64,000 nucleotides of DNA from Escherichia phage mogra, in the sequence record MN850579.1. One strand, given 5' to 3'. Positions 1-64,000 of the stretch are shown one piece after another. The position numbers and the translations under genes were made by a program. The notes beneath the pieces are model-generated. The model was not told where the DNA came from. It searched no databases and saw only the letters and a program-made list of their open reading frames with translations. How positions within the stretch are numbered: the stretch's first letter is position 1; the number at the start of each line of letters is the position of its first letter.

Positions 1-224
1 GGAACACTGGTGGATTCACAGACCAATGGCAGGACTTACGGTATACCCAAGCCTTTGCATCCATCGCATCATTTTGTACTGTAGTCTATTTTTACTACGA
101 TTTTATAAACCATAACAAGAAAAATAAAAAGATTTACGCTTCTCAAATGATTAGTTATAATGAACTTCTAGCTAAACGTGAAAATGAAACAATCGAAAAC
201 TTTATTAAGGAATGTAGAAAATGA
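1..224 (+). CDS. hypothetical protein, C-terminal part (5' end outside window)
   Basis: Open frame enters the window; stop TGA 222-224 overlaps next ATG (ATGA); tail ...ENFIKECRK resembles tail of the 2374..2679 product. Confidence 0.4.
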   Translation, partial: NTGGFTDQWQDLRYTQAFASIASFCTVVYFYYDFINHNKKNKKIYASQMISYNELLAKRENETIENFIKECRK

Positions 225-526
225 GTAAGATTATTGAAATTAAAGTACCAGAGTTTAATGATGCCAAATCCGCTTCAGATGCAATTTATAAACTTCTGAA
301 TCAAGCTGAACGTATCGAAGAAGAAGCAACAAAGATCGCAGACCAATATGCCGTGTCATTTTCTGTAGGTGATTATGGTAGCGGTCGTACTTATTATCCT
401 AAGGGTGAAATCGTATCCCAGTGGATGAAAGATGAAATTGAAAATAATGGTGGCGATGTTAAGCGTGAAGGTAATGGTTACGTTATTACTGAAGGTGCTT
501 GGGTTTCGTCTTCTGCGTTGTGCTAA
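221..526 (+). CDS. small hypothetical protein, GWVxSSxxC-tail family member 1
   Basis: 101 aa; C-terminus ...GAWVSSSALC shared with the next two ORFs. Confidence 0.55.
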   Translation: MSKIIEIKVPEFNDAKSASDAIYKLLNQAERIEEEATKIADQYAVSFSVGDYGSGRTYYPKGEIVSQWMKDEIENNGGDVKREGNGYVITEGAWVSSSALC

Positions 527-535
527 GGAATCATT

Positions 536-808
536 ATGTCTAAAGAACAAACCGAACTGGCTGAAGCTGTAGCAAAAATCTATGCAGCTATTGAGGCTGC
601 CAAAGAAATTGCTGATAAACAAAACACAACATTCAACTTGTACCCAGCTTATGGTATGGGTGGAACCTATCATTCACCCAGACATCTTAAAGCCGATCTT
701 GAACGTTGTACAAAAAACGGCTATGCTGAATGGGCTGACGTTTACCAATACGACTACAACCTGAGCCTCGAAACCGGTGGTTGGGTTGCATCTTCTCACA
801 CTTGCTAA
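536..808 (+). CDS. small hypothetical protein, GWVxSSxxC-tail family member 2
   Basis: 90 aa; AAGGAA RBS; C-terminus ...GGWVASSHTC. Confidence 0.55.
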   Translation: MSKEQTELAEAVAKIYAAIEAAKEIADKQNTTFNLYPAYGMGGTYHSPRHLKADLERCTKNGYAEWADVYQYDYNLSLETGGWVASSHTC

Positions 809-817
809 GGAAACAAT

Positions 818-1015
818 ATGTCTCGTGAATTAGATTGTGCTGTACGTACGGCAGTAGCTGCTCTGGAAAACCTGTTCCAAATTGCAACAGAAGAACGCGA
901 AGAAGTTACATTATGGATTGAAGATAACGCAGGTCTGAATCTCCAGGACGCGATCTCATTATCCCACAATAGTATCACTGTTCAAGGCTGGGTATCATCT
1001 AGTTATTCTTGCTAA
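818..1015 (+). CDS. small hypothetical protein, GWVxSSxxC-tail family member 3
   Basis: 65 aa; AAGGAA RBS; C-terminus ...QGWVSSSYSC. Confidence 0.5.
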   Translation: MSRELDCAVRTAVAALENLFQIATEEREEVTLWIEDNAGLNLQDAISLSHNSITVQGWVSSSYSC

Positions 1016-1019
1016 AACA

Positions 1020-1056
1020 GTTTACAACAAGATAGGGCTATGTTATAGTAGTCCTA
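1020..1056 (+). promoter_or_regulatory. early-type promoter (GTTTAC -35, TATAGT -10) with inverted repeat TAGGGCTA / TAGTCCTA bracketing the -10
   Basis: GTTTAC 1020-1025, TATAGT 1044-1049, arms 1033-1040 and 1049-1056; same module recurs at 2316, 13276, 51222. Confidence 0.5.
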
Positions 1057-1078
1057 TCAAAAACAAATGGAGTCCACA

Positions 1079-1318
1079 ATGATTTATTACGAAAGTATCG
1101 GAACCAAAGTGGTTGGTAAAACCATTACTCGTGAAAAGTTTGCAAAGATATTCGATATGCGTTATAAAAAATCTGAACACAAAGGCATCCGATTCGAAGA
1201 TGCGCACTGTACAATTTGCCCTTATAATGAAGACATAAACGGTACAATCGTTCCATTGGTAGAGGCTTCACACGATGACCTCTGGGACGAATATAATATC
1301 GCATGTCGTGAAATTTAA
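1079..1318 (+). CDS. hypothetical protein
   Basis: ATG 1079 six nt after GGAG; track start 1067 lies in the leader; 79 aa. Confidence 0.5.
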   Translation: MIYYESIGTKVVGKTITREKFAKIFDMRYKKSEHKGIRFEDAHCTICPYNEDINGTIVPLVEASHDDLWDEYNIACREI

Positions 1319-1346
1319 GTTAATGAATTAATCCGAGGAAAATATT

Positions 1347-2303
1347 ATGATGTTAGTTATTGGTTCTCGTGCACTTCACTATCACGGTCTTATTGATTCT
1401 AGCGCTATCAAAAATAGCGATTGGGACTTTATTGCGGACCAAGGTTCTTGGAATGCATTCAAAAATCAAATGATGGGTGTATATGTTCACCAAGATAACC
1501 CTGATGTCCAAGTTTTCAAATGCTTCCATAATGGACGCGAAACTCATTTTGAAGCATATATTGTTCCGGCAATCACTAATGTCCGTGAATTAGTCGGTGA
1601 ACTCACTCCTGAAGATTTCACGTCTTCTTATGACCTTTTAAAATACGCCAAGAAAAATTTGACTAAAGACCGTTTGAACGGGTTTTACTGGGCAACTCCT
1701 GAGATATGTCTTGCAATTAAGATGTCTCATCGTTTCAAGAAAAATAATCCATTCTTTTTAAAGACTATGAACCATATTCAGTATCTTCGTGGTAAAGGTG
1801 TTACACTGAACGATGAACTTACTGAAATTATGCTGAAACGCCAGAAAGAAACCTTGAACTATGCTCACCCGGTTCTTGACACTTCTAAAAGTGCGTTCTT
1901 TAAAGATGACATCTATACATATGACCATGATACTATTCATGAAGCCATTGCACTAACAGACCGTCCGGCTTATACATTTTATATGAAAGACGGTTCTGAA
2001 GTCATGACCTCACGCGAGAAGTTCGAATCGTTACCAGAAATGGTCAAATTGGCCGGTGTATATGAAGAATCATGTGTACTAGCATTAGAACGTTCTCAGA
2101 TTCCTAATGACTTTAAAATTAACCCTGAAGCCAGTTTCATGATGGCATTAGAAAAAGTCTGCACAAGCATCACCTCCGGTTGGTTCCGTGAATACGCCTG
2201 GGAAAACTACAGCAAAGTAGTAAGTATGTACCAAAGCTTAGGACATAACGATTACGTCAAACGTTTCAAACAAAATTTCCATATGGTAAAACCTTTCAAA
2301 TAA
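1347..2303 (+). CDS. hypothetical protein (318 aa)
   Basis: Long uninterrupted ORF with AGGAAA RBS; no motif recognised. Confidence 0.6.
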   Translation: MMLVIGSRALHYHGLIDSSAIKNSDWDFIADQGSWNAFKNQMMGVYVHQDNPDVQVFKCFHNGRETHFEAYIVPAITNVRELVGELTPEDFTSSYDLLKYAKKNLTKDRLNGFYWATPEICLAIKMSHRFKKNNPFFLKTMNHIQYLRGKGVTLNDELTEIMLKRQKETLNYAHPVLDTSKSAFFKDDIYTYDHDTIHEAIALTDRPAYTFYMKDGSEVMTSREKFESLPEMVKLAGVYEESCVLALERSQIPNDFKINPEASFMMALEKVCTSITSGWFREYAWENYSKVVSMYQSLGHNDYVKRFKQNFHMVKPFK

Positions 2304-2315
2304 TTTCGCAAAACT

Positions 2316-2352
2316 GTTTACACAATTATAGGACTATGTTATAGTAGTCCTA
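2316..2352 (+). promoter_or_regulatory. early-type promoter with palindromic -10 region (TAGGACTA N8 TAGTCCTA)
   Basis: GTTTAC 2316-2321; TATAGT 2340-2345; perfect 8-bp inverted arms 2329-2336 / 2345-2352. Confidence 0.55.
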
Positions 2353-2373
2353 CCAAAACATGAGGAGAATATT

Positions 2374-2679
2374 ATGAAATTAGGCGAAACCAACCGAATT
2401 GGTCTTTTAACAATATTTGCATCACTTTTTTACGCAACTCTTTCTGTTGCAGTATTACAAAAGGCTTACAGTATGGATGGTGTGCCTGGTTGTATATTCT
2501 TATCACCGTTTTTATTATTCGTCGGAGCTTTGTTATTATATGCCACGACTAGTTTCGACCATAATGTCTGGGTCAATTATAAACGTAAATTGACCGAAGA
2601 AGAACACGCAGAAGCTCGTAAAAAAGCTATTGAATCTACCAATCTAGAAAATTTCATTAAAGAATGTCGAGGAAAATAA
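2374..2679 (+). CDS. small membrane protein
   Basis: 101 aa, two hydrophobic helices, GAGGAG RBS; tail ...ENFIKECRGK like the ORF ending at 224. Confidence 0.55.
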   Translation: MKLGETNRIGLLTIFASLFYATLSVAVLQKAYSMDGVPGCIFLSPFLLFVGALLLYATTSFDHNVWVNYKRKLTEEEHAEARKKAIESTNLENFIKECRGK

Positions 2680-2680
2680 T

Positions 2681-3367
2681 ATGAATAGTTCTAAAGTGTT
2701 TAATAGTCAAGCTCGTGCAATAGGTGGTTTTGCTCATGCGATTAAAAACGACCAGATTAAAAACGAGCCTATGTTCTTTAACTGCGATTTGAATTTTGCT
2801 TTTGATAATGGCGGCCCAATTACTCGTAGCTTTATCCAAAATCTCCCTGACGATTGGAAAGACTCGGATGTAGTATTTGATTCACGAGTCCACATGCTGA
2901 TGCCTGGTTGGTACCCTGCTATTCCTGGATATCACCATGACGATGTTCCACGCCCTGATATTCCAGTTGGTCAACATTTTATTACTGCAGGACAACCTGA
3001 TTATGACAATCCTCGCTATTTGTCTGAACATATTCTTGGTCTTGTTAACGCTGATGTGTGTCCTACTCATTTTGCAACAGGAACTGCAGAGTTCAGTCAG
3101 ATTCCTGATGGCGAACTTATCTATCGCCAGTGGCACAAAGAAGTCCTCGAAAAAATCGAAAAAGGCGAACTAGAGAAATGGGAAGCTCCAGACCGTACTC
3201 TTCTTCAGTTTGATTGGCAAACATGGCACACTGGTTCTCGTGCAATTAGTAATGGATGGCGTTGGTTCGGACGTGTATCTCGTAATACAGACCGAGTTAA
3301 AAAGATTACCAATGAAATTCGTGTCAATGCCCAAGTTTATCTGGAATTCCCTATGGAAGGTTGGTAA
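2681..3367 (+). CDS. hypothetical protein (228 aa)
   Basis: ORF immediately after upstream stop (TAATATG); no motif recognised. Confidence 0.6.
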   Translation: MNSSKVFNSQARAIGGFAHAIKNDQIKNEPMFFNCDLNFAFDNGGPITRSFIQNLPDDWKDSDVVFDSRVHMLMPGWYPAIPGYHHDDVPRPDIPVGQHFITAGQPDYDNPRYLSEHILGLVNADVCPTHFATGTAEFSQIPDGELIYRQWHKEVLEKIEKGELEKWEAPDRTLLQFDWQTWHTGSRAISNGWRWFGRVSRNTDRVKKITNEIRVNAQVYLEFPMEGW

Positions 3368-3858
3368 TGATTAACAAAACATATTGGTCTAATATAGACG
3401 ATGGCAACGAAGGTATTTCGTATTATTCGGTAGATTGGACAGGATGTCCATCCTACTTAGTGAAACATATTTGCCAAGAATTTAAAATCTACCAGCCAGC
3501 AGGTATTATTGTGAACAGATACATTAATGGATATCAACCTATCGATGAAGTAATACGAACAACTCAAGCTGAGCTTGAAAAGTTTTTCAATAAGTGCCAA
3601 TGGATAACAGGATGGATTATATTTGTACCGTCTATATGGTTTTTTAGTACTAAAGTAAGTGCCTTTGCTGTACTAGATATTATCGCTATCTTATTAGCAT
3701 CTACTATCGTAAGTATTATTGGTGGTATTATTGGTGGAGGTATTGTAGGCATCATTATTAATCTTATTAAAAGTAGTTTACAAGAACATAAAGACAAGAT
3801 AAAAGCCAAGAATAATGAAGTTGAACGTTTTATTACCGAATGCAGGAATTTGAGATGA
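3367..3858 (+). CDS. membrane protein with glycine-zipper helix
   Basis: ATG 3367 overlaps upstream stop (TAATG); hydrophobic segment ...SIIGGIIGGGIVGIIINLI... Confidence 0.5.
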   Translation: MINKTYWSNIDDGNEGISYYSVDWTGCPSYLVKHICQEFKIYQPAGIIVNRYINGYQPIDEVIRTTQAELEKFFNKCQWITGWIIFVPSIWFFSTKVSAFAVLDIIAILLASTIVSIIGGIIGGGIVGIIINLIKSSLQEHKDKIKAKNNEVERFITECRNLR

Positions 3859-4091
3859 GTATAGCAATTTACATTAAATCAGAATCATGTGATAGTTATC
3901 TGTACACATACGATAAAGATGTGTCAGAAGAAAAAATCAAAGACGATCTTAATATGGACCTTGATATGTTCTGTCCTATTGCAGATTACAAACTTGCGGT
4001 CTCTAATAGTGAAAGTCCATCTAAAGAAACGCGCATCGAAGAATTTATGTCCGAATTAATGGCCAAATCATGGGACCGAGATGATGAGTAA
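3855..4091 (+). CDS. hypothetical acidic protein
   Basis: ATG 3855 overlaps upstream stop (ATGA); 78 aa. Confidence 0.45.
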   Translation: MSIAIYIKSESCDSYLYTYDKDVSEEKIKDDLNMDLDMFCPIADYKLAVSNSESPSKETRIEEFMSELMAKSWDRDDE

Positions 4092-4539
4092 GAAAAATAA
4101 AGTGAAAGAACTATCAGCCGGTATTATTTTCCTTACCGAAGATAAAGAATTATTCATGGGGCGTGTAACTGGTTCTTGTCCTAAAGGTTCTTTAGCTCAT
4201 AGGTGGGATATTCCTAAAGGCCGTGTCGAACCTGGCGAATCTTCTATTGAAGCCGCTATTCGTGAATGCGAAGAAGAAACTGGGTTTACACAATATGACC
4301 CTGCCTTCCTGAAAGACCTAGGTGAACATCGTTACTCAGACAATAAGAATATTCATCTGTTCCTATATGCCATCCCTGTAGAGCACGAGCAATTCAGAAA
4401 CAGTGTTTGTAATTCCTATCATACATTCCCAGACGGACGACAGATTCCTGAATTTGATGCATTCGCTTTAATTAAACCTTCTCAATGGGAATATGTGATG
4501 GGCAAATCATTATATAAGGTGCTCACTACCCTCCTATAA
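4081..4539 (+). CDS. nudE: Nudix hydrolase
   Basis: Nudix box GRVEPGESSIEAAIRECEEETGF; sits immediately upstream of lysozyme as T4 nudE (e.1) does. Confidence 0.85.
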   Translation: MMSKKNKVKELSAGIIFLTEDKELFMGRVTGSCPKGSLAHRWDIPKGRVEPGESSIEAAIRECEEETGFTQYDPAFLKDLGEHRYSDNKNIHLFLYAIPVEHEQFRNSVCNSYHTFPDGRQIPEFDAFALIKPSQWEYVMGKSLYKVLTTLL

Positions 4540-4540
4540 G

Positions 4541-4573
4541 TAATAAATACCTCCTATAAACGTGGGAGGTATT
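4541..4573 (+). promoter_or_regulatory. RBS-sequestering hairpin with late-promoter-like box ahead of lysozyme
   Basis: 9-bp stem AATACCTCC (4546-4554) / GGAGGTATT (4565-4573) contains the SD and abuts ATG 4574; TAATAAATA 4541-4549 just upstream. Confidence 0.5.
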
Positions 4574-5062
4574 ATGAATATATTTGAAATGCTTCGTAAT
4601 GACGAAGGTCTTAGACTGACTTTATACAAAGACACTGAAGGCTTTTGGACGATTGGCATAGGCCATTTAGTAACAAAGAACCCGTCTTTAGCCGTAGCTA
4701 AAGCTGAACTTGACAGAATGATCGGTCGTAAATGCAACGGTACAATTACCCTTGATGAGGCTGAAAAGCTATTTAATGAAGACGTTGATAAAGCCGTTCG
4801 CGGAATCTTGGGTAATGCTAAACTTAAACCGGTGTATGATTCTTTAGACGCGGTTCGTCGATGTGCATTGGTCAATATGGTCTTCCAAATGGGTGTAGCA
4901 GGCGTCGCTGGTTTTACTAATTCTCTTCGTATGCTTCAACAGAAACGTTGGGACGAAGCGGCAGTAAATCTAGCCCAATCTAAATGGTATCGTCAGACAC
5001 CTAATCGCGCGAAACGCGTAATCTCAACATTTAAAACAGGAACTTGGAAAGCGTATATATGA
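4574..5062 (+). CDS. e: lysozyme (endolysin, T4 e type)
   Basis: [31 protein letters not shown]... near-identical to recalled T4 lysozyme N-terminus with catalytic Glu11/Asp20 context; 162 aa. Confidence 0.95.
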
Positions 5063-5340
5063 AAACATACAATGAATTTTTATCAGAATCTATTCTTAAC
5101 GAAGCTACTGACACATTTGCAACTAAGCTAGGTGCAGCTTTGGTTGAAGCCGAAAGTCTATTAGCACGTATTTCTGAACTTGCTAGTAAGATAGATACTC
5201 GCAAATTTGAACGTACCAGCGATATCGTTAAGCTCGAAGCCTTGTTGCGTATGTGCGATAAACCGGAAGAAATCGCTAAGAACGGCTCGCTGATGAAACA
5301 ACGTCTTGAAAAATATATTTCAGGCGCTTCAGAAAAATAG
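5059..5340 (+). CDS. internal-protein-like protein with capsid targeting sequence
   Basis: ATG 5059 overlaps lysozyme stop (ATGA); N-terminus [10 protein letters not shown] matches the T4 internal-protein CTS MKTYQEFIAE. Confidence 0.6.
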
Positions 5341-5341
5341 T

Positions 5342-5395
5342 GTTTACTTCCTCCAAGGACTTTGATACTATACATCTATCAACTACTTGGAGGAA
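5342..5395 (+). promoter_or_regulatory. early-type promoter embedded in an inverted repeat that can sequester the denV SD
   Basis: GTTTAC 5342-5347; arm TTCCTCCAAG 5348-5357 between -35 and -10; complementary arm CTTGGAGGAA 5386-5395 carries the SD. Confidence 0.55.
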
Positions 5396-5398
5396 ATT

Positions 5399-5812
5399 AT
5401 GACTCGTATCAATTTGACACTTGTTTCTGAACTGACCGACCAACATCTTATGGCTGAGTATCGTGAATTACCACGCGTATTTGGTGCAGTCCGTAAACAT
5501 GTTCAAAACGGTAAACGTGTAAAGGATTTTAAAATCTCTCCAACATTTATCTTAGGCACAGGTCACGTAACATTCTTTTACGACAAACTCGAATTTTTAC
5601 GTTTACGACAAATCGAGCTAATCGCTGAATGCTTGAAACGTGGTTTCAAAATCAAGGACACGACAGTCCAGGATATTTCCGACATCCCTGCCGAATTTCG
5701 TAATAATTATGTCCCGTCTGAAGCGTCCATTGCGATAAGTCAAGCACGCTTAGATGAAAAAATTGCTCAACGTCCGACTTGGTACAAATACTATGGTAAA
5801 TCAATTTACTAA
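5399..5812 (+). CDS. denV: endonuclease V (pyrimidine dimer DNA glycosylase)
   Basis: [31 protein letters not shown]... matches recalled T4 endo V; ATG 5399 after GGAGG; 137 aa. Confidence 0.93.
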
Positions 5813-5818
5813 GGAAAA

Positions 5819-6079
5819 ATGAAAATGTATCAAGAATTTATCGCTGAAGCAGATGCCAAAGGTCCTAAATTTAAAGTTAAAGCTTTCATTGGTGATGCCG
5901 AAGACTTTGGCTCATTAAAACGTAATGGGTATTCTTTCTTAGGTGGCGATGGTAAAGAAATCAACACCTATGCAAAACGTAGTGAAATTGCTTATGTTGT
6001 AGCAAGTCCTAAAGTAGATGTTGACGATATTGGATACGATTTTAACAACTTCGGAATTATTTCTGGCGGTAAAGCTTAA
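5819..6079 (+). CDS. internal-protein-like protein with capsid targeting sequence
   Basis: N-terminus MKMYQEFIAEA; 86 aa. Confidence 0.6.
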   Translation: MKMYQEFIAEADAKGPKFKVKAFIGDAEDFGSLKRNGYSFLGGDGKEINTYAKRSEIAYVVASPKVDVDDIGYDFNNFGIISGGKA

Positions 6080-6142
6080 ACGGTTTACGCTTAAGTATTA
6101 ATATGGTATAATTACTCTATCAAAACAAACAAGGAAACAAAA

Positions 6143-6721
6143 ATGAAAACGTATAAAGAATTTATCGCCGAGGCCTTTGCAGGAAAAGCTCAAGGCATTA
6201 ATAAGGACGAGTGGAATTATCGTGGCGGAAACGGCTTTGACCCTAAAACTGCTCCACTTGAACGATATCTGGCCACAAAAGCTTCTGATTTTAAAGCCTT
6301 CGCTTGGGAAGGACTACGCTGGCGTAACGATCTAAATATTGAAGTTGACGGACTTAAATTTGCTCATATTGAAGATGTTGTTGCTAGTAACTTAGACGCA
6401 GCTTTTGTTAAAGCCGACAGTGACCTTCGTCGCTGGAATTTAAAACTGTTCTCTAAACAAAAAGGCCCGAAGTTTGTGCCTAAAGCAGGTAAATGGGTCA
6501 TTGATAATAAATTAGCTAAAGCTGTCAACTACGCCGGTCTTGAATTTGCCAAGCATAAATCATCATGGAAAGGTCTTGATGCAATGGCTTTCCGTAAAGA
6601 ATTTGCCGATGTTATGGCTAAAGGCGGCTTTAAGGCAGAAATAGATACAACTAAGGGCACGTTTAAAGACGCTAATGTTCAGTACGCTTACGCCGTTGCT
6701 AATGCAGCCCGTAATTCCTAA
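6143..6721 (+). CDS. internal protein (IPIII-sized) with capsid targeting sequence
   Basis: N-terminus MKTYKEFIAEA; 192 aa, basic. Confidence 0.65.
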   Translation: MKTYKEFIAEAFAGKAQGINKDEWNYRGGNGFDPKTAPLERYLATKASDFKAFAWEGLRWRNDLNIEVDGLKFAHIEDVVASNLDAAFVKADSDLRRWNLKLFSKQKGPKFVPKAGKWVIDNKLAKAVNYAGLEFAKHKSSWKGLDAMAFRKEFADVMAKGGFKAEIDTTKGTFKDANVQYAYAVANAARNS

Positions 6722-6762
6722 TAAAGCTAATACTCAGACCTATTTACATTTAAAGGAAACAT

Positions 6763-7065
6763 ATGAAAACATATCAAGAATTTATTACTGAAGCGCGAGT
6801 GAGTGCAGGTAAATTAGAAGCCGCTATAAATAAAAAGGCCCATTCATTTCATGATTTGTCCGATAAAGACCGTAAGAAACTTGTAAGCCTTTATATTGAC
6901 AAAGAGCGTATTCTCGCTCTTCCTGGCGCTAATGAAGGTAAACAGGCCAAGCCTTTGAATGCTGTCGAAAAGAAAATTGATAACTTTGCTTCTAAATTCG
7001 GTATGTCTATGGATGACCTTCAGCAAGCGGCTATCGAAGCAGCTAAAGTAATTAAAGGTAAATAA
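6763..7065 (+). CDS. internal protein (IPII-sized) with capsid targeting sequence
   Basis: N-terminus MKTYQEFITEA; 100 aa. Confidence 0.65.
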   Translation: MKTYQEFITEARVSAGKLEAAINKKAHSFHDLSDKDRKKLVSLYIDKERILALPGANEGKQAKPLNAVEKKIDNFASKFGMSMDDLQQAAIEAAKVIKGK

Positions 7066-7178
7066 CAGTTTACTTTCTCCTAGAATTGTGATAGTATATT
7101 CATAATTACTTGGAGGGGTAAATACAGAAATGGACAATTCATGCGCCACGGAATGGCCCAACCTAAAAGAGAAACTAA

Positions 7179-7718
7179 ATGAGAACATTTTTAACTGGTC
7201 CTTATCTATCCCTGATGAATGCTTTTACACACCATTCTGATGCTAGAGTAGAAGAAATTTGTAAGAATGGTTATGTCCCACCATTTGAAGACGTACTCAA
7301 GCAGTACTGTACACTTCGTTTAGACGGTGGCAGACAATCAGGTAAATCGTCCGCAGTAACTAATTTTGCTGTTAATTGGCTATACGATGGTGGAACAGTT
7401 ATTGTTCTTTCTAATACTTCAGCTTATGCTAAAATTTCTGCTGGCAACATTAAAAAAGAATTTTCTCGTTATTCTAGCGATGATATTCGATTCCGTTTAT
7501 TTACTGATTCTGTTCGTAGTTTTATTGGCAATGAAGGTTCTAAATTCCGTGGATTAACGCTTTCTCGTATTCTGTATATAATTGACGAGCCTATTAAAGC
7601 TCCTGATATGGATAAGATTTACAATGTCCACATTAAAACAGTACAGCACTGCTGCAAAAGCAAATATTGCATCGGCGGTAATGCTCGTCCTCAATTTTTT
7701 GTGATTGGAATGCAATGA
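7179..7718 (+). CDS. P-loop NTPase-like protein
   Basis: Walker A-like GGRQSGKSS and Walker B-like LYIIDE; 179 aa. Confidence 0.5.
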   Translation: MRTFLTGPYLSLMNAFTHHSDARVEEICKNGYVPPFEDVLKQYCTLRLDGGRQSGKSSAVTNFAVNWLYDGGTVIVLSNTSAYAKISAGNIKKEFSRYSSDDIRFRLFTDSVRSFIGNEGSKFRGLTLSRILYIIDEPIKAPDMDKIYNVHIKTVQHCCKSKYCIGGNARPQFFVIGMQ

Positions 7719-8023
7719 TGACCACTATTGAAGTTTTTGAGTATTGTTATAACAGCCCAGTATGCAATAAAAGGGCTCTTGTAGAAAATTACGAGATTTA
7801 CCATTTTAAACCTAAACGATATCGTTTGACTAAAGGTCCGTTCGCAGGGCAGCAGGTTCTTTGTACTGCTCCTAATGCACGGTTGATGACTAGTATTCCA
7901 CATTTCAAAATGGAATTTATTGATGGGCCATTTAAGGGATTAATCACTCAAAGTTTAATGGCGTTTAATTCCGACCCATTTTTGATTAAAGAAAAATCTT
8001 GGATAAATTTATTTTCTAATTGA
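7715..8023 (+). CDS. hypothetical protein
   Basis: ATGA overlap with upstream gene; 102 aa. Confidence 0.5.
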   Translation: MMTTIEVFEYCYNSPVCNKRALVENYEIYHFKPKRYRLTKGPFAGQQVLCTAPNARLMTSIPHFKMEFIDGPFKGLITQSLMAFNSDPFLIKEKSWINLFSN

Positions 8024-8029
8024 GGTTAT

Positions 8030-8392
8030 ATGAAAGCATATCAAATTCTTGAAGGTACACATAAAGGCACTATTTATTTTGAAGACGGTACTCAAGCCCG
8101 GATTATCGTCTCTAAGACTTTTAAAGAAGACTCTATTGTAGACCCGGAAATTTTCTACGGTTTGCATGCCCGTGAAATTGAAATTGAACATCAACCTAAA
8201 GTTAAAATTGAAGGTGGTCAACATCTGAACGTTAACGTTCTGCGTCGTGAAACTCTGGAAGATGCAGTTAAGCATCCGGAAAAATATCCGCAGCTGACCA
8301 TCCGTGTATCCGGTTATGCAGTTCGCTTTAACTCTCTGACTCCGGAACAGCAGCGCGACGTTATCGCTCGTACCTTTACTGAGAGTCTATAA
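8030..8392 (+). CDS. autonomous glycyl radical cofactor (GrcA/YfiD-like)
   Basis: C-terminal glycyl-radical motif ...[27 protein letters not shown]; size typical of GrcA; T4 Y06I-type protein. Confidence 0.8.
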
Positions 8393-8616
8393 TGGCTAAA
8401 TTGATTATAGAAGGGTCTGAAGATGTTTTAAAATGTTTTGCCGCCTGGTTTAGTTGCTCAGGCGAGCAATCATTCATTGAAGCATTTAGAACGGGTGATA
8501 TTACTGGAAACTATCCGACAACTGATATCACTGTACGTGGATATGGTATTAATGAGCCTATCCAATTGGTCGAATATGACCTTGCCACCGATGAGGAAAT
8601 TCCTTATGTCGATTGA
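8392..8616 (+). CDS. hypothetical protein
   Basis: TAATG overlap with upstream stop; 74 aa. Confidence 0.5.
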   Translation: MAKLIIEGSEDVLKCFAAWFSCSGEQSFIEAFRTGDITGNYPTTDITVRGYGINEPIQLVEYDLATDEEIPYVD

Positions 8617-8872
8617 AGACATCAAAGGCTACAAGCCACATACCGACGATAAAATCAGTAAAGTGAACGCTATTAAAGATGCAGAAGTCCGTCTTGGATT
8701 GATGTTTGATGCTCTGATTGAAGAAGCATATATCTTTAAAGAAAATGAAACAGAGCAACAAACCAAAGAAGATATGGATGCAGTGCAGGCTCTTAAGTAT
8801 GCTAAGCAACATCTAAAAGAAGCCAGCATGTGGGCATGTCGTGCAGTATTTCGACCTGAGGAAAAATACTAA
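8606..8872 (+). CDS. hypothetical protein
   Basis: ATG 8606 after GAGGAAA; track start 8438 is internal to the upstream gene; 88 aa. Confidence 0.5.
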
Positions 8873-9171
8873 TGGCTCAAATCCTATCAGGCTTTGGAAC
8901 TCATTATGAAGCATCTAGACGCATAACTGAAAGCAATCCTTTTGGCCTTGTTCCGAAGCACAAGAAAATTCAAAGCCTTGATGACTTTGAGAACCGCCTA
9001 TGGGCCCTCTTTAATGAGTACAAGGCATATCTGAAAGAAGACGCTGACTATTGTCTTGAAGAAGATGAGATTGCGTATTACGAACAACGCCTTGAACAGC
9101 TCAAGAACTTCCGTCAGGTTCGTGACGAAGTATCTAAAGCAGTTAAAAAGTTAATTCCTTTCAAAGAGTAG
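8872..9171 (+). CDS. hypothetical protein
   Basis: TAATG-coupled start; 99 aa. Confidence 0.55.
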
Positions 9172-9221
9172 TTTACTTCTCCTCTAGTTGTGTTACTATA
9201 GACTTGTCAACTAGAGGAGAA
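9171..9221 (+). promoter_or_regulatory. early-type promoter embedded in a 14-bp inverted repeat that can sequester the regB SD
   Basis: GTTTAC 9171-9176; arm TTCTCCTCTAGTTG 9177-9190; TACTAT 9194-9199; perfect complement CAACTAGAGGAGAA 9208-9221 includes the SD. Confidence 0.6.
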
Positions 9222-9227
9222 ATCAAA

Positions 9228-9686
9228 ATGACTATCAATTCGGAAGTTTTTATCCGCCGTAATAAACTCCGTCGAATCTTTGAAACGGAGTTCCGCAAAA
9301 TAAATGCCGGTATAAAAGATGCTGCAAAGTCTCTTGGACTACCAGGCTTTCATATCAAGTATTCTCAACATCTCTTAGATCGTGCCATCCAGAGAGAAAT
9401 AGATGAGAATTACGTTTTTGAATTATTTCATAAAGTAAAAAATCATGTTAAAGAAGTTGCAGAATTTTTATCAATGCCGGCACGTCCGGATGTTGATGAA
9501 GATTTTGTCGAAGGTGTCGAATATCGCCCAGGCCGTTTAGAAATAACTGATGGAAATCTTTGGTTAGGACTTACAGTTTGTCGCGAAAATCCAGCATTCA
9601 AAATGAAGACTCTTCAATGCAGAATGGCTATTATTAACAGTAAACGACTACCAGGAAAAGCTTCTAAAGCAGTGATTAAAATCTAG
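9228..9686 (+). CDS. regB: endoribonuclease RegB
   Basis: MTINSEVFIRRNKLRR...HIKYSQHLLDRAIQREIDE...LQCRMAIINSKRLPGKASKAVIK matches recalled T4 RegB; ATG 9228 after GAGGAG. Confidence 0.9.
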   Translation: MTINSEVFIRRNKLRRIFETEFRKINAGIKDAAKSLGLPGFHIKYSQHLLDRAIQREIDENYVFELFHKVKNHVKEVAEFLSMPARPDVDEDFVEGVEYRPGRLEITDGNLWLGLTVCRENPAFKMKTLQCRMAIINSKRLPGKASKAVIKI

Positions 9687-9694
9687 AGGTAAAC

Positions 9695-10237
9695 ATGAGA
9701 AAAGCACTACTCGCTGGTCTATTTGCTCTTTCGTTATCAGCACATAGCTCCGAGCATACTTTTAGTAATGTCCAACTCGATAACTTGAATTATGCTTATC
9801 AGTTTGGGGAACAGTTTTCTAAGGATGGAAAATTTAAAACGCATGAAAATATGCATAAGAAAGGACTTGGATACATAATGGCCGCAATACTATGGCAAGA
9901 ATCATCTGCCGGTATTAATCTTAAAGATAAGAAAGGTCACCATGCGTATGGAATGTTCCAAAACTATCTACCAACAATGAGGGCAAGAATTAACCAGCTT
10001 GGGTATAATATGACTGATGCCCAAATTAAGAAAATGCTATCTAAGCGGTCTAATTCAACCAGATGGGCTTATATCGAATTTTCTTATTGGTTAAATATAC
10101 ATAACGGGGATATAAGAAAAGCTATATCCTCATATAATGCTGGATGGAAGACAAGTGCTGGAAGTAAATATGCTTCTGAAGTCCTAGAAAAGGCTAATTA
10201 CCTTAAATCAAATAAACTACTGGAAATAAAAGAATGA
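9695..10237 (+). CDS. secreted lytic-transglycosylase-like protein
   Basis: Signal peptide MRKALLAGLFALSLSAHS; ESSAG and YNAGW motifs resembling SLT-domain catalytic regions. Confidence 0.5.
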   Translation: MRKALLAGLFALSLSAHSSEHTFSNVQLDNLNYAYQFGEQFSKDGKFKTHENMHKKGLGYIMAAILWQESSAGINLKDKKGHHAYGMFQNYLPTMRARINQLGYNMTDAQIKKMLSKRSNSTRWAYIEFSYWLNIHNGDIRKAISSYNAGWKTSAGSKYASEVLEKANYLKSNKLLEIKE

Positions 10238-10581
10238 CCAAAATGTTGGCTTTAATAGTTGGCTTGGTTTCATTTAACGCTCTTGCTAATACTACATATA
10301 CTGATGTAACGGAGTATACAAACAGAACGGCGTCTGATTATTGTGGTAAAAGTCAAGAGTGTAAAGTAGATTTTTCACAAAAATTGTTATACGCTTATAA
10401 AGACGGAGAAAAAGATGGGGCGTCTAGTAGGTTCAAGGCGTCTACCTTAATTAAAAGATACTATAAAAAATGGCAAATATTAGAATGCTCGGTGGCGGAA
10501 CCTAAAGATAAGGCAGCATGCAATTCTATGGTGGACCGTCTAGTTGACTCTTATAATAGAGGACTTGCAGCAAGTGATTAA
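10234..10581 (+). CDS. secreted small protein
   Basis: Signal peptide MTKMLALIVGLVSFNALA; 115 aa. Confidence 0.5.
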   Translation: MTKMLALIVGLVSFNALANTTYTDVTEYTNRTASDYCGKSQECKVDFSQKLLYAYKDGEKDGASSRFKASTLIKRYYKKWQILECSVAEPKDKAACNSMVDRLVDSYNRGLAASD

Positions 10582-11041
10582 AAACTATATCAAGGGCGAT
10601 ATTGTCGCCCTGTTTTCTAAAGGTAATAATATTGCTCATGGGTGTAATTGTTTTCATACAATGGGCGCTGGTGTGGCAGGGCAATTAGCAAAGGCTTATC
10701 CAAAAATTCTGGAAGCCGATAAACTTCAAACCGAATTCGGAGACAAGTCTAAACTCGGGACTTATTCGGTTTATGAAAAATATTTTAAGACCCATAAAGC
10801 TTATTGCTTTAATCTTTATACACAGTTTGAGCCGGGACCTAATTTTGAGTACTCTGCTTTAATGAATTGTATAATAGAATTAAATAAATTCGGAAAGAAT
10901 AAGATAACAAAGCCTGTAATTTATATGCCAAGAATTGGTGCAGGTATTGGTGGTGGAAACTGGGATGTCATCGAAGAGATTTTAGATACGTATTCCACTA
11001 AACTAGAAATTGTGATTGTTGATTGGGAACCGTTATTATGA
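10544..11041 (+). CDS. macro-domain protein (ADP-ribose binding / hydrolase fold)
   Basis: HGCNCFHTMGAGVAGQLAKA and PRIGAGIGGG resemble the two macro-domain glycine motifs; start uncertain (TTG 10544 or GTG 10574). Confidence 0.6.
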   Translation: MTLIIEDLQQVIKNYIKGDIVALFSKGNNIAHGCNCFHTMGAGVAGQLAKAYPKILEADKLQTEFGDKSKLGTYSVYEKYFKTHKAYCFNLYTQFEPGPNFEYSALMNCIIELNKFGKNKITKPVIYMPRIGAGIGGGNWDVIEEILDTYSTKLEIVIVDWEPLL

Positions 11042-11250
11042 ATATACATTATCCACATCCATATGATCCAAAGAATAAGGCAGTAATTATTCGTCAATGG
11101 GAACGCATTTGTCGTACCAAATGTCCAATTAATAGTCCACATGATGTAGATAAAGACTACATCGGAACATTCGTTGAATATACCTTTATTGATAAGAAAG
11201 GCCGTAAACAACATGTAGAAGAATATTGCTTAAAGGTGACATGGCTATGA
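11038..11250 (+). CDS. hypothetical protein
   Basis: ATG 11038 overlaps upstream stop (ATGA); 70 aa. Confidence 0.5.
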   Translation: MNIHYPHPYDPKNKAVIIRQWERICRTKCPINSPHDVDKDYIGTFVEYTFIDKKGRKQHVEEYCLKVTWL

Positions 11251-11453
11251 GTCAAACAAAAATTCTTACAGGTGCTAAATGCGAAAAATGCGAATGGCCT
11301 GTAGTTTTTGCTTTATGCAATGACGAAATGGCTTGTGATTTTGATTATTGGTGTTACTGTTCGAACAAAGGTTGTAGCAATCATAAAGGTGAAGGGTTTT
11401 ACTCAGGATTTTACCCTTACCCAGATTTCGTTAAAGAAGGTGAACCTAAATGA
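11241..11453 (+). CDS. cysteine-rich small protein
   Basis: CEKCEWP...CNDEMACDFDYWCYCSNKGCSNH cysteine cluster; start 11241 or 11247. Confidence 0.5.
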   Translation: MAMSQTKILTGAKCEKCEWPVVFALCNDEMACDFDYWCYCSNKGCSNHKGEGFYSGFYPYPDFVKEGEPK

Positions 11454-11632
11454 AATTAACTAAAGAAGAGAAAGCTAAACTGTTCGAACTTATCCATGAC
11501 CTATTGGATGAGCAAGCAGCCACCAATGCGTATGATGAATATGCTCCTTTGACGGACGAAGAATATCAAGCATTGTTGGAATCATTTGACAGGAAAGAAC
11601 AAGAACTCATTGACTACGTGAATTCACTATAA
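11450..11632 (+). CDS. hypothetical acidic protein
   Basis: ATGA overlap; 60 aa. Confidence 0.45.
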   Translation: MKLTKEEKAKLFELIHDLLDEQAATNAYDEYAPLTDEEYQALLESFDRKEQELIDYVNSL

Positions 11633-11641
11633 GGGACTCTT

Positions 11642-12223
11642 ATGGCTAGTTTAATTTTTACCTATGCCGCTATGAACGCTGGTAAGTCTGCTTCATTACT
11701 TACTGCCGCACATAACTATAAAGAACGTGGCATGGGTGTATTAGTTCTTAAACCGGCTATTGATACTCGCGATTCAAAAGGTGAAATAGTCTCTCGTATT
11801 GGTATTCGTCAGGACGCCAATATAATTACAAAAGACATGGATATCTTTGAATTCTATAAATGGGCTGCAGCACAAAAGGATATTCACTGCGTATTTGTTG
11901 ACGAAGCTCAGTTCTTAACTACTGAAAAGGTGTATCAACTTAGTCGTATTGTTGACGTATACAATGTGCCGGTAATGGCATATGGACTACGAACAGATTT
12001 TAAAGGTAATCTATTTGAAGGTTCTCAAGCATTAATGGCTATTGCCGATAAGCTTGTTGAACTTAAAGGGGTCTGTCATTGCGGTAAAAAGGCCACAATG
12101 GTAGCTAGAGTCACGGAAGACGGACTTCCAATTACAGATGGCAGTCAAATTGAAATTGGTGATACTGATAGATATGTGTCATTATGCCGGAAGCATTGGA
12201 ACGATTTGACAGGGTTGTTATAA
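11642..12223 (+). CDS. tk: thymidine kinase
   Basis: P-loop AMNAGKSASLL; C-terminal zinc motif CHCGKKA...C; matches recalled T4 Tk N-terminus MASLIFTYAAMNAGKSASLL. Confidence 0.93.
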   Translation: MASLIFTYAAMNAGKSASLLTAAHNYKERGMGVLVLKPAIDTRDSKGEIVSRIGIRQDANIITKDMDIFEFYKWAAAQKDIHCVFVDEAQFLTTEKVYQLSRIVDVYNVPVMAYGLRTDFKGNLFEGSQALMAIADKLVELKGVCHCGKKATMVARVTEDGLPITDGSQIEIGDTDRYVSLCRKHWNDLTGLL

Positions 12224-12250
12224 ATACTAATATCTAACCAAGAGGTATAT

Positions 12251-12463
12251 ATGCAGCAATTAAACGAAAGACAACTTCGTAATCTTACTGTAACCCAATT
12301 GGATGAAATCCGAAGAGAATTAGGACATTCTATTTCTCATTTAAACGAGGATATCCGTCAAACTGGTTCTAAAGCTGATTATACACGCAAGCGCAAGCTG
12401 GAAAAATACCTCGCAGATGTTAAGGCCGTCCAAAGGCGAAAAATAAATACTGGCCAAAATTAA
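12251..12463 (+). CDS. hypothetical protein
   Basis: GAGG RBS; 70 aa basic protein. Confidence 0.5.
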
Positions 12464-12475
12464 CAGGAGGCCTAT

Positions 12476-12778
12476 ATGGCCTTAAGAGCGATAGCTGTCA
12501 TGGCGATGCTGGGGTTTTTTGCAGCAACAACTCCTATCGTTGGTACTGCATATATCGACCCATATTTTGATAACTTTATGGAATCAGGGATTAAAAACGT
12601 ATATACTTTGTTTGAAATTCAAAATGTCGAGAATTCTGAAAAATTCTATAAGTATATGGCAAAGCATTACAAAAATAGTCCCTGTGATGATGCATTTGAA
12701 TGTCATGAACAAGGCATAAAAACTGCCAGACAATTTGCCGAGTTCATGAAAATAAAATTAGAGCCTACATCTATCTAA
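12476..12778 (+). CDS. rI: lysis-inhibition regulator RI (antiholin)
   Basis: Signal-anchor MALRAIAVMAMLGFFAA then ...DPYFDNFMESGI...KNSPCDDAFECHEQG resembling recalled T4 RI; directly downstream of tk. Confidence 0.8.
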   Translation: MALRAIAVMAMLGFFAATTPIVGTAYIDPYFDNFMESGIKNVYTLFEIQNVENSEKFYKYMAKHYKNSPCDDAFECHEQGIKTARQFAEFMKIKLEPTSI

Positions 12779-12784
12779 TTTACT

Positions 12785-12813
12785 AGCCCCTTCCGAAAGG
12801 TCGGGGCTTTTTG
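12785..12813 (+). terminator. intrinsic terminator
   Basis: Hairpin AGCCCC...GGGGCT followed by TTTTT. Confidence 0.6.
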
Positions 12814-12823
12814 GCATCTATCA

Positions 12824-12875
12824 GTTTACTTCTCCTCAGGTTGTGTTATAGTAAACCTTACTTACTAGAGGAGAA
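12824..12875 (+). promoter_or_regulatory. early-type promoter with SD-complementary upstream arm
   Basis: GTTTAC 12824-12829; arm TTCTCCTC 12830-12837; TATAGT 12847-12852; complement GAGGAGAA 12868-12875. Confidence 0.5.
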
Positions 12876-12879
12876 CGTT

Positions 12880-13059
12880 ATGTCACGTAAAGAAAAAATT
12901 TCTAAGTTAATGTTTTTGATTGAAGAGTACGCTAATGCGGTATCTGATTGGGAAAATGCTCATGGTTGCGAAGATGGAGACATCGACATTAACAGAGCTA
13001 TGAAAAAGATGGCCGACGCCCACACCGAATTGCAAATGTATGTTAACGAGATTATGTGA
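12880..13059 (+). CDS. hypothetical protein
   Basis: ATG 12880 after GAGGAG; track start 12811 lies inside the promoter; 59 aa. Confidence 0.5.
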   Translation: MSRKEKISKLMFLIEEYANAVSDWENAHGCEDGDIDINRAMKKMADAHTELQMYVNEIM

Positions 13060-13066
13060 GGATATT

Positions 13067-13276
13067 ATGCTTTACGATTATACTGGAAAATCTGAAGACG
13101 GTGTACTTGAACTTTTACCTGAAAGCGCTGAAGATGACGATATGGCGACGGTGATGTTTTGTAAAAATGGTCCCGGGGATAAGGGATGGATTTATCTTCG
13201 CCAAGAAAATGACCTAATTGTTTTAGACCCTAAACAAGTTGAAGAACTTTATCAACATTTAAAACACAATCGGTAG
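13067..13276 (+). CDS. hypothetical acidic protein
   Basis: ATG 13067 four nt after GAGGA; 69 aa. Confidence 0.5.
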   Translation: MLYDYTGKSEDGVLELLPESAEDDDMATVMFCKNGPGDKGWIYLRQENDLIVLDPKQVEELYQHLKHNR

Positions 13277-13312
13277 TTTACATCTTGGTAGGACTATGTT
13301 ATAGTAGTCCTA
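13276..13312 (+). promoter_or_regulatory. early-type promoter with palindromic -10 region
   Basis: GTTTAC 13276-13281; arms TAGGACTA 13289-13296 / TAGTCCTA 13305-13312; TATAGT 13300-13305. Confidence 0.55.
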
Positions 13313-13333
13313 TCAAAACGAACGGAGAACAAA

Positions 13334-13444
13334 ATGAAACTTTTGCTTATCGCTTATGTTGTAGTACAATACAATTATCCGATGTTTACTTATAACATGG
13401 TAAACGGCATAGTGAATCTTATTGAAACGAGTATGGTAAAATGA
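13334..13444 (+). CDS. very small hydrophobic ORF (36 aa)
   Basis: GGAGAA RBS then ATG 13334; stop overlaps next ATG (ATGA); not in supplied track. Confidence 0.25.
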   Translation: MKLLLIAYVVVQYNYPMFTYNMVNGIVNLIETSMVK

Positions 13445-13620
13445 CCCGTGAACAAGCTAATAAATTGATGGACCTTATCCGTGACCTACGTGAAGCCGAT
13501 TCAGATTTGAATGATGTAGCTTATCATGCGGTAAATGATAACGGAGACTTTTATGAAAATCAGGTTGACGCTTGTCAGAAGGCTTTGGTGAATTTTGTTG
13601 AAACTTTAATTGGTGAATAA
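13441..13620 (+). CDS. hypothetical protein (59 aa)
   Basis: ATG 13441; MTREQANKLMDLIRDLREADSD...; below track size cut-off. Confidence 0.4.
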   Translation: MTREQANKLMDLIRDLREADSDLNDVAYHAVNDNGDFYENQVDACQKALVNFVETLIGE

Positions 13621-13621
13621 T

Positions 13622-14152
13622 ATGAAAACTGTAATTGAAACAACCGAGTTGTTTGGCGATTTATGTATCGAAAAACGTGGTTATGCTTACGTTCTGACAC
13701 AAGAAGATGATGCTGTTACTATTCTTCCTATGGAACTGGACAAGATTTTGAAACTCAATCCGCCCGGCCATGCATCTGTAATTAACATTGATGAAGACCT
13801 TCAAGTTCGTTTTTATCACGGTCTTTATAGTGGGGTTAATATCGAAACAGAAGATGAATGCCTTTCTATCAATAATTGGAAAACATTCGTCTCTAAGGTG
13901 AAAGAATTCATAGAATCTGAAACTGCCAAAAAGGCCAAACTTCAATGGGCTAAATGCCGTAATGCTTTTATTACAAATCAGGACCGCCCTGACTATACAA
14001 CAGTCCTAGGCGTTAATCCTTCTTATGAAGACGGTGATGTCGTAGTTATTCGCCAAACTGATGACCTTCGTCAACATATCATTACATTAGACAAAGATGA
14101 AGCAGTTGCTCTTAAAGCTTATCTCGATTCTATTATCCCAACTTTGAAATAA
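13622..14152 (+). CDS. hypothetical protein
   Basis: TAATATG-coupled ATG 13622; 176 aa. Confidence 0.6.
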   Translation: MKTVIETTELFGDLCIEKRGYAYVLTQEDDAVTILPMELDKILKLNPPGHASVINIDEDLQVRFYHGLYSGVNIETEDECLSINNWKTFVSKVKEFIESETAKKAKLQWAKCRNAFITNQDRPDYTTVLGVNPSYEDGDVVVIRQTDDLRQHIITLDKDEAVALKAYLDSIIPTLK

Positions 14153-14161
14153 GGAATTATT

Positions 14162-14635
14162 ATGATTATCAATGAAAACTCTTGGCACTTTAAAATTTAT
14201 GCCGCGTTCAATAGTACATGGAATCGCCCGAAAACGTTGTGTGCTTATTTTTGGAAAACGTTAATCCCGGTATTGGCTGTTTCAATTATTGGATTTGCGA
14301 TTTTAGCAGCAGTCACAATCATTGGCCAGGAAATTTTAACTAAATTCTTTGTTTTTAGCAGTCTATGGACATTAGTTCCGGCCTCAATTGGTGTAGGCAT
14401 TTTAATTGTAGCAGTCATGGCTTTTATTGCTACAGGGTTAGTAATTGGTCCGTCTTGGCTGTTAGACAAATATAACGACAGAAAATATTATAAAGAAATT
14501 GAGCTCATTGCGCAAAACCAAGAACGAATTAAAAATGGACTTGAGCCTATTGAACGTAAGAAATCATTAATAGGCGAATACCTTAAAGCTCGTAAAGAAA
14601 AAGTCTGTCCTACTCTTGAATATAAGGCTAAATGA
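14162..14635 (+). CDS. membrane protein
   Basis: Three hydrophobic helices; 157 aa. Confidence 0.6.
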   Translation: MIINENSWHFKIYAAFNSTWNRPKTLCAYFWKTLIPVLAVSIIGFAILAAVTIIGQEILTKFFVFSSLWTLVPASIGVGILIVAVMAFIATGLVIGPSWLLDKYNDRKYYKEIELIAQNQERIKNGLEPIERKKSLIGEYLKARKEKVCPTLEYKAK

Positions 14636-15621
14636 TGAAAACAATTATGAAAGGCTACTTTGGTAGCCACCTTTATGGAACGTCTACTCCTGAATCTGAC
14701 GTCGATTTTAAAGAAATTTATGTCCCTCATGCTCGTGATATCTTGACCGGTAACGTTAAAGAACACATGAGCAAGAACACGAATAACACATCTTCTAAGA
14801 ACACAAAAGACGACGTGGACCATGAGTTGTATAGTCTCAAATATTTCTTTAAACTAGCTGCGGATGGTGAAACTGTCGCATTAGATATGCTTCACACTCC
14901 ACAAAGTCTAGTAGTTAAATCTGATTTGCCTGATGTATGGAAGTATATTCAAGATAACAGGTCTCGTTTCTATACCACTAACATGAAATCTTATTTAGGG
15001 TATGTCCGTAAGCAAGCTTCTAAATACGGTGTCAAGGGTTCTCGACTGGCTGTTCTTCGTCAAGCCCTTAAACGTTCTAATGAATGGGGACAATACTTTG
15101 ATAATGGCGCAGTAATTCGTTTATCACATATGAAGAATGTTCTGCCTGTAGGTGAATTTGCTTCGTGGGTTGAAACTGAAAACGAGAAAACAGGTAAGCA
15201 AACATTCTATAATCTGTTGGACCGTAAATTCCAAGACACATTAACCAATAAAGAGTTCAATGCCATCCTGGTTAAACTAGAAGAGAACTATGGCGAACGT
15301 GCTCGTAAGGCAGAAGCTAACGAAGGTATTGACTGGAAAGCATTGAGTCATGCATGTCGTGGTGGACTTCAATTATTGGAAATTTACAAAACCGGCGACC
15401 TGGTTTACCCACTTCAGGATGCTCCATTTATTCTCGATGTTAAGCTTGGTAAACATACGTTTAAAACTGTACAAGAATTCCTAGAAGATATTGTTGACCA
15501 AGTTGAACAAGCATCAGAAAAAGCCGCTAAGAACGGTATGCAACAAAAAGTAGATATGAGTTTCTGGGACGACTTCCTTGAACAAGTCTATCTCGAAAAT
15601 CATAATTCTTACTATAAATAA
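14632..15621 (+). CDS. nucleotidyltransferase-fold protein (Pol-beta superfamily-like)
   Basis: N-terminal GS...D-x-D signature (YFGSHLYGTSTPESDVDF); 329 aa. Confidence 0.5.
   Translation: MMKTIMKGYFGSHLYGTSTPESDVDFKEIYVPHARDILTGNVKEHMSKNTNNTSSKNTKDDVDHELYSLKYFFKLAADGETVALDMLHTPQSLVVKSDLPDVWKYIQDNRSRFYTTNMKSYLGYVRKQASKYGVKGSRLAVLRQALKRSNEWGQYFDNGAVIRLSHMKNVLPVGEFASWVETENEKTGKQTFYNLLDRKFQDTLTNKEFNAILVKLEENYGERARKAEANEGIDWKALSHACRGGLQLLEIYKTGDLVYPLQDAPFILDVKLGKHTFKTVQEFLEDIVDQVEQASEKAAKNGMQQKVDMSFWDDFLEQVYLENHNSYYK
15613..15620 (+). promoter_or_regulatory. late-promoter-like box TATAAATA
   Basis: Exact TATAAATA about 33 nt upstream of ATG 15653. Confidence 0.4.
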
Positions 15622-15652
15622 ATAGATAAATAACCATTAACTTGAGGTAAAT

Positions 15653-15934
15653 ATGAAAAAATTAGTAATTGGTTTATTCGCAGTAATGATGGCATTCTCT
15701 GTTGGTGCTACCACAGGTGCAACCGGCGGTAGTGCAGGAGCTGGTGGTAACCAGTCTTCTGGGCCTTCCAATGGTTCGGTAAATGCATCACATTCTCAGG
15801 GTATTGAGAATATCAGATCAAGCTATATTAATAGCACGGCCGGACAAGCAACTGAAGCATGGTCAAAGGGCCGAGTAGTTACTCGCTCCGTATTCTGTGA
15901 TATGCCTAATTATGTTGCTAAGTGCGATAAGTAA
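15653..15934 (+). CDS. secreted Gly/Ser-rich small protein
   Basis: Signal peptide MKKLVIGLFAVMMAFSVGA; Gly/Ser-rich mature region; 93 aa. Confidence 0.55.
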   Translation: MKKLVIGLFAVMMAFSVGATTGATGGSAGAGGNQSSGPSNGSVNASHSQGIENIRSSYINSTAGQATEAWSKGRVVTRSVFCDMPNYVAKCDK

Positions 15935-15938
15935 ATGT

Positions 15939-15958
15939 GGGGACCTTCGGGTCCCTTT
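15939..15958 (+). terminator. intrinsic terminator
   Basis: GGGGACC-TTCG-GGTCCC hairpin followed by TTT. Confidence 0.6.
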
Positions 15959-16052
15959 AGGGGGTTAAAATATTTTTAAAAAGTAGTGTACATGCTTTTA
16001 GGATATGTTATTATAGACCTATCGAAACGAAATGAGTAAATTGGAGAATAAA

Positions 16053-17033
16053 ATGTTCAACGTTCAAATCAAAAAAGGTATCTATCGTAATAACGAAATC
16101 TCTGGTTCTTATGTTGCCACAAAGACCTGGTTCCCGGCAAAGCTTAATCCTGAATGTTCCCACTTAGGTGATGGTAAAATTTTCGTTATGATTGATGGTT
16201 CTGAACGTGGAGTATGGGTCTTCAAATCAGACATCGTAATGGAAGGAGTTGAGACGTCACCAGTTGCAGTTATTGAAAGCACTGAAGATATGAAAACTCG
16301 TATCAACAAACGCTTTAAAGTAATGAACATGATGACGAATGGCATTATCGATGGCAAAATTCGTTCACTCATTATTTCAGGTGCAGCTGGTATTGGTAAG
16401 ACGTATTCTCTGGATAAAGCACTTAATAATGCTAATGATAACGGTTTCATCAAATACAAAAGCATTAATGGTAAAATCTCCGGTATTGGCCTTTACGAAC
16501 AACTTTGGCTCAACCGTGATGCAGACAGCGTTCTCTTAATCGACGACGTTGACGTATTCTCAGATATGGACATCTTGAACCTTCTTAAAGCAGCATTAGA
16601 TACCGGCGATAAACGCAAAGTTTGTTGGAGCACTGCGTCATCTTATCTCGAGGATAAGGGTATTGATAAAGAATTTGAGTTTGAAGGTACTATCGTTTTC
16701 ATTACAAACGTTGATATCGATAAAGAGTTAGAACGGGGTTCGAAACTTGCTCCACACCTTCAAGCTTTAGTATCTCGTTCAGTGTATCTCGACCTTGGAG
16801 TACACTCTAATGAAGAGATTATGGTTCGAGTTGAAGATGTAATATTATCTACTGACATGATGCAGAAACGTGGCCTGACGGATGCAGAAACGTACAAAGC
16901 ATTGTCCTGGATGAAGGCTAATGTATCTCGTCTTCGCAATGTATCATTACGTACCGCTCTTTATGTAGCAGATTTTATTTCAACTGATAAAGATGGTTGG
17001 GAGGAAATCTCTGAAGTAACTTTACTGAAATAA
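16053..17033 (+). CDS. P-loop ATPase (AAA-like)
   Basis: Walker A ISGAAGIGKTYS; Walker B VLLIDDVD; ATG 16053 after GGAGAA. Confidence 0.6.
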   Translation: MFNVQIKKGIYRNNEISGSYVATKTWFPAKLNPECSHLGDGKIFVMIDGSERGVWVFKSDIVMEGVETSPVAVIESTEDMKTRINKRFKVMNMMTNGIIDGKIRSLIISGAAGIGKTYSLDKALNNANDNGFIKYKSINGKISGIGLYEQLWLNRDADSVLLIDDVDVFSDMDILNLLKAALDTGDKRKVCWSTASSYLEDKGIDKEFEFEGTIVFITNVDIDKELERGSKLAPHLQALVSRSVYLDLGVHSNEEIMVRVEDVILSTDMMQKRGLTDAETYKALSWMKANVSRLRNVSLRTALYVADFISTDKDGWEEISEVTLLK

Positions 17034-17170
17034 GCTTATAGGAAGTTCTGAGGTAACAAAAGCCATAAAGATGAATAATCATATGGCTTACCTCAAAGAA
17101 GGACACCAGGAACCTACTGAGGGCATAGAAATATTTAAAATAATGATGTACAAATCAAAGAGGATATGTT

Positions 17171-17458
17171 ATGGATTTTATGCAAAAAATTAAAGCCGCA
17201 GTCGAACTGTATGCTCATCGTATGGTTAGTTCTACGATGCAATATAGCGAGGAGGTTCGCCAGGACTCTTCCTTGAAAGGAAAAACTAAAGCCTTAATTA
17301 CCTTAGATCGTTTGCAAAAGAATGCCATAGAGATGCTCCAGTACGACAAGGGTGTATATAAGAAAGAACAGGAAGAGAAACTTAAATCTGAAAAATTACA
17401 AAAAATCCCGAAGTCTGTTTGGTTCAGTGGAAAAAATACCGAAAAAAGTTTCTTTTAG
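17171..17458 (+). CDS. hypothetical protein
   Basis: GAGGA RBS; 95 aa. Confidence 0.5.
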   Translation: MDFMQKIKAAVELYAHRMVSSTMQYSEEVRQDSSLKGKTKALITLDRLQKNAIEMLQYDKGVYKKEQEEKLKSEKLQKIPKSVWFSGKNTEKSFF

Positions 17459-17460
17459 TT

Positions 17461-17495
17461 GTTTACAAGGTCTATGGTTATGTTATTATAGACCT
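17461..17495 (+). promoter_or_regulatory. early-type promoter with inverted repeat bracketing the -10
   Basis: GTTTAC 17461-17466; arms AGGTCTAT 17468-17475 / ATAGACCT 17488-17495; TATTAT 17484-17489. Confidence 0.5.
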
Positions 17496-17516
17496 ATCAA
17501 CTACTGGAGGTAAAAC

Positions 17517-18044
17517 ATGAACGCTAAAGATATTTTCAACCTGGTAAATTATAACGACGGTAAATTTAAATCTGAAGCACAAAGTAAGTTCTTTAATGAC
17601 ATTGCTTATGGTAACGAGATTACCGTGGACGGAGGTCAGATTTTCAAATCTCGCTGGAATTGGATTGTTATCATCGATTCAGTTGGAATTGTGGAAGTCT
17701 ACAAAAACACTAACAAAAAACGTACATTATTCTGGTCTCGTGAAACTAACGAGAAGTACAAAAAGGATAAAGCATCTCGTTTATCCAAAGTAACCCAGGA
17801 AGATATCGAGTTTATCAAGAAAGATATCGAGATGTACGAAAATTTAATCGCTGAAGACCAGGCAGTACTCGATAAGTTTGATGAAATTAAAGCTTCTCTT
17901 GAAATCCCTGACTTCATGAAAGAAACAGTAAACGAACGATACGCTCTCACTTCAGAACGTATTGCAAACTATACAAAACAGAAAGCAGAACGTATTAGTA
18001 CTCTTCGGAAATTTGAAGAACGTTTAAAGACGGTTCACGCATAA
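17517..18044 (+). CDS. hypothetical protein
   Basis: GGAGG RBS; 175 aa. Confidence 0.55.
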   Translation: MNAKDIFNLVNYNDGKFKSEAQSKFFNDIAYGNEITVDGGQIFKSRWNWIVIIDSVGIVEVYKNTNKKRTLFWSRETNEKYKKDKASRLSKVTQEDIEFIKKDIEMYENLIAEDQAVLDKFDEIKASLEIPDFMKETVNERYALTSERIANYTKQKAERISTLRKFEERLKTVHA

Positions 18045-18106
18045 ACGCTTTACCCAAGGACGGGTTATAATGGTTTTGAGTTCCAATTCAATCTGAGGAA
18101 ATAGTT

Positions 18107-19102
18107 ATGAGCATTACATCTGATGCGGTAAAACATGAAATTAATGGTTTATGTGCTTCACAGATTAAAGTGTGGTTTAAAGACCATAACGATCGCAGAG
18201 CACTTAATTATGAGCAAATTGCTATCCAAGTTCATCAATTACTGGTTAGTAAATTTGATTTTCATATGCCGTCTGAAATCTATACTAATCTGCCGCGAGC
18301 ACTTATTAAAGCGTGTAAAGGTTATGGAAAATCAATGGCTGATGGAATCTTCAGCGCGCTGAATAAACTTAACGTTCTGTCGATGATTAACTCTAACAAC
18401 ATCCTGAGTAATCTAGGACGTACTGATTTGTTCGGACGTGAACAGTGTAAAATGCCTTTGAAATGGATTGTTGCTCATCTTAACGAGAACCAAACACGTT
18501 TTATGGCCGTAACAGCACGTTTACAAATGGGCCTAGATCGTCAGATGAACTTTAAAACTCATCCACGTTATTCAGGTTCAACTGACTTTTATAAATGTGA
18601 GCTTCAAAAGGTTGGTGGCAAAACTGTCTTAGTAGTTCGTGTAACGTTTGAAGGACGTCGTCAAGGATATTTTGACATAATCGGCTCTGGACTTAAACAT
18701 TGTGGATTTATCGACGAAGTTGATATCAAGCGAGACGGCATTGGATACCGTATTGGGTATGTTTGTACTCTTAAAGAAGAGATTTCAGGACCAGCTCCAG
18801 GACTAAAAGACGTTAGATATAAAGACGAGCTCGTTGAAGAAATAAAAGAAGTTGAATATGATATCAACCAAGAAGATGCTCTTAAAGACCTTATTGATGA
18901 ACTGAACCAAGACGTTATTCCGGTTCAGAAATTTGAATCAAAACATGCTGAGCAAATCAAATACTTTGAAGCTTTGATTAACGAACTTAATGTAACTATT
19001 CAACAGACTGACGATGAAATCTCACGATTAGCAGGCTTAAACGGTAAAAATAAAACAGAACGAGCTAATCTTATTCAAGTAGTAAAACTTCTTAAGGAAT
19101 GA
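18107..19102 (+). CDS. hypothetical protein with C-terminal coiled coil
   Basis: 331 aa; first of three similar-sized consecutive genes. Confidence 0.6.
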   Translation: MSITSDAVKHEINGLCASQIKVWFKDHNDRRALNYEQIAIQVHQLLVSKFDFHMPSEIYTNLPRALIKACKGYGKSMADGIFSALNKLNVLSMINSNNILSNLGRTDLFGREQCKMPLKWIVAHLNENQTRFMAVTARLQMGLDRQMNFKTHPRYSGSTDFYKCELQKVGGKTVLVVRVTFEGRRQGYFDIIGSGLKHCGFIDEVDIKRDGIGYRIGYVCTLKEEISGPAPGLKDVRYKDELVEEIKEVEYDINQEDALKDLIDELNQDVIPVQKFESKHAEQIKYFEALINELNVTIQQTDDEISRLAGLNGKNKTERANLIQVVKLLKE

Positions 19103-19131
19103 TGTACAACCAAGGATGGTTGGAGTATAAT
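19103..19131 (+). promoter_or_regulatory. promoter module TGTACA-ACCAAGGATGGTTGGAG-TATAAT
   Basis: Conserved 27-bp module also at 20098, 61105 and 61663; TATAAT 19126-19131. Confidence 0.55.
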
Positions 19132-19157
19132 AAATTTTTCAACATGAGGAATATAAA

Positions 19158-20093
19158 ATGGCTTTTATTACACGTAGAGAACTTATCAAAGAATTTACCT
19201 CGAACGCATATACTCCAGGACCTAATCCTATCCGTATGCCTGTAAAGACTCCTGAAGAGATTGAGGAAGTCTGTTCATATTATGGGATTACTTCTCGTAA
19301 GTTTACTCAATTTGAATGCGTTACTAACACACCCGTTAAAGAGTTCATTAAAAATGGTGAGTTCAGCCGTTTATTAGCCAAACAGAAACTTCGTAATTTT
19401 TGTATTGGTGGTGAAGGACAATATTTCGCTAAGCAGTTCCGGAATAACCTTAACAATCTGATGGCCATTGCTTCTCGTATTCGTCCTCAAGCAATTAACA
19501 TGAAACATTTGAAATATACTTACGATAAGTTAGAAATCATGGTTATCAGTGAGAATGAGTTCACTCTTACGTATAAACCTAAGAATGATAACGTTGCTCG
19601 TGTATTCCACCAAGCGTTGGAAGTTTTAGGTGATAATATCCACCAGATTAAAGCAATTTATTCTCGTGAGCTTAATATTATCGACCCTATCAAGAATAAG
19701 GGCCATATCGCTATCCAGGCTCGTGTATCTATTGGTAAAAAGGTTCCTGCGCCATGGTGGCACAAAGACTCTGAATACTATCAAAATCTTAAAAAGGAAA
19801 ATGCAACGTTCGAAGCGTCAATTACTGCAACCCCAATTGGCCATGCTGAAGTTCTAGGTGCATATTCTACTGCTCCATCTATACACATTTCACCGTCGAC
19901 TAAACTGGAAATCTCTAACGGTCTTCTTCCTGCCGAAGATTACCATTATAATCAAATCAAGGCCACTGTAGACCAACTATCCGTTGAACTTGACAAAGCA
20001 CAAGCTAAGCTTCGTGATGCTCAACAAGTAGTTACCAAGCTCCAGTTGCAGTACTCTAAACTTTTTAACGCAATGAATGCATTAAAATCATAA
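19158..20093 (+). CDS. hypothetical protein with C-terminal coiled coil
   Basis: 311 aa. Confidence 0.6.
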   Translation: MAFITRRELIKEFTSNAYTPGPNPIRMPVKTPEEIEEVCSYYGITSRKFTQFECVTNTPVKEFIKNGEFSRLLAKQKLRNFCIGGEGQYFAKQFRNNLNNLMAIASRIRPQAINMKHLKYTYDKLEIMVISENEFTLTYKPKNDNVARVFHQALEVLGDNIHQIKAIYSRELNIIDPIKNKGHIAIQARVSIGKKVPAPWWHKDSEYYQNLKKENATFEASITATPIGHAEVLGAYSTAPSIHISPSTKLEISNGLLPAEDYHYNQIKATVDQLSVELDKAQAKLRDAQQVVTKLQLQYSKLFNAMNALKS

Positions 20094-20097
20094 ATCA

Positions 20098-20127
20098 GTT
20101 TACAACCAAGGATGGTTGGAGTATAAT
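20098..20127 (+). promoter_or_regulatory. promoter module GTTTAC-AACCAAGGATGGTTGGAG-TATAAT
   Basis: GTTTAC 20098-20103; TATAAT 20122-20127; spacer identical to the 19103 copy. Confidence 0.55.
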
Positions 20128-20157
20128 GAGAACCTATCTTAACGAGAGGAAAATATT

Positions 20158-21108
20158 ATGACACGTTCACATTACATTGAATACTTTGCCGGTCTTATCG
20201 CTAACGTTCATGCCCAACGTGCTTCTGGTTCATTAGGATTTGATGTTCCACACCGAGATGTAGTAAGTGGTATTCTTCGCGATTTTGGTACATACACAGG
20301 CCAAGAAAATCATATCTGTAAAGATACTCAAAATGCATATTCTCATTCACTAGGGACGCTGCTTCAATGGTTCAAACGTTCTCGTTTATTATCTTCTACT
20401 GTAGCTCGCGATAACATTAAAAACTTTATGAAACCGAGCTTTATTAAATCTGTGACATCTAAAACCGATTTGGTTGAATTCACTATTGTTAATGATGTTA
20501 AAAAGACTCATTTGGCTGATTGGTTATCTACCATTCCTGAAACTAAATTTGCTGATAAATTTGCTTGTGAATTCAATAAACAAGTGAATATGCTTTTTAA
20601 ACATTCTCGTAAATTATTCACTGGCGGTGATGGCCGTACAAATAAAGTTCATGTTAAAGATTGGGTTACTGCAGTATTCAAACCAACTGGTAATGGTAAC
20701 GCATCATTATCAATTGATATCCAGGTTCCTTATTACTACTCACGTAATCTCGGCACCATGAAAGCCGAAGAAATTAATAAGCACAACAAAACTATTCGTT
20801 CGTTGTCTTATAAACTTATTACATTGTTAGAGACTATGGATGTTGTTGAAACGTTCGACGAATCCGAAGATAACGGTTCAATGTTATATAGTTCTCGTAC
20901 CCGAATTAAGTTGAAGAACCCTAACGAGTATAAACTTAAGACTATTAAAGAACCTAAAGTAGAAAAAGTTGACAACTTGAGCGAAGAACGTGAGTACCTC
21001 AAATCTCGTCTGAAAGAAGTCGAAGCCCAGATTGCAGAACAAACTAAATCGTTAAAAGCTCTGAATGCGAAAGCGGATGGTTTACGAAATGCCATTGAGG
21101 TGTTATAA
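20158..21108 (+). CDS. hypothetical protein with C-terminal coiled coil
   Basis: 316 aa. Confidence 0.6.
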   Translation: MTRSHYIEYFAGLIANVHAQRASGSLGFDVPHRDVVSGILRDFGTYTGQENHICKDTQNAYSHSLGTLLQWFKRSRLLSSTVARDNIKNFMKPSFIKSVTSKTDLVEFTIVNDVKKTHLADWLSTIPETKFADKFACEFNKQVNMLFKHSRKLFTGGDGRTNKVHVKDWVTAVFKPTGNGNASLSIDIQVPYYYSRNLGTMKAEEINKHNKTIRSLSYKLITLLETMDVVETFDESEDNGSMLYSSRTRIKLKNPNEYKLKTIKEPKVEKVDNLSEEREYLKSRLKEVEAQIAEQTKSLKALNAKADGLRNAIEVL

Positions 21109-21413
21109 TGAAACTACGTCTTTTAGAGGATATTGATATGAGCACTAATCATGGCTTGGTTAAGTTTATTGATGATAGTTCAAAGATTGAATTTGTTCAG
21201 CGAGATAAAATCCACGGTGAAGAAAAGTTCGTTCCTCCGGCATGGAACGAAATAATGAAAATGGTTGAACGACGTGAAAATGCTGCCAAATCGGCAGCAA
21301 AACATCCATGTCCGGAATGTGGAACTATCCAAGTCCAACTGGTTAACTGGGCCAGTGATAACTTGAAATTGAAATGCCGTAAATGCTTCCACAAATTTGA
21401 GAGAACATTATAA
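21108..21413 (+). CDS. zinc-ribbon protein
   Basis: CPECG...CRKC pair at C-terminus; 101 aa. Confidence 0.5.
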   Translation: MKLRLLEDIDMSTNHGLVKFIDDSSKIEFVQRDKIHGEEKFVPPAWNEIMKMVERRENAAKSAAKHPCPECGTIQVQLVNWASDNLKLKCRKCFHKFERTL

Positions 21414-21820
21414 TGAGATATAGCCTTCGTTGTTTTATCGCAGCTTTAGTTTTTGCTATTATTCCATTCATTTGGAACAGCCAGAATACTTACATGGAAA
21501 CTAAAGTAATTCCTGTGGAGGTAGTGGAATTAATCTCAGGCCAATCTACAGGAAAATATTCTAAATTAGAATTTATTGCAGTCTATAAAGATGAGCAAGG
21601 ACGAGTTTTTGACAGGCGTGTATCACCTTCGTTTTATACGCTTCTGAATAAAGGTGATACGATAGCTATAGAAATTCGTGAGATGGATATCAAACAAACT
21701 ACTAAAGATAACTTGATTTGGTTCTTTGGTACAGTGTTGTTGGTTTCTATCTGTATCACAGGTTTTATTACATGTATTGTATTTGGCATTGCATATTTAA
21801 TCGATGAAAGGAAAAAATAA
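21413..21820 (+). CDS. membrane protein
   Basis: N- and C-terminal hydrophobic helices; 135 aa. Confidence 0.55.
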   Translation: MRYSLRCFIAALVFAIIPFIWNSQNTYMETKVIPVEVVELISGQSTGKYSKLEFIAVYKDEQGRVFDRRVSPSFYTLLNKGDTIAIEIREMDIKQTTKDNLIWFFGTVLLVSICITGFITCIVFGIAYLIDERKK

Positions 21821-22083
21821 TGTTTAAAGTGTACGGGTATGACTCTACTATTCATAAATGCATTTATTGTGATAATGCGAAACGATTGCTGACTGTTAAG
21901 AAACAGCCGTTCGAATTCATTAATGTTATGCCAGAAAAAGGTGTATTCGATGAAGAAAAAATTGCTGAGCTTCTGGCTAAGCTTGGACGTGAAACACATG
22001 TTGGATTGACGATGCCTCAGGTGTTTGCTCCTGATGGAACTTCGATCGGTGGCTTTGATCAACTGCGAGAATATTTTAAATGA
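21820..22083 (+). CDS. nrdC: thioredoxin/glutaredoxin NrdC
   Basis: MFKVYGYDSTIHKCIYCDNAKRLL... with CxxC; 87 aa; near-identical to recalled T4 NrdC. Confidence 0.9.
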   Translation: MFKVYGYDSTIHKCIYCDNAKRLLTVKKQPFEFINVMPEKGVFDEEKIAELLAKLGRETHVGLTMPQVFAPDGTSIGGFDQLREYFK

Positions 22084-22436
22084 CATATTCATTAAATCTT
22101 AAAGATTTCCAAGATGTATACGAAGTTTGTGCCAATGAACTTGGTCCTGATGCTCCAACTATTATTGAAGTTTTAAATGTGCTCCCTTCATCATTAGCTT
22201 ACGAAGCCAAATCATGGGGTTGGAACGACACTGTCGTTCGTGATGACCTTTACGTCCTGATGAACGATATGATGGTTAAAAAGGCAGAACCGGTTGCACC
22301 AATGGTTACCATTACCGTTGAAGAATATAATCGCCTGCAAGCCATTGAAGAGCTTCTGTGGAACATTGAATGTGACCTGCCGTCAGGGCTAGAATCCTGG
22401 ATTGATTATGAAGAGCTCAATAAACTCCGGGGTTAA
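22080..22436 (+). CDS. hypothetical acidic protein
   Basis: ATGA overlap with nrdC; 118 aa. Confidence 0.55.
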   Translation: MTYSLNLKDFQDVYEVCANELGPDAPTIIEVLNVLPSSLAYEAKSWGWNDTVVRDDLYVLMNDMMVKKAEPVAPMVTITVEEYNRLQAIEELLWNIECDLPSGLESWIDYEELNKLRG

Positions 22437-22564
22437 GCCATGGTATTCGGCTCGATGGGAAACTGTCGAGCCAGACGTCGAAACAGTTTACAACGACGAA
22501 GAAACGTGTTATGATGAACCTACAGTAAACGATATGATTGATTTGGAAATGGGAAGAGATTATT

Positions 22565-22735
22565 ATGCAAGTTAAATTATTGTACCGTTTATTAAAAAAT
22601 GGCAAGCATGATTGGTATTTGCTTATTAAAACCGATCCGAATTTTTTCTCCGGACGACCATTTACGGTTCGACCAACTAAACGTCAGCTTCGCAAAGCGA
22701 AACGCACGCATCGCAACTTTTATAGAGGATATTGA
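22565..22735 (+). CDS. small basic protein
   Basis: ATG 22565 after GGGAAGAGA; 56 aa; track start is TTG upstream. Confidence 0.4.
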   Translation: MQVKLLYRLLKNGKHDWYLLIKTDPNFFSGRPFTVRPTKRQLRKAKRTHRNFYRGY

Positions 22736-22736
22736 T

Positions 22737-23162
22737 ATGAATATTTCTGACACACATGGTAAATGGTTCAAGATTGTTAAAGAAGATGAAGAACTACAAG
22801 TCAAGTTTCCTGAATTAAAGAAAGATACAATCATCAAGGTAATTGGTACTACGACCGAAGATGGTTATGGCGACCATGGCATTATTGAAGTGATGTTGAA
22901 CACTGGTGAGAAACTTTGCATCTATGACCGTGATACTTCTCTTTGGTGCTTCTGGGAATCACATTCAATAGATGAACTCGAAGAAATTGATTCGGCTGAT
23001 ATTGCGGGTGTGCTAGGTAGTAAACTTGGCGAATTCGAAGGTGAACGAATTTCTTATGCATTAGCTAAATTAGCCGGACAAGAAAATAACGACGGCTATG
23101 AAGGTAACCTGATGCAAGCAGCCGCAGAATACATTGAATATTTAGAAAGACGTTTAAGTTAA
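22737..23162 (+). CDS. hypothetical acidic protein
   Basis: ATG 22737 after AGAGGA; track N-terminal extension is in a region better read as the previous small gene. Confidence 0.55.
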   Translation: MNISDTHGKWFKIVKEDEELQVKFPELKKDTIIKVIGTTTEDGYGDHGIIEVMLNTGEKLCIYDRDTSLWCFWESHSIDELEEIDSADIAGVLGSKLGEFEGERISYALAKLAGQENNDGYEGNLMQAAAEYIEYLERRLS

Positions 23163-23192
23163 TAAATACCCTTATCTATTTAAGGTAAGGGT
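23160..23192 (+). promoter_or_regulatory. late-promoter-like box plus hairpin in the gene 49 leader
   Basis: TAATAAATA 23160-23168 (same variant as upstream of e); stem ACCCTTA 23168-23174 / TAAGGGT 23186-23192. Confidence 0.45.
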
Positions 23193-23197
23193 TTATC

Positions 23198-23671
23198 ATG
23201 TTATTATCAGGCGCAAAATATAAAGAAGAAAAACAAAAATTTTATGATGCACAGAACGGTAAGTGTCCTATTTGCCACCGTGAATTAGACCCTGATGTTC
23301 AAGGTAACCATCTTGACCACGACCACGAATTAAACGGGCCAAAAGCTGGTAAGGTTCGTGGTTTACTATGTAACCTGTGCAATGCAGCAGAAGGCCAAAT
23401 GAAGCATAAGTTCAACCGTTCTGGTCTTAAAGGTCAAAACGTTGATTACCTCGAATGGCTTGAATCTCTTCTTGCTTATTTGAAACAAGATTATTCTGAT
23501 AATAATATCCATCCTAATTTTGTTGGAGATAAATCAAAGGAATTTTCTCGTTTAGGAAAAGAGGAAATGATGTCCGAGATGCTTCAAAGAGGATTTGAAT
23601 ATAATGAATCTGATACTAAAACACAATTAATAGCTTCATTCAAAAAGCAGCTTAGAAAGAGTTTAAAATGA
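23198..23671 (+). CDS. 49: endonuclease VII (Holliday junction resolvase)
   Basis: MLLSGAKYKEEKQKFYDAQNGKCPICHRELDPDVQGNHLDHDHELNGPKAGKVRGLLCNLCNAAEGQ... matches recalled T4 gp49; 157 aa. Confidence 0.93.
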   Translation: MLLSGAKYKEEKQKFYDAQNGKCPICHRELDPDVQGNHLDHDHELNGPKAGKVRGLLCNLCNAAEGQMKHKFNRSGLKGQNVDYLEWLESLLAYLKQDYSDNNIHPNFVGDKSKEFSRLGKEEMMSEMLQRGFEYNESDTKTQLIASFKKQLRKSLK

Positions 23672-25485
23672 AAATTGAAAAAGAAATTGAAGGATTAATT
23701 TATAAAACTAATAAAGATCTTTTGAACGAGAATGCTAATAAAGATTCTCGTGTTTTTCCAACTCAACGGGACCTTATGGCTGGTATTGTGTCTAAGCACA
23801 TTGCCAAAAATATGGTCCCGTCTTTTATTATGAATGCGCATGAAAGCGGAATCATTCACATGCATGATATTGATTATTCTCCTGCTCTTCCGTTTACCAA
23901 TTGCTGTTTAGTCGATTTAAAGGGGATGCTTGAGAATGGATTTAAATTAGGCAATGCTCAAATTGAAACGCCTAAATCTATTGGCGTTGCTACTGCAATT
24001 ATGGCACAAATTACCGCACAAGTTGCTTCACACCAGTATGGCGGAACTACATTTGCGAATGTCGATAAAGTTCTTTCTCCTTATGTTAAACGCACATACG
24101 CTAAACATATTGAAGATGCAGAAAAATGGCAAATCGCTGATGCGTTGAATTATGCTCAATCCAAAACAGAAAAAGATGTCTATGACGCGTTCCAAGCTTA
24201 TGAATATGAAGTAAATACTCTCTTTAGTTCAAACGGACAAACGCCTTTTGTAACAATTACATTTGGTACGGGAACTGACTGGACTGAACGAATGATTCAG
24301 AAGGCAATTCTTAAAAACCGCATTAAAGGTCTTGGTCGTGATGGAATAACTCCTATTTTTCCTAAACTTGTTATGTTTGTTGAAGAAGGTGTTAATCTTT
24401 ATAAAGATGATCCAAACTATGATATTAAACAACTTGCGTTAGAATGTGCAAGCAAAAGAATGTATCCTGACATTATTTCGGTTAAGAATAATAAAGCTAT
24501 TACCGGTTCTTCAGTTCCTGTTTCTCCGATGGGTTGCCGTAGTTTTTTGAGTGTGTGGAAAGATTCGACTGGTAATGAAATTCTTGATGGACGTAATAAT
24601 CTTGGTGTTGTAACACTGAATCTTCCTCGTATCGCATTAGATTCTTATATTGGAACACAGTTCAATGAACAGAAATTTGTTGAGCTATTTAACGAACGAA
24701 TGGACCTGTGTTTTGAAGCCTTGATGTGTAGAATTAGTTCTTTAAAGGGTGTTAAAGCGACTGTTGCTCCTATTCTTTACCAAGAAGGTGCATTCGGTGT
24801 TCGTCTTAAACCTGATGACGATATAATTGAGTTATTTAAAAACGGTAGAAGTTCAGTGTCTTTGGGATACATTGGTATTCACGAATTGAATATTCTTGTC
24901 GGTCGTGATATTGGGCAAGAAATTTTAACTAAAATGAATGCTCATCTTAAACAGTGGACTGAAAGAACCGGATTTGCTTTTAGTTTATATTCTACTCCTG
25001 CTGAAAACCTTTGTTATCGCTTCTGTAAACTTGATACAGAAAAATATGGAAGTGTAAAGGATGTTACAGATAAAGGCTGGTACACTAACAGTTTCCATGT
25101 TTCAGTAGAAGAAAATATTACTCCGTTTGAAAAAATTTCTCGTGAAGCTCCTTATCATTTCATAGCGACCGGCGGTCACATTTCTTATGTTGAACTTCCA
25201 GATATGAAAAACAATTTAAAGGGGCTTGAGGCCGTCTGGGATTATGCTGCACAACATTTAGATTATTTTGGTGTTAATATGCCAGTGGATAAATGTTTTA
25301 CATGTGGAAGTACCCATGAAATGACTCCTACTGAAAATGGATTTGTTTGTTCAGTTTGCGGAGAAACTGATCCTAAAAAGATGAACACAATAAGAAGAAC
25401 ATGTGGTTATTTGGGAAATCCGAACGAACGCGGATTTAATCTCGGTAAAAATAAAGAAATCATGCATAGGGTTAAACACCAATGA
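23668..25485 (+). CDS. nrdD: anaerobic ribonucleoside-triphosphate reductase
   Basis: 605 aa uninterrupted; C-terminal zinc ribbon CFTCGS...CSVCGE and glycyl-radical motif RRTCGYLG. Confidence 0.95.
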   Translation: MKIEKEIEGLIYKTNKDLLNENANKDSRVFPTQRDLMAGIVSKHIAKNMVPSFIMNAHESGIIHMHDIDYSPALPFTNCCLVDLKGMLENGFKLGNAQIETPKSIGVATAIMAQITAQVASHQYGGTTFANVDKVLSPYVKRTYAKHIEDAEKWQIADALNYAQSKTEKDVYDAFQAYEYEVNTLFSSNGQTPFVTITFGTGTDWTERMIQKAILKNRIKGLGRDGITPIFPKLVMFVEEGVNLYKDDPNYDIKQLALECASKRMYPDIISVKNNKAITGSSVPVSPMGCRSFLSVWKDSTGNEILDGRNNLGVVTLNLPRIALDSYIGTQFNEQKFVELFNERMDLCFEALMCRISSLKGVKATVAPILYQEGAFGVRLKPDDDIIELFKNGRSSVSLGYIGIHELNILVGRDIGQEILTKMNAHLKQWTERTGFAFSLYSTPAENLCYRFCKLDTEKYGSVKDVTDKGWYTNSFHVSVEENITPFEKISREAPYHFIATGGHISYVELPDMKNNLKGLEAVWDYAAQHLDYFGVNMPVDKCFTCGSTHEMTPTENGFVCSVCGETDPKKMNTIRRTCGYLGNPNERGFNLGKNKEIMHRVKHQ

Positions 25486-25952
25486 ATTATGATAGATTTT
25501 ATCCTTGCGATTTTGTGAATGGCCCTGGATGCAGGGTCGTTCTTTTCGTTACGGGTTGTTTGCATAAATGCGAAGGGTGTTATAATAAATCAACATGGAA
25601 TGCTAGAAATGGTATTCCATTCACTGGTGAAACACTAGAACAATTAATTGAATGTTTGAATAATGATTATATAGAAGGATTAACTATAACCGGAGGTGAC
25701 CCTCTCTATCCTGATAACCGAGATGTTATTCATTGCATTGTTCAAACAGTAAAAAATCTTTATCCCAATAAAAGCATTTGGTTGTGGACAGGATATAAGT
25801 TTGAAGATATTAAACAACTAGAAATGCTTAAATATGTTGATGTTATTATTGATGGGAAGTATGAGAAAAATCTTCCGACCAAAAAGCTGTGGCGAGGATC
25901 AGATAATCAGCGGCTTTGGTCAAATACCGATGGGGTGTGGAAACATGATTAA
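25482..25952 (+). CDS. nrdG: anaerobic RNR activating enzyme (radical SAM)
   Basis: CxxxCxxC cluster CLHKCEGC; ATGA overlap with nrdD. Confidence 0.92.
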   Translation: MNYDRFYPCDFVNGPGCRVVLFVTGCLHKCEGCYNKSTWNARNGIPFTGETLEQLIECLNNDYIEGLTITGGDPLYPDNRDVIHCIVQTVKNLYPNKSIWLWTGYKFEDIKQLEMLKYVDVIIDGKYEKNLPTKKLWRGSDNQRLWSNTDGVWKHD

Positions 25953-26058
25953 ATTGAATTACATTATGGATACTATAAATGATATGATTTTTAATTTTGG
26001 TCCAGAATTTTATTCGCAATATAGTTTAATGCTTATCAATGCTTAATTAAGGGTAAAT

Positions 26059-26274
26059 ATGTATAAATTTCGTAAAGGTTTAGCTGATTTTCTTACAACT
26101 GTAACGTTCTTTTTGTTTATGGCAGTTGGAGCTATTTTTCTTATTCCTTTTACTGGCGTATTTTTCGTGATTAGTTTAATTTCTCCAGAAAAGGGTTTAT
26201 CCTCCAGCGAATTCAATGAACGTTTGGACAAAATTACTAATAAACTGAATTCTGTTCTTGATAAAAAGGCTTAA
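26059..26274 (+). CDS. small membrane protein
   Basis: Two hydrophobic helices; 71 aa. Confidence 0.5.
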   Translation: MYKFRKGLADFLTTVTFFLFMAVGAIFLIPFTGVFFVISLISPEKGLSSSEFNERLDKITNKLNSVLDKKA

Positions 26275-26276
26275 TT

Positions 26277-26594
26277 ATGATTAGTTTTGAGCGGTATGTA
26301 GTAGAGAGTTGGAATGGTTTTGATATGTTCGGTAATGACTATTATTTCTATGAATGTAGTCTGAACCCAAGCTTCTGGGCTGGACGTGAACAAGACCTCG
26401 AAGAAATCAACGCTCGTGCCGATTTGTTAGGTGAACTGCCTACGGTTTATTTTACCTTTGATGAATCCGGCTTCGTTATCCAGGTTTATTTTCCTGAAGA
26501 AAACTCTGGTGAGGATTCTGTTAATCCTCCTTATTGGGCTTACCAAGGAATTATTTCTCGTGGAACAAAACTCGAACTTAAAGAACAAGATTGA
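26277..26594 (+). CDS. hypothetical acidic protein
   Basis: TAATTATG-coupled; 105 aa. Confidence 0.55.
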   Translation: MISFERYVVESWNGFDMFGNDYYFYECSLNPSFWAGREQDLEEINARADLLGELPTVYFTFDESGFVIQVYFPEENSGEDSVNPPYWAYQGIISRGTKLELKEQD

Positions 26595-26883
26595 AATTTA
26601 TGGCATCCCTGAAGAAGTTGGACGTTGTCCAGGATGTTATACTGTTACAAAACTTTTAAAGGAGCTCAATGCTCCTTATACATTTTATAAAGTCCTCACT
26701 AATAATGGTAAGATTGAATATGACCGTCCTTTAATCGTATCTCTTGCTAAACGTGCAGGATTCACTTCACTTAATATTCGTTATCCTGTCATATTTTTAA
26801 ATGATAAGAAACAAAAGAATATTGCAGAGTTTAAAAAGTCCTTGATTTCATTAGGATATGACTCTGATATCATAGAAGATTGA
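26560..26883 (+). CDS. nrdH: glutaredoxin-like protein (NrdH-like)
   Basis: IEIYGIPEEVGRCPGCYTVTKLL... with CPGC redox motif; 5' end unresolved: nearest in-frame starts are GTG 26560 or ATT 26590. Confidence 0.6.
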   Translation: MEQNSNLKNKIEIYGIPEEVGRCPGCYTVTKLLKELNAPYTFYKVLTNNGKIEYDRPLIVSLAKRAGFTSLNIRYPVIFLNDKKQKNIAEFKKSLISLGYDSDIIED

Positions 26884-26906
26884 CCAGGTGCCGCCTGGTC
26901 TTCTTT
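26882..26906 (+). terminator. intrinsic terminator
   Basis: GACCAGG-tgccg-CCTGGTC hairpin followed by T-rich tract. Confidence 0.6.
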
Positions 26907-27048
26907 ATCTCATTTCTAATATAATCCATTGGAATCTTCACTTCACTATCTCCTTGTGCCCCTCTCAAATCAAAAATATTTTCATAAAACAGTTTACATC
27001 CTCAATAGATGTGTTAAGATTAAACCATCTACTATAGAGGAAAATAAA

Positions 27049-27231
27049 ATGACAATTGAAGATAAAGAAATTAAGGTTGACCAGTACTATTCTGTCAATG
27101 GTAATGCCGTACAGATAACCAGAGTTTCAAGCCTGGATGTTTGGTACCGTTCAATCAAATATCCAGAAATTGGTGAAATGCTTTGTGACCGTGGTATCTT
27201 CTGTTCAATTGCGAAGGAAATTAAGCCATGA
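27049..27231 (+). CDS. hypothetical protein
   Basis: ATG 27049 after AGAGGAAAA; track start 26929 is upstream of promoter-like sequence; 60 aa. Confidence 0.45.
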   Translation: MTIEDKEIKVDQYYSVNGNAVQITRVSSLDVWYRSIKYPEIGEMLCDRGIFCSIAKEIKP

Positions 27232-27476
27232 TTAGTTTAGATTCAAAGAAAGTTGTTCTAACCCTTAAAGTTAATGACGAGCGACCGGTATTCGTTACCA
27301 TTTCCGATTTGTATGTTGAAATTGCTAATGGCGTTCGTACTTATCAAGCAAATAAAACTCATTGGGATTATATCCCGATGTTGACGCTTACTCAGCGTTT
27401 AGAATCAATCGGTCTTAAAGACCTTTCAGTAAGTGAAGTGAATTTTATCAAACGCATTGTATCAATCAACCTTTGA
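27228..27476 (+). CDS. hypothetical protein
   Basis: ATGA overlap; 82 aa. Confidence 0.5.
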   Translation: MISLDSKKVVLTLKVNDERPVFVTISDLYVEIANGVRTYQANKTHWDYIPMLTLTQRLESIGLKDLSVSEVNFIKRIVSINL

Positions 27477-27483
27477 GGTACTT

Positions 27484-27777
27484 ATGGGTAAAACATATCG
27501 TCGTAAAGATTTGAAAGTTCGTGATTACGACTATTTTGGTAAGCGTAAAGCTCCTGACGGTGTTAGCCACAAAGACATGGTTGAAAACATTTTCCGCTCA
27601 GATAAATGGAAACGTATGAAAGGCGTTGATTCTGAAGTCAAGAATGAAATGAATCGACAACTCCGCAAAGAAGTTCGTAAGTTGAAAAAAGATGTTTACA
27701 GTAAAGAAGAGTATGATTATAATACTTCTCATACTGAAGCCAAACGTAAAGCTAACGAATGTTATCGTTACAGTTGA
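27484..27777 (+). CDS. basic small protein
   Basis: ATG 27484 after GAGGT; Lys/Arg-rich; 97 aa. Confidence 0.5.
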   Translation: MGKTYRRKDLKVRDYDYFGKRKAPDGVSHKDMVENIFRSDKWKRMKGVDSEVKNEMNRQLRKEVRKLKKDVYSKEEYDYNTSHTEAKRKANECYRYS

Positions 27778-27784
27778 GGAAATT

Positions 27785-27919
27785 ATGAATATCAAACGAA
27801 TGCTTTTTAAGCAGGGATTATATACTTTAAATGTTAATCCAAAGGGTGATACAACTAAATGGTCTGTAAATGACTGGATTAAGTTCATCGATGAAAATGG
27901 GGCCTGGAATATAAAATGA
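27785..27919 (+). CDS. very small ORF (44 aa)
   Basis: ATG 27785 after GAGGAAA; ends ATGA-coupled to next gene. Confidence 0.35.
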   Translation: MNIKRMLFKQGLYTLNVNPKGDTTKWSVNDWIKFIDENGAWNIK

Positions 27920-28116
27920 ATCCTGAATCTATGTTATCTCAAAAACTTCGCGAAGAACGAGCTGAATTCTTTGCCAATATGAAACTCAACGGCGTTGAGG
28001 ATGAAGACTTCTTACGCTGGTTCTGGATTTACAAATACAAAGAATGCCAACACGCTGTGCTATTGACTTGCGCAGTTATGTACGAAGGCTGGAAAGGCGC
28101 TAAAAAGTTCGGATAA
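27916..28116 (+). CDS. hypothetical protein
   Basis: 66 aa. Confidence 0.5.
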   Translation: MNPESMLSQKLREERAEFFANMKLNGVEDEDFLRWFWIYKYKECQHAVLLTCAVMYEGWKGAKKFG

Positions 28117-28185
28117 CGATTTACAAACTCTTGAGAGCAGAGTATAATGCTCTCATTGGATAATAAAATAACCGAGGAAAATAAT

Positions 28186-28518
28186 ATGTCTACTAAAATC
28201 AAAAACGTAGTTAATTCTTTCGCTTTCGATAAAGTTGTTGCTCTTCTGGAATCCGGCAATATTGTTACTCCTCAAGTTCTTGACGCGTGGGAATTCCGTC
28301 TTTATGAAATCATGCAAAAACACGACCAGAAAATTGGACGTAATTCTATTCGCGAAATTCTAGTACAATATATTCTTTCTGAATTTGACGTTGCTGCATT
28401 TGGTGTTGAATCTAAAGCTTATCAGAAACATGAAATCTCTGAAAAGACTATCCGTCGTATGAAAAATCAACGTAAGAAAAAATTCGTTGATCTGAAAATT
28501 GTTAAGGCGGTAAAATGA
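28186..28518 (+). CDS. hypothetical protein
   Basis: ATG 28186 after GAGGAAA; track ATG 28147 sits inside the -10 element; 110 aa. Confidence 0.55.
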   Translation: MSTKIKNVVNSFAFDKVVALLESGNIVTPQVLDAWEFRLYEIMQKHDQKIGRNSIREILVQYILSEFDVAAFGVESKAYQKHEISEKTIRRMKNQRKKKFVDLKIVKAVK

Positions 28519-28742
28519 GCGTATTAACAGAAATTTTGATTAATGACCTGCGTCTAGCTGGTTACGAAGTTGGTACAAATAGCCTAGGTCTTCCTCAGAT
28601 TGAAGGTCCTGGATTTATTCTAGAATACGAATTCAAACAATGGTGGTTATATGCTACGGTTGACGATGCGTTGAATATTGATTTCGTTGACCAATTTGAT
28701 TCGTTGGATGCTGCCTTATTTGCAGCAAAGGAAATAGAATGA
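28515..28742 (+). CDS. hypothetical acidic protein
   Basis: ATGA overlap; 75 aa. Confidence 0.5.
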   Translation: MSVLTEILINDLRLAGYEVGTNSLGLPQIEGPGFILEYEFKQWWLYATVDDALNIDFVDQFDSLDAALFAAKEIE

Positions 28743-28897
28743 AACTATCTCGAATCACTATAACCGAAGAAAAGTTTGGTGAATTTTAAGTCGACAACTT
28801 TATAAAAGTTACGTATCTTTGATAGTATCTCGTGCTTTAAGATAGGTCTCTAAATATTATGATATAATAGACCTATGAATTGAGCCAAGAGGTACTT

Positions 28898-29455
28898 ATG
28901 ACTGAACAAAAACCTAAAAATAACTATGTGAATAATAAAGAGCTTCTCGCCGCTATAATCGAGTGGAAAAAGGAGCTCTTAAATAATAAAGACCCAAACA
29001 AAATTATTCGTCAGAATGATACTATCGGTTTAGCAATTATGCTTATCGCCGAAGGCCTGTCCAAACGTTTCAACTTTTCAGGATATACCCAGTCTTGGAA
29101 GCAGGAGATGATTGCAGATGGGATTGAAGCCTCTATTAAGGGACTTCATAATTTCGACGAAACTAAGTACAATAACCCACATGCATACATAACTCGAGCT
29201 TGTTTTAATGCTTTTGTCCAACGTATCAAAAAAGAACGTAAGGAAGTTGCAAAGAAATATAGTTACTTCGTTCATAATGTCTACGACAGTCATGACGATG
29301 ATATGGTAGCGTTGGTAGATGAAACGTTTATTCAAGACATCTACGATAAAATGACGCATTATGAAGAATCCGCTTATAAAGCTCCTGGGGCTGAAAAGAA
29401 GGAAGTTGTTAGCGATTCGCCTAGTTTGGATTTTTTATATGAGGATGACAATTGA
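28898..29455 (+). CDS. 55: late-transcription sigma factor gp55
   Basis: [83 protein letters not shown]... near-identical to recalled T4 gp55. Confidence 0.93.
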
Positions 29456-29654
29456 CATCTCTAACTACTTAGAAGAACCTTTTGACGAAGCAATCCCTTA
29501 TTTGGTAAAACTGTTGGGTCGTGAATTTAAAATTAATTTTGACATCGACCCTTTGAACCCACATGACGTGTCATTTTCAATAAATGGGACTCCGGTTGAG
29601 TATGAGTTCTGTATTGAAGAGGATGGACGTTTTTATTTTAATTTAATGAGATAA
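29439..29654 (+). CDS. hypothetical protein
   Basis: In-frame ATG 29439 overlapping gp55 end; 71 aa; start uncertain. Confidence 0.45.
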
Positions 29655-29655
29655 T

Positions 29656-29979
29656 ATGACTACCGAGATTATTGAAAATAAAGAAGCAGAAGATGCAGTA
29701 GCTAAAATGCTACAAGAAATCCAAAAGAAAAATGAAGCTGAAGCACGTAAAAAATCCGAAAAGATTCTTAAAAAGAATCGTTTTGAACTAAACCGTCTTT
29801 ATGCTCATGCTCAAGAAGCAGCAATTCAAAACAACTTCGAAGCTTACGAATATGCTATTAAGAAATCTCGGGATATTCTACGACAACCATATAATGACAA
29901 GTTAATTAAAATCCAGTGGGTTACTACTCGTCAGGCTATTGAGGACATCATTAATGGCGCTAGTTCAAACAAAGTTTAA
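29656..29979 (+). CDS. hypothetical protein
   Basis: TAATATG-coupled; coiled-coil-like; 107 aa. Confidence 0.5.
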   Translation: MTTEIIENKEAEDAVAKMLQEIQKKNEAEARKKSEKILKKNRFELNRLYAHAQEAAIQNNFEAYEYAIKKSRDILRQPYNDKLIKIQWVTTRQAIEDIINGASSNKV

Positions 29980-30160
29980 ACGTCTGAAGCTGAACGCAGG
30001 GTTCACCATTAAATTGGGTGGTCCTCTTTGTGTTAAAATTTCTGAAAAGGAATATCATGACGGTTCTATTACAGAAATTTGTCCGCCTATTGTAAAGGCA
30101 GACCCAAAACAACTCGTGTGGGTTGATTCATTTCAAGTTAAGAAATGGTGGAAACAATGA
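29939..30160 (+). CDS. hypothetical protein
   Basis: 73 aa; alternative start ATG 29954. Confidence 0.45.
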   Translation: MRTSLMALVQTKFKRLKLNAGFTIKLGGPLCVKISEKEYHDGSITEICPPIVKADPKQLVWVDSFQVKKWWKQ

Positions 30161-30199
30161 GAGAAATCGGTTTAGGTATTTTCTGAGAGGTGCTTATGC

Positions 30200-30373
30200 A
30201 TGACGAACATCCCGACTTCTGAAAATTTCGATAAAATCCGTAAAGGCAAAGCAGAAAGAATGAGACGTTTTAAAGAGTCTTATGATAAAGCTAAAGCCGA
30301 AGGAACTATTACATACAAGCCCATTCGATTTAAAAGTTCAAATGAGCCTCTGTACGGTGTACTATGTGGATAG
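30200..30373 (+). CDS. hypothetical protein (57 aa)
   Basis: GAGAGG RBS then ATG 30200; ends at terminator hairpin; not in track. Confidence 0.4.
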   Translation: MTNIPTSENFDKIRKGKAERMRRFKESYDKAKAEGTITYKPIRFKSSNEPLYGVLCG

Positions 30374-30396
30374 GAACTCTTCGGAGTTCCTTTTTT
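30372..30396 (+). terminator. intrinsic terminator
   Basis: AGGAACTC-TTCG-GAGTTCCT hairpin followed by TTTTTT. Confidence 0.7.
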
Positions 30397-30442
30397 GCTT
30401 TATAAACGGATGATAGAATGAATTAACTAATGAGGAAATAAT

Positions 30443-31462
30443 ATGAAAATTTTGCACTTAGGCGACTTCCATATCGGAGTCAAACAAGACGACCCATGGG
30501 TTCAAGATATTCAACGTGATGGTATTCATCAAGCAATTGAATACTCTAAGAAACACGGGATTAAAACTTGGATTCAGTACGGTGATTGGTTTGACGTCCG
30601 TAAAGCAATAACACATCGTACAATGGAATTCAATCGTGAAATCGTTGATATGATTTCTAAAGCAGGCATTCACGTTCATGTCACGATAGGAAACCATGAC
30701 ATGGCGTTTAAGAATACAATAACACCTAACACTGTTTCTGAATTGTTAACTCAATTTGAAAACTTTACTATTTACGAGCATCCGACTACTGTAGATTTTG
30801 ACGGATGTCTGATTGATATCGTTCCATGGATGTGTGAAGAAAATACAGGTGAAATCTTAGAGCACATCAAGACTTCTTCCGCAGCGTATTGTGTTGGGCA
30901 CTGGGAACTGAATGGCTTTTATTTCTATAAAGGGATGAAGTCTCATGGGCTTGAACCTGATTTCTTAAAGACCTATAAACAAGTCTGGTCCGGCCACTTC
31001 CACACAATCTCTGAAGCTGCTAACGTCAAATATATTGGGACACCATGGACCCTTACTGCAGGTGATGAGAACGACCCGCGCGGATTCTGGGTATTTGACA
31101 CTGATGATGAACGTATGGAATTTATTCCTAATGAAACAACATGGCATCGACGAATCACTTATCCATTTAAAGGCAAAATCAATTATTCTGATTATACTAA
31201 TCTAGCCGTACGTGTTATAGTATCAGAAATTGATTCAGAGTTGACTAAGTTTGAATCTGAACTTGAAAAAGTAGTTCACTCTCTTCGTATGGTTTCTAAA
31301 GTTGATAACAGTGTTGAATCTGATGACGACCAGGAAATCGAGATTAAATCACTTCAAGATATCATTAAAGAATATATTGACGCGATTCCAGATATCTCAG
31401 ACGAAGACAGAGAAGCGCTGGTCAAATATTCCAACGAACTTTATATTGAGGCAACACAATGA
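30443..31462 (+). CDS. 47: recombination nuclease subunit gp47 (Mre11-like)
   Basis: Calcineurin-like phosphoesterase motifs ILHLGDFH, QYGDWFD, TIGNHDM; 339 aa. Confidence 0.92.
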   Translation: MKILHLGDFHIGVKQDDPWVQDIQRDGIHQAIEYSKKHGIKTWIQYGDWFDVRKAITHRTMEFNREIVDMISKAGIHVHVTIGNHDMAFKNTITPNTVSELLTQFENFTIYEHPTTVDFDGCLIDIVPWMCEENTGEILEHIKTSSAAYCVGHWELNGFYFYKGMKSHGLEPDFLKTYKQVWSGHFHTISEAANVKYIGTPWTLTAGDENDPRGFWVFDTDDERMEFIPNETTWHRRITYPFKGKINYSDYTNLAVRVIVSEIDSELTKFESELEKVVHSLRMVSKVDNSVESDDDQEIEIKSLQDIIKEYIDAIPDISDEDREALVKYSNELYIEATQ

Positions 31463-31716
31463 CTTTAGATGAATTTAATAATGCTGGGCTCGGGCTTGAA
31501 GTCGAAATGGACGTTAAAGATGACGATGGATTCGAGAACACTATCAAGTATTGGATTGAGCCATTACGCGTTGAATGCAATGAAGTTAAAGCAGTTCATG
31601 TCTGCACCGACTGGGCTATTGAATTTAGCTTTAATATAATGGACAACGATACTCCTGGCTCTATTCTTAAAATGGCTGAAGCGTGTATTGAGGATGCGTA
31701 TAATGACGAAGACTGA
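31459..31716 (+). CDS. hypothetical acidic protein
   Basis: ATGA overlap with gene 47; 85 aa. Confidence 0.5.
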   Translation: MTLDEFNNAGLGLEVEMDVKDDDGFENTIKYWIEPLRVECNEVKAVHVCTDWAIEFSFNIMDNDTPGSILKMAEACIEDAYNDED

Positions 31717-31942
31717 TTATGAAATCCATCGTCATGAATTTAGTATTGGTGACGGTTATATTGGTATCGTTGAATGGACTGAGAATTACGAGGAATCAAC
31801 TCCTCGTTTCTTTGGAACAATGTATGTTACCTGTGAGTATGCACCAGGTGTTGTTATGTATGCAGAACTAGATGAATATTTTGCTGATAGAGATGACATG
31901 TTAAAATATGTAGAGGACTTCATTCGAAGAGAATACATATGA
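31703..31942 (+). CDS. hypothetical protein
   Basis: ATG 31703 after GAGGA; 79 aa. Confidence 0.5.
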   Translation: MTKTDYEIHRHEFSIGDGYIGIVEWTENYEESTPRFFGTMYVTCEYAPGVVMYAELDEYFADRDDMLKYVEDFIRREYI

Positions 31943-33627
31943 AATCATTTAAATTAAACCGTGTTCGTTATCAAAACATCATGTCGGTAGGTGGGAATCC
32001 TATTGATATCCAATTAGATAAAGTCCAAAAGACATTAATCACTGGTAAAAATGGTGGTGGTAAATCTACGATGTTAGAAGCCATTACTTTCGGACTTTTC
32101 GGTAAACCATTTCGTGATGTTAAGAAAGGACAAATCATTAATAGCACGAACAAGAAAGAGCTCTTAGTTGAGCTTTGGATGGAATTCGATGATAAAAAAT
32201 ACTTCATTAGACGTGGCCAAAAGCCCAATATTTTCGAAATCTCCGTTGACGGTGTTCGTCTCGATGAATCTGCCAGCAGTCGTGACTTCCAAGAAGAATT
32301 TGAACGTAGCATCGGAATGTCATACGCGTCTTTTAAACAGATCGTTGTGCTTGGGACGGCAGGGTATACCCCTTTCATGGCTCTTAGCACCCCTGCTCGT
32401 AGAAAACTTGTCGAAGACCTTTTAGAAGTCGGCACACTCGCTGAAATGGATAAAATCAATAAGTCTCAAGTTCGAGAACTTAATTCCCAGGGACAAGTTC
32501 TCGATGCCAAGAAAGATGGTGTTATCCAACAAATTAAGATTTATAACGAGAATATCGAACGTCAAAAGAAATTATCTGGTGATAATGTAGCGCGTCTACA
32601 GAATATGTATGACGACCTAGCCAAAGAAGCTCGTTCATTAAAAGCAGAAATCGAAGAAGCTAATGAGCGACTACTTAATATCGTTCTTGATGAAGACCCT
32701 ACTGAGGCATTCAACAAGATAGGACAAGAAGCATTCTTGATTAAATCTAAAATTGACTCATACAACAAAGTTATTAAGATGTATCATGATGGCGGTACAT
32801 GTCCTACTTGCGCATCACAGTTGCACCAGGGTGACCCTATTGTCTCTAAGATTACCGATAAGCTTCATGAATGTAATCACTCATTCGAGCAACTTACCTG
32901 TCACAGAGATAATCTGAGTGTCCTAGTTGATGAATATAGAGCTAATGTTAAGACTAAGCAGGACCTTGCATCTGATATTCGTACCAAGAAACAAGCAATG
33001 ATTGCCACTATTGATAAAGCTAAGAAAGTTAAAGCTGCAATAGAGCAAGCCTCAGCAGAATTTATCGACCATGCCGATGAGATAGCTTTGCTTCAAAAAG
33101 AACTTGATAAAATCATTAAAACAAAATCGGATATCGTTCTTGAAAAATACCATCGTGGTATTATCACAGATATGTTAAAAGATTCTGGTATTAAAGGTGC
33201 TATCATTAAAAAATATGTGCCTCTGTTCAACAAGCAGATTAACCATTATCTTAAAATTATGGAAGCCGATTACGTGTTTTCTATTGACGAAGAATTCAAT
33301 GAATCTATAAAATCACGTGGTCGTGAAGAGTTCAGTTATGCTTCATTTAGTCAAGGTGAAAAAGCACGTATCGATATCGCGCTGTTGTTTACATGGCGAG
33401 ATATTGCTGAAAAGGTTTCTGGTGTTAGAATTAATACATTAATTATGGACGAAGTCATGGATTCCGCGACTGATTCTGAAGGTATTAAAGCTATTTCAAC
33501 AATTCTTAACTCTCTAACCGATGCAAACGTGTTTATAATTAGTCACAGAGACCATGACCCACAAGCTTATGGACAACATCTTCAAATGAGCAAAGTTGGA
33601 CGATTTACTGTGATGACTGTTTCATAA
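31939..33627 (+). CDS. 46: recombination ATPase subunit gp46 (Rad50/SbcC-like)
   Basis: Walker A GKNGGGKST; zinc hook CPTC; Walker B LIMDEV; coiled-coil middle; 562 aa. Confidence 0.93.
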   Translation: MKSFKLNRVRYQNIMSVGGNPIDIQLDKVQKTLITGKNGGGKSTMLEAITFGLFGKPFRDVKKGQIINSTNKKELLVELWMEFDDKKYFIRRGQKPNIFEISVDGVRLDESASSRDFQEEFERSIGMSYASFKQIVVLGTAGYTPFMALSTPARRKLVEDLLEVGTLAEMDKINKSQVRELNSQGQVLDAKKDGVIQQIKIYNENIERQKKLSGDNVARLQNMYDDLAKEARSLKAEIEEANERLLNIVLDEDPTEAFNKIGQEAFLIKSKIDSYNKVIKMYHDGGTCPTCASQLHQGDPIVSKITDKLHECNHSFEQLTCHRDNLSVLVDEYRANVKTKQDLASDIRTKKQAMIATIDKAKKVKAAIEQASAEFIDHADEIALLQKELDKIIKTKSDIVLEKYHRGIITDMLKDSGIKGAIIKKYVPLFNKQINHYLKIMEADYVFSIDEEFNESIKSRGREEFSYASFSQGEKARIDIALLFTWRDIAEKVSGVRINTLIMDEVMDSATDSEGIKAISTILNSLTDANVFIISHRDHDPQAYGQHLQMSKVGRFTVMTVS

Positions 33628-33681
33628 ACGCTTTAACATGATGTGGTTATAATGACCACATCAAATTAAATGGAGAACAAC

Positions 33682-33870
33682 ATGGAGTATTCAACTGGAC
33701 AACATCTTCTCGTTGTCCCTGAAATTAAAAAATATGTTTTGACCAATACGTTTTCAGGTGAAGAACATATTGTTACTGAACAAATGCTCAAATCTGCTTT
33801 TAAAGATGAGTATAATAAAATAATGTCTAATCGCAATTCCGCATGGACAGTTACCGACTTCTACGAATAA
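33682..33870 (+). CDS. hypothetical protein
   Basis: ATG 33682 after GGAG; 62 aa. Confidence 0.45.
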   Translation: MEYSTGQHLLVVPEIKKYVLTNTFSGEEHIVTEQMLKSAFKDEYNKIMSNRNSAWTVTDFYE

Positions 33871-33882
33871 GAGAGAAATAAT

Positions 33883-34299
33883 ATGTTTACTACTGCTAAA
33901 GGTTTTACCGCTGCTGATCTGAAAGTTACTTCTATCCGTACTGACGCTAACCCACATAACCATAATCGTGTTCGTAAAGCATGGGTCCTGCATTGTGATG
34001 ACGCAAGTGCTAAAAAGCTTCAATCTCTTCCACAAGAAACTCGTTTCATGATTTATGGCTTTATTGATAACGATGTGTCTGATATGTGGATTCATTTGAT
34101 GCGTAAGCATTATAAAGATTCTATCGAAGCAGGTGCTAAAATCGTTCTTGATAAAGACGGTTCTGAACGCCTTGAAGATTTTTACTGTGTTGATGCCGAC
34201 GAACAACTAATTGCCGCTGGTGAAATTGTTGCTTCTAAAATTCCAGAATATATTGAATCACTGCCTGAAGCTATTAAAAAGCAGATGGTTGCTGCATAA
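33883..34299 (+). CDS. hypothetical protein in the rpbA position
   Basis: 138 aa; lies between 46 and 45 where T4 has rpbA; identity not confirmed. Confidence 0.5.
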   Translation: MFTTAKGFTAADLKVTSIRTDANPHNHNRVRKAWVLHCDDASAKKLQSLPQETRFMIYGFIDNDVSDMWIHLMRKHYKDSIEAGAKIVLDKDGSERLEDFYCVDADEQLIAAGEIVASKIPEYIESLPEAIKKQMVAA

Positions 34300-34341
34300 T
34301 AAATTTGTTATAAACTTTGAATTGTCTTGAAAGGAAATAAA

Positions 34342-35028
34342 ATGAAACTGTCTAAAGATACTATCGCTATTCTGAAAAACTTTGCCTCTATTAACTCTGG
34401 CATTCTGCTGAGTCAAGGTAAATTTATTATGACTCGTGCAGTTAATGGCACCACTTATGCGGAAGCAAATATCTCCGATGAAATTGATTTTGACGTAGCA
34501 CTTTATGATTTGAATAGCTTCTTAAGCATTTTGAGTCTAGTGTCTGATGATGCCGAAATTTCAATGCATACTGATGGCAATATTAAAATTGCAGATACAC
34601 GTTCCACAGTTTATTGGCCTGCTGCCGACAAGAGCACCATTGTTTTTCCTAATAAGCCAATTCAATTCCCAGTGGCTTCTGTGATTACTGAAATTAAAGC
34701 TGAAGACCTTCAACAATTGCTTCGAGTTTCACGTGGACTTCAGATTGATACAATTGCTATTACAAATAAAGATGGTAAAATTGTTATCAATGGCTATAAT
34801 AAAGTTGAAGATTCCGGACTAACTCGTCCTAAGTATTCTTTGACTCTTACTGATTATGACGGTTCTAATAACTTTAACTTCGTAATCAATATGGCTAATA
34901 TGAAAATCCAGCCAGGTAACTATAAAGTAATGTTGTGGGGAGCTGGTGATAAAGTTGCAGCTAAGTTTGAAAGCTCTCAAGTAAGTTATGTTATTGCGAT
35001 GGAAGCCGATTCTACTCACGACTTCTAA
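34342..35028 (+). CDS. 45: sliding clamp gp45
   Basis: MKLSKDTIAILKNFASINSGILLSQGKFIMTRAVNGTTYAEANISDEIDFDVALYDLN... matches recalled T4 gp45; 228 aa. Confidence 0.93.
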   Translation: MKLSKDTIAILKNFASINSGILLSQGKFIMTRAVNGTTYAEANISDEIDFDVALYDLNSFLSILSLVSDDAEISMHTDGNIKIADTRSTVYWPAADKSTIVFPNKPIQFPVASVITEIKAEDLQQLLRVSRGLQIDTIAITNKDGKIVINGYNKVEDSGLTRPKYSLTLTDYDGSNNFNFVINMANMKIQPGNYKVMLWGAGDKVAAKFESSQVSYVIAMEADSTHDF

Positions 35029-35103
35029 GTCAAAGCTTTACGTTTATTGTGATACGATTATGGAGGAGAAATCCTCCAGTTTAATGATAATGAGGAAAAT
35101 TAC

Positions 35104-36066
35104 ATGATTACTATCAATTCCAAAGAACACATTCTAGAACAGAAATATCGTCCTTCTTCCATTGACGAATGTATTCTGCCTGCGTATGACCATGAAACAT
35201 TCAAGTCTTTAGTATCTAAAGGAAAACTTCCTCATATTATTTTGCACTCTCCTTCTCCTGGTACCGGTAAAACAACCGTAGCAAAAGCATTATGTAACGA
35301 TATCAACGCTGAAATGATGTTCGTCAACGGTTCTGATTGTAAAATTGATTTTGTACGTGGTCCATTAACTGCATTCGCTCGTTCAGTCTCAATGGAAGGC
35401 AAGCCTAAAGTTATTGTTATTGATGAATTTGACCGTAGTGGCCTCGCTGAATCACAACGTCACCTTCGTACATTCATGGAAGAATTCTCTAGTAACTGTT
35501 CTATTATTATTACTGCCAACAACATCGATGGAATTATCGAACCGTTACGTAGTCGTTGTCGAGTTATCGAATTCGGACGTCCAACCGAAGAAGATAAAAT
35601 CTCAATGATGAAGAAAATGATTCATCGCATGGTTGAAATCTGTAAGAACGAAAATATCGAAATCGCTGATATGAAAGTTGTTGCAGCTCTGGTTAAAAAG
35701 AACTTCCCGGACTTTCGACGTACAATTGGTCAATTAGACCAGTACTCGTCTAAAGGTGTTCTTGATGCAGGTATTTTGTCGATTGTAACCAATGATCGTG
35801 GCACGGTAGATGATGTCATAGAAGCAATGAAAAATAAAGATATCAAACAGCTTCGTGCGTTAGCTCCAAAATATGCCGCTGATTATTCATGGTTCATCGA
35901 TAAATTAGTTTCTGAGTGTTATGACAAAGTTGCACCAGGTAAAAGTATTATTTCGCTTTATGAAATTGCAGGCGAAAATAATAAGTTTCATGGATTAGCA
36001 AGTAATATTGAATTACATGTTATGTATATGCTTCTTCAACTGACCTGCGAACTGACTTGGAAATAA
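35104..36066 (+). CDS. 44: clamp loader large subunit gp44 (AAA+)
   Basis: Walker [11 protein letters not shown]; Walker B VIVIDEFD; 320 aa. Confidence 0.93.
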
Positions 36067-36067
36067 T

Positions 36068-36631
36068 ATGAACTTATTTGATGATGACGTCCAACTTAAC
36101 GAGCACCAAATTGCATGGAAGTCTAACGACGCTGATGCGATTCAAAAATGTGCTGACATGTTTAAAGAAAAACCTGAGAATGAATTCTTTAAAATCATTA
36201 ATGCTATTAATGAAAAGAAATCTATGTCAATTGCTCAGGTCGACTACTCAAAATTTATGGTTGAGAACTCATTATCCCAGTTCCCAGAATGTATGCCAGC
36301 CGTTTACATGATGAACTTAGTCGGTTCTGAATTAAGTGATGAAGCGCACTTCAACTATATGATGGCGGCAATTCCACGTGGCCGACGATTCTCTAAATGG
36401 GCTAAACTAGTCGAAGACACTTCAGAGTTACTAGTTATCAAACTGTTGATGAAACATTACACAATCAACATGAATGATGCTACCGAGTATAAGCGGCTCC
36501 TTGAAAAAAATAACAAGTTGCCAATAGTCCTTAAAGAACTGAAGGCCATGGTCACTGATGAGTTTCTCAAAGAAGTTACAAAAAATGTGAAAGAACAAAA
36601 ACAATTTAAAAAATTAGCATTGGAATGGTAA
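36068..36631 (+). CDS. 62: clamp loader small subunit gp62
   Basis: 187 aa between 44 and regA; ...[32 protein letters not shown]... matches recalled T4 gp62. Confidence 0.88.
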
Positions 36632-36633
36632 AA

Positions 36634-37002
36634 ATGATCGAAATTAAATTGAAGAACCCCGAAGATTTTCTGAAAGTCAAAGAGACTCTGACCCGTATGG
36701 GCATCGCTAATAACAAGGATAAAGTTCTTTATCAGTCCTGTCATATCCTCCAAAAGCAAGGTAAATATTACATCGTCCACTTTAAAGAAATGCTGCGTAT
36801 GGACGGACGTCAGGTTGATATTGATGGTGAAGACTATCAGCGACGTGATTCGATTGCTCAGTTGCTTGAAGACTGGGGATTGATTGTTATTGAAGACTCT
36901 GCTCGTGAAGATCTGTTTGGCCTGACTAATAACTTCCGTGTTATCTCTTTTAAACAGAAAGATGACTGGACTTTGAAAGCAAAATATACAATTGGTAATT
37001 AA
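36634..37002 (+). CDS. regA: translational repressor RegA
   Basis: MIEIKLKNPEDFLKVKETLTRMGIANNKDKVLYQSCHILQK...; 122 aa as in T4. Confidence 0.9.
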   Translation: MIEIKLKNPEDFLKVKETLTRMGIANNKDKVLYQSCHILQKQGKYYIVHFKEMLRMDGRQVDIDGEDYQRRDSIAQLLEDWGLIVIEDSAREDLFGLTNNFRVISFKQKDDWTLKAKYTIGN

Positions 37003-37005
37003 AGC

Positions 37006-37026
37006 AATGGGACTTCGGTCCCATTT
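37006..37026 (+). terminator. stable hairpin after regA (weak terminator or processing structure)
   Basis: AATGGGAC-TTCG-GTCCCATT; only a short U-tract follows; TATAAT for gene 43 lies 5 nt downstream. Confidence 0.45.
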
Positions 37027-37083
37027 GGAGTATAATAAGTTCATCAACAAACAAAAGACAATAACTCGTCTAAAGGAAATTAA

Positions 37084-39795
37084 ATGAAAGAATTTTACTT
37101 AACGGTTGAACAGATTGGTGATTCAATTTTTGAACGTTACATCGATTCTAATGGCCGTGAACGTACTCGTGAAGTAGAATATAAACCATCACTGTTTGCT
37201 CATTGTCCAGAAAGTCAGGCTACGAAATATTTCGATATCTACGGTAAGCCGTGTACTCGTAAGCTGTTCGCTAATATGCGTGATGCCTCCCAATGGATTA
37301 AACGCATGGAAGATATCGGACTTGAAGCACTTGGCATGGACGATTTCAAATTGGCGTATTTGTCTGACACTTATAACTATGAAATCAAATACGACCATAC
37401 AAAAATTCGTGTGGCTAACTTCGACATCGAAGTAACATCTCCGGATGGGTTCCCTGAGCCGTCACAAGCAAAACATCCGATTGATGCTATCACCCATTAT
37501 GACTCAATTGACGACAGGTTCTACGTATTTGATCTATTGAATTCTCCATATGGTAATGTAGAAGAATGGTCTATTGAAATCGCTGCTAAGCTTCAAGAAC
37601 AAGGCGGTGATGAAGTTCCATCTGAAATTATCGATAAAATCATTTATATGCCGTTCGATAACGAAAAAGAATTGTTGATGGAATATCTCAACTTCTGGCA
37701 ACAGAAAACTCCTGTCATTTTGACTGGATGGAACGTTGAGTCATTTGATATTCCATATGTGTATAACCGAATCAAGAATATTTTTGGCGAATCTACTGCG
37801 AAACGTTTATCGCCACATCGTAAAACTCGTGTTAAAGTTATCGAAAACATGTATGGTTCTCGTGAAATCATTACATTGTTCGGTATCTCTGTTCTTGATT
37901 ACATTGACCTTTACAAAAAATTCTCTTTTACCAATCAACCGTCGTATTCTCTGGATTACATTTCAGAATTTGAATTGAACGTTGGTAAACTGAAATATGA
38001 CGGCCCTATTTCTAAACTTCGTGAAAGCAATCACCAACGATATATTTCTTATAACATTATCGATGTGTATCGTGTATTGCAAATTGATGCTAAGCGTCAG
38101 TTCATCAACTTGAGTTTGGACATGGGTTATTATGCTAAGATACAGATTCAATCTGTGTTTAGCCCAATTAAAACATGGGATGCTATTATTTTTAATAGCC
38201 TTAAAGAGCAGAACAAGGTGATTCCACAAGGTCGTTCTCACCCGGTTCAACCTTATCCTGGCGCTTTTGTTAAGGAACCTATTCCAAATCGATACAAATA
38301 TGTAATGAGTTTCGACCTTACATCTCTGTATCCAAGCATCATTCGCCAAGTGAATATTAGCCCAGAAACAATAGCAGGAACGTTTAAAGTAGCTCCATTA
38401 CATGATTATATTAACGCAATCGCTGAACGTCCTTCAGATGTGTACAGTTGTTCTCCTAACGGCATGATGTATTATAAAGACCGTGATGGTGTAGTTCCAA
38501 CTGAAATCACTAAGGTCTTTAATCAACGTAAAGAACATAAAGGTTACATGCTTGCAGCTCAACGTAATGGTGAAATAATTAAAGAGGCATTGCATAATCC
38601 TAATCTTTCTGTTGACGAACCATTAGATGTTGATTATCGTTTCGACTTCAGCGATGAGATTAAAGAAAAGATTAAAAAGTTGTCTGCTAAATCTCTTAAT
38701 GAAATGTTGTTTAGAGCTCAACGTACTGAAGTTGCAGGTATGACTGCACAAATTAACCGTAAATTGCTCATCAACTCACTTTATGGTGCACTTGGCAACG
38801 TTTGGTTCCGTTATTATGATTTGCGTAATGCTACTGCAATCACAACATTCGGGCAAATGGCTTTACAGTGGATTGAACGTAAAGTTAATGAATATCTGAA
38901 TGAAGTTTGTGGTACAGAAGGTGAAGCTTTCGTTCTTTATGGTGATACAGACTCCATTTACGTATCTGCGGATAAAATTATTGATAAGGTTGGTGAATCT
39001 AAATTCCGTGATACTAACCATTGGGTAGACTTCTTAGATAAGTTCGCTCGTGAACGTATGGAACCTGCTATTGATAGAGGTTTCCGTGAAATGTGCGAAT
39101 ACATGAATAATAAGCAACATTTGATGTTCATGGACCGAGAAGCTATTGCTGGCCCTCCGCTCGGTTCTAAAGGTATTGGTGGATTCTGGACTGGTAAGAA
39201 ACGTTATGCATTAAACGTGTGGGATATGGAAGGCACTCGTTATGCTGAGCCTAAACTCAAAATCATGGGTCTAGAGACTCAGAAATCTTCGACCCCTAAA
39301 GCAGTACAGAAAGCTCTTAAAGAATGTATTCGTCGTATGCTTCAAGAAGGTGAAGAATCATTACAAGAATATTTTAAAGAGTTTGAAAAAGAATTCCGTC
39401 AATTGAATTATATTAGCATCGCGTCGGTATCTTCTGCGAATAACATTGCTAAATATGATGTCGGTGGATTCCCTGGTCCCAAATGCCCGTTCCATATTCG
39501 TGGAATTCTGACGTATAACCGGGCTATCAAAGGTAATATCGATGCACCACAAGTTGTAGAAGGTGAAAAAGTATATGTTCTGCCTTTACGTGAAGGAAAC
39601 CCATTCGGTGATAAATGTATCGCATGGCCTTCTGGCACTGAAATAACAGATTTAATTAAAGACGACGTACTTCATTGGATGGACTACACTGTTCTCCTTG
39701 AGAAGACATTTATTAAACCACTTGAAGGATTCACATCAGCAGCGAAACTCGATTACGAGAAGAAAGCATCTCTGTTCGATATGTTCGATTTTTGA
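37084..39795 (+). CDS. 43: DNA polymerase gp43 (family B)
   Basis: Exo I motif ANFDIEVT; polymerase motif LYGDTDSIYV; 903 aa. Confidence 0.95.
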   Translation: MKEFYLTVEQIGDSIFERYIDSNGRERTREVEYKPSLFAHCPESQATKYFDIYGKPCTRKLFANMRDASQWIKRMEDIGLEALGMDDFKLAYLSDTYNYEIKYDHTKIRVANFDIEVTSPDGFPEPSQAKHPIDAITHYDSIDDRFYVFDLLNSPYGNVEEWSIEIAAKLQEQGGDEVPSEIIDKIIYMPFDNEKELLMEYLNFWQQKTPVILTGWNVESFDIPYVYNRIKNIFGESTAKRLSPHRKTRVKVIENMYGSREIITLFGISVLDYIDLYKKFSFTNQPSYSLDYISEFELNVGKLKYDGPISKLRESNHQRYISYNIIDVYRVLQIDAKRQFINLSLDMGYYAKIQIQSVFSPIKTWDAIIFNSLKEQNKVIPQGRSHPVQPYPGAFVKEPIPNRYKYVMSFDLTSLYPSIIRQVNISPETIAGTFKVAPLHDYINAIAERPSDVYSCSPNGMMYYKDRDGVVPTEITKVFNQRKEHKGYMLAAQRNGEIIKEALHNPNLSVDEPLDVDYRFDFSDEIKEKIKKLSAKSLNEMLFRAQRTEVAGMTAQINRKLLINSLYGALGNVWFRYYDLRNATAITTFGQMALQWIERKVNEYLNEVCGTEGEAFVLYGDTDSIYVSADKIIDKVGESKFRDTNHWVDFLDKFARERMEPAIDRGFREMCEYMNNKQHLMFMDREAIAGPPLGSKGIGGFWTGKKRYALNVWDMEGTRYAEPKLKIMGLETQKSSTPKAVQKALKECIRRMLQEGEESLQEYFKEFEKEFRQLNYISIASVSSANNIAKYDVGGFPGPKCPFHIRGILTYNRAIKGNIDAPQVVEGEKVYVLPLREGNPFGDKCIAWPSGTEITDLIKDDVLHWMDYTVLLEKTFIKPLEGFTSAAKLDYEKKASLFDMFDF

Positions 39796-39835
39796 TATAA
39801 TGCCAAGGACGGCCAACTAATTAAATGAGAGAAAT

Positions 39836-40471
39836 ATGAAAACTACACCAATCACTATCGCTATTGACGCAATTGTAAAACAAGCTTCATCTCTTGCCAC
39901 TATGGCTAAAGTAATTAGTCAAAACCATGCTCGTTATAATGCTATTCTAGAAACTCTTCGACGCCCTGGACTTAGTAATTATGAAAGCCGGGTAATTATT
40001 ACAGGTGTTGGTAAGAATGCTAATATCGCAACTAAAGCTTCCGAGACTTTTGCTTCACTAGGTATTCCTAGCATGTATTTGAATACCGGGCATTATTCTC
40101 ATGGTGACGCAGGATTTATTGCACCTAATGATGTATTAGTTCACATCAGTCGTTCTGGTAAGACTGAAGAAATGATAGGTGTTGCTAAACATCTTCGTAT
40201 GATTCGTCCTCAGGTTAAACAGATTCTGTTACATTGTAACCCTGACATTCCACAAGAATACGAAGCTCTTTTTGATTATACGTTCTGTACCGGTATCGCG
40301 GTAGAAGTTGACGAGAACTCTTTAGCTCCGACAATGTCTACTACATTGTTGTTAGCGCTTATCGATACGTTCGCTATCAACCTTTCGTCTGAACGTGGAT
40401 TTACCTCTAATGATTTCCTTAAGTTCCATCCAGGCGGTGCACTAGGTGCCATGTTACGAGGCGAACAATGA
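39836..40471 (+). CDS. SIS-domain sugar-phosphate isomerase, arabinose-5-phosphate isomerase (KpsF/GutQ)-like
   Basis: ITGVGKNANIATKASETFASLG, HISRSGKTEE, LAPTMSTT and HPGGALG match recalled KpsF/GutQ SIS signatures; no CBS domains. Confidence 0.78.
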   Translation: MKTTPITIAIDAIVKQASSLATMAKVISQNHARYNAILETLRRPGLSNYESRVIITGVGKNANIATKASETFASLGIPSMYLNTGHYSHGDAGFIAPNDVLVHISRSGKTEEMIGVAKHLRMIRPQVKQILLHCNPDIPQEYEALFDYTFCTGIAVEVDENSLAPTMSTTLLLALIDTFAINLSSERGFTSNDFLKFHPGGALGAMLRGEQ

Positions 40472-40611
40472 AAGCAATAACAATAGGACTTTTACTATTG
40501 ATGCTTGCCATGACTATCTACTGGAGCTTAACGGCTCCGGTAATGATTCCAACACTTGTAATTGGATGGATTATGATTGGACTACAAGCAAAGTATGAAT
40601 GCTTTAACTAG
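40468..40611 (+). CDS. 47-aa two-helix membrane peptide
   Basis: ATG 40468 overlaps upstream stop (ATGA); MKAITIGLLLLMLAMTIYW...PTLVIGWIMIGL; not in track. Confidence 0.45.
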   Translation: MKAITIGLLLLMLAMTIYWSLTAPVMIPTLVIGWIMIGLQAKYECFN

Positions 40612-40652
40612 AATAGTGTACAATACTCCTACTTACCAATGAGGACTTCAAC

Positions 40653-42338
40653 ATGAAAAAAGCTGTTATTCTTGGTGCTGGACTGGCAACTCGTTTGTAT
40701 CCAATAACGCATCATATTCCTAAGGTGCTTGTGAACTATAAACAAGACACTATTCTGAGCAATTTGTATACAATTTATTCTGACCTTGGCGCAGATGAAA
40801 TTATTGTAGTAGTTCATTCAAAATTTGCTGAAACTGTTCGAGCTTATTGTGAGCAAGAAGGGTTCAATGTGACTATTCGTACAGTTGATGAAGCGTATGG
40901 TTCTGCTTATGCTCTTGCTAAATTACACAAAGATTTAGACGGTCATAATGTAATTGTTAACTGGTGCGATATTATTCCTGATTTTGGTTCATGGTCTTGG
41001 AATGTTAACGCAATCTATGTTAAGGGTGATGAATGTCGATATAATTTCGACGGTGAAAATATCACTAACGTAGGTTCAACAGGTGGTAATGTTGTAGGAA
41101 TTTATCAGTTCAAAGACTGGGAATTCTATATGGGTTCTACTGATGAGGAAATTCATGAATACTGCAAAGGACGTGATTTCGTAGAATTCCTTTACAGCGC
41201 CGCATTCAATAAATCAGAGCTTATGAATCTAATTGATTTAGGTGATATGCCTAAACTTGAAAAGGCTCATGAAGTTCGTGAACTTAATCGTAGTTTTAAC
41301 GCAGTTGAAATTGGTGAAGAAACTGTAACTAAATTCGCATTAACCGAACAGGGTCGAGCTCTTCAGAAAGATGAGATTTCATGGTATTTGAAAGTGAAAT
41401 CAGATTCAGTTCCTCAGTTAGTTTCTGTTAATGAAAATAACTTTGAAATGGAACGCATTAAAGGTAAGCCAGCATTTGAATATATTAAATCCAAATCAAG
41501 TCTTGCTCGTCCACAAATTGTTGATGCAATTTTAGATGCACTGAAATTCAGCACAGACACTTATTTTGTAAGTCCTGAAACTGTTCGTCGTGATTTCACT
41601 AAAGAATTCTATACGAAAGTTATTGATCGTTGTGAAAGCATTCAACCATTGATTGATTCATTTGGTAAAATCACGCATGTGAACTACACTAAGATTGGAC
41701 GTCTGAAGCCAATGCTGAAACAAGCTTTAGAACACCTTATTCGTTATCATAACCGTTCTCAGGGACAGTACTCTGTTATTCATGGCGACCCGAACTTCAG
41801 TAATACTATGATTACTGATAATGGCGAAGTCAAGTTTATCGACCCTCGTGGATATTTTGGTGAAACCAAGATTTACGGGCCGAAATTGTACGACGAAGCT
41901 AAAGTGCTTTACGCTGTTTCAGGTTATGATGAATTCAACGCTAATCCGACCTGGGGGCAGTTTACTATTGATGAAACAACTTGTAATGTGACTATTAACA
42001 TCAATCCATTAGTTTACAAATATGGAAAGATGAGTTCGTTTAACGAGTATCATCATTTGGCAGTGGCAATTATCTGGATTGCATTAGGTGGTTATTTCAA
42101 GAATAATCCACTTAAAGCGGTAGCCGCATATTATAAAGGTATGGAACTTCTGACTAAGCAATTACGTAACATGGGCCGTGTACTTCAGGACGGCTCTATT
42201 AGTTATGACGTAGCAGAACCTGTAACGGCTACTCTGATTACAAAAAATCCTGGTAAGTGGGTACTAACTGATAAAGAAACTGGTGTTTCCTATCGTCCAA
42301 TAGGTGGCGATATCACTCATCAATGGGAACGAATCTAA
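40653..42338 (+). CDS. bifunctional sugar-1-phosphate nucleotidyltransferase / APH-fold sugar kinase
   Basis: N-terminal LGAGLATRLYP...PK (GxGxR NTP-transferase motif); C-terminal VIHGDPNFSNTMITDNGEVKFIDPRG (kinase catalytic and metal loops); 561 aa. Confidence 0.72.
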   Translation: MKKAVILGAGLATRLYPITHHIPKVLVNYKQDTILSNLYTIYSDLGADEIIVVVHSKFAETVRAYCEQEGFNVTIRTVDEAYGSAYALAKLHKDLDGHNVIVNWCDIIPDFGSWSWNVNAIYVKGDECRYNFDGENITNVGSTGGNVVGIYQFKDWEFYMGSTDEEIHEYCKGRDFVEFLYSAAFNKSELMNLIDLGDMPKLEKAHEVRELNRSFNAVEIGEETVTKFALTEQGRALQKDEISWYLKVKSDSVPQLVSVNENNFEMERIKGKPAFEYIKSKSSLARPQIVDAILDALKFSTDTYFVSPETVRRDFTKEFYTKVIDRCESIQPLIDSFGKITHVNYTKIGRLKPMLKQALEHLIRYHNRSQGQYSVIHGDPNFSNTMITDNGEVKFIDPRGYFGETKIYGPKLYDEAKVLYAVSGYDEFNANPTWGQFTIDETTCNVTININPLVYKYGKMSSFNEYHHLAVAIIWIALGGYFKNNPLKAVAAYYKGMELLTKQLRNMGRVLQDGSISYDVAEPVTATLITKNPGKWVLTDKETGVSYRPIGGDITHQWERI

Positions 42339-42724
42339 TGCACCGCGTAGAAAACATGCTTAATCTTTGTTTTGATGTCGATGATTGTATAACAGAGTGG
42401 AATAACAATCGTGATTACGTGAACTTCAAGCCAGACGTCGAAATGGTGTCTGCCATTAATGCCCTGTATGATGCAGGGCATACCATAACGCTTTACACTG
42501 CTCGCGGTATGAAGTCAGTCGGTCCTGGTCGTATAGCAATTGACATTCTCCCAAGTCTGATTCAGAACTTGGCAAACATTGGCTTGAAGTACCATAATTT
42601 GCTAACACATAAACCAGTATATGATTGGATTATCGACGACAAAGCTATGCGTCCTGACGAATTCAAAGCTCTTATGAATAAAGGCGAATTCGAAACATTT
42701 AAATCATATAAACCGAATCTATAA
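42338..42724 (+). CDS. HAD-superfamily phosphatase
   Basis: Motif I CFDVDDCIT, Thr/Arg motif LYTARG, C-terminal DD (WIIDDKA); ATG 42338 overlaps upstream stop (TAATG). Confidence 0.6.
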   Translation: MHRVENMLNLCFDVDDCITEWNNNRDYVNFKPDVEMVSAINALYDAGHTITLYTARGMKSVGPGRIAIDILPSLIQNLANIGLKYHNLLTHKPVYDWIIDDKAMRPDEFKALMNKGEFETFKSYKPNL

Positions 42725-42784
42725 TAATTTAAGTAAGACCTGCAAAAAAAAACCATCGCATCAATTAACGCGAGATGCAAAAAA

Positions 42785-43945
42785 ATGAATACTTTTAAAA
42801 TCGGAACGAATTTTGATTTAGCTCTTCTTGATAAAATCGTAGAGCTCAATAAAACTTATCCTAATAGCTTGATAAATGAAGTATACGGCTCTACAAGAGA
42901 AATGGCTTTTGTAGCAGCCAGACCTGATTTTAGGCTTCCTGACATTGACAAAAAGATGTTAGAAGATTATGTTAAACGTTGTAACGAATTAGGTATTTGC
43001 TTTAACTATACACTCAACACGATAAATCCTGGTTCAAAAAGAGAACTAGTTGAGTGGAAGAAGAAAGCTATTCAGGATTATGTTCAGTATCTTTGGTCAA
43101 TAGGCGTATGGCGTATTACTATCGCTAACCCTGTTGTTATGGAAATTGTTCGTGAAGTCAATAAAGACATTGAGATTGAAGTTTCAACAATTCTACATGT
43201 CGATGCTGTAACTCAAATCAAATACTTGCATGACCAGTATAATATCAAAAAGGTCTGCTGTGGAATTCATAAGAACCGTTCAGTTTCTTTCCTGAAGCGT
43301 GCAGCAGAGTTTTGCAATAAGAACAATATAATATTTGAAGTTCTTGTAAATGAGTTCTGTTCTAATGCTGGTAAAGGGTATACAACACATTGTAGCTATC
43401 GTGACTCTTGCTATATTTTCCATAGTACTGATGTTACAGCTGATGATGCTAAATCCTTAAACGGATATCCAATGCAGCACTGTATTAAAGCTCGTGATAC
43501 AGACCCATTTAACTGGTTGAGAACTCGTTTTGTTCGTCCTCAAGATTTGAAACTTTATAATGATATCGGTATCACTCAATTCAAAGTTTCAGGACGTACA
43601 GGTAGCACAGACTACATTTTGAAAGTTCTTGAAGCATACGCTTCTGAAAAGTTTGAAGGTAATTTGTTAGAACTGTGGAAGCCTTTAGAGACTATTTTCA
43701 CTCTTGAAAACGAAACTGAGTTTTCACATACAGTAAATATTGAAACCTCTTTGTTAGATGGCTTTTTAGAAAAAAGGTGGTTCAGACATCCAGATTTCGA
43801 TTGTGCTAATGAAATCTGCGGGACGACGTGTACATATTGTGAAAGATATTATAAACGTCAATTATCTAAAAACGGGTTAGCAGAAAACTCTATATCTATT
43901 ATTGATATAACTAACTCTGATGACGCTTTGAGGTACCCGGAATGA
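42785..43945 (+). CDS. peptidase-U32-family protein (family includes O2-independent hydroxylases)
   Basis: Block pattern FNYTLNT...ITIANPVV...EIEVST...VLVNEFC...G...HCSYRDSC parallels recalled U32 TIM-barrel signature; second cluster CANEICGTTCTYC. Confidence 0.5.
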   Translation: MNTFKIGTNFDLALLDKIVELNKTYPNSLINEVYGSTREMAFVAARPDFRLPDIDKKMLEDYVKRCNELGICFNYTLNTINPGSKRELVEWKKKAIQDYVQYLWSIGVWRITIANPVVMEIVREVNKDIEIEVSTILHVDAVTQIKYLHDQYNIKKVCCGIHKNRSVSFLKRAAEFCNKNNIIFEVLVNEFCSNAGKGYTTHCSYRDSCYIFHSTDVTADDAKSLNGYPMQHCIKARDTDPFNWLRTRFVRPQDLKLYNDIGITQFKVSGRTGSTDYILKVLEAYASEKFEGNLLELWKPLETIFTLENETEFSHTVNIETSLLDGFLEKRWFRHPDFDCANEICGTTCTYCERYYKRQLSKNGLAENSISIIDITNSDDALRYPE

Positions 43946-44181
43946 TTTCTAGAAAAACTTTTAACCACCGACTTAATGAAGAGATTTTGACTATGAAACT
44001 GAACACTAATGAACAAATTCTTAAAAAGGCCCTGATGGGCCTGTTTGAAACTAAAGCGGCTAAAGTGATTAAAGAACCTGTTCAATTGGAATACTACGCT
44101 GATGCATTTCTTCATAGTGTTCTTGGAAGTATCGATGCTGAATCTTTACGTTATATCAACATTGTCAAGAAATTCAAATAA
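43942..44181 (+). CDS. hypothetical small protein
   Basis: ATGA overlap with U32-like gene; 79 aa; no motif. Confidence 0.45.
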   Translation: MISRKTFNHRLNEEILTMKLNTNEQILKKALMGLFETKAAKVIKEPVQLEYYADAFLHSVLGSIDAESLRYINIVKKFK

Positions 44182-44223
44182 GCTTTACGAATTGAGTATA
44201 TAATAAATTGTATTGAGGTAAAC

Positions 44224-44940
44224 ATGGGAAAACATAACACAATGAAATATATCAAAGCCGCAGATTTTCAAACCGCATTTAAAGCAGTCAATCGTGAAAT
44301 TTTAGAAAACCCGGAATTCGTAACTGATTCTCGTATTGGACGTTGTAATGAAATTGGGTCTATGACAGTAGTTGTTGACACTCCATCATCATTCAAAATG
44401 ACCGACCCACGTATTAACCGCATCTCTTATGAATATGCCGAAGACTTCTGGAAGTTTATGATTTCCGGTGGTACCAACGCAGAAGAAGCGTTTAAGGCAT
44501 ATCCTAATGTCGCTAAATTTATTTCTAAACCAAAATCAGATGTTTTGCCGGCGAACTTCAACACTTTCTATGGTCCTCGCATTGCGGCCCAATTACCAGC
44601 TCTTCTAAAAGAACTTAAAGAGAAGCCTAACTCTCGAAGAGTTGTGTTCCAAATTCTAGAAAGTTCTGATCAGGCTTTGCTTGATTCGGACGAAACGCTT
44701 GAATATCCATGTACTGACTCAGTGACTTATTATATTCGTGATGGTAAGCTTTATACCCACTGTCATATGCGTTCTCAGAACTGTGCTGTTGTTATGCAGT
44801 TGGATTTTTATCTCCAAGGAAAATTACTTCATTATATCGCTAACGAATGTGGTGTAGAAGTTGGTGATTATACTCATACCATGGTAAGTGCCCATGTGTT
44901 TGAACGTGATTTTGATTATGTTAAAGGATTCCTTGACTAA
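44224..44940 (+). CDS. thymidylate-synthase-fold pyrimidine C5 enzyme, dCMP hydroxymethylase-like, divergent
   Basis: PNSRR phosphate loop; catalytic Pro-Cys (YPCTD); MRSQN...QLDFY with Asp at the ThyA Asn177-equivalent position; EVGDY...H. Confidence 0.78.
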   Translation: MGKHNTMKYIKAADFQTAFKAVNREILENPEFVTDSRIGRCNEIGSMTVVVDTPSSFKMTDPRINRISYEYAEDFWKFMISGGTNAEEAFKAYPNVAKFISKPKSDVLPANFNTFYGPRIAAQLPALLKELKEKPNSRRVVFQILESSDQALLDSDETLEYPCTDSVTYYIRDGKLYTHCHMRSQNCAVVMQLDFYLQGKLLHYIANECGVEVGDYTHTMVSAHVFERDFDYVKGFLD

Positions 44941-45839
44941 TGGCTATTTTCCGCGTACCAATCTTGAGTATGCGGTCTTATGAAACTGGACAGTATGCTA
45001 TCCTTAAGGATGGCAACTTCCAACTTCATTTGCACCGTGCTAATCCAGGCGATGTGATTACATATCCACGTAATGCATCTGATATTAAAGAATGTGAACG
45101 TCTTTTCCCAGAATTTAAGTTTGTTCCATTATGGTATAAAGATAACGCGTATAACACTCGTAAATATTTCTGGTCCGAAAATGAATTTGTGGTTGATTCA
45201 TTAATTGCTTATTATGATTGTGATTTTCTAATCACAGATATCACTGGATATAACGGCGCTTTTGATGTAGAATTCAATTTCAATATCACGGCAGACCCTA
45301 ATAAACCACGTTTTTATATTGGCGAATTCTTAAAAACCGATATGTTGTCAGTTAATAGTTCACTTCAAACTACTGTGTTGAATGAACGTCAAAAAGAAGT
45401 GCTGGTTAACGCAGGTGCAGATGGTAATAAGATTATCGTAACTCAGAAAGTTATACGTCCTTCCATCATGCAGCGTCTTGTAGGTGATTTGGCTCCTATT
45501 CATCTAGATGGTATTTTTCATCCATTTCGAATTAGTGACCCGTGCTATCGTTTTGAACAAGTGGTTGAATGTGCAATTCAATTAGGCCAACCGCTTTATA
45601 TAACCGATCCAAATAATAGCTTCGACAGAAATAAGTATCCTGAAGAAGCGCTGATTCGAATTTTTAAACCAACTAAAACTGAGTACTATCAAATTCTTAA
45701 AGGACGTCCGAAGATTCAATATTTCGAAAATCCTGAAGAAGTATTTCATCCAGGTCTTGGTGAGTTCATCTACTTTAATGCTTTAATTTCTTCGCCGTAT
45801 AATATACCTAAATACGAAGATGTCGTAATCGAGGAATAA
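44940..45839 (+). CDS. hypothetical protein (299 aa), candidate DNA sugar transferase
   Basis: TAATG-coupled to the TS-fold gene; no recognisable motif; function inferred from context only. Confidence 0.5.
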   Translation: MAIFRVPILSMRSYETGQYAILKDGNFQLHLHRANPGDVITYPRNASDIKECERLFPEFKFVPLWYKDNAYNTRKYFWSENEFVVDSLIAYYDCDFLITDITGYNGAFDVEFNFNITADPNKPRFYIGEFLKTDMLSVNSSLQTTVLNERQKEVLVNAGADGNKIIVTQKVIRPSIMQRLVGDLAPIHLDGIFHPFRISDPCYRFEQVVECAIQLGQPLYITDPNNSFDRNKYPEEALIRIFKPTKTEYYQILKGRPKIQYFENPEEVFHPGLGEFIYFNALISSPYNIPKYEDVVIEE

Positions 45840-45840
45840 A

Positions 45841-46389
45841 ATGGCTAAAATTATTTTAGTAGATGGCCCGGATAATGCCGGTAAAACAACTTTCATTAAT
45901 GACATAATGGAAATTAGTGAAAGATATGTAAAGATTGATTTCCCTAAACGAACAGTTGATGGACGTTTCGATGTTAAGTCTCGAAATGAAGTTGGTTGTT
46001 TCGAAACGATGTTGAATTATTTAGACCCTACTAAGATTTATCTGTTAGACCGTGGATATATTAGTAACTGGGTTTATGGACGTATTCGACAAGATGCGGA
46101 CTCTGTTCTTGATGTTTATGAGCAGGATTATGTTCGTCTTTGCCAAAACCATGATGTGTTCACAATTATTTTAACACGTAACGAAATGACTGAAAGTTTT
46201 GAAGACGACCTTATTACTTTGTCTTCATTCGGTTTTAATACAGTCATTTCACATTTTGAAGAGTTTGCAATTCATAACAAAATCCAAACGTATCAATTAC
46301 TTAATCATGATGGTGCTAACAAAGTTATAGGATTTAATGCAAGCGAACGTAATGGTTTGATTACAGAAATCATCAAATGGGCTCGTTAA
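45841..46389 (+). CDS. P-loop nucleotide kinase (thymidylate-kinase-like)
   Basis: P-loop VDGPDNAGKTT; DRGY motif (LLDRGYISNWVYGR) reminiscent of Tmk DRY/DRH; 182 aa. Confidence 0.62.
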   Translation: MAKIILVDGPDNAGKTTFINDIMEISERYVKIDFPKRTVDGRFDVKSRNEVGCFETMLNYLDPTKIYLLDRGYISNWVYGRIRQDADSVLDVYEQDYVRLCQNHDVFTIILTRNEMTESFEDDLITLSSFGFNTVISHFEEFAIHNKIQTYQLLNHDGANKVIGFNASERNGLITEIIKWAR

Positions 46390-46487
46390 GAGCCATTTAA
46401 AGTTTTAAATGCTGTATAACCCTTAGTATATAATCGTCTTATCTTTTAAACATGAGTAAAATATAATGATGCCTATGGAAAAATACA

Positions 46488-47660
46488 ATGTCTGATTTAA
46501 AATCTCGTCTGATTAAAGCTTCTACTTCTAAAATGACTGCAGACTTGACTAAGTCTAAGCTGTTTAATAATCGTGATGAAGTCCCTACTCGTATTCCGAT
46601 GTTGAATATCGCACTAGGTGGTGCTCTGAATGCAGGATTGCAATCAGGCTTGACTATTTTTGCTGCACCTTCTAAACATTTTAAAACATTGTTTGGACTG
46701 ACCATGGTTGCAGCATATATGAAGAAATATAAAGATGCAATTTGTTTGTTCTATGATTCGGAATTTGGTGCTTCAGAATCTTATTTTCGATCAATGGGTG
46801 TTGATTTAGACCGAGTAGTTCATACTCCGATTCAATCTGTCGAACAACTTAAAGTTGATATGACTAATCAGCTTGACGCGATTGAACGCGGCGATAAAGT
46901 TATTATCTTTATCGATTCAATCGGTAATACTGCATCTAAGAAAGAAACCGAAGATGCGTTGAACGAGAAAGTTGTAGGTGATATGTCTCGTGCTAAGGCA
47001 CTTAAATCTCTTTTCCGTATTGTGACTCCTTATCTGACTATTAAAGATATTCCATGTGTTGCAATCAACCATACAGCAATGGAAATTGGCGGATTGTATC
47101 CTAAAGAGATTATGGGCGGCGGTACAGGTATTCTTTACTCGGCTAACACTGTATTCTTTATCTCTAAACGTCAGGTTAAAGATGGCACTGAATTGACCGG
47201 TTATGACTTCACGTTGAAAGCAGAAAAATCTCGCACAGTTAAAGAGAAATCTACTTTCCCAATCACAGTTAATTTTGATGGTGGTATCGACCCATTCAGT
47301 GGCTTGTTAGAAATGGCAACTGAAATTGGATTTGTTGTTAAGCCTAAAGCCGGTTGGTATGCTCGTGAATTCCTTGACGAAGAAACAGGCGAAATGATTC
47401 GTGAAGAGAAATCGTGGCGTGCTAAAGCTACTGATTGTGTAGAATTCTGGGGACCGTTGTTTAAACACAAACCTTTCCGAGATGCAATTGAAACTAAATA
47501 TAAACTAGGTGCTATCTCTTCTATTAAAGAAGTTGATGACGCTGTTAACGACCTTATTAATTGCAAAGCAACAACTAAAGTTCCTGTTAAAACTTCTGAT
47601 GCTCCGTCTGCAGCAGATATAGAAAACGACCTTGACGAAATGGAAGATTTCGATGAATAA
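46488..47660 (+). CDS. uvsX: recombinase UvsX (RecA-like)
   Basis: MSDLKSRLIKASTSKMTADLTKSKLFNNRDEVPTRIPMLNIALGG... and ...GWYAREFLDEETGEMIREEKSWRAK... match recalled T4 UvsX; 390 aa. Confidence 0.95.
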   Translation: MSDLKSRLIKASTSKMTADLTKSKLFNNRDEVPTRIPMLNIALGGALNAGLQSGLTIFAAPSKHFKTLFGLTMVAAYMKKYKDAICLFYDSEFGASESYFRSMGVDLDRVVHTPIQSVEQLKVDMTNQLDAIERGDKVIIFIDSIGNTASKKETEDALNEKVVGDMSRAKALKSLFRIVTPYLTIKDIPCVAINHTAMEIGGLYPKEIMGGGTGILYSANTVFFISKRQVKDGTELTGYDFTLKAEKSRTVKEKSTFPITVNFDGGIDPFSGLLEMATEIGFVVKPKAGWYAREFLDEETGEMIREEKSWRAKATDCVEFWGPLFKHKPFRDAIETKYKLGAISSIKEVDDAVNDLINCKATTKVPVKTSDAPSAADIENDLDEMEDFDE

Positions 47661-47994
47661 TCTCGTTGATTTAAATCTAGAAATCGTTGATGAATCCCCT
47701 TCTTCGGAAGGGGAAGACATTCGCAAAGAACGAGTGTTTAATGAATCTCTTAAAATTGTCCGTTCAGCAATGGAAAATGTCATTCAAGAGATTCTGATTA
47801 CACTTGAAGACGGTTCCCATCATATAGTCTATATTACAAAACTAGACTGGGTTGATGGTAAAATCGTAATGGACTTTGCAGTTCTTGACCAGGACAGAAA
47901 AGCAGAACTTGCACCACATGTTGAAAAATGTGTTACAATGCAAGTACAACAAGCTTTTAATGAACGGACCAAGAAAAAATTTAAATTCTTTTAA
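47653..47994 (+). CDS. 40: gp40-position protein
   Basis: ATG 47653 overlaps uvsX stop; 113 aa between uvsX and 41 as in T4. Confidence 0.65.
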   Translation: MNNLVDLNLEIVDESPSSEGEDIRKERVFNESLKIVRSAMENVIQEILITLEDGSHHIVYITKLDWVDGKIVMDFAVLDQDRKAELAPHVEKCVTMQVQQAFNERTKKKFKFF

Positions 47995-48003
47995 GGAGTT
48001 ATC

Positions 48004-49446
48004 GTGGTAGAAATTATTTTGTCTCATCTCGTATATGACCAGGCTTATTTTTCTAAGGTCTGGCCTTATATGGATTCTGAGTATTTTGAGCGTGGACCGG
48101 CAAAAAACGTCTTTAAAATTATAAAGAGCCACGTTAACGAATATAATGCAATGCCATCTATCAATGCATTAAAGGTGGCTTTAGATAACAGTTCTTTAAC
48201 TGAAGCCGAATATAAAGGAACTTCAGACCTAATTGAAAAATTGGCTGATACTCCTGAAGACCACGAATGGTTGGTTAAAGAAACTGAGAAATATGTCCAG
48301 CAAAAAGCGATGTATAATGCTACGTCTAAAATCATTGAGATTCAGTCTAATGCTGAACTACCTCCAGAACAACGTAACAAGAAAATGCCCGACGTAGGAG
48401 CTATTCCTGATATTATGCGTCAAGCACTTTCAATTTCGTTTGATAGTTATATTGGGCATGACTGGATGGAAGACTATGAAGCACGCTGGCTTTCTTATCT
48501 GAACAAAGCACGTAAGGTCCCGTTCAAATTAAACATTTTGAATAAAATCACCAAAGGCGGCGCAGAAACAGGTACACTAAACGTTTTAATGGCTGGTGTT
48601 AACGTCGGTAAATCTTTAGGCCTTTGTTCACTTGCTGCAGATTATCTTCAAACAGGTCATAATGTTCTTTATATTTCAATGGAAATGGCTGAAGAAGTTT
48701 GTGCTAAGCGTATAGATGCAAACATGCTTGACGTATCACTCGATGATATTGATGATGGTAACGTATCTTATGCTGAATATAAAGCCAAGATGGAAAAATG
48801 GCGTTCAAAAACAACATTAGGACGTTTAGTAGTTAAACAGTATCCTACTGGTGGAGCTAATGCTAATACATTTCGTGCATTGCTTAATGAGTTAAAACTT
48901 AAGAAGAACTTTGTGCCATCTGTAATCATGGTTGATTACTTAGGTATTTGTGGGTCTTGTCGTATCAGAGTTTACACTGAAAATAGCTACACATTAGTTA
49001 AAGCTATCGCAGAAGAACTTCGTGCATTAGCAGTAGAATCTGAAACAGTTCTATGGACTGCAGCTCAAGTAGGACGTGCAGCATGGGATGCTTCAGACAT
49101 GAACATGAGTGATATCGCAGAATCAGCAGGTTTACCAGCAACGGCAGATTTCATGTTGGCTGTAATTGAAACCGAAGAACTTGCACAAGCTGAACAACAA
49201 CTTATCAAACAAATCAAATCACGATACGGCGATAAGAATAAGTGGAATAAATTCCTGATGGGTGTACGTAAAGGCAATCAGAAATGGGTTGAGATTGAGC
49301 AAGAAGGCATGAACACACCTAACACAGTAAATGAAAACGCAGGTGCTCAGATGCGTCAGGCAGAGGTGAATCGTACGGAACGCGTAGGTAAAGCCAAAGC
49401 AACACGTGCTGACCTAGATAGCTTAGCCAATGAGTTAAAATTTTAA
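48004..49446 (+). CDS. 41: replicative DNA helicase gp41 (DnaB-like)
   Basis: GTG start; MVEIILSHLVYDQAYFSKVWPYMDSEYFE...; Walker A AGVNVGKS; 480 aa. Confidence 0.95.
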   Translation: MVEIILSHLVYDQAYFSKVWPYMDSEYFERGPAKNVFKIIKSHVNEYNAMPSINALKVALDNSSLTEAEYKGTSDLIEKLADTPEDHEWLVKETEKYVQQKAMYNATSKIIEIQSNAELPPEQRNKKMPDVGAIPDIMRQALSISFDSYIGHDWMEDYEARWLSYLNKARKVPFKLNILNKITKGGAETGTLNVLMAGVNVGKSLGLCSLAADYLQTGHNVLYISMEMAEEVCAKRIDANMLDVSLDDIDDGNVSYAEYKAKMEKWRSKTTLGRLVVKQYPTGGANANTFRALLNELKLKKNFVPSVIMVDYLGICGSCRIRVYTENSYTLVKAIAEELRALAVESETVLWTAAQVGRAAWDASDMNMSDIAESAGLPATADFMLAVIETEELAQAEQQLIKQIKSRYGDKNKWNKFLMGVRKGNQKWVEIEQEGMNTPNTVNENAGAQMRQAEVNRTERVGKAKATRADLDSLANELKF

Positions 49447-49452
49447 TAAAAA

Positions 49453-49472
49453 GGAGACTTCGGTCTCCTTTC
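49453..49472 (+). terminator. intrinsic terminator
   Basis: GGAGAC-TTCG-GTCTCC hairpin followed by TTT. Confidence 0.65.
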
Positions 49473-49534
49473 GGGGTTTACATCTTCCTCTAGGCATGAT
49501 ATGATGTACTTACACAAACCAAGAGGAAAACATT

Positions 49535-49909
49535 ATGAATATGTCTCAAGCAATTTTTACTGCAATCACCGAAAACACAACTGTTGAAGTAGTTTCTCCG
49601 CTGGCAACTTACGTTATTCTTGCTCCTAAAACTATTGTATCTCGTATGGAAAACATGGGCAAACGTATCGTACAAATTGTTGGAGCCGGAAATCAAAAAC
49701 TTGATTATCTACGAACCATCAAAGCTTATGAACATTTCCAACTCGAAAAAGGTTCTCCTATCCAGGTAGAACTCGTAAATGGTGATATCGTTCGAGCAAT
49801 GTTCCATCATTTCTATGCATTGAATGACCCATCTAAAGCGGTTCGTTTAATTGCATATGACGCAAACCAAAACGAAATCAACGCGGATATATCTAAATTA
49901 CGTTTTTAA
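49535..49909 (+). CDS. hypothetical protein
   Basis: AAGAGGAAA RBS; 124 aa. Confidence 0.55.
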   Translation: MNMSQAIFTAITENTTVEVVSPLATYVILAPKTIVSRMENMGKRIVQIVGAGNQKLDYLRTIKAYEHFQLEKGSPIQVELVNGDIVRAMFHHFYALNDPSKAVRLIAYDANQNEINADISKLRF

Positions 49910-49960
49910 GTTTACTTCTCCAGTAGTTGTGTTATTATAGACCTATCAACTACTGGAGAA
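49910..49960 (+). promoter_or_regulatory. early-type promoter embedded in a 14-bp inverted repeat that can sequester the SD
   Basis: GTTTAC 49910-49915; arm TTCTCCAGTAGTTG 49916-49929; TATTAT 49933-49938; perfect complement CAACTACTGGAGAA 49947-49960. Confidence 0.6.
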
Positions 49961-49964
49961 CAAA

Positions 49965-50282
49965 ATGAAAACCATCGATTGTAAAGCAGAATTTAAGATT
50001 TTTTATCACGGTTCAAGTAGTTCAGCTAACATCGAAAACATGCTTTGTCCTCCTGAAGAAACAGGAGTTCTGTCTGAAACTGGACGTAAGAAAAACTTGG
50101 ATCGTGTATTCTTTACTGAAGATATCGGTTTAGCAAAGATTTATGCAGGACGAGCAGCACGCTCTTATGGAGGTGAACCACGTCTCTATCGAGTAATTTC
50201 TCCGGTAGATGTAGTTCAAATGAATGATACTAAAGGCGCTACAGTTTATCACGCTGAATGGGCATTTTGCGAGGAAATATGA
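49965..50282 (+). CDS. hypothetical protein
   Basis: 105 aa. Confidence 0.55.
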   Translation: MKTIDCKAEFKIFYHGSSSSANIENMLCPPEETGVLSETGRKKNLDRVFFTEDIGLAKIYAGRAARSYGGEPRLYRVISPVDVVQMNDTKGATVYHAEWAFCEEI

Positions 50283-50467
50283 GCAAATTAACTAAAGTTA
50301 CTTTTATCGGTTGGTTTAAAAGCGGTGAGATGTTCACTAAAGATATCATGTTATCAGGTGATCGCGAAGAAATCGAGTGGGTTACGGTACAACTTGCTGA
50401 AGTGAACAAAGCATTAGTTAAAGCATTTGTTAATGACGAGAAAGTTTTTGAAGCAGATTTTCGATAA
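50279..50467 (+). CDS. small protein, possible Dmd-like antitoxin
   Basis: ATG 50279 overlaps upstream stop (ATGA); 62 aa; size and position downstream of 41 fit T4 dmd; identity from incomplete recall. Confidence 0.45.
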   Translation: MSKLTKVTFIGWFKSGEMFTKDIMLSGDREEIEWVTVQLAEVNKALVKAFVNDEKVFEADFR

Positions 50468-50538
50468 TTTTAAAATAACTGTTTACAAGCACCACATACT
50501 GTGTTACTATCTTTCTATCAACTACAGAGGAAATTGAA

Positions 50539-50907
50539 ATGAAAAAATTAATCGCTTTAGCAATGGTATTTGGATTAACCGGATGTGGTGCCCATGGCTT
50601 TATCCCTAATAACGTTGGCCAACTGATTTACAATCCGAATGTTAAACAGTACGACCAACCTAAAGTTGAAGTGGAAGACCCGGTTACTGTAGGTAATCGA
50701 ATGATTCAAGCTGATGCTCATGCTCAACGTTATCGTGATTCTGATACTGTAGCATTGTCAAAAGAACAACGCGTTAAAGAACATTGTCTACAGGCTACTG
50801 AAATTGCATTCATTCGCTATGTTGAAACAACTGGTAAAGAGCCTACCCAGAAACAAATCGCGAATAACTACGTCCAGTGTATTGAACGTTTAAACAAATT
50901 TAATTAA
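50539..50907 (+). CDS. lipoprotein
   Basis: Signal peptide with lipobox MKKLIALAMVFGLTGC; 122 aa. Confidence 0.6.
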   Translation: MKKLIALAMVFGLTGCGAHGFIPNNVGQLIYNPNVKQYDQPKVEVEDPVTVGNRMIQADAHAQRYRDSDTVALSKEQRVKEHCLQATEIAFIRYVETTGKEPTQKQIANNYVQCIERLNKFN

Positions 50908-50968
50908 TTGGTTTACACCAAAGTTAAAATAAGATACTATAAACATAACAAATCAAGAGGAAATTAAC

Positions 50969-51217
50969 ATGGAATTATTCGTAGCTAGTTCAGTAGCAGT
51001 TTTAATCGCAGGTATTGGTTCAATCATCATTTACATGTTGCCTTGGGTAATCGCACTTATTCGTGGCACAAAAAGCACAACAGCAATCTTCTTTGTATCT
51101 TTACTCTTTAACTGGACGATGGTTGGTTGGATTGGAACTTTAATTTGGTCTATCGTTGCCGAAAAGAAATCTGCTCAGCAGCATCAACAAGTAATTATTA
51201 TTCGCGAAAAAGAATAA
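50969..51217 (+). CDS. small two-helix membrane protein, superinfection-immunity (Imm)-like
   Basis: MLPWVIALIRG...TMVGWIGTLIWSIVA resembles the Imm_superinfect motif from memory; 82 aa. Confidence 0.45.
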   Translation: MELFVASSVAVLIAGIGSIIIYMLPWVIALIRGTKSTTAIFFVSLLFNWTMVGWIGTLIWSIVAEKKSAQQHQQVIIIREKE

Positions 51218-51221
51218 ACTT

Positions 51222-51256
51222 GTTTACATTATAGATGGACTATAGTATAGTAGTCC
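51222..51256 (+). promoter_or_regulatory. early-type promoter with palindromic -10 region
   Basis: GTTTAC 51222-51227; arms GGACTA 51237-51242 / TAGTCC 51251-51256; TATAGT 51246-51251. Confidence 0.5.
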
Positions 51257-51280
51257 TATCAAATCAACTAAGGAGTTAAA

Positions 51281-51574
51281 ATGAAAAAGTTATCATTGGC
51301 AGCAATCTTACTTGCAGTATCATGTGCACCGGCTCCAGTTACGGCAGGTTATGATAAAGACCTCTGTGAGTGGTCAATGACTGCAAATCAAGAAGATGTT
51401 GAACAACAAATCTTCTCTGATATCATGAACATCACTAAACGAGACCGTCCTAATATGGTTAATAAAGTTGTTGAACAACTTAAGTCTGGCGGTATCATGC
51501 AGTACAACTATGTTTTGTATTGTGACCCTAATTTCGATAACAAAGATATCGTAACCGAAATCACAGGTGAATAA
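51281..51574 (+). CDS. sp: spackle periplasmic protein
   Basis: Signal peptide MKKLSLAAILLAVSCA then ...GYDKDLCEWSMTANQEDVEQQ...SGGIMQYNYVLYCD... matches recalled T4 Sp; 97 aa. Confidence 0.8.
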   Translation: MKKLSLAAILLAVSCAPAPVTAGYDKDLCEWSMTANQEDVEQQIFSDIMNITKRDRPNMVNKVVEQLKSGGIMQYNYVLYCDPNFDNKDIVTEITGE

Positions 51575-51575
51575 T

Positions 51576-52226
51576 ATGATTTATTATATACACAAAAATG
51601 CACCATTTAAATATGGTAAATTTCCTAATGCACAATGCTATAATATAACGCCGAATGAAAATAATAACGGATACCATATTGGTGTAATTTTTGTAATTGT
51701 TAAAGATAACGAAATCGTTGCCTGGGCAGATTTTAAAGGTACAACATATGATGTTAATCCTGTGCCTTTCACATATTACAATATAATGGATTTGGCATAT
51801 GATTATAATTGGTTTAATCATGACACGTTGGCTCATATTGAAGGTGTAGGATTTGACATCTCTTATTCTAGCTATTCATTATGTCCTATGAGCCGAGCTC
51901 ACGGTAAAGATGCATCGTATCTTTCAATTCGTAAACGTGTAAACTTCAAACGTAGTACAGAGTATGTTGGTGGACTCTTTGTTAAAGATAATAAAATAAC
52001 CCGTATTAGTTATCCTTTAAGTGTGGGACAAAAAGATGTTGATGTCGATTTAGACTTAACTGAAAATAACATTAATCGTATTGCTTCTGTATATTTTGAT
52101 ATCGATGAAAAAATTGTAGTGTGTGGATACGAATTACCACCTGAAGAAAAGGCTGAAGCAATTGAAGTCGAATTAGAAATTTCTGTTGATGACCAAATAT
52201 TTAATGCATTTATGAATCGAGGTTAA
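51576..52226 (+). CDS. hypothetical protein in the 61.2 position
   Basis: ATG 51576 two nt after sp stop; 216 aa. Confidence 0.55.
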   Translation: MIYYIHKNAPFKYGKFPNAQCYNITPNENNNGYHIGVIFVIVKDNEIVAWADFKGTTYDVNPVPFTYYNIMDLAYDYNWFNHDTLAHIEGVGFDISYSSYSLCPMSRAHGKDASYLSIRKRVNFKRSTEYVGGLFVKDNKITRISYPLSVGQKDVDVDLDLTENNINRIASVYFDIDEKIVVCGYELPPEEKAEAIEVELEISVDDQIFNAFMNRG

Positions 52227-52227
52227 A

Positions 52228-52425
52228 ATGACTACTGCAATTTGCACTGGTTCTAAAATTAGTGTTTTTACAAGTTTTGAAGATTATGAAGTTGTTTCAA
52301 AACACCAATGCCATATTAGCGTAAAAGCTAATGACGGTGTAATTTGGAATATTCCACAGTATGAAGGCACTACATATGAAGTCACAGATATAAATGGTGA
52401 CAAAGCAATCTTTGTAATTGATTAA
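52228..52425 (+). CDS. hypothetical protein
   Basis: 65 aa. Confidence 0.5.
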   Translation: MTTAICTGSKISVFTSFEDYEVVSKHQCHISVKANDGVIWNIPQYEGTTYEVTDINGDKAIFVID

Positions 52426-52444
52426 ATATACTCAGGAGGTACCT

Positions 52445-52912
52445 ATGGGTATTATTAACACTGCAATAGATTCTGTTTATGCATATAAGTTTATTCGACT
52501 AATGCAAAAACCTTTTACCGAATGGAAAGCATATGAAGCCAAAATCATCGATGAACGTGGAAGTGTTCTTAAACGCCCTTCCACTCCTGAAGAGAAAGCG
52601 GCTTATACACCTTTTCATGCTTCAGTTCGTTCAATGAAGCGAATGATGAGCACTGTTCCAGGTCTTAATGGAATGGCCTCAATGATGTCTGCTTGGAGTG
52701 CTGTAGCTTCACGCTATAACATTACTGAAGAACAACAGAAAGAAATATTTAAAGAACTCCCTTTATTTGAGGATATGGTTGCTGGCGATTCAGGTGGCAG
52801 CCCTCAAGCTATTGCATCAGGAACTACTACAGGTGCAATTGTAAATAAAGGTCCCGAACAAATTCCTTCCAAGAAAAGAAAGCGAATTAAAGTAAATATT
52901 AATAAGTTGTGA
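52445..52912 (+). CDS. hypothetical protein
   Basis: ATG 52445 after AGGAGG; basic C-terminus KKRKRIKVNINKL; 155 aa. Confidence 0.55.
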   Translation: MGIINTAIDSVYAYKFIRLMQKPFTEWKAYEAKIIDERGSVLKRPSTPEEKAAYTPFHASVRSMKRMMSTVPGLNGMASMMSAWSAVASRYNITEEQQKEIFKELPLFEDMVAGDSGGSPQAIASGTTTGAIVNKGPEQIPSKKRKRIKVNINKL

Positions 52913-52951
52913 TAAGATGGCCTTATTAATTTAAGGCCTCTGGAGAATACT

Positions 52952-53974
52952 ATGGCTGAATGGATAGATAATGAATTTGCTTATCGTGCGTTTTCTCACC
53001 TACCTCGTTTTAGACAAATCAATAATTCAAGCACATTTAAATTAACATTTCGATGTCCAGTTTGTGGCGACTCCCAGACAGATGCAATGAAAGCTCGCGG
53101 ATGGTATTATGGCGGTACTCCTGGTAATGTGCATTGCTATAACTGTCAATACCACAATACAATTTCCGGATACTTAAAAGAGTATGATGAAGAGCTTTAT
53201 CGCGAGTATCTAATGGAAGTTCGTAAAGAAAAAGCTAGAATGGAACCAAAGATTGAAAAGGTTCCTGAACATAAACCAGAACCGGAGAAAAAGACTATAA
53301 ATTCTTTGCCGTCTTGTTCTCGTCTGGACAAGCTGCCTGAAGAGCATCCTATTGTGAAATATGTTAAGTCTCGGTGTATTCCTAAAGAATCATGGAACAG
53401 ATTATGGTTCACATTAGAATGGCCTAAATTGGTCAACAAGATTCAACCTGGTACGTATAAGAAAGAGATTCCTGAACCGCGTTTAGTTATTCCTATTTTT
53501 AATAAAGATGGGAAGGCCGAGTCGTTCCAAGGACGTGCACTTCGTAAAGATGCTCCTCAGAAATATATCACTATTAAAGCATTTGAGTCTGCAACAAAAA
53601 TTTATGGTGTTGAACGTGTTAAGGAAGGAGACGTCTGGGTAATGGAAGGCCCTATTGATAGTTTATTCATACCCAATGCAATCGCTATTACAGGCGGCTC
53701 AATAGATTTAGATGTGGTACCATTTAAAGAACGTCGGGTATGGGTAATGGATAATGAACCTAGGCATCCGGATACTATAGCTCGTATGAAGCGATTAGTT
53801 GATGCAGGCGAACGTGTCATGTTCTGGGATAGAGCTCCATGGAGTTCAAAGGATGTTAATGATATGGTAATGAAAGAAAATGCAACACCACAAGAAATTT
53901 TAGAATATATGAAACAGAATATTTCAAGTGGGTTGCATGCTAAAATGAGATTATCTCGTTATTCGAAGATTTAA
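52952..53974 (+). CDS. 61: DNA primase gp61
   Basis: Zinc ribbon CPVCGDSQTD...CYNC; TOPRIM-like acidic motifs (VMEGPIDSL, DNEPRH); 340 aa. Confidence 0.92.
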   Translation: MAEWIDNEFAYRAFSHLPRFRQINNSSTFKLTFRCPVCGDSQTDAMKARGWYYGGTPGNVHCYNCQYHNTISGYLKEYDEELYREYLMEVRKEKARMEPKIEKVPEHKPEPEKKTINSLPSCSRLDKLPEEHPIVKYVKSRCIPKESWNRLWFTLEWPKLVNKIQPGTYKKEIPEPRLVIPIFNKDGKAESFQGRALRKDAPQKYITIKAFESATKIYGVERVKEGDVWVMEGPIDSLFIPNAIAITGGSIDLDVVPFKERRVWVMDNEPRHPDTIARMKRLVDAGERVMFWDRAPWSSKDVNDMVMKENATPQEILEYMKQNISSGLHAKMRLSRYSKI

Positions 53975-54168
53975 ACAAGCCCTATAACGGCAAAAGCTAG
54001 GTCAACTACAGTATCCAACGGAACAGAAGGAACCATAACACCATGGGCAACTAACAATGGTGCAATTCCGAAGTTCCATGAAATAATGCCACCTACAACT
54101 ATTGCAGCGATAGCAGTTTTCTTTTTATTGCCTTTAATAGCATTGATTAACGATGGAAGTTTAAACAT
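53971..54168 (-). CDS. small membrane protein (only minus-strand gene in window)
   Basis: Strong RBS on - strand (AAGGAGATATT then ATG); 65 aa, two hydrophobic helices; 3' end overlaps gene 61 stop. Confidence 0.5.
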   Translation of the reverse strand: MFKLPSLINAIKGNKKKTAIAAIVVGGIISWNFGIAPLLVAHGVMVPSVPLDTVVDLAFAVIGLV

Positions 54169-54257
54169 AATATCTCCTTAGTTACCTATTATTTATTACG
54201 CTTTATAAAATTAATGGTAGAATTAAACTCTCTTATACTGAATTGAAAGGAAAAATA

Positions 54258-54779
54258 ATGGCGCACTTTAATGAATGTTCACAACTTATTTCTGGTGTTG
54301 ATAAAGCAGAAGAAGCTTATTTTAATGCTCTGATTCACGAAGATAAAGACCCACTTCAGGTAATGCTTGATATGCAGAAATCTTTACAGGTTCGTCTGGC
54401 AAATGACAAGCCTGAACATAACAAACATCCTGATGAATTGGCTACTGCTGGTGATGTTGTTGATTGGCTGCGTAATCAGAAAGATTATATTGATGATGAA
54501 TTCCGTGAACTGTTGACTTCACTTGGTGGTATGAGCAATGGTGAAAAAGCCGCCAGCAGTGTATGGAAGCCTTGGAAAGCACAACATGCTGAATATCGAA
54601 ATCGTCGTATCGATGAACTGTCTCCTGAAGACCAGCTTGAAATTAAATTTGAGATGATTGATATTCTTCATTTCGTTCTGAATATGTTCCAGGGTCTTGG
54701 TCTTACAGCAGAAGAAATCTTTAAACTTTACTACTTGAAAAACCAACACAACTTTGAACGCCAGGATAATGGTTACTGA
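54258..54779 (+). CDS. 56: dCTP pyrophosphatase gp56 (MazG-like)
   Basis: ATG 54258 after AGGA; all-alpha MazG-like NTP-PPase; position between 61 and soc; 173 aa. Confidence 0.8.
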   Translation: MAHFNECSQLISGVDKAEEAYFNALIHEDKDPLQVMLDMQKSLQVRLANDKPEHNKHPDELATAGDVVDWLRNQKDYIDDEFRELLTSLGGMSNGEKAASSVWKPWKAQHAEYRNRRIDELSPEDQLEIKFEMIDILHFVLNMFQGLGLTAEEIFKLYYLKNQHNFERQDNGY

Positions 54780-54785
54780 TTAAGT

Positions 54786-54793
54786 TATAAATA
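54786..54793 (+). promoter_or_regulatory. late promoter box TATAAATA for soc
   Basis: Exact TATAAATA about 32 nt upstream of soc ATG. Confidence 0.55.
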
Positions 54794-54824
54794 CACCTGT
54801 AATTAAACAACAAAGGAGTTAATT

Positions 54825-55061
54825 ATGGGTGGTTATGTAAACATCAAAACCTTTACGCATCCTGCGGGTGAAGGCAAAGAAGTTAAAGGTATGGAAGTTT
54901 CTGTACCGTTTGAGATTTATTCAAACGAACATCGGATTGCAGATTCTCATTACCAAATCTTTCCATCAGAAAAGGCAGCTTATTCTGATGTCGTTTCTGA
55001 TGCAGCAACTTGGAAAACTAAGAACGCTGCAATGTTTACCCCTACACCAGTAAGTGGTTAA
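54825..55061 (+). CDS. soc: small outer capsid protein Soc
   Basis: GYVNIKTF...HYQIFPSEKAAYS... matches recalled T4 Soc; 78 aa; late promoter and terminator flank it. Confidence 0.88.
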   Translation: MGGYVNIKTFTHPAGEGKEVKGMEVSVPFEIYSNEHRIADSHYQIFPSEKAAYSDVVSDAATWKTKNAAMFTPTPVSG

Positions 55062-55068
55062 ATAATTT

Positions 55069-55096
55069 AAGGAATCCTTCGGGATTCCTTTTTTTG
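55069..55096 (+). terminator. intrinsic terminator
   Basis: AAGGAATCC-TTCG-GGATTCCTT hairpin followed by TTTTTTT. Confidence 0.75.
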
Positions 55097-55162
55097 TTTC
55101 TACAGTTTACAACCACTAAAAACTGTGTTAAGATATTCTTACTTACTCAAGAGGAGAACAAT

Positions 55163-55390
55163 ATGTTAAATCGTTGGATTAAACCTAATAACACATTAGG
55201 TGCTTTGATTGCTCAAGAAGTTTCGTTGAAATACGGTCTTGGATATTATGATGATGTAGTCGTACACTCATTCATGATGGATGGTGAAGACGTCAAATTT
55301 AATGCCGAAATCCGTTGGGATGACGGTGGTGTTCGTTTTGTTCGAGGAACAATTAATGCTTACGATACTGAAGAAGTTGTTTGCTGTTAA
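55163..55390 (+). CDS. hypothetical protein
   Basis: ATG 55163 after GAGGAG; 75 aa; track start 55094 is upstream of the promoter. Confidence 0.5.
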   Translation: MLNRWIKPNNTLGALIAQEVSLKYGLGYYDDVVVHSFMMDGEDVKFNAEIRWDDGGVRFVRGTINAYDTEEVVCC

Positions 55391-55403
55391 ACCAGGCGAA
55401 GGT

Positions 55404-55604
55404 ATGATGCCTATTCCTGATACACATGAAAAAAGTTGGGAATATATCGGTGACGGAATGATGGAAGAAGTTGTTCGTCCAAAAACAAAACATGTTAATG
55501 CTTCAAGCTCTTCAAGTTATAATCATTCATACGTATCGTCTTGGCCTGGTGATTCTGGGTCAAGTTATTCTGATTGTGGTTCAAGCTCAGGGAGCTGCGA
55601 ATGA
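55404..55604 (+). CDS. small protein with Ser-rich C-terminus
   Basis: First in-frame ATG after upstream stop; ...NASSSSSYNHSYVSSWPGDSGSSYSDCGSSSGSCE; 66 aa. Confidence 0.4.
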   Translation: MMPIPDTHEKSWEYIGDGMMEEVVRPKTKHVNASSSSSYNHSYVSSWPGDSGSSYSDCGSSSGSCE

Positions 55605-55780
55605 ACAAGATAGTTAAATGGTTTAAAAGCTGGGACGATGGTGTCGGTCCAGAAGATTGGCTGGATGTTCTTGAAGAGAATATGGCTAAAGAATTCCAGA
55701 AACATGAAGAAAAGCTCGTCGAAGATGAAGGCGAACGTATTGTAAAACTTTATATGGGTGAACCATCGAGGAAATTATAA
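55601..55780 (+). CDS. hypothetical acidic protein
   Basis: ATG 55601 overlaps upstream stop (ATGA); 59 aa. Confidence 0.45.
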   Translation: MNKIVKWFKSWDDGVGPEDWLDVLEENMAKEFQKHEEKLVEDEGERIVKLYMGEPSRKL

Positions 55781-56244
55781 TGGATGCTATGCTATTTAAA
55801 ATGTATTTGCTTGAAGCCAAGTCGTTTAAACATATACCGGTGGAAGATAAGACCCCACTAGAAATAGCTATTCTCATTAACAAAAGTCTAAATAATCCGC
55901 AATATATCGTAGAAGAATTCTGCAAATTGCAGATTCCTAAAGGTTACAAAATTCGTGTAGAGCGAGTTGGAGCTATTACTCATTCTAAAAATTCTCCGTT
56001 TAGTCTTGAAGAAGGCATAAAGGACTTAGGGTATGAATCTACAGAAAATGCTGTTTATGTGAATCCTGAAAAGCGTTTAGACCTGTTTGAAAAGCGAGAC
56101 CATACGTATTTTGCCAAAAAATACTTTATTACATCATTAGCAGATTTAATCCATTTGCAACGAGCTATTTGGAAATTTTTTAAGACAAAAGGTGTAGCAC
56201 TAGAAACATTCTCTGAGCAGCCTAGTTTTTATCTCGGTGAATAA
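55780..56244 (+). CDS. hypothetical protein
   Basis: 154 aa. Confidence 0.55.
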   Translation: MDAMLFKMYLLEAKSFKHIPVEDKTPLEIAILINKSLNNPQYIVEEFCKLQIPKGYKIRVERVGAITHSKNSPFSLEEGIKDLGYESTENAVYVNPEKRLDLFEKRDHTYFAKKYFITSLADLIHLQRAIWKFFKTKGVALETFSEQPSFYLGE

Positions 56245-56245
56245 T

Positions 56246-56425
56246 ATGGACTTGATGAGTATGTTTGATGAGTCCGAAGTTGAGGCTCCTAAAGTGCATC
56301 GTAGTGAACTTGTTGATGAACTAGATAGTATTATACAACGACATGGCTTTAGTTTACCATTAGATGTCCTGAAAGACCTCGCCTCTTATTATGATGACCC
56401 TCCACCATGGAGTCCTTGGAAATGA
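56246..56425 (+). CDS. hypothetical acidic protein
   Basis: ATG 56246 one nt after upstream stop; 59 aa. Confidence 0.45.
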   Translation: MDLMSMFDESEVEAPKVHRSELVDELDSIIQRHGFSLPLDVLKDLASYYDDPPPWSPWK

Positions 56426-56586
56426 AAGAGAAATTTAAAGAGAAATTCTTACTAGAAATCAAGGAAAAAGACTTTGAGACATGGTATCGAATGGTGAAAG
56501 GGTTGACATTGCTTTTTAAAGCATCCTTATTCATGTTAGAACAACCTGGTCCTGATGGTCCTTTAGTAGGAAAGCTTAAAAAGTAG
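56422..56586 (+). CDS. hypothetical protein (54 aa)
   Basis: ATGA overlap; not in track. Confidence 0.4.
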   Translation: MKEKFKEKFLLEIKEKDFETWYRMVKGLTLLFKASLFMLEQPGPDGPLVGKLKK

Positions 56587-56641
56587 TTTACATTCCCTCC
56601 TCTCGTGTTATGATAGGCTTATCTTTAAATGGAGGTCTATC

Positions 56642-57223
56642 ATGACATGTCAATCTGAACTTCAAGAACGTGAATACCTAACAAATCTGATTGATAGCAA
56701 ATTCACCCACCAAGAACAAAACATTCTCTGGGCTTGCACCGATTCTAAGGAAGACCCGGATTTCCATTATGAATTAGACCATCTTGTTCGTAAGCATATG
56801 ACTTCTACAGTACCAGTAGAACTCTACCGTGGTGTAACTCCAGAAGAAGTAGAACGTCTTTCCCTTCTTTCTGTTGGATGCCATTGGTCTCCTGGACGAG
56901 TAACATCGTTCACAGCTGATTTCAGTACAGCTCGTCAATTCTCTGGGAGATGGGAATATCAGACGTACACTATTCTTAGTCTCAGGAATGCTCCGTTCAT
57001 TTTTGATTACTACCAAAACATGGTTAACATTGTACTCGCCGGAAAGAACCCTAAGCATGTTATGGAAGAAACGCGTGTTGACGTCCTAGATATGATTGAA
57101 TCTGAACAAGAGTACATGGTCTCAGGTATCTCTAGATTTGAGATTGTGGAAATTGAAGACTTAGAATATGACCCTTTATCTCGGTTATACAAAATCATTC
57201 ATTTGAAAATGTTGAATTTTTAG
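56642..57223 (+). CDS. Mod-family ADP-ribosyltransferase (modB position)
   Basis: R-S-E ART signature: LYRGV, FTADFSTARQF, ESEQEYMVSG; 193 aa; paralog of next gene. Confidence 0.72.
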   Translation: MTCQSELQEREYLTNLIDSKFTHQEQNILWACTDSKEDPDFHYELDHLVRKHMTSTVPVELYRGVTPEEVERLSLLSVGCHWSPGRVTSFTADFSTARQFSGRWEYQTYTILSLRNAPFIFDYYQNMVNIVLAGKNPKHVMEETRVDVLDMIESEQEYMVSGISRFEIVEIEDLEYDPLSRLYKIIHLKMLNF

Positions 57224-57280
57224 TGTACAAACTCTACCGACGATGATACTATACTTTTATCAACCACAGGAGAAACCTAA

Positions 57281-57889
57281 ATGTTTATGCCGTATAACGA
57301 GTGTGAAATTGAAGAAATGGTTCGACGTGCTCAATGCCCGGATTATCAATATATGCTTCAGTACAAAATCGATGAGCAATTCAGCGACATTGAACAAAGT
57401 GTACTGTGGCAGTGTATGGAAAACAAGCCTGATAGCATCCAACAAGATTTAAGTGCAATTGTTCGTAGAAATTGGTCTTCTTCAGTTCCTGAGACAATGT
57501 ATCGTGGAATCTCTAAGAAAACTATGGCTACACTCGATGATAAAAGCATTGGTAGTATTATTAAATTTGACAGAGTAATGAGCTTTAGTCCGGTGTTTGG
57601 TGTAGCACGTAACTTCGCTTCATATAATTTTTATGGAACATTTAATATGTTCTGCATCAAAGATGCACCATTTGCTTTCAACTTCCGTGAACATATGCTT
57701 AACATGATTCTGGCTGCGCCATCTTGTGAGTTCAATGGAGCTTTCCCTGAAGCGACAAGACGGTCTAATGCTAGACTTATATCTGACGAATGTGAATTTA
57801 TGCTCCCTATAGGGACTACACTGCGTGTAGATTCTATTATTCAAGATGGACGTTATACAATCTGGAATCTGTCTATTGTCAGTTACTGA
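57281..57889 (+). CDS. Mod-family ADP-ribosyltransferase (modA position)
   Basis: R-S-E ART signature: MYRGI, MSFSPVFGVARNF, SDECEFMLP; 202 aa. Confidence 0.72.
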   Translation: MFMPYNECEIEEMVRRAQCPDYQYMLQYKIDEQFSDIEQSVLWQCMENKPDSIQQDLSAIVRRNWSSSVPETMYRGISKKTMATLDDKSIGSIIKFDRVMSFSPVFGVARNFASYNFYGTFNMFCIKDAPFAFNFREHMLNMILAAPSCEFNGAFPEATRRSNARLISDECEFMLPIGTTLRVDSIIQDGRYTIWNLSIVSY

Positions 57890-58041
57890 CTGAATTGGAA
57901 TAACCGGATGGAACTCAGAACCATTATAACACATAAAAAATTAAAGCATTTTACGAAAAAAGAGTGTACACTACCTGAGGGCATGATATTATAAGCTTAT
58001 CAGCTAAATGACCTAACGTCCGTAAGACAGAGGAAAATATT

Positions 58042-58788
58042 ATGTTATCAAATAATAAAATTAACAAAATCAATCGTCGTCTTGACCACACCAGAGCTTC
58101 TGCGAAGAGACGCTCTAAGGATTTTAACTTAGACTTTAATTACCTTAAAAACATTCTTGACCAAAAGGTCTGCGCTTACTCAGGTGAATCTTTTAATAAC
58201 TCTGTTGAAGGTGAGAAATTATCCTTAGAACGTTTTAATAATGATATAGGCTACATTAAAGGCAATGTTATCCCAGTTAAGAAAAAATATAACACGGCTC
58301 GTTCTGATTTAACATTAGAAGAACTTATTGTGAAACGTGATGCCATTGCAAGACGTATCGCTAATCCTTCTGCCCGTAAAGTAGAGAAACTTAATCTCGA
58401 TGAGAAGAAATGGGCCCAAATTAAAAATGTTTATGGTACTATTTTAAAAATCCGAGCAAAACGTGAAAATCGTGTTAAGCATATGGCGAACATGATGAAA
58501 AATCAACCTTTATCTAACGAATCTAAACTTAGAATTGTTGCTTTGAAAGCACGCATTAATGGTTCACATCAAGCAGAAGGCCATGAACTTACTAAACTCA
58601 ACGTTCTTCTTAAAGGCTCTGACTGGAAAACTAAAACTAAATTAACTGACGCTGAATCGCTTTTCGATACATATGATAAAGTTATCCAAGGTCTGCAACG
58701 TTTTGAAAAGATTGGTTTCATTGGTAAATTAAAATTGAAACGTGGCTTACCACTTAGCGCATCATTATTCCAACTGATTAAAGGTTAA
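58042..58788 (+). CDS. hypothetical basic protein (srd position)
   Basis: 248 aa between Mod genes and dda; LERFNNDIGYIKGNV motif of uncertain meaning. Confidence 0.55.
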   Translation: MLSNNKINKINRRLDHTRASAKRRSKDFNLDFNYLKNILDQKVCAYSGESFNNSVEGEKLSLERFNNDIGYIKGNVIPVKKKYNTARSDLTLEELIVKRDAIARRIANPSARKVEKLNLDEKKWAQIKNVYGTILKIRAKRENRVKHMANMMKNQPLSNESKLRIVALKARINGSHQAEGHELTKLNVLLKGSDWKTKTKLTDAESLFDTYDKVIQGLQRFEKIGFIGKLKLKRGLPLSASLFQLIKG

Positions 58789-58790
58789 TT

Positions 58791-59102
58791 ATGGTTTATG
58801 TATATGCAATAGTTTATCGAGATATGGAAGGATTTACTGTCCCGGTTCCACTTGATGAGCATCGTCCTGCGGTATTTTTTAGAAAGGATATTGCAGATAA
58901 AGTTTTCGATACTTTGAAAACACAGTATAAAACAGATTTAAAAATGGGAGTTCTAAGAATGGTCGAAACTCCGCGTAAGTTCTGGTTTAATAAGCTTGAA
59001 ATGAAACACATTAAACTAGATGCGGAGACGCAAAGATTGTATCAACGAATCCTGGACACAGGACGTATTGTTAGTATTCCAATTGCAGGGACTTTACGAT
59101 GA
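58791..59102 (+). CDS. hypothetical protein (dda.1 position)
   Basis: 103 aa; ATGA-coupled to dda. Confidence 0.5.
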   Translation: MVYVYAIVYRDMEGFTVPVPLDEHRPAVFFRKDIADKVFDTLKTQYKTDLKMGVLRMVETPRKFWFNKLEMKHIKLDAETQRLYQRILDTGRIVSIPIAGTLR

Positions 59103-60412
59103 CATTTGATGATTTGACTGACGGCCAGAAAAACGCCTTCAACGTTGTTATGAAAGCTATTAAAGAAAAGAAACATCACGTAACTATTAATGGGCCTGCT
59201 GGTACAGGTAAAACAACCCTTACTAGATTTATTGTTGAAGCTCTTATTTCTGCCGGAGAATCAGGTATTATTTTAGCAGCCCCTACACATGCTGCTAAAA
59301 AGGTTCTAAGCAAACTTGCGGGTCAAGAAGCATCGACTATTCATAGCATTCTTAAAATCAACCCAACTACATACGAAGAAAACGTATTGTTTGAACAGAA
59401 AAAGGTTCCAGACTTAGCCTTGTGCCGTGTACTGTTATTTGATGAAGCGTCAATGTGCGACCGTTCTCTGTTTAAAATAATGTTAGCTAGTATCCCTAAA
59501 TGGTGTACAGTAATTGGAATTGGTGACCGATGTCAGATTCGACCGGTAGACCCAGGCGAATCAACTGCGTATCTAAGTCCTTTCTTCACTCACAAAGACT
59601 TCGTGCAATGCAACCTTACAGAAGTTAAACGTAGCAATGCACCAATTATTGATGTTGCGACTGATATTCGTAATGGCAAATGGATTTACGATAAAGTAGT
59701 TGATGGACACGGTGTTCACGGATATACAGACCTTAAATCGTATATGATGAACTATTTTAACGTCGTTAAAACTCCTGAAGACCTTTTCGAAAATCGAATG
59801 ATGGCATTCACAAATAAGTCTGTGGACAAGTTAAATTCAATTATTCGACGAAAACTTCTTGAAACAGAAAAACCATTTATTAAAGACGAAGTCATTGTTC
59901 TACAAGAGCCATTTACTAAGACATATAAGTTAGATGGTAAAAATATGACCGAAATGCTTTTCAATAACGGGCAATTCGTTCGTATTCGAGATGCTGTAGA
60001 AACGTCTACATTCGTTAAAGCACGTGGTGTTTCAGGCGAATATATGATACGATACTGGAATCTTACAGTAGAAACATATGGGGATGATGAAGAATACATC
60101 CGCGAAGATATAAAGGTTATTTCTTCCGAAGAAGAGCTTTATAAATTCAATTTGTTTTTGGCTAAGACCGCAGAAACATACAAATTTTGGAATAAAGGTG
60201 GTAAAGCTCCATGGAGCGAATTCTGGGATGCTAAACGTATGTTCACTAAGGTGAAGGCACTACCAGTATCAACCTTCCATAAGGCCCAGGGTATGTCTGT
60301 TGACACGGCCTTTGTTTATACACCGTGTATCCATTATGCCGATTCAGAATTAGCTAAACAGTTATTGTATGTCGGCACAACTCGTGGTCGGTTTGACGTC
60401 CATTTTATTTGA
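59099..60412 (+). CDS. dda: SF1 DNA helicase Dda
   Basis: Walker A NGPAGTGKTT; Walker B LLFDEASM; 437 aa. Confidence 0.92.
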   Translation: MTFDDLTDGQKNAFNVVMKAIKEKKHHVTINGPAGTGKTTLTRFIVEALISAGESGIILAAPTHAAKKVLSKLAGQEASTIHSILKINPTTYEENVLFEQKKVPDLALCRVLLFDEASMCDRSLFKIMLASIPKWCTVIGIGDRCQIRPVDPGESTAYLSPFFTHKDFVQCNLTEVKRSNAPIIDVATDIRNGKWIYDKVVDGHGVHGYTDLKSYMMNYFNVVKTPEDLFENRMMAFTNKSVDKLNSIIRRKLLETEKPFIKDEVIVLQEPFTKTYKLDGKNMTEMLFNNGQFVRIRDAVETSTFVKARGVSGEYMIRYWNLTVETYGDDEEYIREDIKVISSEEELYKFNLFLAKTAETYKFWNKGGKAPWSEFWDAKRMFTKVKALPVSTFHKAQGMSVDTAFVYTPCIHYADSELAKQLLYVGTTRGRFDVHFI

Positions 60413-60421
60413 GAGAAAATT

Positions 60422-61099
60422 ATGAGCACTGATGTTATTATAGATTTTGAAACATTCGGCAATACATCAAAAGCGGCTGTTATTGACCTTGCGGTTATTG
60501 CATATAATTCCGACCCTGAAGTTGTTGAATCATTTGAAGAACTTGTTCAACGAGGTAAGCGAATTAAATTTAATTTAGCTTCTCAGAAAGGGAAGCGAGT
60601 TTTCGCTAAATCCACTATGAAATGGTGGAAAGAACAATCGGCTGAAGCGCGTAAAAACTTGGCTCCGTCTGAAGACGATGTCACTACGCTTGAAGGCATT
60701 AAAATCTTTTTAGATTATTGTCGAGCTAATAAAGTTGACCAATGGAAATCGCAAATGTGGTGCCGTGGTATGAGCTTTGACTTCCCAATATTGGTTGATT
60801 TGATTCGTGACCTCTATCGTGATGAAGGTGTTCTTGAACCAGATATTGATACTGATAAATTAGAACCGGTTAAATTCTGGGCTCAACGCGATATTCGTAC
60901 GGCAATCGAAGCTTACTCGTTGACACGAGGATTAAGTATGTGTCCATTACCGATGGGTACGCTAAAAGGATTCGTTGCCCATGATAGTATTCATGATTGT
61001 GCTAAAGATATTTTGATGTTAAAATATGCTCAGCGTTATGCGCTTGGCCTTGAAGATGTCCCTGAGAATCCTGACCCGTTAAGTGTAAAACAGCGATAA
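60422..61099 (+). CDS. dexA: exonuclease A (DEDD 3'-5' exonuclease)
   Basis: Exo I motif VIIDFETFG; 225 aa immediately after dda as in T4. Confidence 0.8.
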   Translation: MSTDVIIDFETFGNTSKAAVIDLAVIAYNSDPEVVESFEELVQRGKRIKFNLASQKGKRVFAKSTMKWWKEQSAEARKNLAPSEDDVTTLEGIKIFLDYCRANKVDQWKSQMWCRGMSFDFPILVDLIRDLYRDEGVLEPDIDTDKLEPVKFWAQRDIRTAIEAYSLTRGLSMCPLPMGTLKGFVAHDSIHDCAKDILMLKYAQRYALGLEDVPENPDPLSVKQR

Positions 61100-61104
61100 A
61101 ATCA

Positions 61105-61134
61105 GTTTACAACCAAGGACGGCTGGAGTATAAT
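61105..61134 (+). promoter_or_regulatory. promoter module GTTTAC-AACCAAGGACGGCTGGAG-TATAAT
   Basis: Variant (2 mismatches) of the 19103/20098/61663 module; TATAAT 61129-61134. Confidence 0.5.
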
Positions 61135-61164
61135 CTTTCTATCTTAACCAAACAGGAAAACATT

Positions 61165-61659
61165 ATGAATATCAATACTACGGCTACTTACATCCTGAAA
61201 GACGAAAAACAAATCAACTGGTACGGTGCTTCAGTGCGAGCTTATGAAAAGTTTTGTGAAATTTTAGGTGCCACTCAAGGTAATAGTTTTACTATTGTTA
61301 ACTTCATCAAACAAGCTGAAGGCCCTTGGTTATTCTTAGAAATTAAAAATTCATATGGTACAATTTCTACTACCGCCCTTCCAAGCACCGACTTTGAACT
61401 GTTGATTGAAGAAGTAGAACCCGTTAAAGACATCTGTATTGATATGGATATCGCTTGTATGTACGGTACTCTGATTAAGCCTATTGAGCCTACTGATTTG
61501 TTGTGTAAAGCTGTTTCAATTCGACGTCCGTTCGCAGGACCAGTGAGTGGATGGGTAACTGATCAATGGATTGAAAATGGTGTTGAACTTCTGAACGTAG
61601 TTCATGCAGGTGATTTTAGTGTAGTTCCACGTAGTGCTGTGGTTAATATTCTAAATTAA
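61165..61659 (+). CDS. hypothetical protein, DQW(I/V)E(D/N)G family member 1
   Basis: 164 aa; C-terminal ...GWVTDQWIENGVELLNVVHAGDFSVVP shared with next two genes. Confidence 0.55.
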   Translation: MNINTTATYILKDEKQINWYGASVRAYEKFCEILGATQGNSFTIVNFIKQAEGPWLFLEIKNSYGTISTTALPSTDFELLIEEVEPVKDICIDMDIACMYGTLIKPIEPTDLLCKAVSIRRPFAGPVSGWVTDQWIENGVELLNVVHAGDFSVVPRSAVVNILN

Positions 61660-61662
61660 TGT

Positions 61663-61691
61663 TGTACAACCAAGGATGGTTGGAGTATAAT
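61663..61691 (+). promoter_or_regulatory. promoter module TGTACA-ACCAAGGATGGTTGGAG-TATAAT
   Basis: Identical spacer to the 19103 and 20098 copies; TATAAT 61686-61691. Confidence 0.55.
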
Positions 61692-61721
61692 GAATTCAAC
61701 TTAAACAAAGAGAGAAAAATT

Positions 61722-62177
61722 ATGATTACTATTGGTGAAATTAAGCGTGTATCAACTGCATCCCGTTCTAAAGCCGCAGGTCGTCTGGTTGAAGTTGTCG
61801 GACTTCGCACAAATGGCATGGGACGTATTAAAGAAGTTAAAGTTCGAATCATTCCTAGTTTTGGACGTCAGGATACTCAGTACGCTTACGTAAGTCCTAA
61901 ATTCTTGGAAACTCATGTGAGCGCTCATTTTGCTTCTACTGAACCTAATGTACAGTTCAAATGGGCTCTTTGTAAAGGTGTTGAATTCCAGACTGATAAA
62001 GAATTTGACTTCATCGATGAATACGGTTATCCAAGCAAAACTGATACTATGTGTGGCTTCATTAGTGACCAATGGGTTGAAGATGGTGAAAAGTTATACA
62101 ATATCGTATTCTTAGGTGACTTCCGAGTTGTTAAAGAATCTGAAATCACTCGCTATGTGTCTCCTCGTAAAGCTTAA
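61722..62177 (+). CDS. hypothetical protein, DQW(I/V)E(D/N)G family member 2
   Basis: ATG 61722; track start 61659 lies within the promoter module; ...GFISDQWVEDGEKLYNIVFLGDFRVV. Confidence 0.55.
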   Translation: MITIGEIKRVSTASRSKAAGRLVEVVGLRTNGMGRIKEVKVRIIPSFGRQDTQYAYVSPKFLETHVSAHFASTEPNVQFKWALCKGVEFQTDKEFDFIDEYGYPSKTDTMCGFISDQWVEDGEKLYNIVFLGDFRVVKESEITRYVSPRKA

Positions 62178-62186
62178 GGAATTATT

Positions 62187-62606
62187 ATGAATATTGCAAA
62201 TCTCTCTATTGGTGATTATGTACACGTATCGGATGCTTCTCGCTCTAAAGTTGCCGGGAAGTTGGTTGAAGTTCTTTCTGTGAGTGATCCGGTTTTTGGA
62301 CGTAACGAAGTTAAAGTTCGTGACGCAGATGGTAACATTGGTTACGTTAAAAGCCAATTCATTGAGCCAGAAGAACGTGCGTTCAAATGGAAACTGTGCA
62401 GGTCTGTTTTAGTTGTAAAAGACCACAAATTTACTATTGCTGCTGCAACTGACGGGTCTCCATGGAAAACGAATCAAGTTGCTGGCTTTATTTCGGACCA
62501 ATGGGTAGAAGATGGTGTTAAGCTTTATAACATCGTTTTCGCTGGACAGTTCATGGTAGTTCCTGAGTTCCAAATCAAAAAATATTGTCCAGCATCTTTT
62601 GCATAA
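62187..62606 (+). CDS. hypothetical protein, DQW(I/V)E(D/N)G family member 3
   Basis: 139 aa; ...GFISDQWVEDGVKLYNIVFAGQFMVVP. Confidence 0.55.
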   Translation: MNIANLSIGDYVHVSDASRSKVAGKLVEVLSVSDPVFGRNEVKVRDADGNIGYVKSQFIEPEERAFKWKLCRSVLVVKDHKFTIAAATDGSPWKTNQVAGFISDQWVEDGVKLYNIVFAGQFMVVPEFQIKKYCPASFA

Positions 62607-62610
62607 AGTT

Positions 62611-62661
62611 GTTTACTTCTCCTCCGGTTTTGATATTATAACCATATCAACCAGAGGAGAA
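62611..62661 (+). promoter_or_regulatory. early-type promoter embedded in an inverted repeat that can sequester the SD
   Basis: GTTTAC 62611-62616; arm TTCTCCTCCGGTT 62617-62629; TATTAT 62634-62639; complement AACCAGAGGAGAA 62649-62661 (one mismatch). Confidence 0.55.
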
Positions 62662-62665
62662 TAAT

Positions 62666-63190
62666 ATGTTAGTTTATCGCGTAGAACGTAGTTTTTGTAC
62701 TCAACGTGAATCATTACCAGGAATTGCTATCGAAGATGGTAAAGCCGTCAGAATTTGGGAAACCTCTTGGAATAAAGAACCTCGCTCGCCATACGGTTGG
62801 TCGGGCACCGACAACTCTGAAGAAACATGGGAGTTCCTTGATAAGCATGGAATACTCTCAGGTAACTTCTACCATCACGGCGACAACTATAATGTCCCTA
62901 ATCGTCCTACAGTAAATGAAGACAAACTCCTTGAACAAAATATCTTAAGATACCATAGAATTGAGCACACATTTGAATTGAGTGAAGATTGGGCTCAAGG
63001 GTTCTATTTTGGATTTGAAAGTGTTGACGCGGTTTATGCATGGTTTGATGACCAGGTGGATGTTGAACTCTTGAAAGCTAAAGGATACTACATCGCGGTC
63101 TATGAAGCACCTGATTTCATCCTCGGAAGTTGTCAATTAATGTTCAGACGTTCATTGGCAGAACAAGTTGATTTTATTTTGCTAAAATGA
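62666..63190 (+). CDS. hypothetical protein
   Basis: 174 aa. Confidence 0.55.
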   Translation: MLVYRVERSFCTQRESLPGIAIEDGKAVRIWETSWNKEPRSPYGWSGTDNSEETWEFLDKHGILSGNFYHHGDNYNVPNRPTVNEDKLLEQNILRYHRIEHTFELSEDWAQGFYFGFESVDAVYAWFDDQVDVELLKAKGYYIAVYEAPDFILGSCQLMFRRSLAEQVDFILLK

Positions 63191-63247
63191 TGTACAACAA
63201 CTGTGGTCTATGATACTATAGACCTATCAAAACAAGAGGAGAATATT

Positions 63248-63475
63248 ATGAAACGTCAAATCATTAAAAACGTAACTACTGATTCAAACATCGATGAGTT
63301 TGAAGATGTTCTGTTTAATCCTGATTTAGTTGTTGTACAGAAAAACTGGACCGAATTTTTATGCTACACCGAAGTGGTTTACGTTTACGAAAAACTCGGT
63401 GACGAAATGCCTATCTATGGTATCTTCCGTGAAATCACTGAAAACGGTACAACTTATTGGAAGGAAACTTACTAA
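63248..63475 (+). CDS. hypothetical protein
   Basis: ATG 63248 after AGAGGAG; 75 aa; track start 63203 is inside the promoter. Confidence 0.5.
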
Positions 63476-63888
63476 TGGCTAATAAATTTGAAGTTAATAA
63501 ATGGTATCAGTTCATAGATAAACGTGCCCAAGAAGAGTTTATTAAAGACCACACTGATAATGGGATTTATGCACGACGTCTTGGCATGGAACCATTTAAA
63601 GTATTAGATGTTGACCATCTTGGTCGTCCTACTAAAATTGTGACATCTACTGGCATGGTTGGATACGCAACAGGCGGTGATATCCTTGATGAAAACTTTA
63701 TCTGGCTCTCCACGAATGAAGCAGAGTTCTTTGACGAAGTTGGAAATCTGTATCAAGCGTCAGAAGAGCAAGATTCTGGTGAACTTGATGAATTGTCTGA
63801 ATTTCCTGTGATGACGATTACTATCAAAAATAATGACCAGGCATGGTCTTTGTATCAAATGTTGAAAGCTCACTTTAAGGAACAATAA
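63475..63888 (+). CDS. hypothetical acidic protein
   Basis: ATG 63475 overlaps upstream stop (TAATG); 137 aa. Confidence 0.55.
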
Positions 63889-64000
63889 TGCCGTTATACG
63901 ACTATAAATGTCAATATGAAGATTGTGGTCATGAATATGAAAAAATTAAAAGGATTTCTGAACGAGAAAACGATGTTTGCCCTGAATGTCATCGTCTGTC
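63888..64000 (+). CDS. zinc-ribbon protein, N-terminal part (3' end outside window)
   Basis: [18 protein letters not shown]...CPECHRL: CxxC...CxxC ribbon; TAATG-coupled. Confidence 0.5.
   Translation, partial: MPLYDYKCQYEDCGHEYEKIKRISERENDVCPECHRL

Follow-up and report, generated by a model that had tools for sequence, protein, structure and literature searches.

A U32-family protein in the DNA-modification cassette of an RB69-like coliphage is a candidate prephenate-dependent, oxygen-independent hydroxylase

What does a U32-family protein do inside the DNA-modification cassette of a T-even coliphage? The window analyzed here, a 64,000-nt stretch of Escherichia phage mogra (MN850579.1), derives from an RB69-like member of Mosigvirus. 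Between the DNA polymerase and UvsX genes it carries a 6.6-kb cassette that is 98-98.5% identical to that of phages such as JK45 and Bas46 and that encodes, in order, a SIS isomerase, an NTP-transferase/kinase, a phosphatase, the U32 protein, a 79-aa ORF, a ThyA homolog, a glycosyltransferase and a kinase (Table 1). The original prediction, which relied on motifs only, described a 386-aa U32 protein with two cysteine clusters encoded within this cassette and suggested that it performs an oxygen-independent hydroxylation. The ATG-initiated gene was confirmed by the open-reading-frame listing, the strings quoted for its product (FNYTLNT, ITIANPVV, EIEVST, EVLVNEFC, HCSYRDSC and CANEICGTTCTYC) were all present in the translation, and the tightly packed genes around it on the same strand bear out its placement inside the cassette. 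By synteny, its counterpart in RB69 is RB69p050.

Table 1. Features of the cassette and of the U32 protein, with positions numbered from the first nucleotide of the window.
Feature	Position	Strand	Basis or remark
SIS-domain arabinose-5-phosphate isomerase, counterpart of RB69 gp55	39836..40471	+	Pfam SIS 38.9 bits; PMC13326640
Bifunctional NTP-transferase/kinase, AfhE-like, counterpart of RB69 gp52:53	40653..42338	+	NTP_transferase 39.1 bits, weak kinase matches; PMC13326640
Phosphatase, AfhF-like, counterpart of RB69 gp51	42323..42724	+	Synteny, Bas46 annotation, PMC13326640; no Pfam match
U32-family protein, 386 aa, counterpart of RB69p050	42785..43945	+	Proposed prephenate-dependent, O2-independent hydroxylase
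Peptidase_U32 Pfam profile region, aa 94-286	43064..43642	+	Pfam match; hhalign to E. coli RlhA
Cys site 1 (C192, C203, C209, C233), putative [4Fe-4S] ligands	43358..43483	+	Conservation, RlhA alignment
Cys site 2, CX4CX3CX2C (C340, C345, C349, C352), putative second Fe-S or metal site	43802..43840	+	
79-aa ORF, phrog_8601, unknown function	43942..44181	+	Start overlaps U32 stop (ATGA)
ThyA homolog, counterpart of RB69 gp48	44224..44940	+	Pfam Thymidylat_synt 56.9 bits; function from PMC13326640
Putative DNA arabinosyltransferase 1, counterpart of RB69 gp46:47	44940..45839	+	Synteny, PMC13326640 Table 1; no Pfam match
Nucleotide (thymidylate-like) kinase, counterpart of RB69 gp45	45841..46389	+	Annotation in relatives; PMC13326640 Table 1

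The chemistry served by this cassette has been described in RB69, whose DNA carries arabosylated (arabinosylated) 5-hydroxycytosine and not hydroxymethylcytosine (Lee et al., NAR 2026, PMC13326640). In that work, RB69 gp48 was found to be a 5-hydroxy-dCMP synthase that needs flavin (FMN) and O2 and incorporates 18O2, and this is the only step of the published pathway shown to require O2. Because gp48 and a kinase suffice for 5hodC formation in aerobic E. coli (PMC13326640), the U32 protein is unneeded in air. NDP-arabinose is accounted for by the SIS isomerase, the NTP-transferase/kinase and the phosphatase, by analogy with AfhE and AfhF of HY126, for which the GenBank record gives no pathway names. 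In PMC13326640, RB69p050 itself is mentioned only in Table 1, where it is labeled "Sugar or heterocycle reductase", matched to 5D88 and left without comment; the Discussion names RlhA and TrhP as other routes to pyrimidine hydroxylation without tying them to RB69p050. We found no experiment on the U32 protein in the accessible literature (He et al. 2026 and Mahler et al. 2025 lie outside this scope and might contain one), and full-text searches found nothing relevant that joins phage U32 proteins with chorismate mutase or prephenate with phage 5-hydroxycytosine. The gene and its cassette are already known, with the gene widely annotated "peptidase", while the functional connection proposed below appears to be unreported in the accessible literature.

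The family assignment was upheld by Pfam, in which Peptidase_U32 (PF01136) matched at E 7.3e-11 and 42.2 bits against a gathering cutoff of 22.4; among the matches listed, the same domain was precomputed on nearly all of 120 homologs. The expected TIM barrel was also recovered, with a fold like that of the solved U32 structure 5D88. A PDB sequence search with the protein returned no match at E <= 1, a BFVD fold search returned only the same protein in another coliphage, and an NCBIfam scan returned the UbiU model (NF047963) alone, far below threshold (18.6 bits versus a cutoff of 440). Family membership and fold are established, and the gene is under strong purifying selection, with a dN/dS of 0.056 within Mosigvirus and about 0.05 relative to Proteus phage PM2.

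The protein contains cysteines at positions 66, 72, 158, 159, 177, 192, 203, 209, 233, 340, 345, 349 and 352, and ten cysteines are conserved within 121 close family members. A family profile search of 1.84 billion representatives recovered 493 clusters at E <= 1e-30, and conservation was scored over 129 full-length representatives at 22-49% identity. Across this set, site 1 showed C203 and C233 in 100% and C192 in 98% of sequences, with position 209 occupied by Cys in 58% and His in 41%, and each of the four site 2 cysteines was retained in 94-95%; the two clusters are thus not a product of chance. Alternation between Cys and His is typical of a metal ligand. Site 1 lies in an insertion between barrel strands 7 and 8 and is spaced CX10CX5CX23C versus the usual U32 pattern of CX6CX15CX3/4C, a pattern from which UbiU and UbiV also deviate. 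Both four-ligand sites probably hold iron-sulfur clusters, although cluster binding is inferred and the geometry of the cysteines was not checked.

A radical-SAM site at C345-X3-C349-X2-C352, with Tyr before the last Cys, was considered and rejected, as there was no Radical_SAM match at E <= 0.1. That reading is also disfavored by the location of the motif, which is C-terminal and outside the barrel rather than near an N-terminal barrel strand, and by the equal conservation of a fourth cysteine, C340, from which ligation by all four Cys would follow, and not the single open iron site of a radical-SAM cluster.

Among the E. coli paralogs, RlhA was the best hhalign match (85%, E 6.3e-6, 206 columns spanning phage aa 53-285 and RlhA residues 45-258), compared with probabilities of 14% for TrhP, over the N-terminal 128 columns only, and 5% for UbiU; single-sequence comparisons are weak, and this ranking is only a hint. 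RlhA (YdcP), the 23S rRNA C2501 5-hydroxycytidine synthase, places a C5-hydroxyl on cytosine, which is the product chemistry that we propose for the phage protein, and it depends on Fe-S biogenesis as well as on prephenate. Its C169 and C176 in the U32 motif are essential, as are two cysteines of its C-terminal cluster (PMC5727448). Phage C203 and C209 align with C169 and C176, and phage site 2 parallels the C-terminal cluster of RlhA, whereas the third and fourth motif cysteines occupy different positions in the two proteins, and no other site 1 ligand aligns. RlhA, at 653 aa, includes DUF3656 and works on a 50S assembly intermediate; the phage protein, in contrast, is virus-encoded within a deoxynucleotide/DNA-modification cluster and consists of a single domain with a short CX4CX3CX2C tail. 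With 386 aa and PF01136 alone in the Pfam scan, it does not fit the RlhA subfamily as defined by a length of about 650 aa, DUF3656, a C-terminal Cys cluster and binding to 50S precursors.

TrhP offers a different parallel. Together with the unrelated, O2-dependent TrhO, this prephenate-dependent U32 protein makes the same hydroxylated pyrimidine, ho5U34, across oxic and anoxic growth, a design that the phage U32 protein and the ThyA-like flavoenzyme would mirror, although redundancy in the phage is proposed and not shown. TrhP differs in acting on tRNA uridine and in being a 453-aa protein with a C-terminal domain; the phage protein gave no match to this domain and fails the TrhP definition (U32 plus C-terminal domain, CX6CX15CX3C). 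UbiU and UbiV are O2-independent ubiquinone hydroxylases that each hold a [4Fe-4S] cluster on four Cys, and the fourth ligand of UbiU lies far downstream (C232), similar to phage C233. They form a heterodimer that needs UbiT and has a lipid substrate, whereas both metal sites may sit on the single chain of the phage protein, which by inference may do alone what the heterodimer does with one cluster in each subunit. It does not qualify as a UbiU or UbiV, given its sub-threshold UbiU score and the absence of an SCP2/UbiT-like gene from the cassette.

The ThyA-like synthases (RB69 gp48, DLP3 gp80 and the HY126 homolog) share with the phage U32 protein a proposed product, 5hodCMP, and a location, with the window's ThyA homolog in the same cassette two genes downstream. 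They belong to the thymidylate synthase superfamily, which is unrelated to the U32 fold, use FMN and O2, and are also found where the U32 module is missing, in phages whose hosts are strict aerobes. The structural match noted above, Mk0906 of Methanopyrus kandleri (PDB 5D88), is a 247-aa protein of unknown function that is 14% identical to the phage protein and has neither the Cys-rich insertion nor the C-terminal cluster. For U32 proteins in general, in vitro reconstitution of direct hydroxylase activity has yet to be achieved.

An indication of function came from the neighboring genes in other genera. Prephenate, the product of chorismate mutase, is genetically required by RlhA and TrhP and is the proven oxygen donor for UbiU/V. 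In other T4-like genera, a type II chorismate mutase (CM_2) gene lies in or near the slot after the U32 gene. This was the case in ten lineages, all of which exceeded the Pfam cutoff of 27 bits: Enterobacter Entb_45 (40.9 bits), Serratia LC53 (44.6), Klebsiella PWKp16 (39.5), Edwardsiella PEi26 (42.0), Escherichia EcS1 (46.2), Yersinia fHe-Yen9-01 (39.0), Pectobacterium PM2 (38.3), Providencia PSTRCR_127 (46.1), Proteus PM2 (46.8) and Shewanella Thanatos-2 (32.8). R8, R25, K36, E49, S71 and Q75 are invariant in the ten phage mutases, and we take them to correspond to the catalytic R11', R28, K39, E52, S84 and Q88 of E. coli chorismate mutase. The association also holds in the reverse direction, since the phage type of mutase occurs in 56 phage records and always within this modification cluster. 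In Thanatos-2 (L018:2824-6391), the U32 and mutase genes follow the kinase gene and sit just before uvsX, not between the phosphatase and ThyA homolog genes; having been relocated together, they therefore behave as a mobile two-gene module. No chorismate mutase was found in Klebsiella Clarke-type phages, which do have the U32 gene.

A similar linkage was observed beyond the T4-like phages. Among 35 viral loci with more distant homologs (34-55% identity), many of them on contigs of 130-290 kb, 13 have a chorismate mutase and/or DAHP synthase gene within ~1.6 kb of the U32 gene. Some of these are DAHP-synthase/chorismate-mutase fusions, one locus has a CM-DAHPS-U32 run of consecutive genes, and DAHP_synth_1 and CM_2 were the most frequent families when 135 flanking ORFs, taken from 26 dereplicated neighborhoods, were surveyed with Pfam. 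We are aware of no alternative explanation for the pairing of mutase or DAHP synthase genes with a U32 protein in a phage. That relatives adjoin prephenate-supply genes lends support to the oxygen-independent hydroxylase originally envisaged; this support is genomic only, and both the activity and the use of prephenate are inferred.

The fusions or the consecutive run are found on large uncultured viral contigs (L051:6411-7433, L053:6321-7376, L055:6332-7387 and L065:9079-10197; L072:1407-3368). The chorismate mutase part of phage shikimate-pathway auxiliary genes is listed in PHROGs as "unknown function" (phrog_10027). The clusters of Klebsiella Clarke_MM3 (L014) and PWKp16 (L015) keep the U32 and ThyA-homolog genes, lack an SIS isomerase gene and have a different gene order, and in Clarke_MM3 no ORF lies between the U32 and ThyA-homolog genes.

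The other recurrent neighbors at the distant loci are genes for dUTPase, dCMP deaminase, UDG, thymidylate kinase, 5'-deoxynucleotidases and sugar-nucleotide enzymes. A ThyA-like gene was found within 8 kb of the U32 gene in none of the 35, and the U32 protein would therefore be the sole hydroxylase there. On one 466-kb contig (L002, 1-9086), the start of the U32 homolog overlaps the stop of a dCMP deaminase gene, after genes for DNA polymerase III alpha, UDG and thymidylate kinase and with a radical SAM/SPASM gene close by; neither a ThyA-like gene nor a chorismate mutase is among the Pfam annotations for genes called at this locus. On an 86-kb bacterial-looking contig (L003:5135-15428), a U32 gene is clustered with genes for GP88, methyltransferases, an NT5C 5'-deoxynucleotidase, an NMN transporter, a deoxynucleoside kinase, an alanyl-tRNA-synthetase-like protein, a radical SAM/SPASM protein, a second, faint U32 paralog and a nucleoside deoxyribosyltransferase, which may be a separate nucleoside-modification system.

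In the window, the mutase slot of other genera is occupied by the 79-aa ORF, which we rejected as a chorismate mutase because it had no CM_2 or NCBIfam match and reached only 0.1% in hhalign against the ten phage mutases; its likeness to the LC53 and EcS1 mutases is limited to its first ~20 residues, which are similar to their N-terminal extension. Homologs of the ORF occur only in Mosigvirus, with 11 of 32 clusters cut short to 47-58 aa, and the HY126 counterpart is 40 aa. With a dN/dS versus Bas46 of 0.33, compared with 0.03-0.09 for its neighbors, it evolves about six times faster and looks like a decaying or replaced gene. No chorismate mutase was found in any frame of the 64-kb window. 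With its own mutase gone, a Mosigvirus phage would therefore have to draw prephenate from host PheA and TyrA.

Elsewhere in the window, weak but recurring tblastn/HMM similarity to the phage mutase queries was detected at 58568-58758 (best E 0.011), within an ORF at 58012-58785, and is probably helical or coiled-coil repeat noise.

The distribution of the gene bears on when such an enzyme would be used. The U32 gene occurs in 221 phage records, all at least 80% identical, and among the matches listed the hosts are Enterobacterales or Shewanella, which we take to be facultative anaerobes. Of 373 records with the ThyA-like gene, 57 are Acinetobacter and 20 are Rhizobium phages, and the syntenic clusters of Acinetobacter phage Konradin and Pseudomonas phage PspYZU05 pass from the phosphatase directly to the ThyA-like gene, without U32. 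The stricter proposal that the U32 gene is universal among phages of facultative anaerobes was rejected, as E. coli Dhakavirus Bp7 has the pathway without it. The observed distribution is thus suggestive of an anaerobic role and fits it imperfectly, and it rests on few independent gain or loss events that provide no statistical proof.

Comparative genomics makes it likely, in our judgment, that the phage U32 protein is a prephenate-dependent, O2-independent hydroxylase, a function that remains inferred. The protein would act like RlhA, TrhP and UbiU/V in oxidizing an aromatic ring without O2, with the new oxygen taken from prephenate. Its most likely substrate would be the C5 position of deoxycytidylate, yielding 5-hydroxy-dCMP that would then be phosphorylated, incorporated into DNA and arabinosylated. 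The U32 protein would in this way serve as an anaerobic back-up for the neighboring O2- and flavin-dependent ThyA-like enzyme, an aerobic/anaerobic pairing like those of TrhO/TrhP and UbiI,H,F/UbiU,V. Of the roles considered, an anaerobic route to 5-hydroxy-dCMP fits best, but substrate and anaerobic use are both inferences that rest on no experiment, and we consider the case for this route to be evenly balanced. More tentatively, and with the doubts here outweighing our confidence, phages may own a prephenate-fueled, single-chain U32 hydroxylase that converts dCMP to 5-hydroxy-dCMP under anoxic conditions and lets gut coliphages hypermodify their DNA without O2; many would add a chorismate mutase or a DAHPS-CM fusion as auxiliary metabolic genes to feed it, and the ~500 diverged clusters, many on jumbo-phage-sized contigs without a ThyA-like gene near U32, would mark undiscovered hydroxylated, probably glycosylated pyrimidines in phages of anaerobes.

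Other roles for the protein are disfavored, and each fails to account either for the linkage to mutase and DAHP synthase or for the loci that lack a ThyA-like gene. A function on the sugar side, whether as a "sugar or heterocycle reductase" or in some other step that makes or tailors NDP-arabinose, is suggested by the label in Table 1 of PMC13326640, by the Bas46 annotation "putative enzyme involved in UDP-arabinose biosynthesis" and by the position of the gene between the phosphatase and ThyA-like genes. However, AfhE and AfhF alone are enough to convert arabinose-5-phosphate to UDP-arabinofuranose according to the summary in PMC13326640. Acinetobacter phages make tri-arabinosyl-5hoC without a U32 gene, the Thanatos-2 U32 gene lies apart from the sugar genes, and nothing in such a function accounts for the chorismate mutase and DAHP synthase genes. 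We also know of no U32 protein that is a reductase, and we regard a sugar-side function as unlikely. Equally doubtful is an Fe-S redox helper that is not itself a hydroxylase and that might, for example, pass electrons to the ThyA-like flavoenzyme to reduce its loosely bound FMN. That enzyme does need reduced flavin, two conserved Cys sites would suit electron transfer, and in T4-like phages the U32 gene always adjoins the ThyA-like gene or lies within a few genes of it; yet the distant loci have no such partner within 8 kb, RB69 gp48 and its ThyA-like counterparts in Acinetobacter phages are active in the absence of U32, and the prephenate-supply linkage would again be left over.

A prephenate-dependent U32 hydroxylase could instead act on RNA, modifying phage or host tRNA U34 or rRNA and so tuning translation during infection. 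All characterized U32 enzymes of nucleic acids do act on RNA, and RlhA is the best E. coli profile match. Against this, the phage protein has no match to DUF3656, a second U32 domain or a U32 C-terminal domain, the host already has TrhP and RlhA, and the gene always lies within the DNA-modification cluster of T4-like phages and moves with it, while its distant homologs are found among deoxynucleotide enzymes. We therefore give an RNA substrate little weight. The GenBank and PHROGs annotations ("peptidase" or "collagenase-like protease") imply a U32 peptidase of the collagenase-like type, with some protein of the phage or its host to process, but the family name is historical, and the members characterized to date are factors for hydroxylation that depend on Fe-S and prephenate. 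Proteolysis would account neither for the invariant cysteines nor for the linkage to chorismate mutase or the setting in nucleotide metabolism, and we find it scarcely credible.

If the phage U32 protein is a second, prephenate-dependent hydroxylase, it would resolve a conflict over oxygen, in that the published arabinosyl-5-hydroxycytosine pathway needs an O2-dependent hydroxylase and the hosts are gut Enterobacterales that often grow anoxically. As a U32 enzyme it would be the first from a virus and the first with a link to the chemistry of deoxynucleotides or DNA, and its small, soluble substrate could allow the in vitro reconstitution that has not been achieved for RlhA, TrhP or UbiU/V. 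The phage chorismate mutase and DAHP synthase genes of "unknown function" would become cofactor-supply genes for DNA modification, and the combination of U32, CM/DAHPS and dNMP enzymes would provide a genomic marker for new modified bases in uncultured jumbo phages. For phage therapy and engineering, the prediction is that oxygen and the host aromatic pathway govern DNA modification and, with it, resistance to restriction and CRISPR.

Upstream of the U32 gene, a sigma-70-like site with a perfect TATAAT lies ~60 nt before the start codon (window 42698-42725), and a short inverted repeat (window 42756-42773) falls in the 60-nt gap that precedes the gene. Promoter and terminator scans of the cassette, these two elements included, gave no excess over shuffles, and co-transcription was not shown. 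The NTP-transferase/kinase (561 aa) and glycosyltransferase (299 aa) genes are single, intact ORFs in the window, in agreement with PMC13326640, which puts the splitting of genes 52/53 and 46/47 in the RB69 reference down to sequencing errors.

Finally, homing or putative endonuclease genes adjoin the U32 gene in several genera. One lies between the U32 and chorismate mutase genes in Proteus PM2 (L019:3696-4546), and others lie just upstream of the U32 gene in LC53 and PEi26 (L012:3854-4492 and L021:1852-2490), so the U32 neighborhood appears to be a hotspot for mobile endonucleases.

Follow-up and report, generated by a model that had tools for sequence, protein, structure and literature searches.

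The ORF at 44224-44940 of the window, by which we mean the whole 64,000-nucleotide stretch of Escherichia phage mogra DNA analyzed here (MN850579.1), almost certainly encodes a flavin- and O2-dependent dCMP 5-hydroxylase (5-hydroxy-dCMP synthase). This assignment was made from the sequence and the DNA modification known for near-identical characterized proteins and from the gene cluster, and nothing in the sequence counts against it. That the enzyme binds a flavin and forms 5-hydroxy-dCMP with O2 has been demonstrated for RB69 gp48 and HY126 AfhB only, and both properties are predicted for the mogra protein from its sequence. The finding is already known, since all of it has been published and the protein is ~99% identical to the characterized ones; it carries little weight beyond correct annotation. 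Public records still name the protein 'thymidylate synthase' or 'dCMP hydroxymethylase', and dCMP 5-hydroxylase is the better label. That a thymidylate-synthase fold hydroxylates dCMP with flavin and O2 was a surprise when published in 2025-2026, and the preliminary description of this DNA, made from the sequence, had rightly flagged an enzyme with surprising chemistry on the basis of an Asp at the position of ThyA residue 177 and poor similarity to T4 gp42.

Near-identity to RB69 gp48 and HY126 AfhB

In the ORF listing, the gene begins with ATG, ends with TAA, and encodes 238 aa. Comparison with RB69 gp48 (NP_861738.1) revealed 99.2% identity over the full length (236/238), and the Cys/Glu/Asn/Asp signature, the neighboring genes, and their order were the same. 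The two substitutions, N85D and V107A, lie outside the active-site positions of PMC13326640. The best PDB sequence matches were 9IQC/9IR2 and 9IQU (E = 8e-161, five substitutions, ~98% identity), followed by thymidylate synthases (C-terminal half only, ~1e-12) and by MilA, the only other full-length match among the best 60 phmmer matches (E = 4e-11). Entries 9IQC ("Monooxygenase dependent on riboflavin with dCMP and FAD") and 9IQU ("phage HY126 dCMP hydroxylase-AfhB with substrate dCMP") were both released on 2025-07-16. HY126 AfhB differs from the mogra protein at residues 17, 31, 85, 87, and 107 only, and none of the substitutions relative to RB69 gp48 (2) or AfhB (5) falls at a listed active-site position.

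The DNA of RB69 and of Acinetobacter phage DLP3 contains arabinosylated 5-hydroxycytosine, not hydroxymethylcytosine (Lee et al., NAR 2026, PMC13326640). In that study, RB69 gp48 or DLP3 gp80 together with a phage dNMP kinase gave 5-hydroxy-dC (243 Da) in E. coli DNA, the product formed under 18O2 had a mass of 245 Da, and T4 gp42 in parallel gave 5hmdC (PMC13326640). Purified 5hodCMP synthases were yellow, absorbed at 370/455 nm, and released FMN; replacement of Asp169 by Asn was the diagnostic residue, with 9/9 diverse D169N homologs making 5hodC; the dNMP kinase phosphorylated 5hodCMP, and arabinosylation took place on DNA (PMC13326640). Together with the PDB titles, this work shows for near-identical proteins the conversion of dCMP to 5-hydroxy-dCMP with oxygen from O2 and a bound flavin (FMN/FAD/riboflavin). 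As cited in PMC13326640, a crystal structure of the HY126 enzyme with flavin and its in vitro reconstitution with O2 were described by He et al. (Nat Chem Biol 2026), and related Serratia and E. coli phages by Mahler et al. (Cell Host Microbe 2025); the structural mechanism of AfhB is taken here from the PDB entry titles and from the account of He et al. 2026 in PMC13326640. The arabosyl-hydroxymethyl-cytosine earlier ascribed to RB69 DNA (PMC6024577, 2018) is superseded by the 2026 NMR/MS work.

Fold and conserved residues

The Pfam family PF00303 (Thymidylat_synt) matched residues 122-235 only, with E = 2.3e-15 and 56.9 bits against a cut-off of 24.3, a similarity to thymidylate synthase far above chance. 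The family alignment also served to build an AlphaFold2 model (pLDDT 87); when this model was compared with the PDB using Foldseek, the TM values were 0.94 to 9IQC (rmsd 1.6 A) and 0.75-0.82 to MilA/ThyA. The Pfam match, the model, and the Foldseek comparison together place the mogra protein in the thymidylate-synthase fold. MilA (PDB 5JNH, 5B6D), a CMP 5-hydroxymethylase that uses folate and acts on a ribonucleotide, ranked highest among the best 50 structural matches once the entries of the hydroxylase family itself are set aside (Foldseek E = 1.5e-18, TMq 0.82); it has 24% identity to the mogra protein and a chain ~80 residues longer. No gp42 structure was found among the best 50 Foldseek or the best 60 phmmer PDB matches.

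Residues were assigned from a MAFFT alignment of 13 sequences, in which the mogra protein, RB69 gp48, and nine further members of their family were set against T4 gp42 and E. coli ThyA. The ThyA sequence had been checked beforehand as identical to PDB 1AOB. The motifs PNSRR, YPCTD, QLDFY, and EVGD...H named in the preliminary description were all present in the ORF (Table 1), and its by-eye placement of an Asp at the ThyA Asn177 position was right, since the computed alignment puts Asp194 there. Invariant in 13/13 aligned sequences were Tyr116 (ThyA Tyr94), Arg138/Arg139 (Arg126/127), Cys163 (Cys146), Arg183/Ser184 (Arg166/Ser167), and His224 (His207). ThyA, with 29.6% identity over the C-terminal 115 residues, thus has the catalytic Cys, the phosphate-binding arginines, Tyr94, and His207 in common with the mogra protein but differs from it by N177D, by L143E (Leu143 to Glu160), by D169N (Asp169 to Asn186), and by G173V (Gly173 to Val190). 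In addition, the ThyA segment with the Trp80/Trp83 folate wall has no counterpart in the mogra protein, which ends ~45 residues short of the ThyA C-terminus. Across 42 members of the family, the most distant at 52% identity, Glu160, Cys163, Asn186, Val190, and Asp194 did not vary. The protein therefore combines the features of a 5hodCMP synthase, namely the thymidylate-synthase fold, Asn at Asp169, Cys at Cys146, Asp at Asn177, an acidic residue at Leu143, close identity to a characterized member, and a gene context of UDP-arabinose and DNA glycosyltransferase functions.

Weighing of alternative activities

The preliminary description had predicted a dCMP-specific C5 transferase. Its dCMP-directed part is borne out by the Asp at Asn177, but the one-carbon transfer from CH2-THF is not, given that RB69 gp48 makes 5-hydroxy-dCMP with flavin and with oxygen from 18O2. 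It is very improbable that the protein is a diverged canonical folate-dependent dCMP hydroxymethylase with the function of gp42, whose product, 5-hm-dCMP, would then be arabinosylated. Many GenBank records do call identical or near-identical proteins 'dCMP hydroxymethylase', and hmC was assumed in the 2018 RB69 paper (PMC6024577). T4 gp42 (PDB 1B5E family) has the same fold, acts on dCMP, occupies the same slot between gene 43 and uvsX, and shares the Asp at 177 (Asp194 in mogra) and the acidic residue at 143 (Glu160); these two residues do not discriminate, because they are common to the hydroxylases and gp42. However, the identity between the mogra protein and gp42 was 24.8% over 218 residues, no closer than that between gp42 and ThyA (24.5%), in line with the earlier impression that gp42 is matched only at conserved motifs. 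The folate-site residues Asp169, Gly173, and Trp80 kept by gp42 are replaced in mogra by Asn186, Val190, and no aligned Trp. Whereas gp42 uses CH2-THF, adds CH2OH rather than OH without a need for O2, and is followed by glucosyl- and not arabinosyltransferases, the 99%-identical RB69 gp48 formed 5hodC (243 Da) and incorporated 18O from O2 where T4 gp42 gave 5hmdC (PMC13326640), and FAD is present in the crystal structure (9IQC). The absence of hm-dCMP formation from CH2-THF has in effect already been shown for RB69 gp48 in vivo. The non-orthologous replacement of gp42 that had been proposed is consistent with this low identity at the gp42 locus, and the different chemistry suspected at the same time was found in the flavin/O2 hydroxylation by RB69 gp48 and AfhB and in Asn186 at the Asp169 position that gp42 keeps.

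Still less probable is a dCMP methylase forming 5-methyl-dCMP, or a conventional thymidylate synthase with dUMP as its substrate, as the Pfam Thymidylat_synt match and the 'thymidylate synthase' annotations might suggest. All NCBIfam thymidylate-synthase equivalogs scored far below their cut-offs (best 68 bits against 174.55), and Asp194 and Asn186 stand in place of the Asn177 and Asp169 of ThyA (EC 2.1.1.45). With Leu143 replaced by Glu, the protein lacks the hydrophobic side chain that goes with methyl products; it also lacks the C-terminal segment that closes over folate, and the 99%-identical RB69 gp48 makes 5hodC (PMC13326640).

Gene cluster and organization

The window is an RB69-type (Mosigvirus) early region and not a near-copy of T4, so the premise of the preliminary description that most of its proteins are near-identical to those of T4 was mistaken. 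Identities to T4 were only 61.7-78.7%, against 99.4-100% to RB69: gp43 (61.7% to T4, 99.9% to RB69), uvsX (67.9% and 99.7%), gp44 (77.8% and 99.4%), gp62 (73.8% and 100%), and regA (78.7% and 100%). A 4.1-kb region showed 98-99% identity with about 150 coliphage genomes. Between gene 43 and uvsX, T4 carries imm.1, imm, gene 42, beta-gt, and segA, whereas the window carries nine different ORFs, all 92-100% identical to RB69 gp45-gp55. The hydroxylase gene thus lies in the known 5-hydroxycytosine arabinosylation cluster between the DNA polymerase gene and uvsX (Table 1). The functions given for its neighbors are predicted from their identity to RB69 proteins and from family matches; by analogy, the pyrophosphohydrolase encoded farther downstream would supply dCMP and remove dCTP. 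Neither a second gene with the thymidylate-synthase fold nor a T4-type gp42 was found in the window, and tblastn of T4 a-gt and b-gt (alpha- and beta-glucosyltransferase) against it gave nothing better than E = 1.6.

Table 1. Hydroxylase gene, its motifs, and predicted neighboring genes in the window.
Feature	Position	Strand	Remarks
Predicted arabinose-5-phosphate isomerase	39836..40471	+	RB69 gp55, 96.2% identity; PMC13326640
Predicted bifunctional sugar-1-phosphate nucleotidyltransferase/kinase (AfhE-like)	40653..42338	+	RB69 gp52:53; one intact 561-aa ORF; PMC13326640
Predicted HAD-type sugar phosphatase (AfhF-like)	42323..42724, start probably 42338	+	RB69 gp51, 99.2%; PMC13326640
U32-family protein	42785..43945	+	RB69 gp50, 99.2% identity
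79-aa ORF	43942..44181	+	RB69 gp49
Predicted dCMP 5-hydroxylase / 5-hydroxy-dCMP synthase, thymidylate-synthase fold	44224..44940	+	Ortholog of RB69 gp48, HY126 AfhB
PNSRR	P135-R139; R138/R139 codons 44635-44640	+	Putative phosphate-binding motif
YPCTD	Y161-D165; Cys163 codon 44710-44712	+	ThyA Cys146 nucleophile position
Asn186 codon	44779..44781	+	ThyA Asp169 position; published D169N signature of 5hodCMP synthases
QLDFY	Q192-Y196; Asp194 codon 44803-44805	+	ThyA Asn177 position; would select cytosine
EVGD...H	His224 codon 44893-44895	+	ThyA His207
Predicted DNA arabinosyltransferase 1	44940..45839	+	RB69 gp46:47; intact 299 aa; PMC13326640 Table 1
Predicted thymidylate-kinase-like nucleotide kinase (182 aa)	45841..46389	+	RB69 gp45, 98.9%; PMC13326640 Table 1
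Predicted dCTPase-type NTP pyrophosphohydrolase (T4 gp56-type)	54243..54779, start codon uncertain	+	Family match; T4 paradigm, PMC13326640 Table 1

The glycosyltransferase (299 aa) and nucleotidyltransferase/kinase (561 aa) genes are intact in the window and split in the RB69 record into gp46 + gp47 and gp52 + gp53, respectively. The intact ORFs agree with the published view that sequencing errors account for the splits in RB69.

A GAGG Shine-Dalgarno sequence was observed at 44215-44218, five bases 5' of the hydroxylase ATG. The hydroxylase stop codon overlaps the ATG of the 299-aa ORF at 44940, the stop of the U32 gene overlaps the start of the 79-aa ORF, and the 299-aa and 182-aa ORFs follow the hydroxylase without gaps, so that the genes are packed like a single transcription unit. 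Upstream of the hydroxylase ORF, AGCTTTA (44181-44187) is followed after 11 nt by TATAAT (44199-44204); judged by eye only, this pair looks like a middle promoter of the MotA-dependent T4 type whose MotA box deviates at one position. A scan for sigma-70 promoters and terminators around the gene, which does not cover MotA-type middle promoters, yielded sites no more numerous than in shuffled sequence. The GC content of the gene (38.5%) does not differ from that of the window (37.2%), and a recent foreign origin is therefore not suggested.

Proposed reaction and pathway

The dCMP 5-hydroxylase reading allows a reaction scheme to be outlined, in which the proposed roles of individual residues follow the known chemistry of thymidylate synthase and of flavin monooxygenases. 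Cys163 would add to C6 of dCMP, and Asp194 would read the N3/N4 edge of the cytosine. The activated C5, a carbanion equivalent, would then attack a flavin C4a-hydroperoxide held in the former folate site. This site has Asn186 instead of the folate-binding Asp and Val190 instead of Gly173, and it lacks the C-terminal tail that closes over folate. Cys163 would then be eliminated, freeing 5hodCMP. The phage dNMP kinase would phosphorylate this product for entry into DNA. After replication, the neighboring arabinosyltransferase(s) would add arabinofuranose to the 5-OH from UDP-arabinose, which the isomerase, kinase/pyrophosphorylase, and phosphatase encoded just upstream would provide, and the resulting arabinosyl-5-hydroxycytosine DNA would be expected to resist restriction.

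Distribution of the hydroxylase clade

Using tblastn with thresholds of E <= 1e-60 and at least 60% identity, the hydroxylase clade was detected in 342 phage records, among them 176 for Escherichia, 57 for Acinetobacter, 26 for Klebsiella, and 15 for Shigella. Acinetobacter homologs were ~68-69% identical to the mogra protein; below the clade there was a gap down to the Rhizobium-phage homologs at ~30% identity, followed by gp42-type proteins at ~25%. In a large protein collection, 379 clusters matched at E <= 0.001, and the exact mogra sequence was found in a 157-member cluster. Acinetobacter phage DLP3 gp80 and Rhizobium phage RL38J1 gp216 belong to the same 5hodCMP synthase family and carry the D169N signature, but their pathways lead to tri-arabinose (DLP3) and galactose/glucose (RL38J1), a glycosylation unlike that predicted for mogra.

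The neighboring U32 protein and chorismate mutase

Two positions upstream of the hydroxylase lies a gene whose product matched the Pfam U32 family (E = 7e-11). A sequence search of the PDB with this protein gave no matches. Its RB69 counterpart, gp50, appears in PMC13326640 only as a "sugar or heterocycle reductase" from fold matches and is not discussed there. The accessible literature contained no test of gp50 function and no account of a joint role for U32 and the hydroxylase; these points may be treated in the 2026 paper of He et al. or the 2025 paper of Mahler et al. Known U32 proteins include O2-independent, prephenate-dependent hydroxylases: RlhA, which forms 5-hydroxycytidine 2501 of 23S rRNA (PMC5727448), TrhP, which forms 5-hydroxyuridine 34 of tRNA (PMC6599085), and UbiU/UbiV (PMC10990095). 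A profile of six phage U32 sequences aligned with one of four E. coli paralogs over 209 columns (hhalign probability 95.5%, E = 1.5e-8). In the phage proteins, 13/13 cysteines were invariant across six phage genera, and Cys192, Cys203, and Cys209 fell within the conserved-Cys segment of the E. coli proteins in an ambiguous register. Besides this central Cys group, the phage proteins carry an invariant C-terminal CX4CX3CX2C (residues 340-352), which may hold either a zinc ion or another Fe-S cluster.

The U32 gene was detected in 221 phage records, in none of them below 80% identity. In 56 phage records it adjoins a chorismate mutase type II gene, located directly 3' of U32 or within two small ORFs of it in most non-RB69 genera, and the hosts of these phages belong to Serratia, Erwinia, Klebsiella, Yersinia, Proteus, Providencia, Edwardsiella, Enterobacter, Pectobacterium, and Shewanella. 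The chorismate mutase of Erwinia phage Virsaitis27 matched Pfam CM_2 above the cut-off (E = 1.7e-11). Shewanella phage Thanatos-2 has U32 and chorismate mutase and showed no thymidylate-synthase gene in the stretch examined beside U32. Chorismate mutase makes prephenate, and its presence beside U32 therefore suggests an O2-independent route of hydroxylation. We regard it as possible, although rather unlikely, that the phage U32 protein makes 5-hydroxy-cytosine nucleotides or hydroxylates DNA without O2, as in the gut, with the hydroxylase as the aerobic half of a two-route system. Such a pair would mirror the aerobic and anaerobic ribonucleotide reductases of T4-like phages. If true, the U32 route would explain how phages whose DNA is fully 5-hydroxy-C-substituted replicate without O2, and prephenate-dependent hydroxylation would extend from RNA and quinones to DNA precursors.

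In mogra and all RB69-like phages, the slot after U32 holds an ORF that is not detectably a chorismate mutase. The 79-aa ORF of mogra was considered as a diverged form of the enzyme and rejected, with no Pfam match, a BLASTP E of 0.24, and an hhalign probability of 0.1% against five phage chorismate mutases. Its only relatives are RB69-like (Mosigvirus) ORFs of 78-96% identity, several of them truncated to 47-58 aa, which suggests that this gene is fast-evolving or decaying.

The cluster also occurs without U32. Unlike mogra, the Acinetobacter phage clusters lack the gene, and Acinetobacter phages were absent from the U32 matches among the ten genera listed (of 17). A strict rule tying U32 to host aerobiosis was considered; it is not absolute, since the E. 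coli Dhakavirus JS10 has the hydroxylase cluster and lacks U32 just as the Acinetobacter phages do. Distant U32 homologs (50-58% identity) were found in large phage-like metagenome contigs (80-466 kb) with a gene for DNA polymerase III alpha. There, U32 is accompanied by genes for dCMP deaminase, thymidylate kinase, a UDG-family protein, NT5C, dNK, and a DAHP/KDO8P-synthase-family protein, and no thymidylate-synthase homolog was called within 8 kb of it. This neighborhood fits a nucleotide or DNA substrate without proving one.

In the close relative JK45, the gene for the large subunit of the anaerobic ribonucleotide reductase is interrupted by an I-TevII-type homing endonuclease. The corresponding place in the mogra window (23668-25485, +) holds an uninterrupted 605-aa ORF, a candidate nrdD.

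Follow-up and report, generated by a model that had tools for sequence, protein, structure and literature searches.

The DNA of phage RB69 bears mono- and di-arabinosylated 5-hydroxycytosine (5hoC) (Lee et al., Nucleic Acids Res 2026, PMC13326640). In RB69, the thymidylate-synthase homologue gp48 has been shown experimentally to make 5-hydroxy-dCMP (5hodCMP), asparagine at the position of E. coli ThyA residue 169 is the mark of such 5hodCMP synthases, the genes adjoining gp48 make UDP-arabinofuranose, and the sugar of the final product is joined to 5hoC by an ether linkage (PMC13326640). Flavin dependence has been reported for 5hodCMP synthases. The RB69 homologue of T4 gp1, gp159, phosphorylates 5hodCMP to 5hodCDP in vitro, and gp159 and the synthase together put 5hoC into E. 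coli DNA (PMC13326640). The same paper lists a further RB69 gene product, RB69p045, as 'Nucleotide kinase' solely on the basis of fold hits, and we found neither an assay nor a discussion of it in the text (PMC13326640). This kinase is not mentioned in the Thanatos paper or in Thomas 2018, and we found no experiment on it in the literature covered, which excludes He et al. (Nat Chem Biol 2026) and Mahler et al. (Cell Host Microbe 2025), two possible sources of such tests. The arabinosyl-5-hydroxycytosine pathway was worked out only in 2025-2026, the modified DNA gives a large group of coliphages with therapeutic potential, and of Acinetobacter phages, protection against restriction and CRISPR, and the kinase gene, here called gp45, is the one conserved gene of the cassette without an assigned step.

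We analysed this gene in a 64,000-nucleotide stretch of Escherichia phage mogra (MN850579.1; hereafter the window), positions 40000-48000 of which are 98% identical to many RB69-like T4-type coliphage (Mosigvirus) genomes. The cassette genes all lie on the plus strand. They include an arabinose-5-phosphate isomerase (39836-40471; RB69 gp55; KpsF/GutQ E 8.5e-32, KdsD E 2.8e-30), a bifunctional sugar-1-phosphate nucleotidyltransferase/sugar kinase (40653-42338; RB69 gp52:53, an AfhE analogue, with N-terminal NTP-transferase matches) and a HAD-type phosphatase (42323-42724; RB69 gp51, an AfhF analogue; E 4.3e-13 to the capsule biosynthesis phosphatase model TIGR01689, below its cut-off), the roles of the last two being those given for the RB69 proteins (PMC13326640). 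After a U32-family gene come the 5hodCMP synthase (44224-44940; RB69 gp48; Pfam Thymidylat_synt, E 2.3e-15), which carries the D169N signature (MRSQN) with Asp at the N177 position, and GT1, the candidate for the first DNA or nucleotide arabinosyltransferase (44940-45839; RB69 gp46:47, assigned by fold in PMC13326640; phrog_3891, E 1.5e-154). The reading frames at 44940-45839 and 40653-42338 are single and uninterrupted here (299 and 561 aa, respectively); in the RB69 reference they are split into 46/47 and 52/53, and these splits have been attributed to sequencing errors (PMC13326640).

The U32-family gene (42785-43945) corresponds to RB69 gp50, which has been labelled 'sugar or heterocycle reductase' (PMC13326640); its relatives are called 'peptidase', and it has weak similarity to UbiU. 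The gene is present in the clusters from enterobacterial phages (L003, L006 and L008-L016) and is absent from those of Acinetobacter and Pseudomonas phages (L004, L018-L020 and L034), as it is from WG01 (L002) and a number of metagenomic clusters. Among the U32 proteins are oxygen-independent hydroxylases, namely RlhA (5-hydroxycytidine in 23S rRNA), TrhP and UbiU/V, and the U32 protein of the window could be an anaerobic back-up route to 5hoC.

The kinase gene gp45 (45841-46389, plus strand; 182 aa) is the last gene of the cassette, ahead of the RecA-like recombinase gene uvsX (46488-47660, plus strand), which forms the downstream boundary. The GT1 gene overlaps the synthase gene by 1 nt, at 44940, and gp45 starts after a gap of 1 nt behind the GT1 stop (45839), an arrangement that suggests coupled expression of the three genes. 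A scan of the cassette for promoters and terminators returned sites no more numerous than in shuffled sequences. The gp45 protein shares 98.9% identity with RB69 ORF045c and 100% with its counterpart in several other isolates, and it matches the profile of phrog_761, a family labelled thymidylate kinase, over its full length (E 5.7e-45, residues 1-180). Homologues occur in 343 phage records of the phage collection. Values of dN/dS are 0.05-0.20 for comparisons with homologues of 57-99% identity, dS being saturated in the more distant of these pairs, and 24 positions are invariant in a family alignment that reaches down to 33% identity. We conclude that gp45 is a real, conserved phage gene under purifying selection. 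An exhaustive search of 1.84 billion representative proteins with the family profile yielded only 301 clusters at E <= 1e-3, which indicates a specialised phage family and not a housekeeping thymidylate kinase (Tmk). Two observations concern the surroundings of the gene: the uvsX downstream of the kinase is interrupted by a homing-endonuclease or intein-like insertion in the relatives L014, L033, L034 and L039, and the window contains, at the position expected for a T4-type thymidine kinase, a further nucleotide kinase (193-aa reading frame, 11642-12223, plus strand; Walker A AAMNAGKS) that has no bearing on the present finding.

The gp45 protein has the three-dimensional fold of thymidylate kinases (TMPKs), and its best structural matches are all nucleotide kinases. 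The Walker A motif VDGPDNAGKTT (45859-45891, plus strand; residues 7-17) contains the family-invariant residues G9, D11, N12, G14 and K15, and is followed by an FPKR motif (45940-45951, plus strand; residues 34-37; F34, P35 and K36 invariant) similar to the FPxR motif with which TMPKs of eukaryotes and poxviruses bind phosphate. An LLDRGY motif (46042-46059, plus strand; residues 68-73; D70 and R71 invariant) is equivalent to the DR[YH] motif of TMPKs and precedes the invariant residues S75, N76, V78 and Y79. The LID-equivalent segment LTRNEMTESFEDDLI (46171-46215, plus strand; residues 111-125) holds invariant R113, F120, D122 and D123, and with its FxDDxI motif is a signature particular to the gp45 family. 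The TMPK pattern Gx[DE]xxGK[ST] thus occurs as GPDNAGKT and the pattern DR[YH] with S..[YF] as LDRGYISNWVY, with G9, D11, G14, K15, D70, R71, S75 and Y79 invariant or nearly so. Family-wide, the invariant catalytic and acceptor motifs are GxDNxGK[ST], FPK, DR, S..Y and R113; the P-loop, in which class I TMPKs have a catalytic arginine, has N12, and the LID-equivalent segment, in which class II enzymes have several, has one invariant arginine, R113. The intact P-loop, DR motif and LID-equivalent arginine, in a protein with the TMPK fold, point to a working ATP-dependent kinase. The P-loop residue D11, at position 3 of the motif, presumably corresponds to the TMPK carboxylate that contacts the deoxyribose 3'-OH. 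A carboxylate of the kind typical of dNMP-binding TMPKs is kept in every branch of the gp45 family, which favours a free deoxynucleotide over DNA as the probable acceptor.

By sequence criteria, however, gp45 stands outside the Tmk family. The protein itself has no match to Pfam PF02223, and its Pfam matches amount to P-loop noise below threshold; of 20 family members, 13 match PF02223, all of them below the cut-off (best E 2e-4), and the score of gp45 against the NCBIfam dTMP kinase model TIGR00041 is 16.3 bits, vs. a cut-off of 83.25. A single-sequence search of PDB sequences returned P-loop noise only (RecA, thioredoxin). The family profile, used against the PDB, matched YorR of the SPbeta prophage over its full length (E 4.2e-5) and thymidylate kinases through the P-loop/FPxR and DR..S..Y regions, with positions 3-45 covered, and hhalign of the family against E. 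coli Tmk gave a probability of 80%. The hhalign alignment to E. coli Tmk has a gap where TMPKs carry the thymine-binding F..R segment, and confidence in the gp45 model is low there too; since residues 31-50, the base-binding segment, are modelled at low confidence and show no F..R motif in that alignment, base specificity is not readable from the gp45 sequence. The preliminary description of the locus had placed a Tmk-like kinase, distinct from T4 gp1, at the end of the cassette on the strength of the VDGPDNAGKTT and LLDRGY motifs. Both motifs and the terminal position hold, as does the lack of any sequence similarity or close structural similarity to T4 gp1 or RB69 gp1; the resemblance to Tmk holds for fold and motifs and fails at the thresholds of the curated Tmk models. 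We conclude that gp45 is Tmk-like in fold and motifs, yet is not a member of the Tmk family as that family is defined by sequence.

A survey of gene order, covering 17 IMG/VR loci, several GenBank phages and metagenomic contigs, shows how tightly gp45 is linked to the synthase and to GT1. In the phage collection the three genes co-occur in a ratio of approximately 1:1:1 (kinase, 343 records; GT1, 346; synthase at >=60% identity, 342), with matching counts by genus. In more than 30 loci the kinase gene is no more than three genes from a ThyA homologue with Asn169 and Asp177 (E. coli numbering). The usual order is synthase-GT1-kinase, with the kinase most often directly 3' of GT1 and the reading frames touching or overlapping; in WG01, MY02 and PM2 the kinase is set apart from GT1. 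The linkage recurs in unrelated phage backbones: in contigs of PolA/DnaB type (L027 and L028, with family-A polymerase, DnaB and ThyX), in T4-like marine or metagenomic contigs (L038-L044) and in the metagenomic contig L023, which also carries genes for an FMN reductase, a SIS isomerase and a bifunctional nucleotidyltransferase. The FMN-reductase-family gene of L023 (9068-9613), which there follows a kinase-glycosylase fusion and precedes the other two, fits the flavin dependence reported for 5hodCMP synthases. Kinases of the gp45 family are absent from hmC phages, for example from the Tequatrovirus records of the phage collection, and, apart from one phage considered below, the family is found essentially only with D169N synthases.

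A parallel arrangement occurs in Pootjesviridae, which attach galactose and glucose, not arabinose, to their DNA, and in which the arabinose genes are absent. In Rhizobium phage RL2RES, gene 096 codes for a D169N synthase, gene 097 for a homologue of GT1 (E 5e-11) and gene 098 for a P-loop kinase only weakly similar to the gp45 family, and gene 094, two genes upstream of the synthase, encodes a gp1-type kinase (genes 094 and 098, L037:11923-12486 and 14841-15476). The Tmk-like kinase of RL2RES has a P-loop of class-I type, GLDRTGKDT, and its similarity to the gp45 family is marginal; the 100-149 kb region of the RL2RES genome contains no relevant genes. Since the order of the trio is kept there without the arabinose genes, the kinase goes with the synthase and the first transferase, and not with the arabinose genes. 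We conclude that gp45, lying beside both an Asn169 ThyA homologue and the first glycosyltransferase, is a conserved gene that belongs integrally to the DNA-modification cassette, and we propose that kinase, synthase and first glycosyltransferase are inherited as a three-gene unit. Separately, a very distant kinase relative (L021:7980-8540, 32% identity) lies near a ThyA homologue (L021:9684-10586) that has Asp at both 169 and 177 (MRSCD...D) and is a dCMP-directed enzyme of another type, a hint that Tmk-fold kinases may pair more widely with ThyA homologues that modify dCMP.

The exception is Morganella phage vB_MmoM_MP1, in which an orphan copy of the kinase gene lies directly upstream of uvsX (L029:8995-9525; KX078569.1 20500-21030). 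This copy is intact and has all of the family invariants. The thymidylate synthase of MP1 is canonical (td, with D169 and N177), and no 5hodCMP synthase, GT1 or sugar/arabinose gene occurs in 130 of the 163 kb of the genome, the other ~33 kb being a structural-gene region. The orphan copy suggests either that the substrate of the kinase is not exclusive to the 5hoC pathway or that the rest of the cluster was lost recently.

No gp1 homologue was detected by tblastn within the 64-kb window. In RB69 the gp1 gene is at 77877-78611 and ORF045c at 24050-24595, which would put the corresponding gene ~7 kb past the left end of the window, and lineages that have a gp1-type kinase retain both kinases, T4-like phages and, with their analogous pair, Pootjesviridae alike. 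The preliminary description, which had called for a search for a gp1 homologue elsewhere in the genome, is borne out on that point in RB69-like phages. It had also argued that a private kinase is kept on account of a modified dNMP that the general phage kinase handles poorly, and had read the cassette as one of hmC type. The activity of gp159 on 5hodCMP leaves the first of these statements unsupported for that nucleotide, and the published product, arabinosyl-5-hydroxycytosine derived from 5hodCMP, contradicts the second (PMC13326640). Overall the earlier interpretation is partly supported: fold and cassette membership were right, the modified base was wrong, and the argument from redundancy is weakened, since a gp1-type kinase suffices in E. 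coli and a second 5hodCMP kinase therefore looks redundant.

The strict linkage of gp45 to 5hodCMP synthases nevertheless makes 5hodCMP, or a compound derived from it, the likely substrate. According to the hypothesis that we favour, the thymidylate-synthase homologue (44224-44940) would turn dCMP into 5hodCMP, gp45 would most likely convert 5hodCMP to the diphosphate in an ATP-dependent reaction, host NDP kinase would make the triphosphate, the phage polymerase would incorporate 5-hydroxy-dCTP, and the glycosyltransferases would decorate the 5-OH after incorporation. In T4-like phages gp45 would act alongside the dNMP kinase of gp1 type, whose function it may in part duplicate. We hold with moderate confidence that gp45 is a kinase dedicated to 5hodCMP, that it was inherited as part of the module and that it overlaps partly with gp1 in function.

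The position of gp45 behind GT1 lends itself to another reading, that of the preliminary description with the base corrected, in which GT1 arabinosylates 5hodCMP itself, gp45 phosphorylates the bulky arabinosyl-5hodCMP that a gp1-type kinase refuses, and the first sugar enters DNA by way of the polymerase. The published experiments do not separate mononucleotide from DNA as the substrate of the first arabinosylation, and so leave room for a kinase of this kind; moreover, single glycosyltransferases were inactive on 5hoC-DNA with UDP-Ara (PMC13326640). This reading would account for the touching or overlapping GT1 and kinase reading frames, for an almost perfect co-occurrence of the two genes (343 vs. 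346 records) and for the recurrence of the synthase-GT-kinase order in the hexose-modifying Pootjesviridae, and it would give gp45 a non-redundant job, gp1-type kinases already covering 5hodCMP. MP1, however, keeps the kinase without GT1, WG01, MY02 and PM2 keep the two genes apart, and in the lineages with fused kinases described below no GT1 homologue is detectable between the synthase and the kinase that follows it. A family-B polymerase would also have to accept a pentosyl-dCTP at every C. Glucosylation in T4 is post-replicative, and this too counts against a sugar-bearing precursor, as does the finding that DNA is the acceptor of the second and third sugars (PMC13326640). We consider the reading unlikely, and quite unlikely in the form in which GT1 glycosylates 5hodCMP, gp45 alone phosphorylates the product and the polymerase builds DNA from sugar-bearing dCTP. 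An unlikely reading, too, is that gp45 is a general pyrimidine dNMP kinase with an activity missing from gp1-type kinases, for example on dCMP or dUMP/dTMP, and is linked to the cassette only physically. The intact MP1 copy upstream of uvsX, in a phage with a canonical td and no 5hodCMP synthase in 130 kb, would fit it, as would the TMPK fold and motifs of gp45 and the annotation of RB69 gp1 as inactive on dCMP and dAMP. Against it, MP1 is the one exception to an association essentially restricted to D169N synthases and lacking in hmC phages, the family is tiny and phage-specific, and gp45 fails all curated Tmk models.

The hypothesis of a dedicated 5hodCMP kinase has its own difficulty in the distant relatives of gp45 that are fused to DNA-glycosylase domains, fusions that a pure pool enzyme does not explain. 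Eight 50%-identity clusters of such relatives (P0059, P0060, P0064, P0067, P0069, P0074, P0076 and P0112; 314-357 aa; for example L023:8001-9074, L025:1446-2390 and L027:6205-7173) have a C-terminal MBD4-like HhH-GPD domain, and one cluster (P0141; L026:200-1129) has a UDG-superfamily domain. The fused domain matches the MBD4 glycosylase domain with E 3.8e-9 and keeps the catalytic Asp motif, the kinase parts align to the gp45 family with 99.7% probability (E 5.5e-27, hhalign), and the fusions adjoin D169N thymidylate-synthase homologues. The loci were found through an exact-match contig index; searches of IMG/VR, by single sequence and by alignment, returned no fused proteins. One idea is that the fusions might serve to remove 5-hydroxyuracil:G mispairs arising from deamination of 5hoC. 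[quoted passage not shown] Because relatives are fused to HhH-fold domains, we tested the 5-HMUDK hypothesis, and we rejected it: the bona fide 5-HMUDK of phage M6, gp54, is a member of phrog_800, gp45 is one of phrog_761, and homology is confined to Walker A, with hhalign aligning 25 columns of M6 gp54 (the Walker A) to the gp45 family and 38 columns to the fused subfamily. The M6 gp54 P-loop, GCNGSGKTT, lacks the TMPK-type carboxylate, which in gp45 fits a free 3'-OH. The fused C-terminal domain is MBD4-like and not aG/PT-PPlase-like, and is unrelated to M6 gp51. In addition, gp45 itself has no DNA-binding domain, and an ether-linked sugar product needs no phosphate activation, so that we regard a DNA-level role as very unlikely. 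A role in the UDP-arabinose branch, as a kinase of a sugar or other small molecule, or as an inactive structural partner, is extremely improbable. Enzymes are already assigned to the sugar steps, with the bifunctional protein's C-terminal domain as the kinase and the HAD protein as the phosphatase; the trio persists in galactose-using Pootjesviridae without arabinose genes; the structural matches lie with nucleotide kinases; and the catalytic residues of gp45 are invariant. We accordingly ranked sugar-kinase and PPK2-like roles low.

Phosphorylation of 5hodCMP is thus the reading of gp45 that we prefer, and the residual interest of the gene lies in the retention of a second kinase and in the glycosylase fusions. 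Knowledge of the gp45 substrate would settle why two dNMP kinases are kept and whether attachment of the first sugar precedes or follows replication, and would yield an enzyme with which 5-hydroxy-dCTP or glycosylated dCTP could be made in vitro; a pre-replicative first sugar, if true, would be the first example in nature of a nucleotide glycosylated ahead of replication. The annotation of gp45 as a nucleotide kinase is correct and was already published in 2026. What is new here is the approximately 1:1:1 co-occurrence of the trio, its recurrence in unrelated phage backbones, the existence of glycosylase-fused relatives and the finding that gp45 is not a 5-HMUDK.

Set against known systems, gp45 is the same gene as RB69 ORF045c (RB69p045, NP_861735.1) of a sister Mosigvirus, with no difference of substance, and DLP3 gp78 is the Acinetobacter-phage counterpart of RB69p045. 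Like T4 gp1 (1dek/1del) and RB69 gp159, gp45 is a phage P-loop kinase that would serve modified-cytosine DNA. Like the 5-HMUDKs (Pseudomonas phage M6 gp54 and SP10 gp186N), it is a phage P-loop kinase that accompanies a thymidylate-synthase homologue and whose distant relatives, like SP10 gp186, are fused to a helix-hairpin-helix glycosylase-fold domain; 5-HMUDK acts on DNA, however, whereas the probable acceptor of gp45 is a free deoxynucleotide. YorR of the B. subtilis prophage SPbeta (PDB 2axp/3kb2) differs in its Walker A, GPDCCFKST, which has no Gly before the Lys, and it offers no function that could be transferred to gp45. Compared with Tmk (PF02223, TIGR00041; for example vaccinia A48R, 2v54, the M. 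tuberculosis enzyme, 1g3u, and E. coli Tmk), gp45 is shorter, at 182 aa, scores far below the curated cut-offs, has an FxDDxI signature of its own and lacks the F..R segment in the alignment to E. coli Tmk, and its family, MP1 excepted, is essentially limited to phages that make 5-hydroxycytosine.
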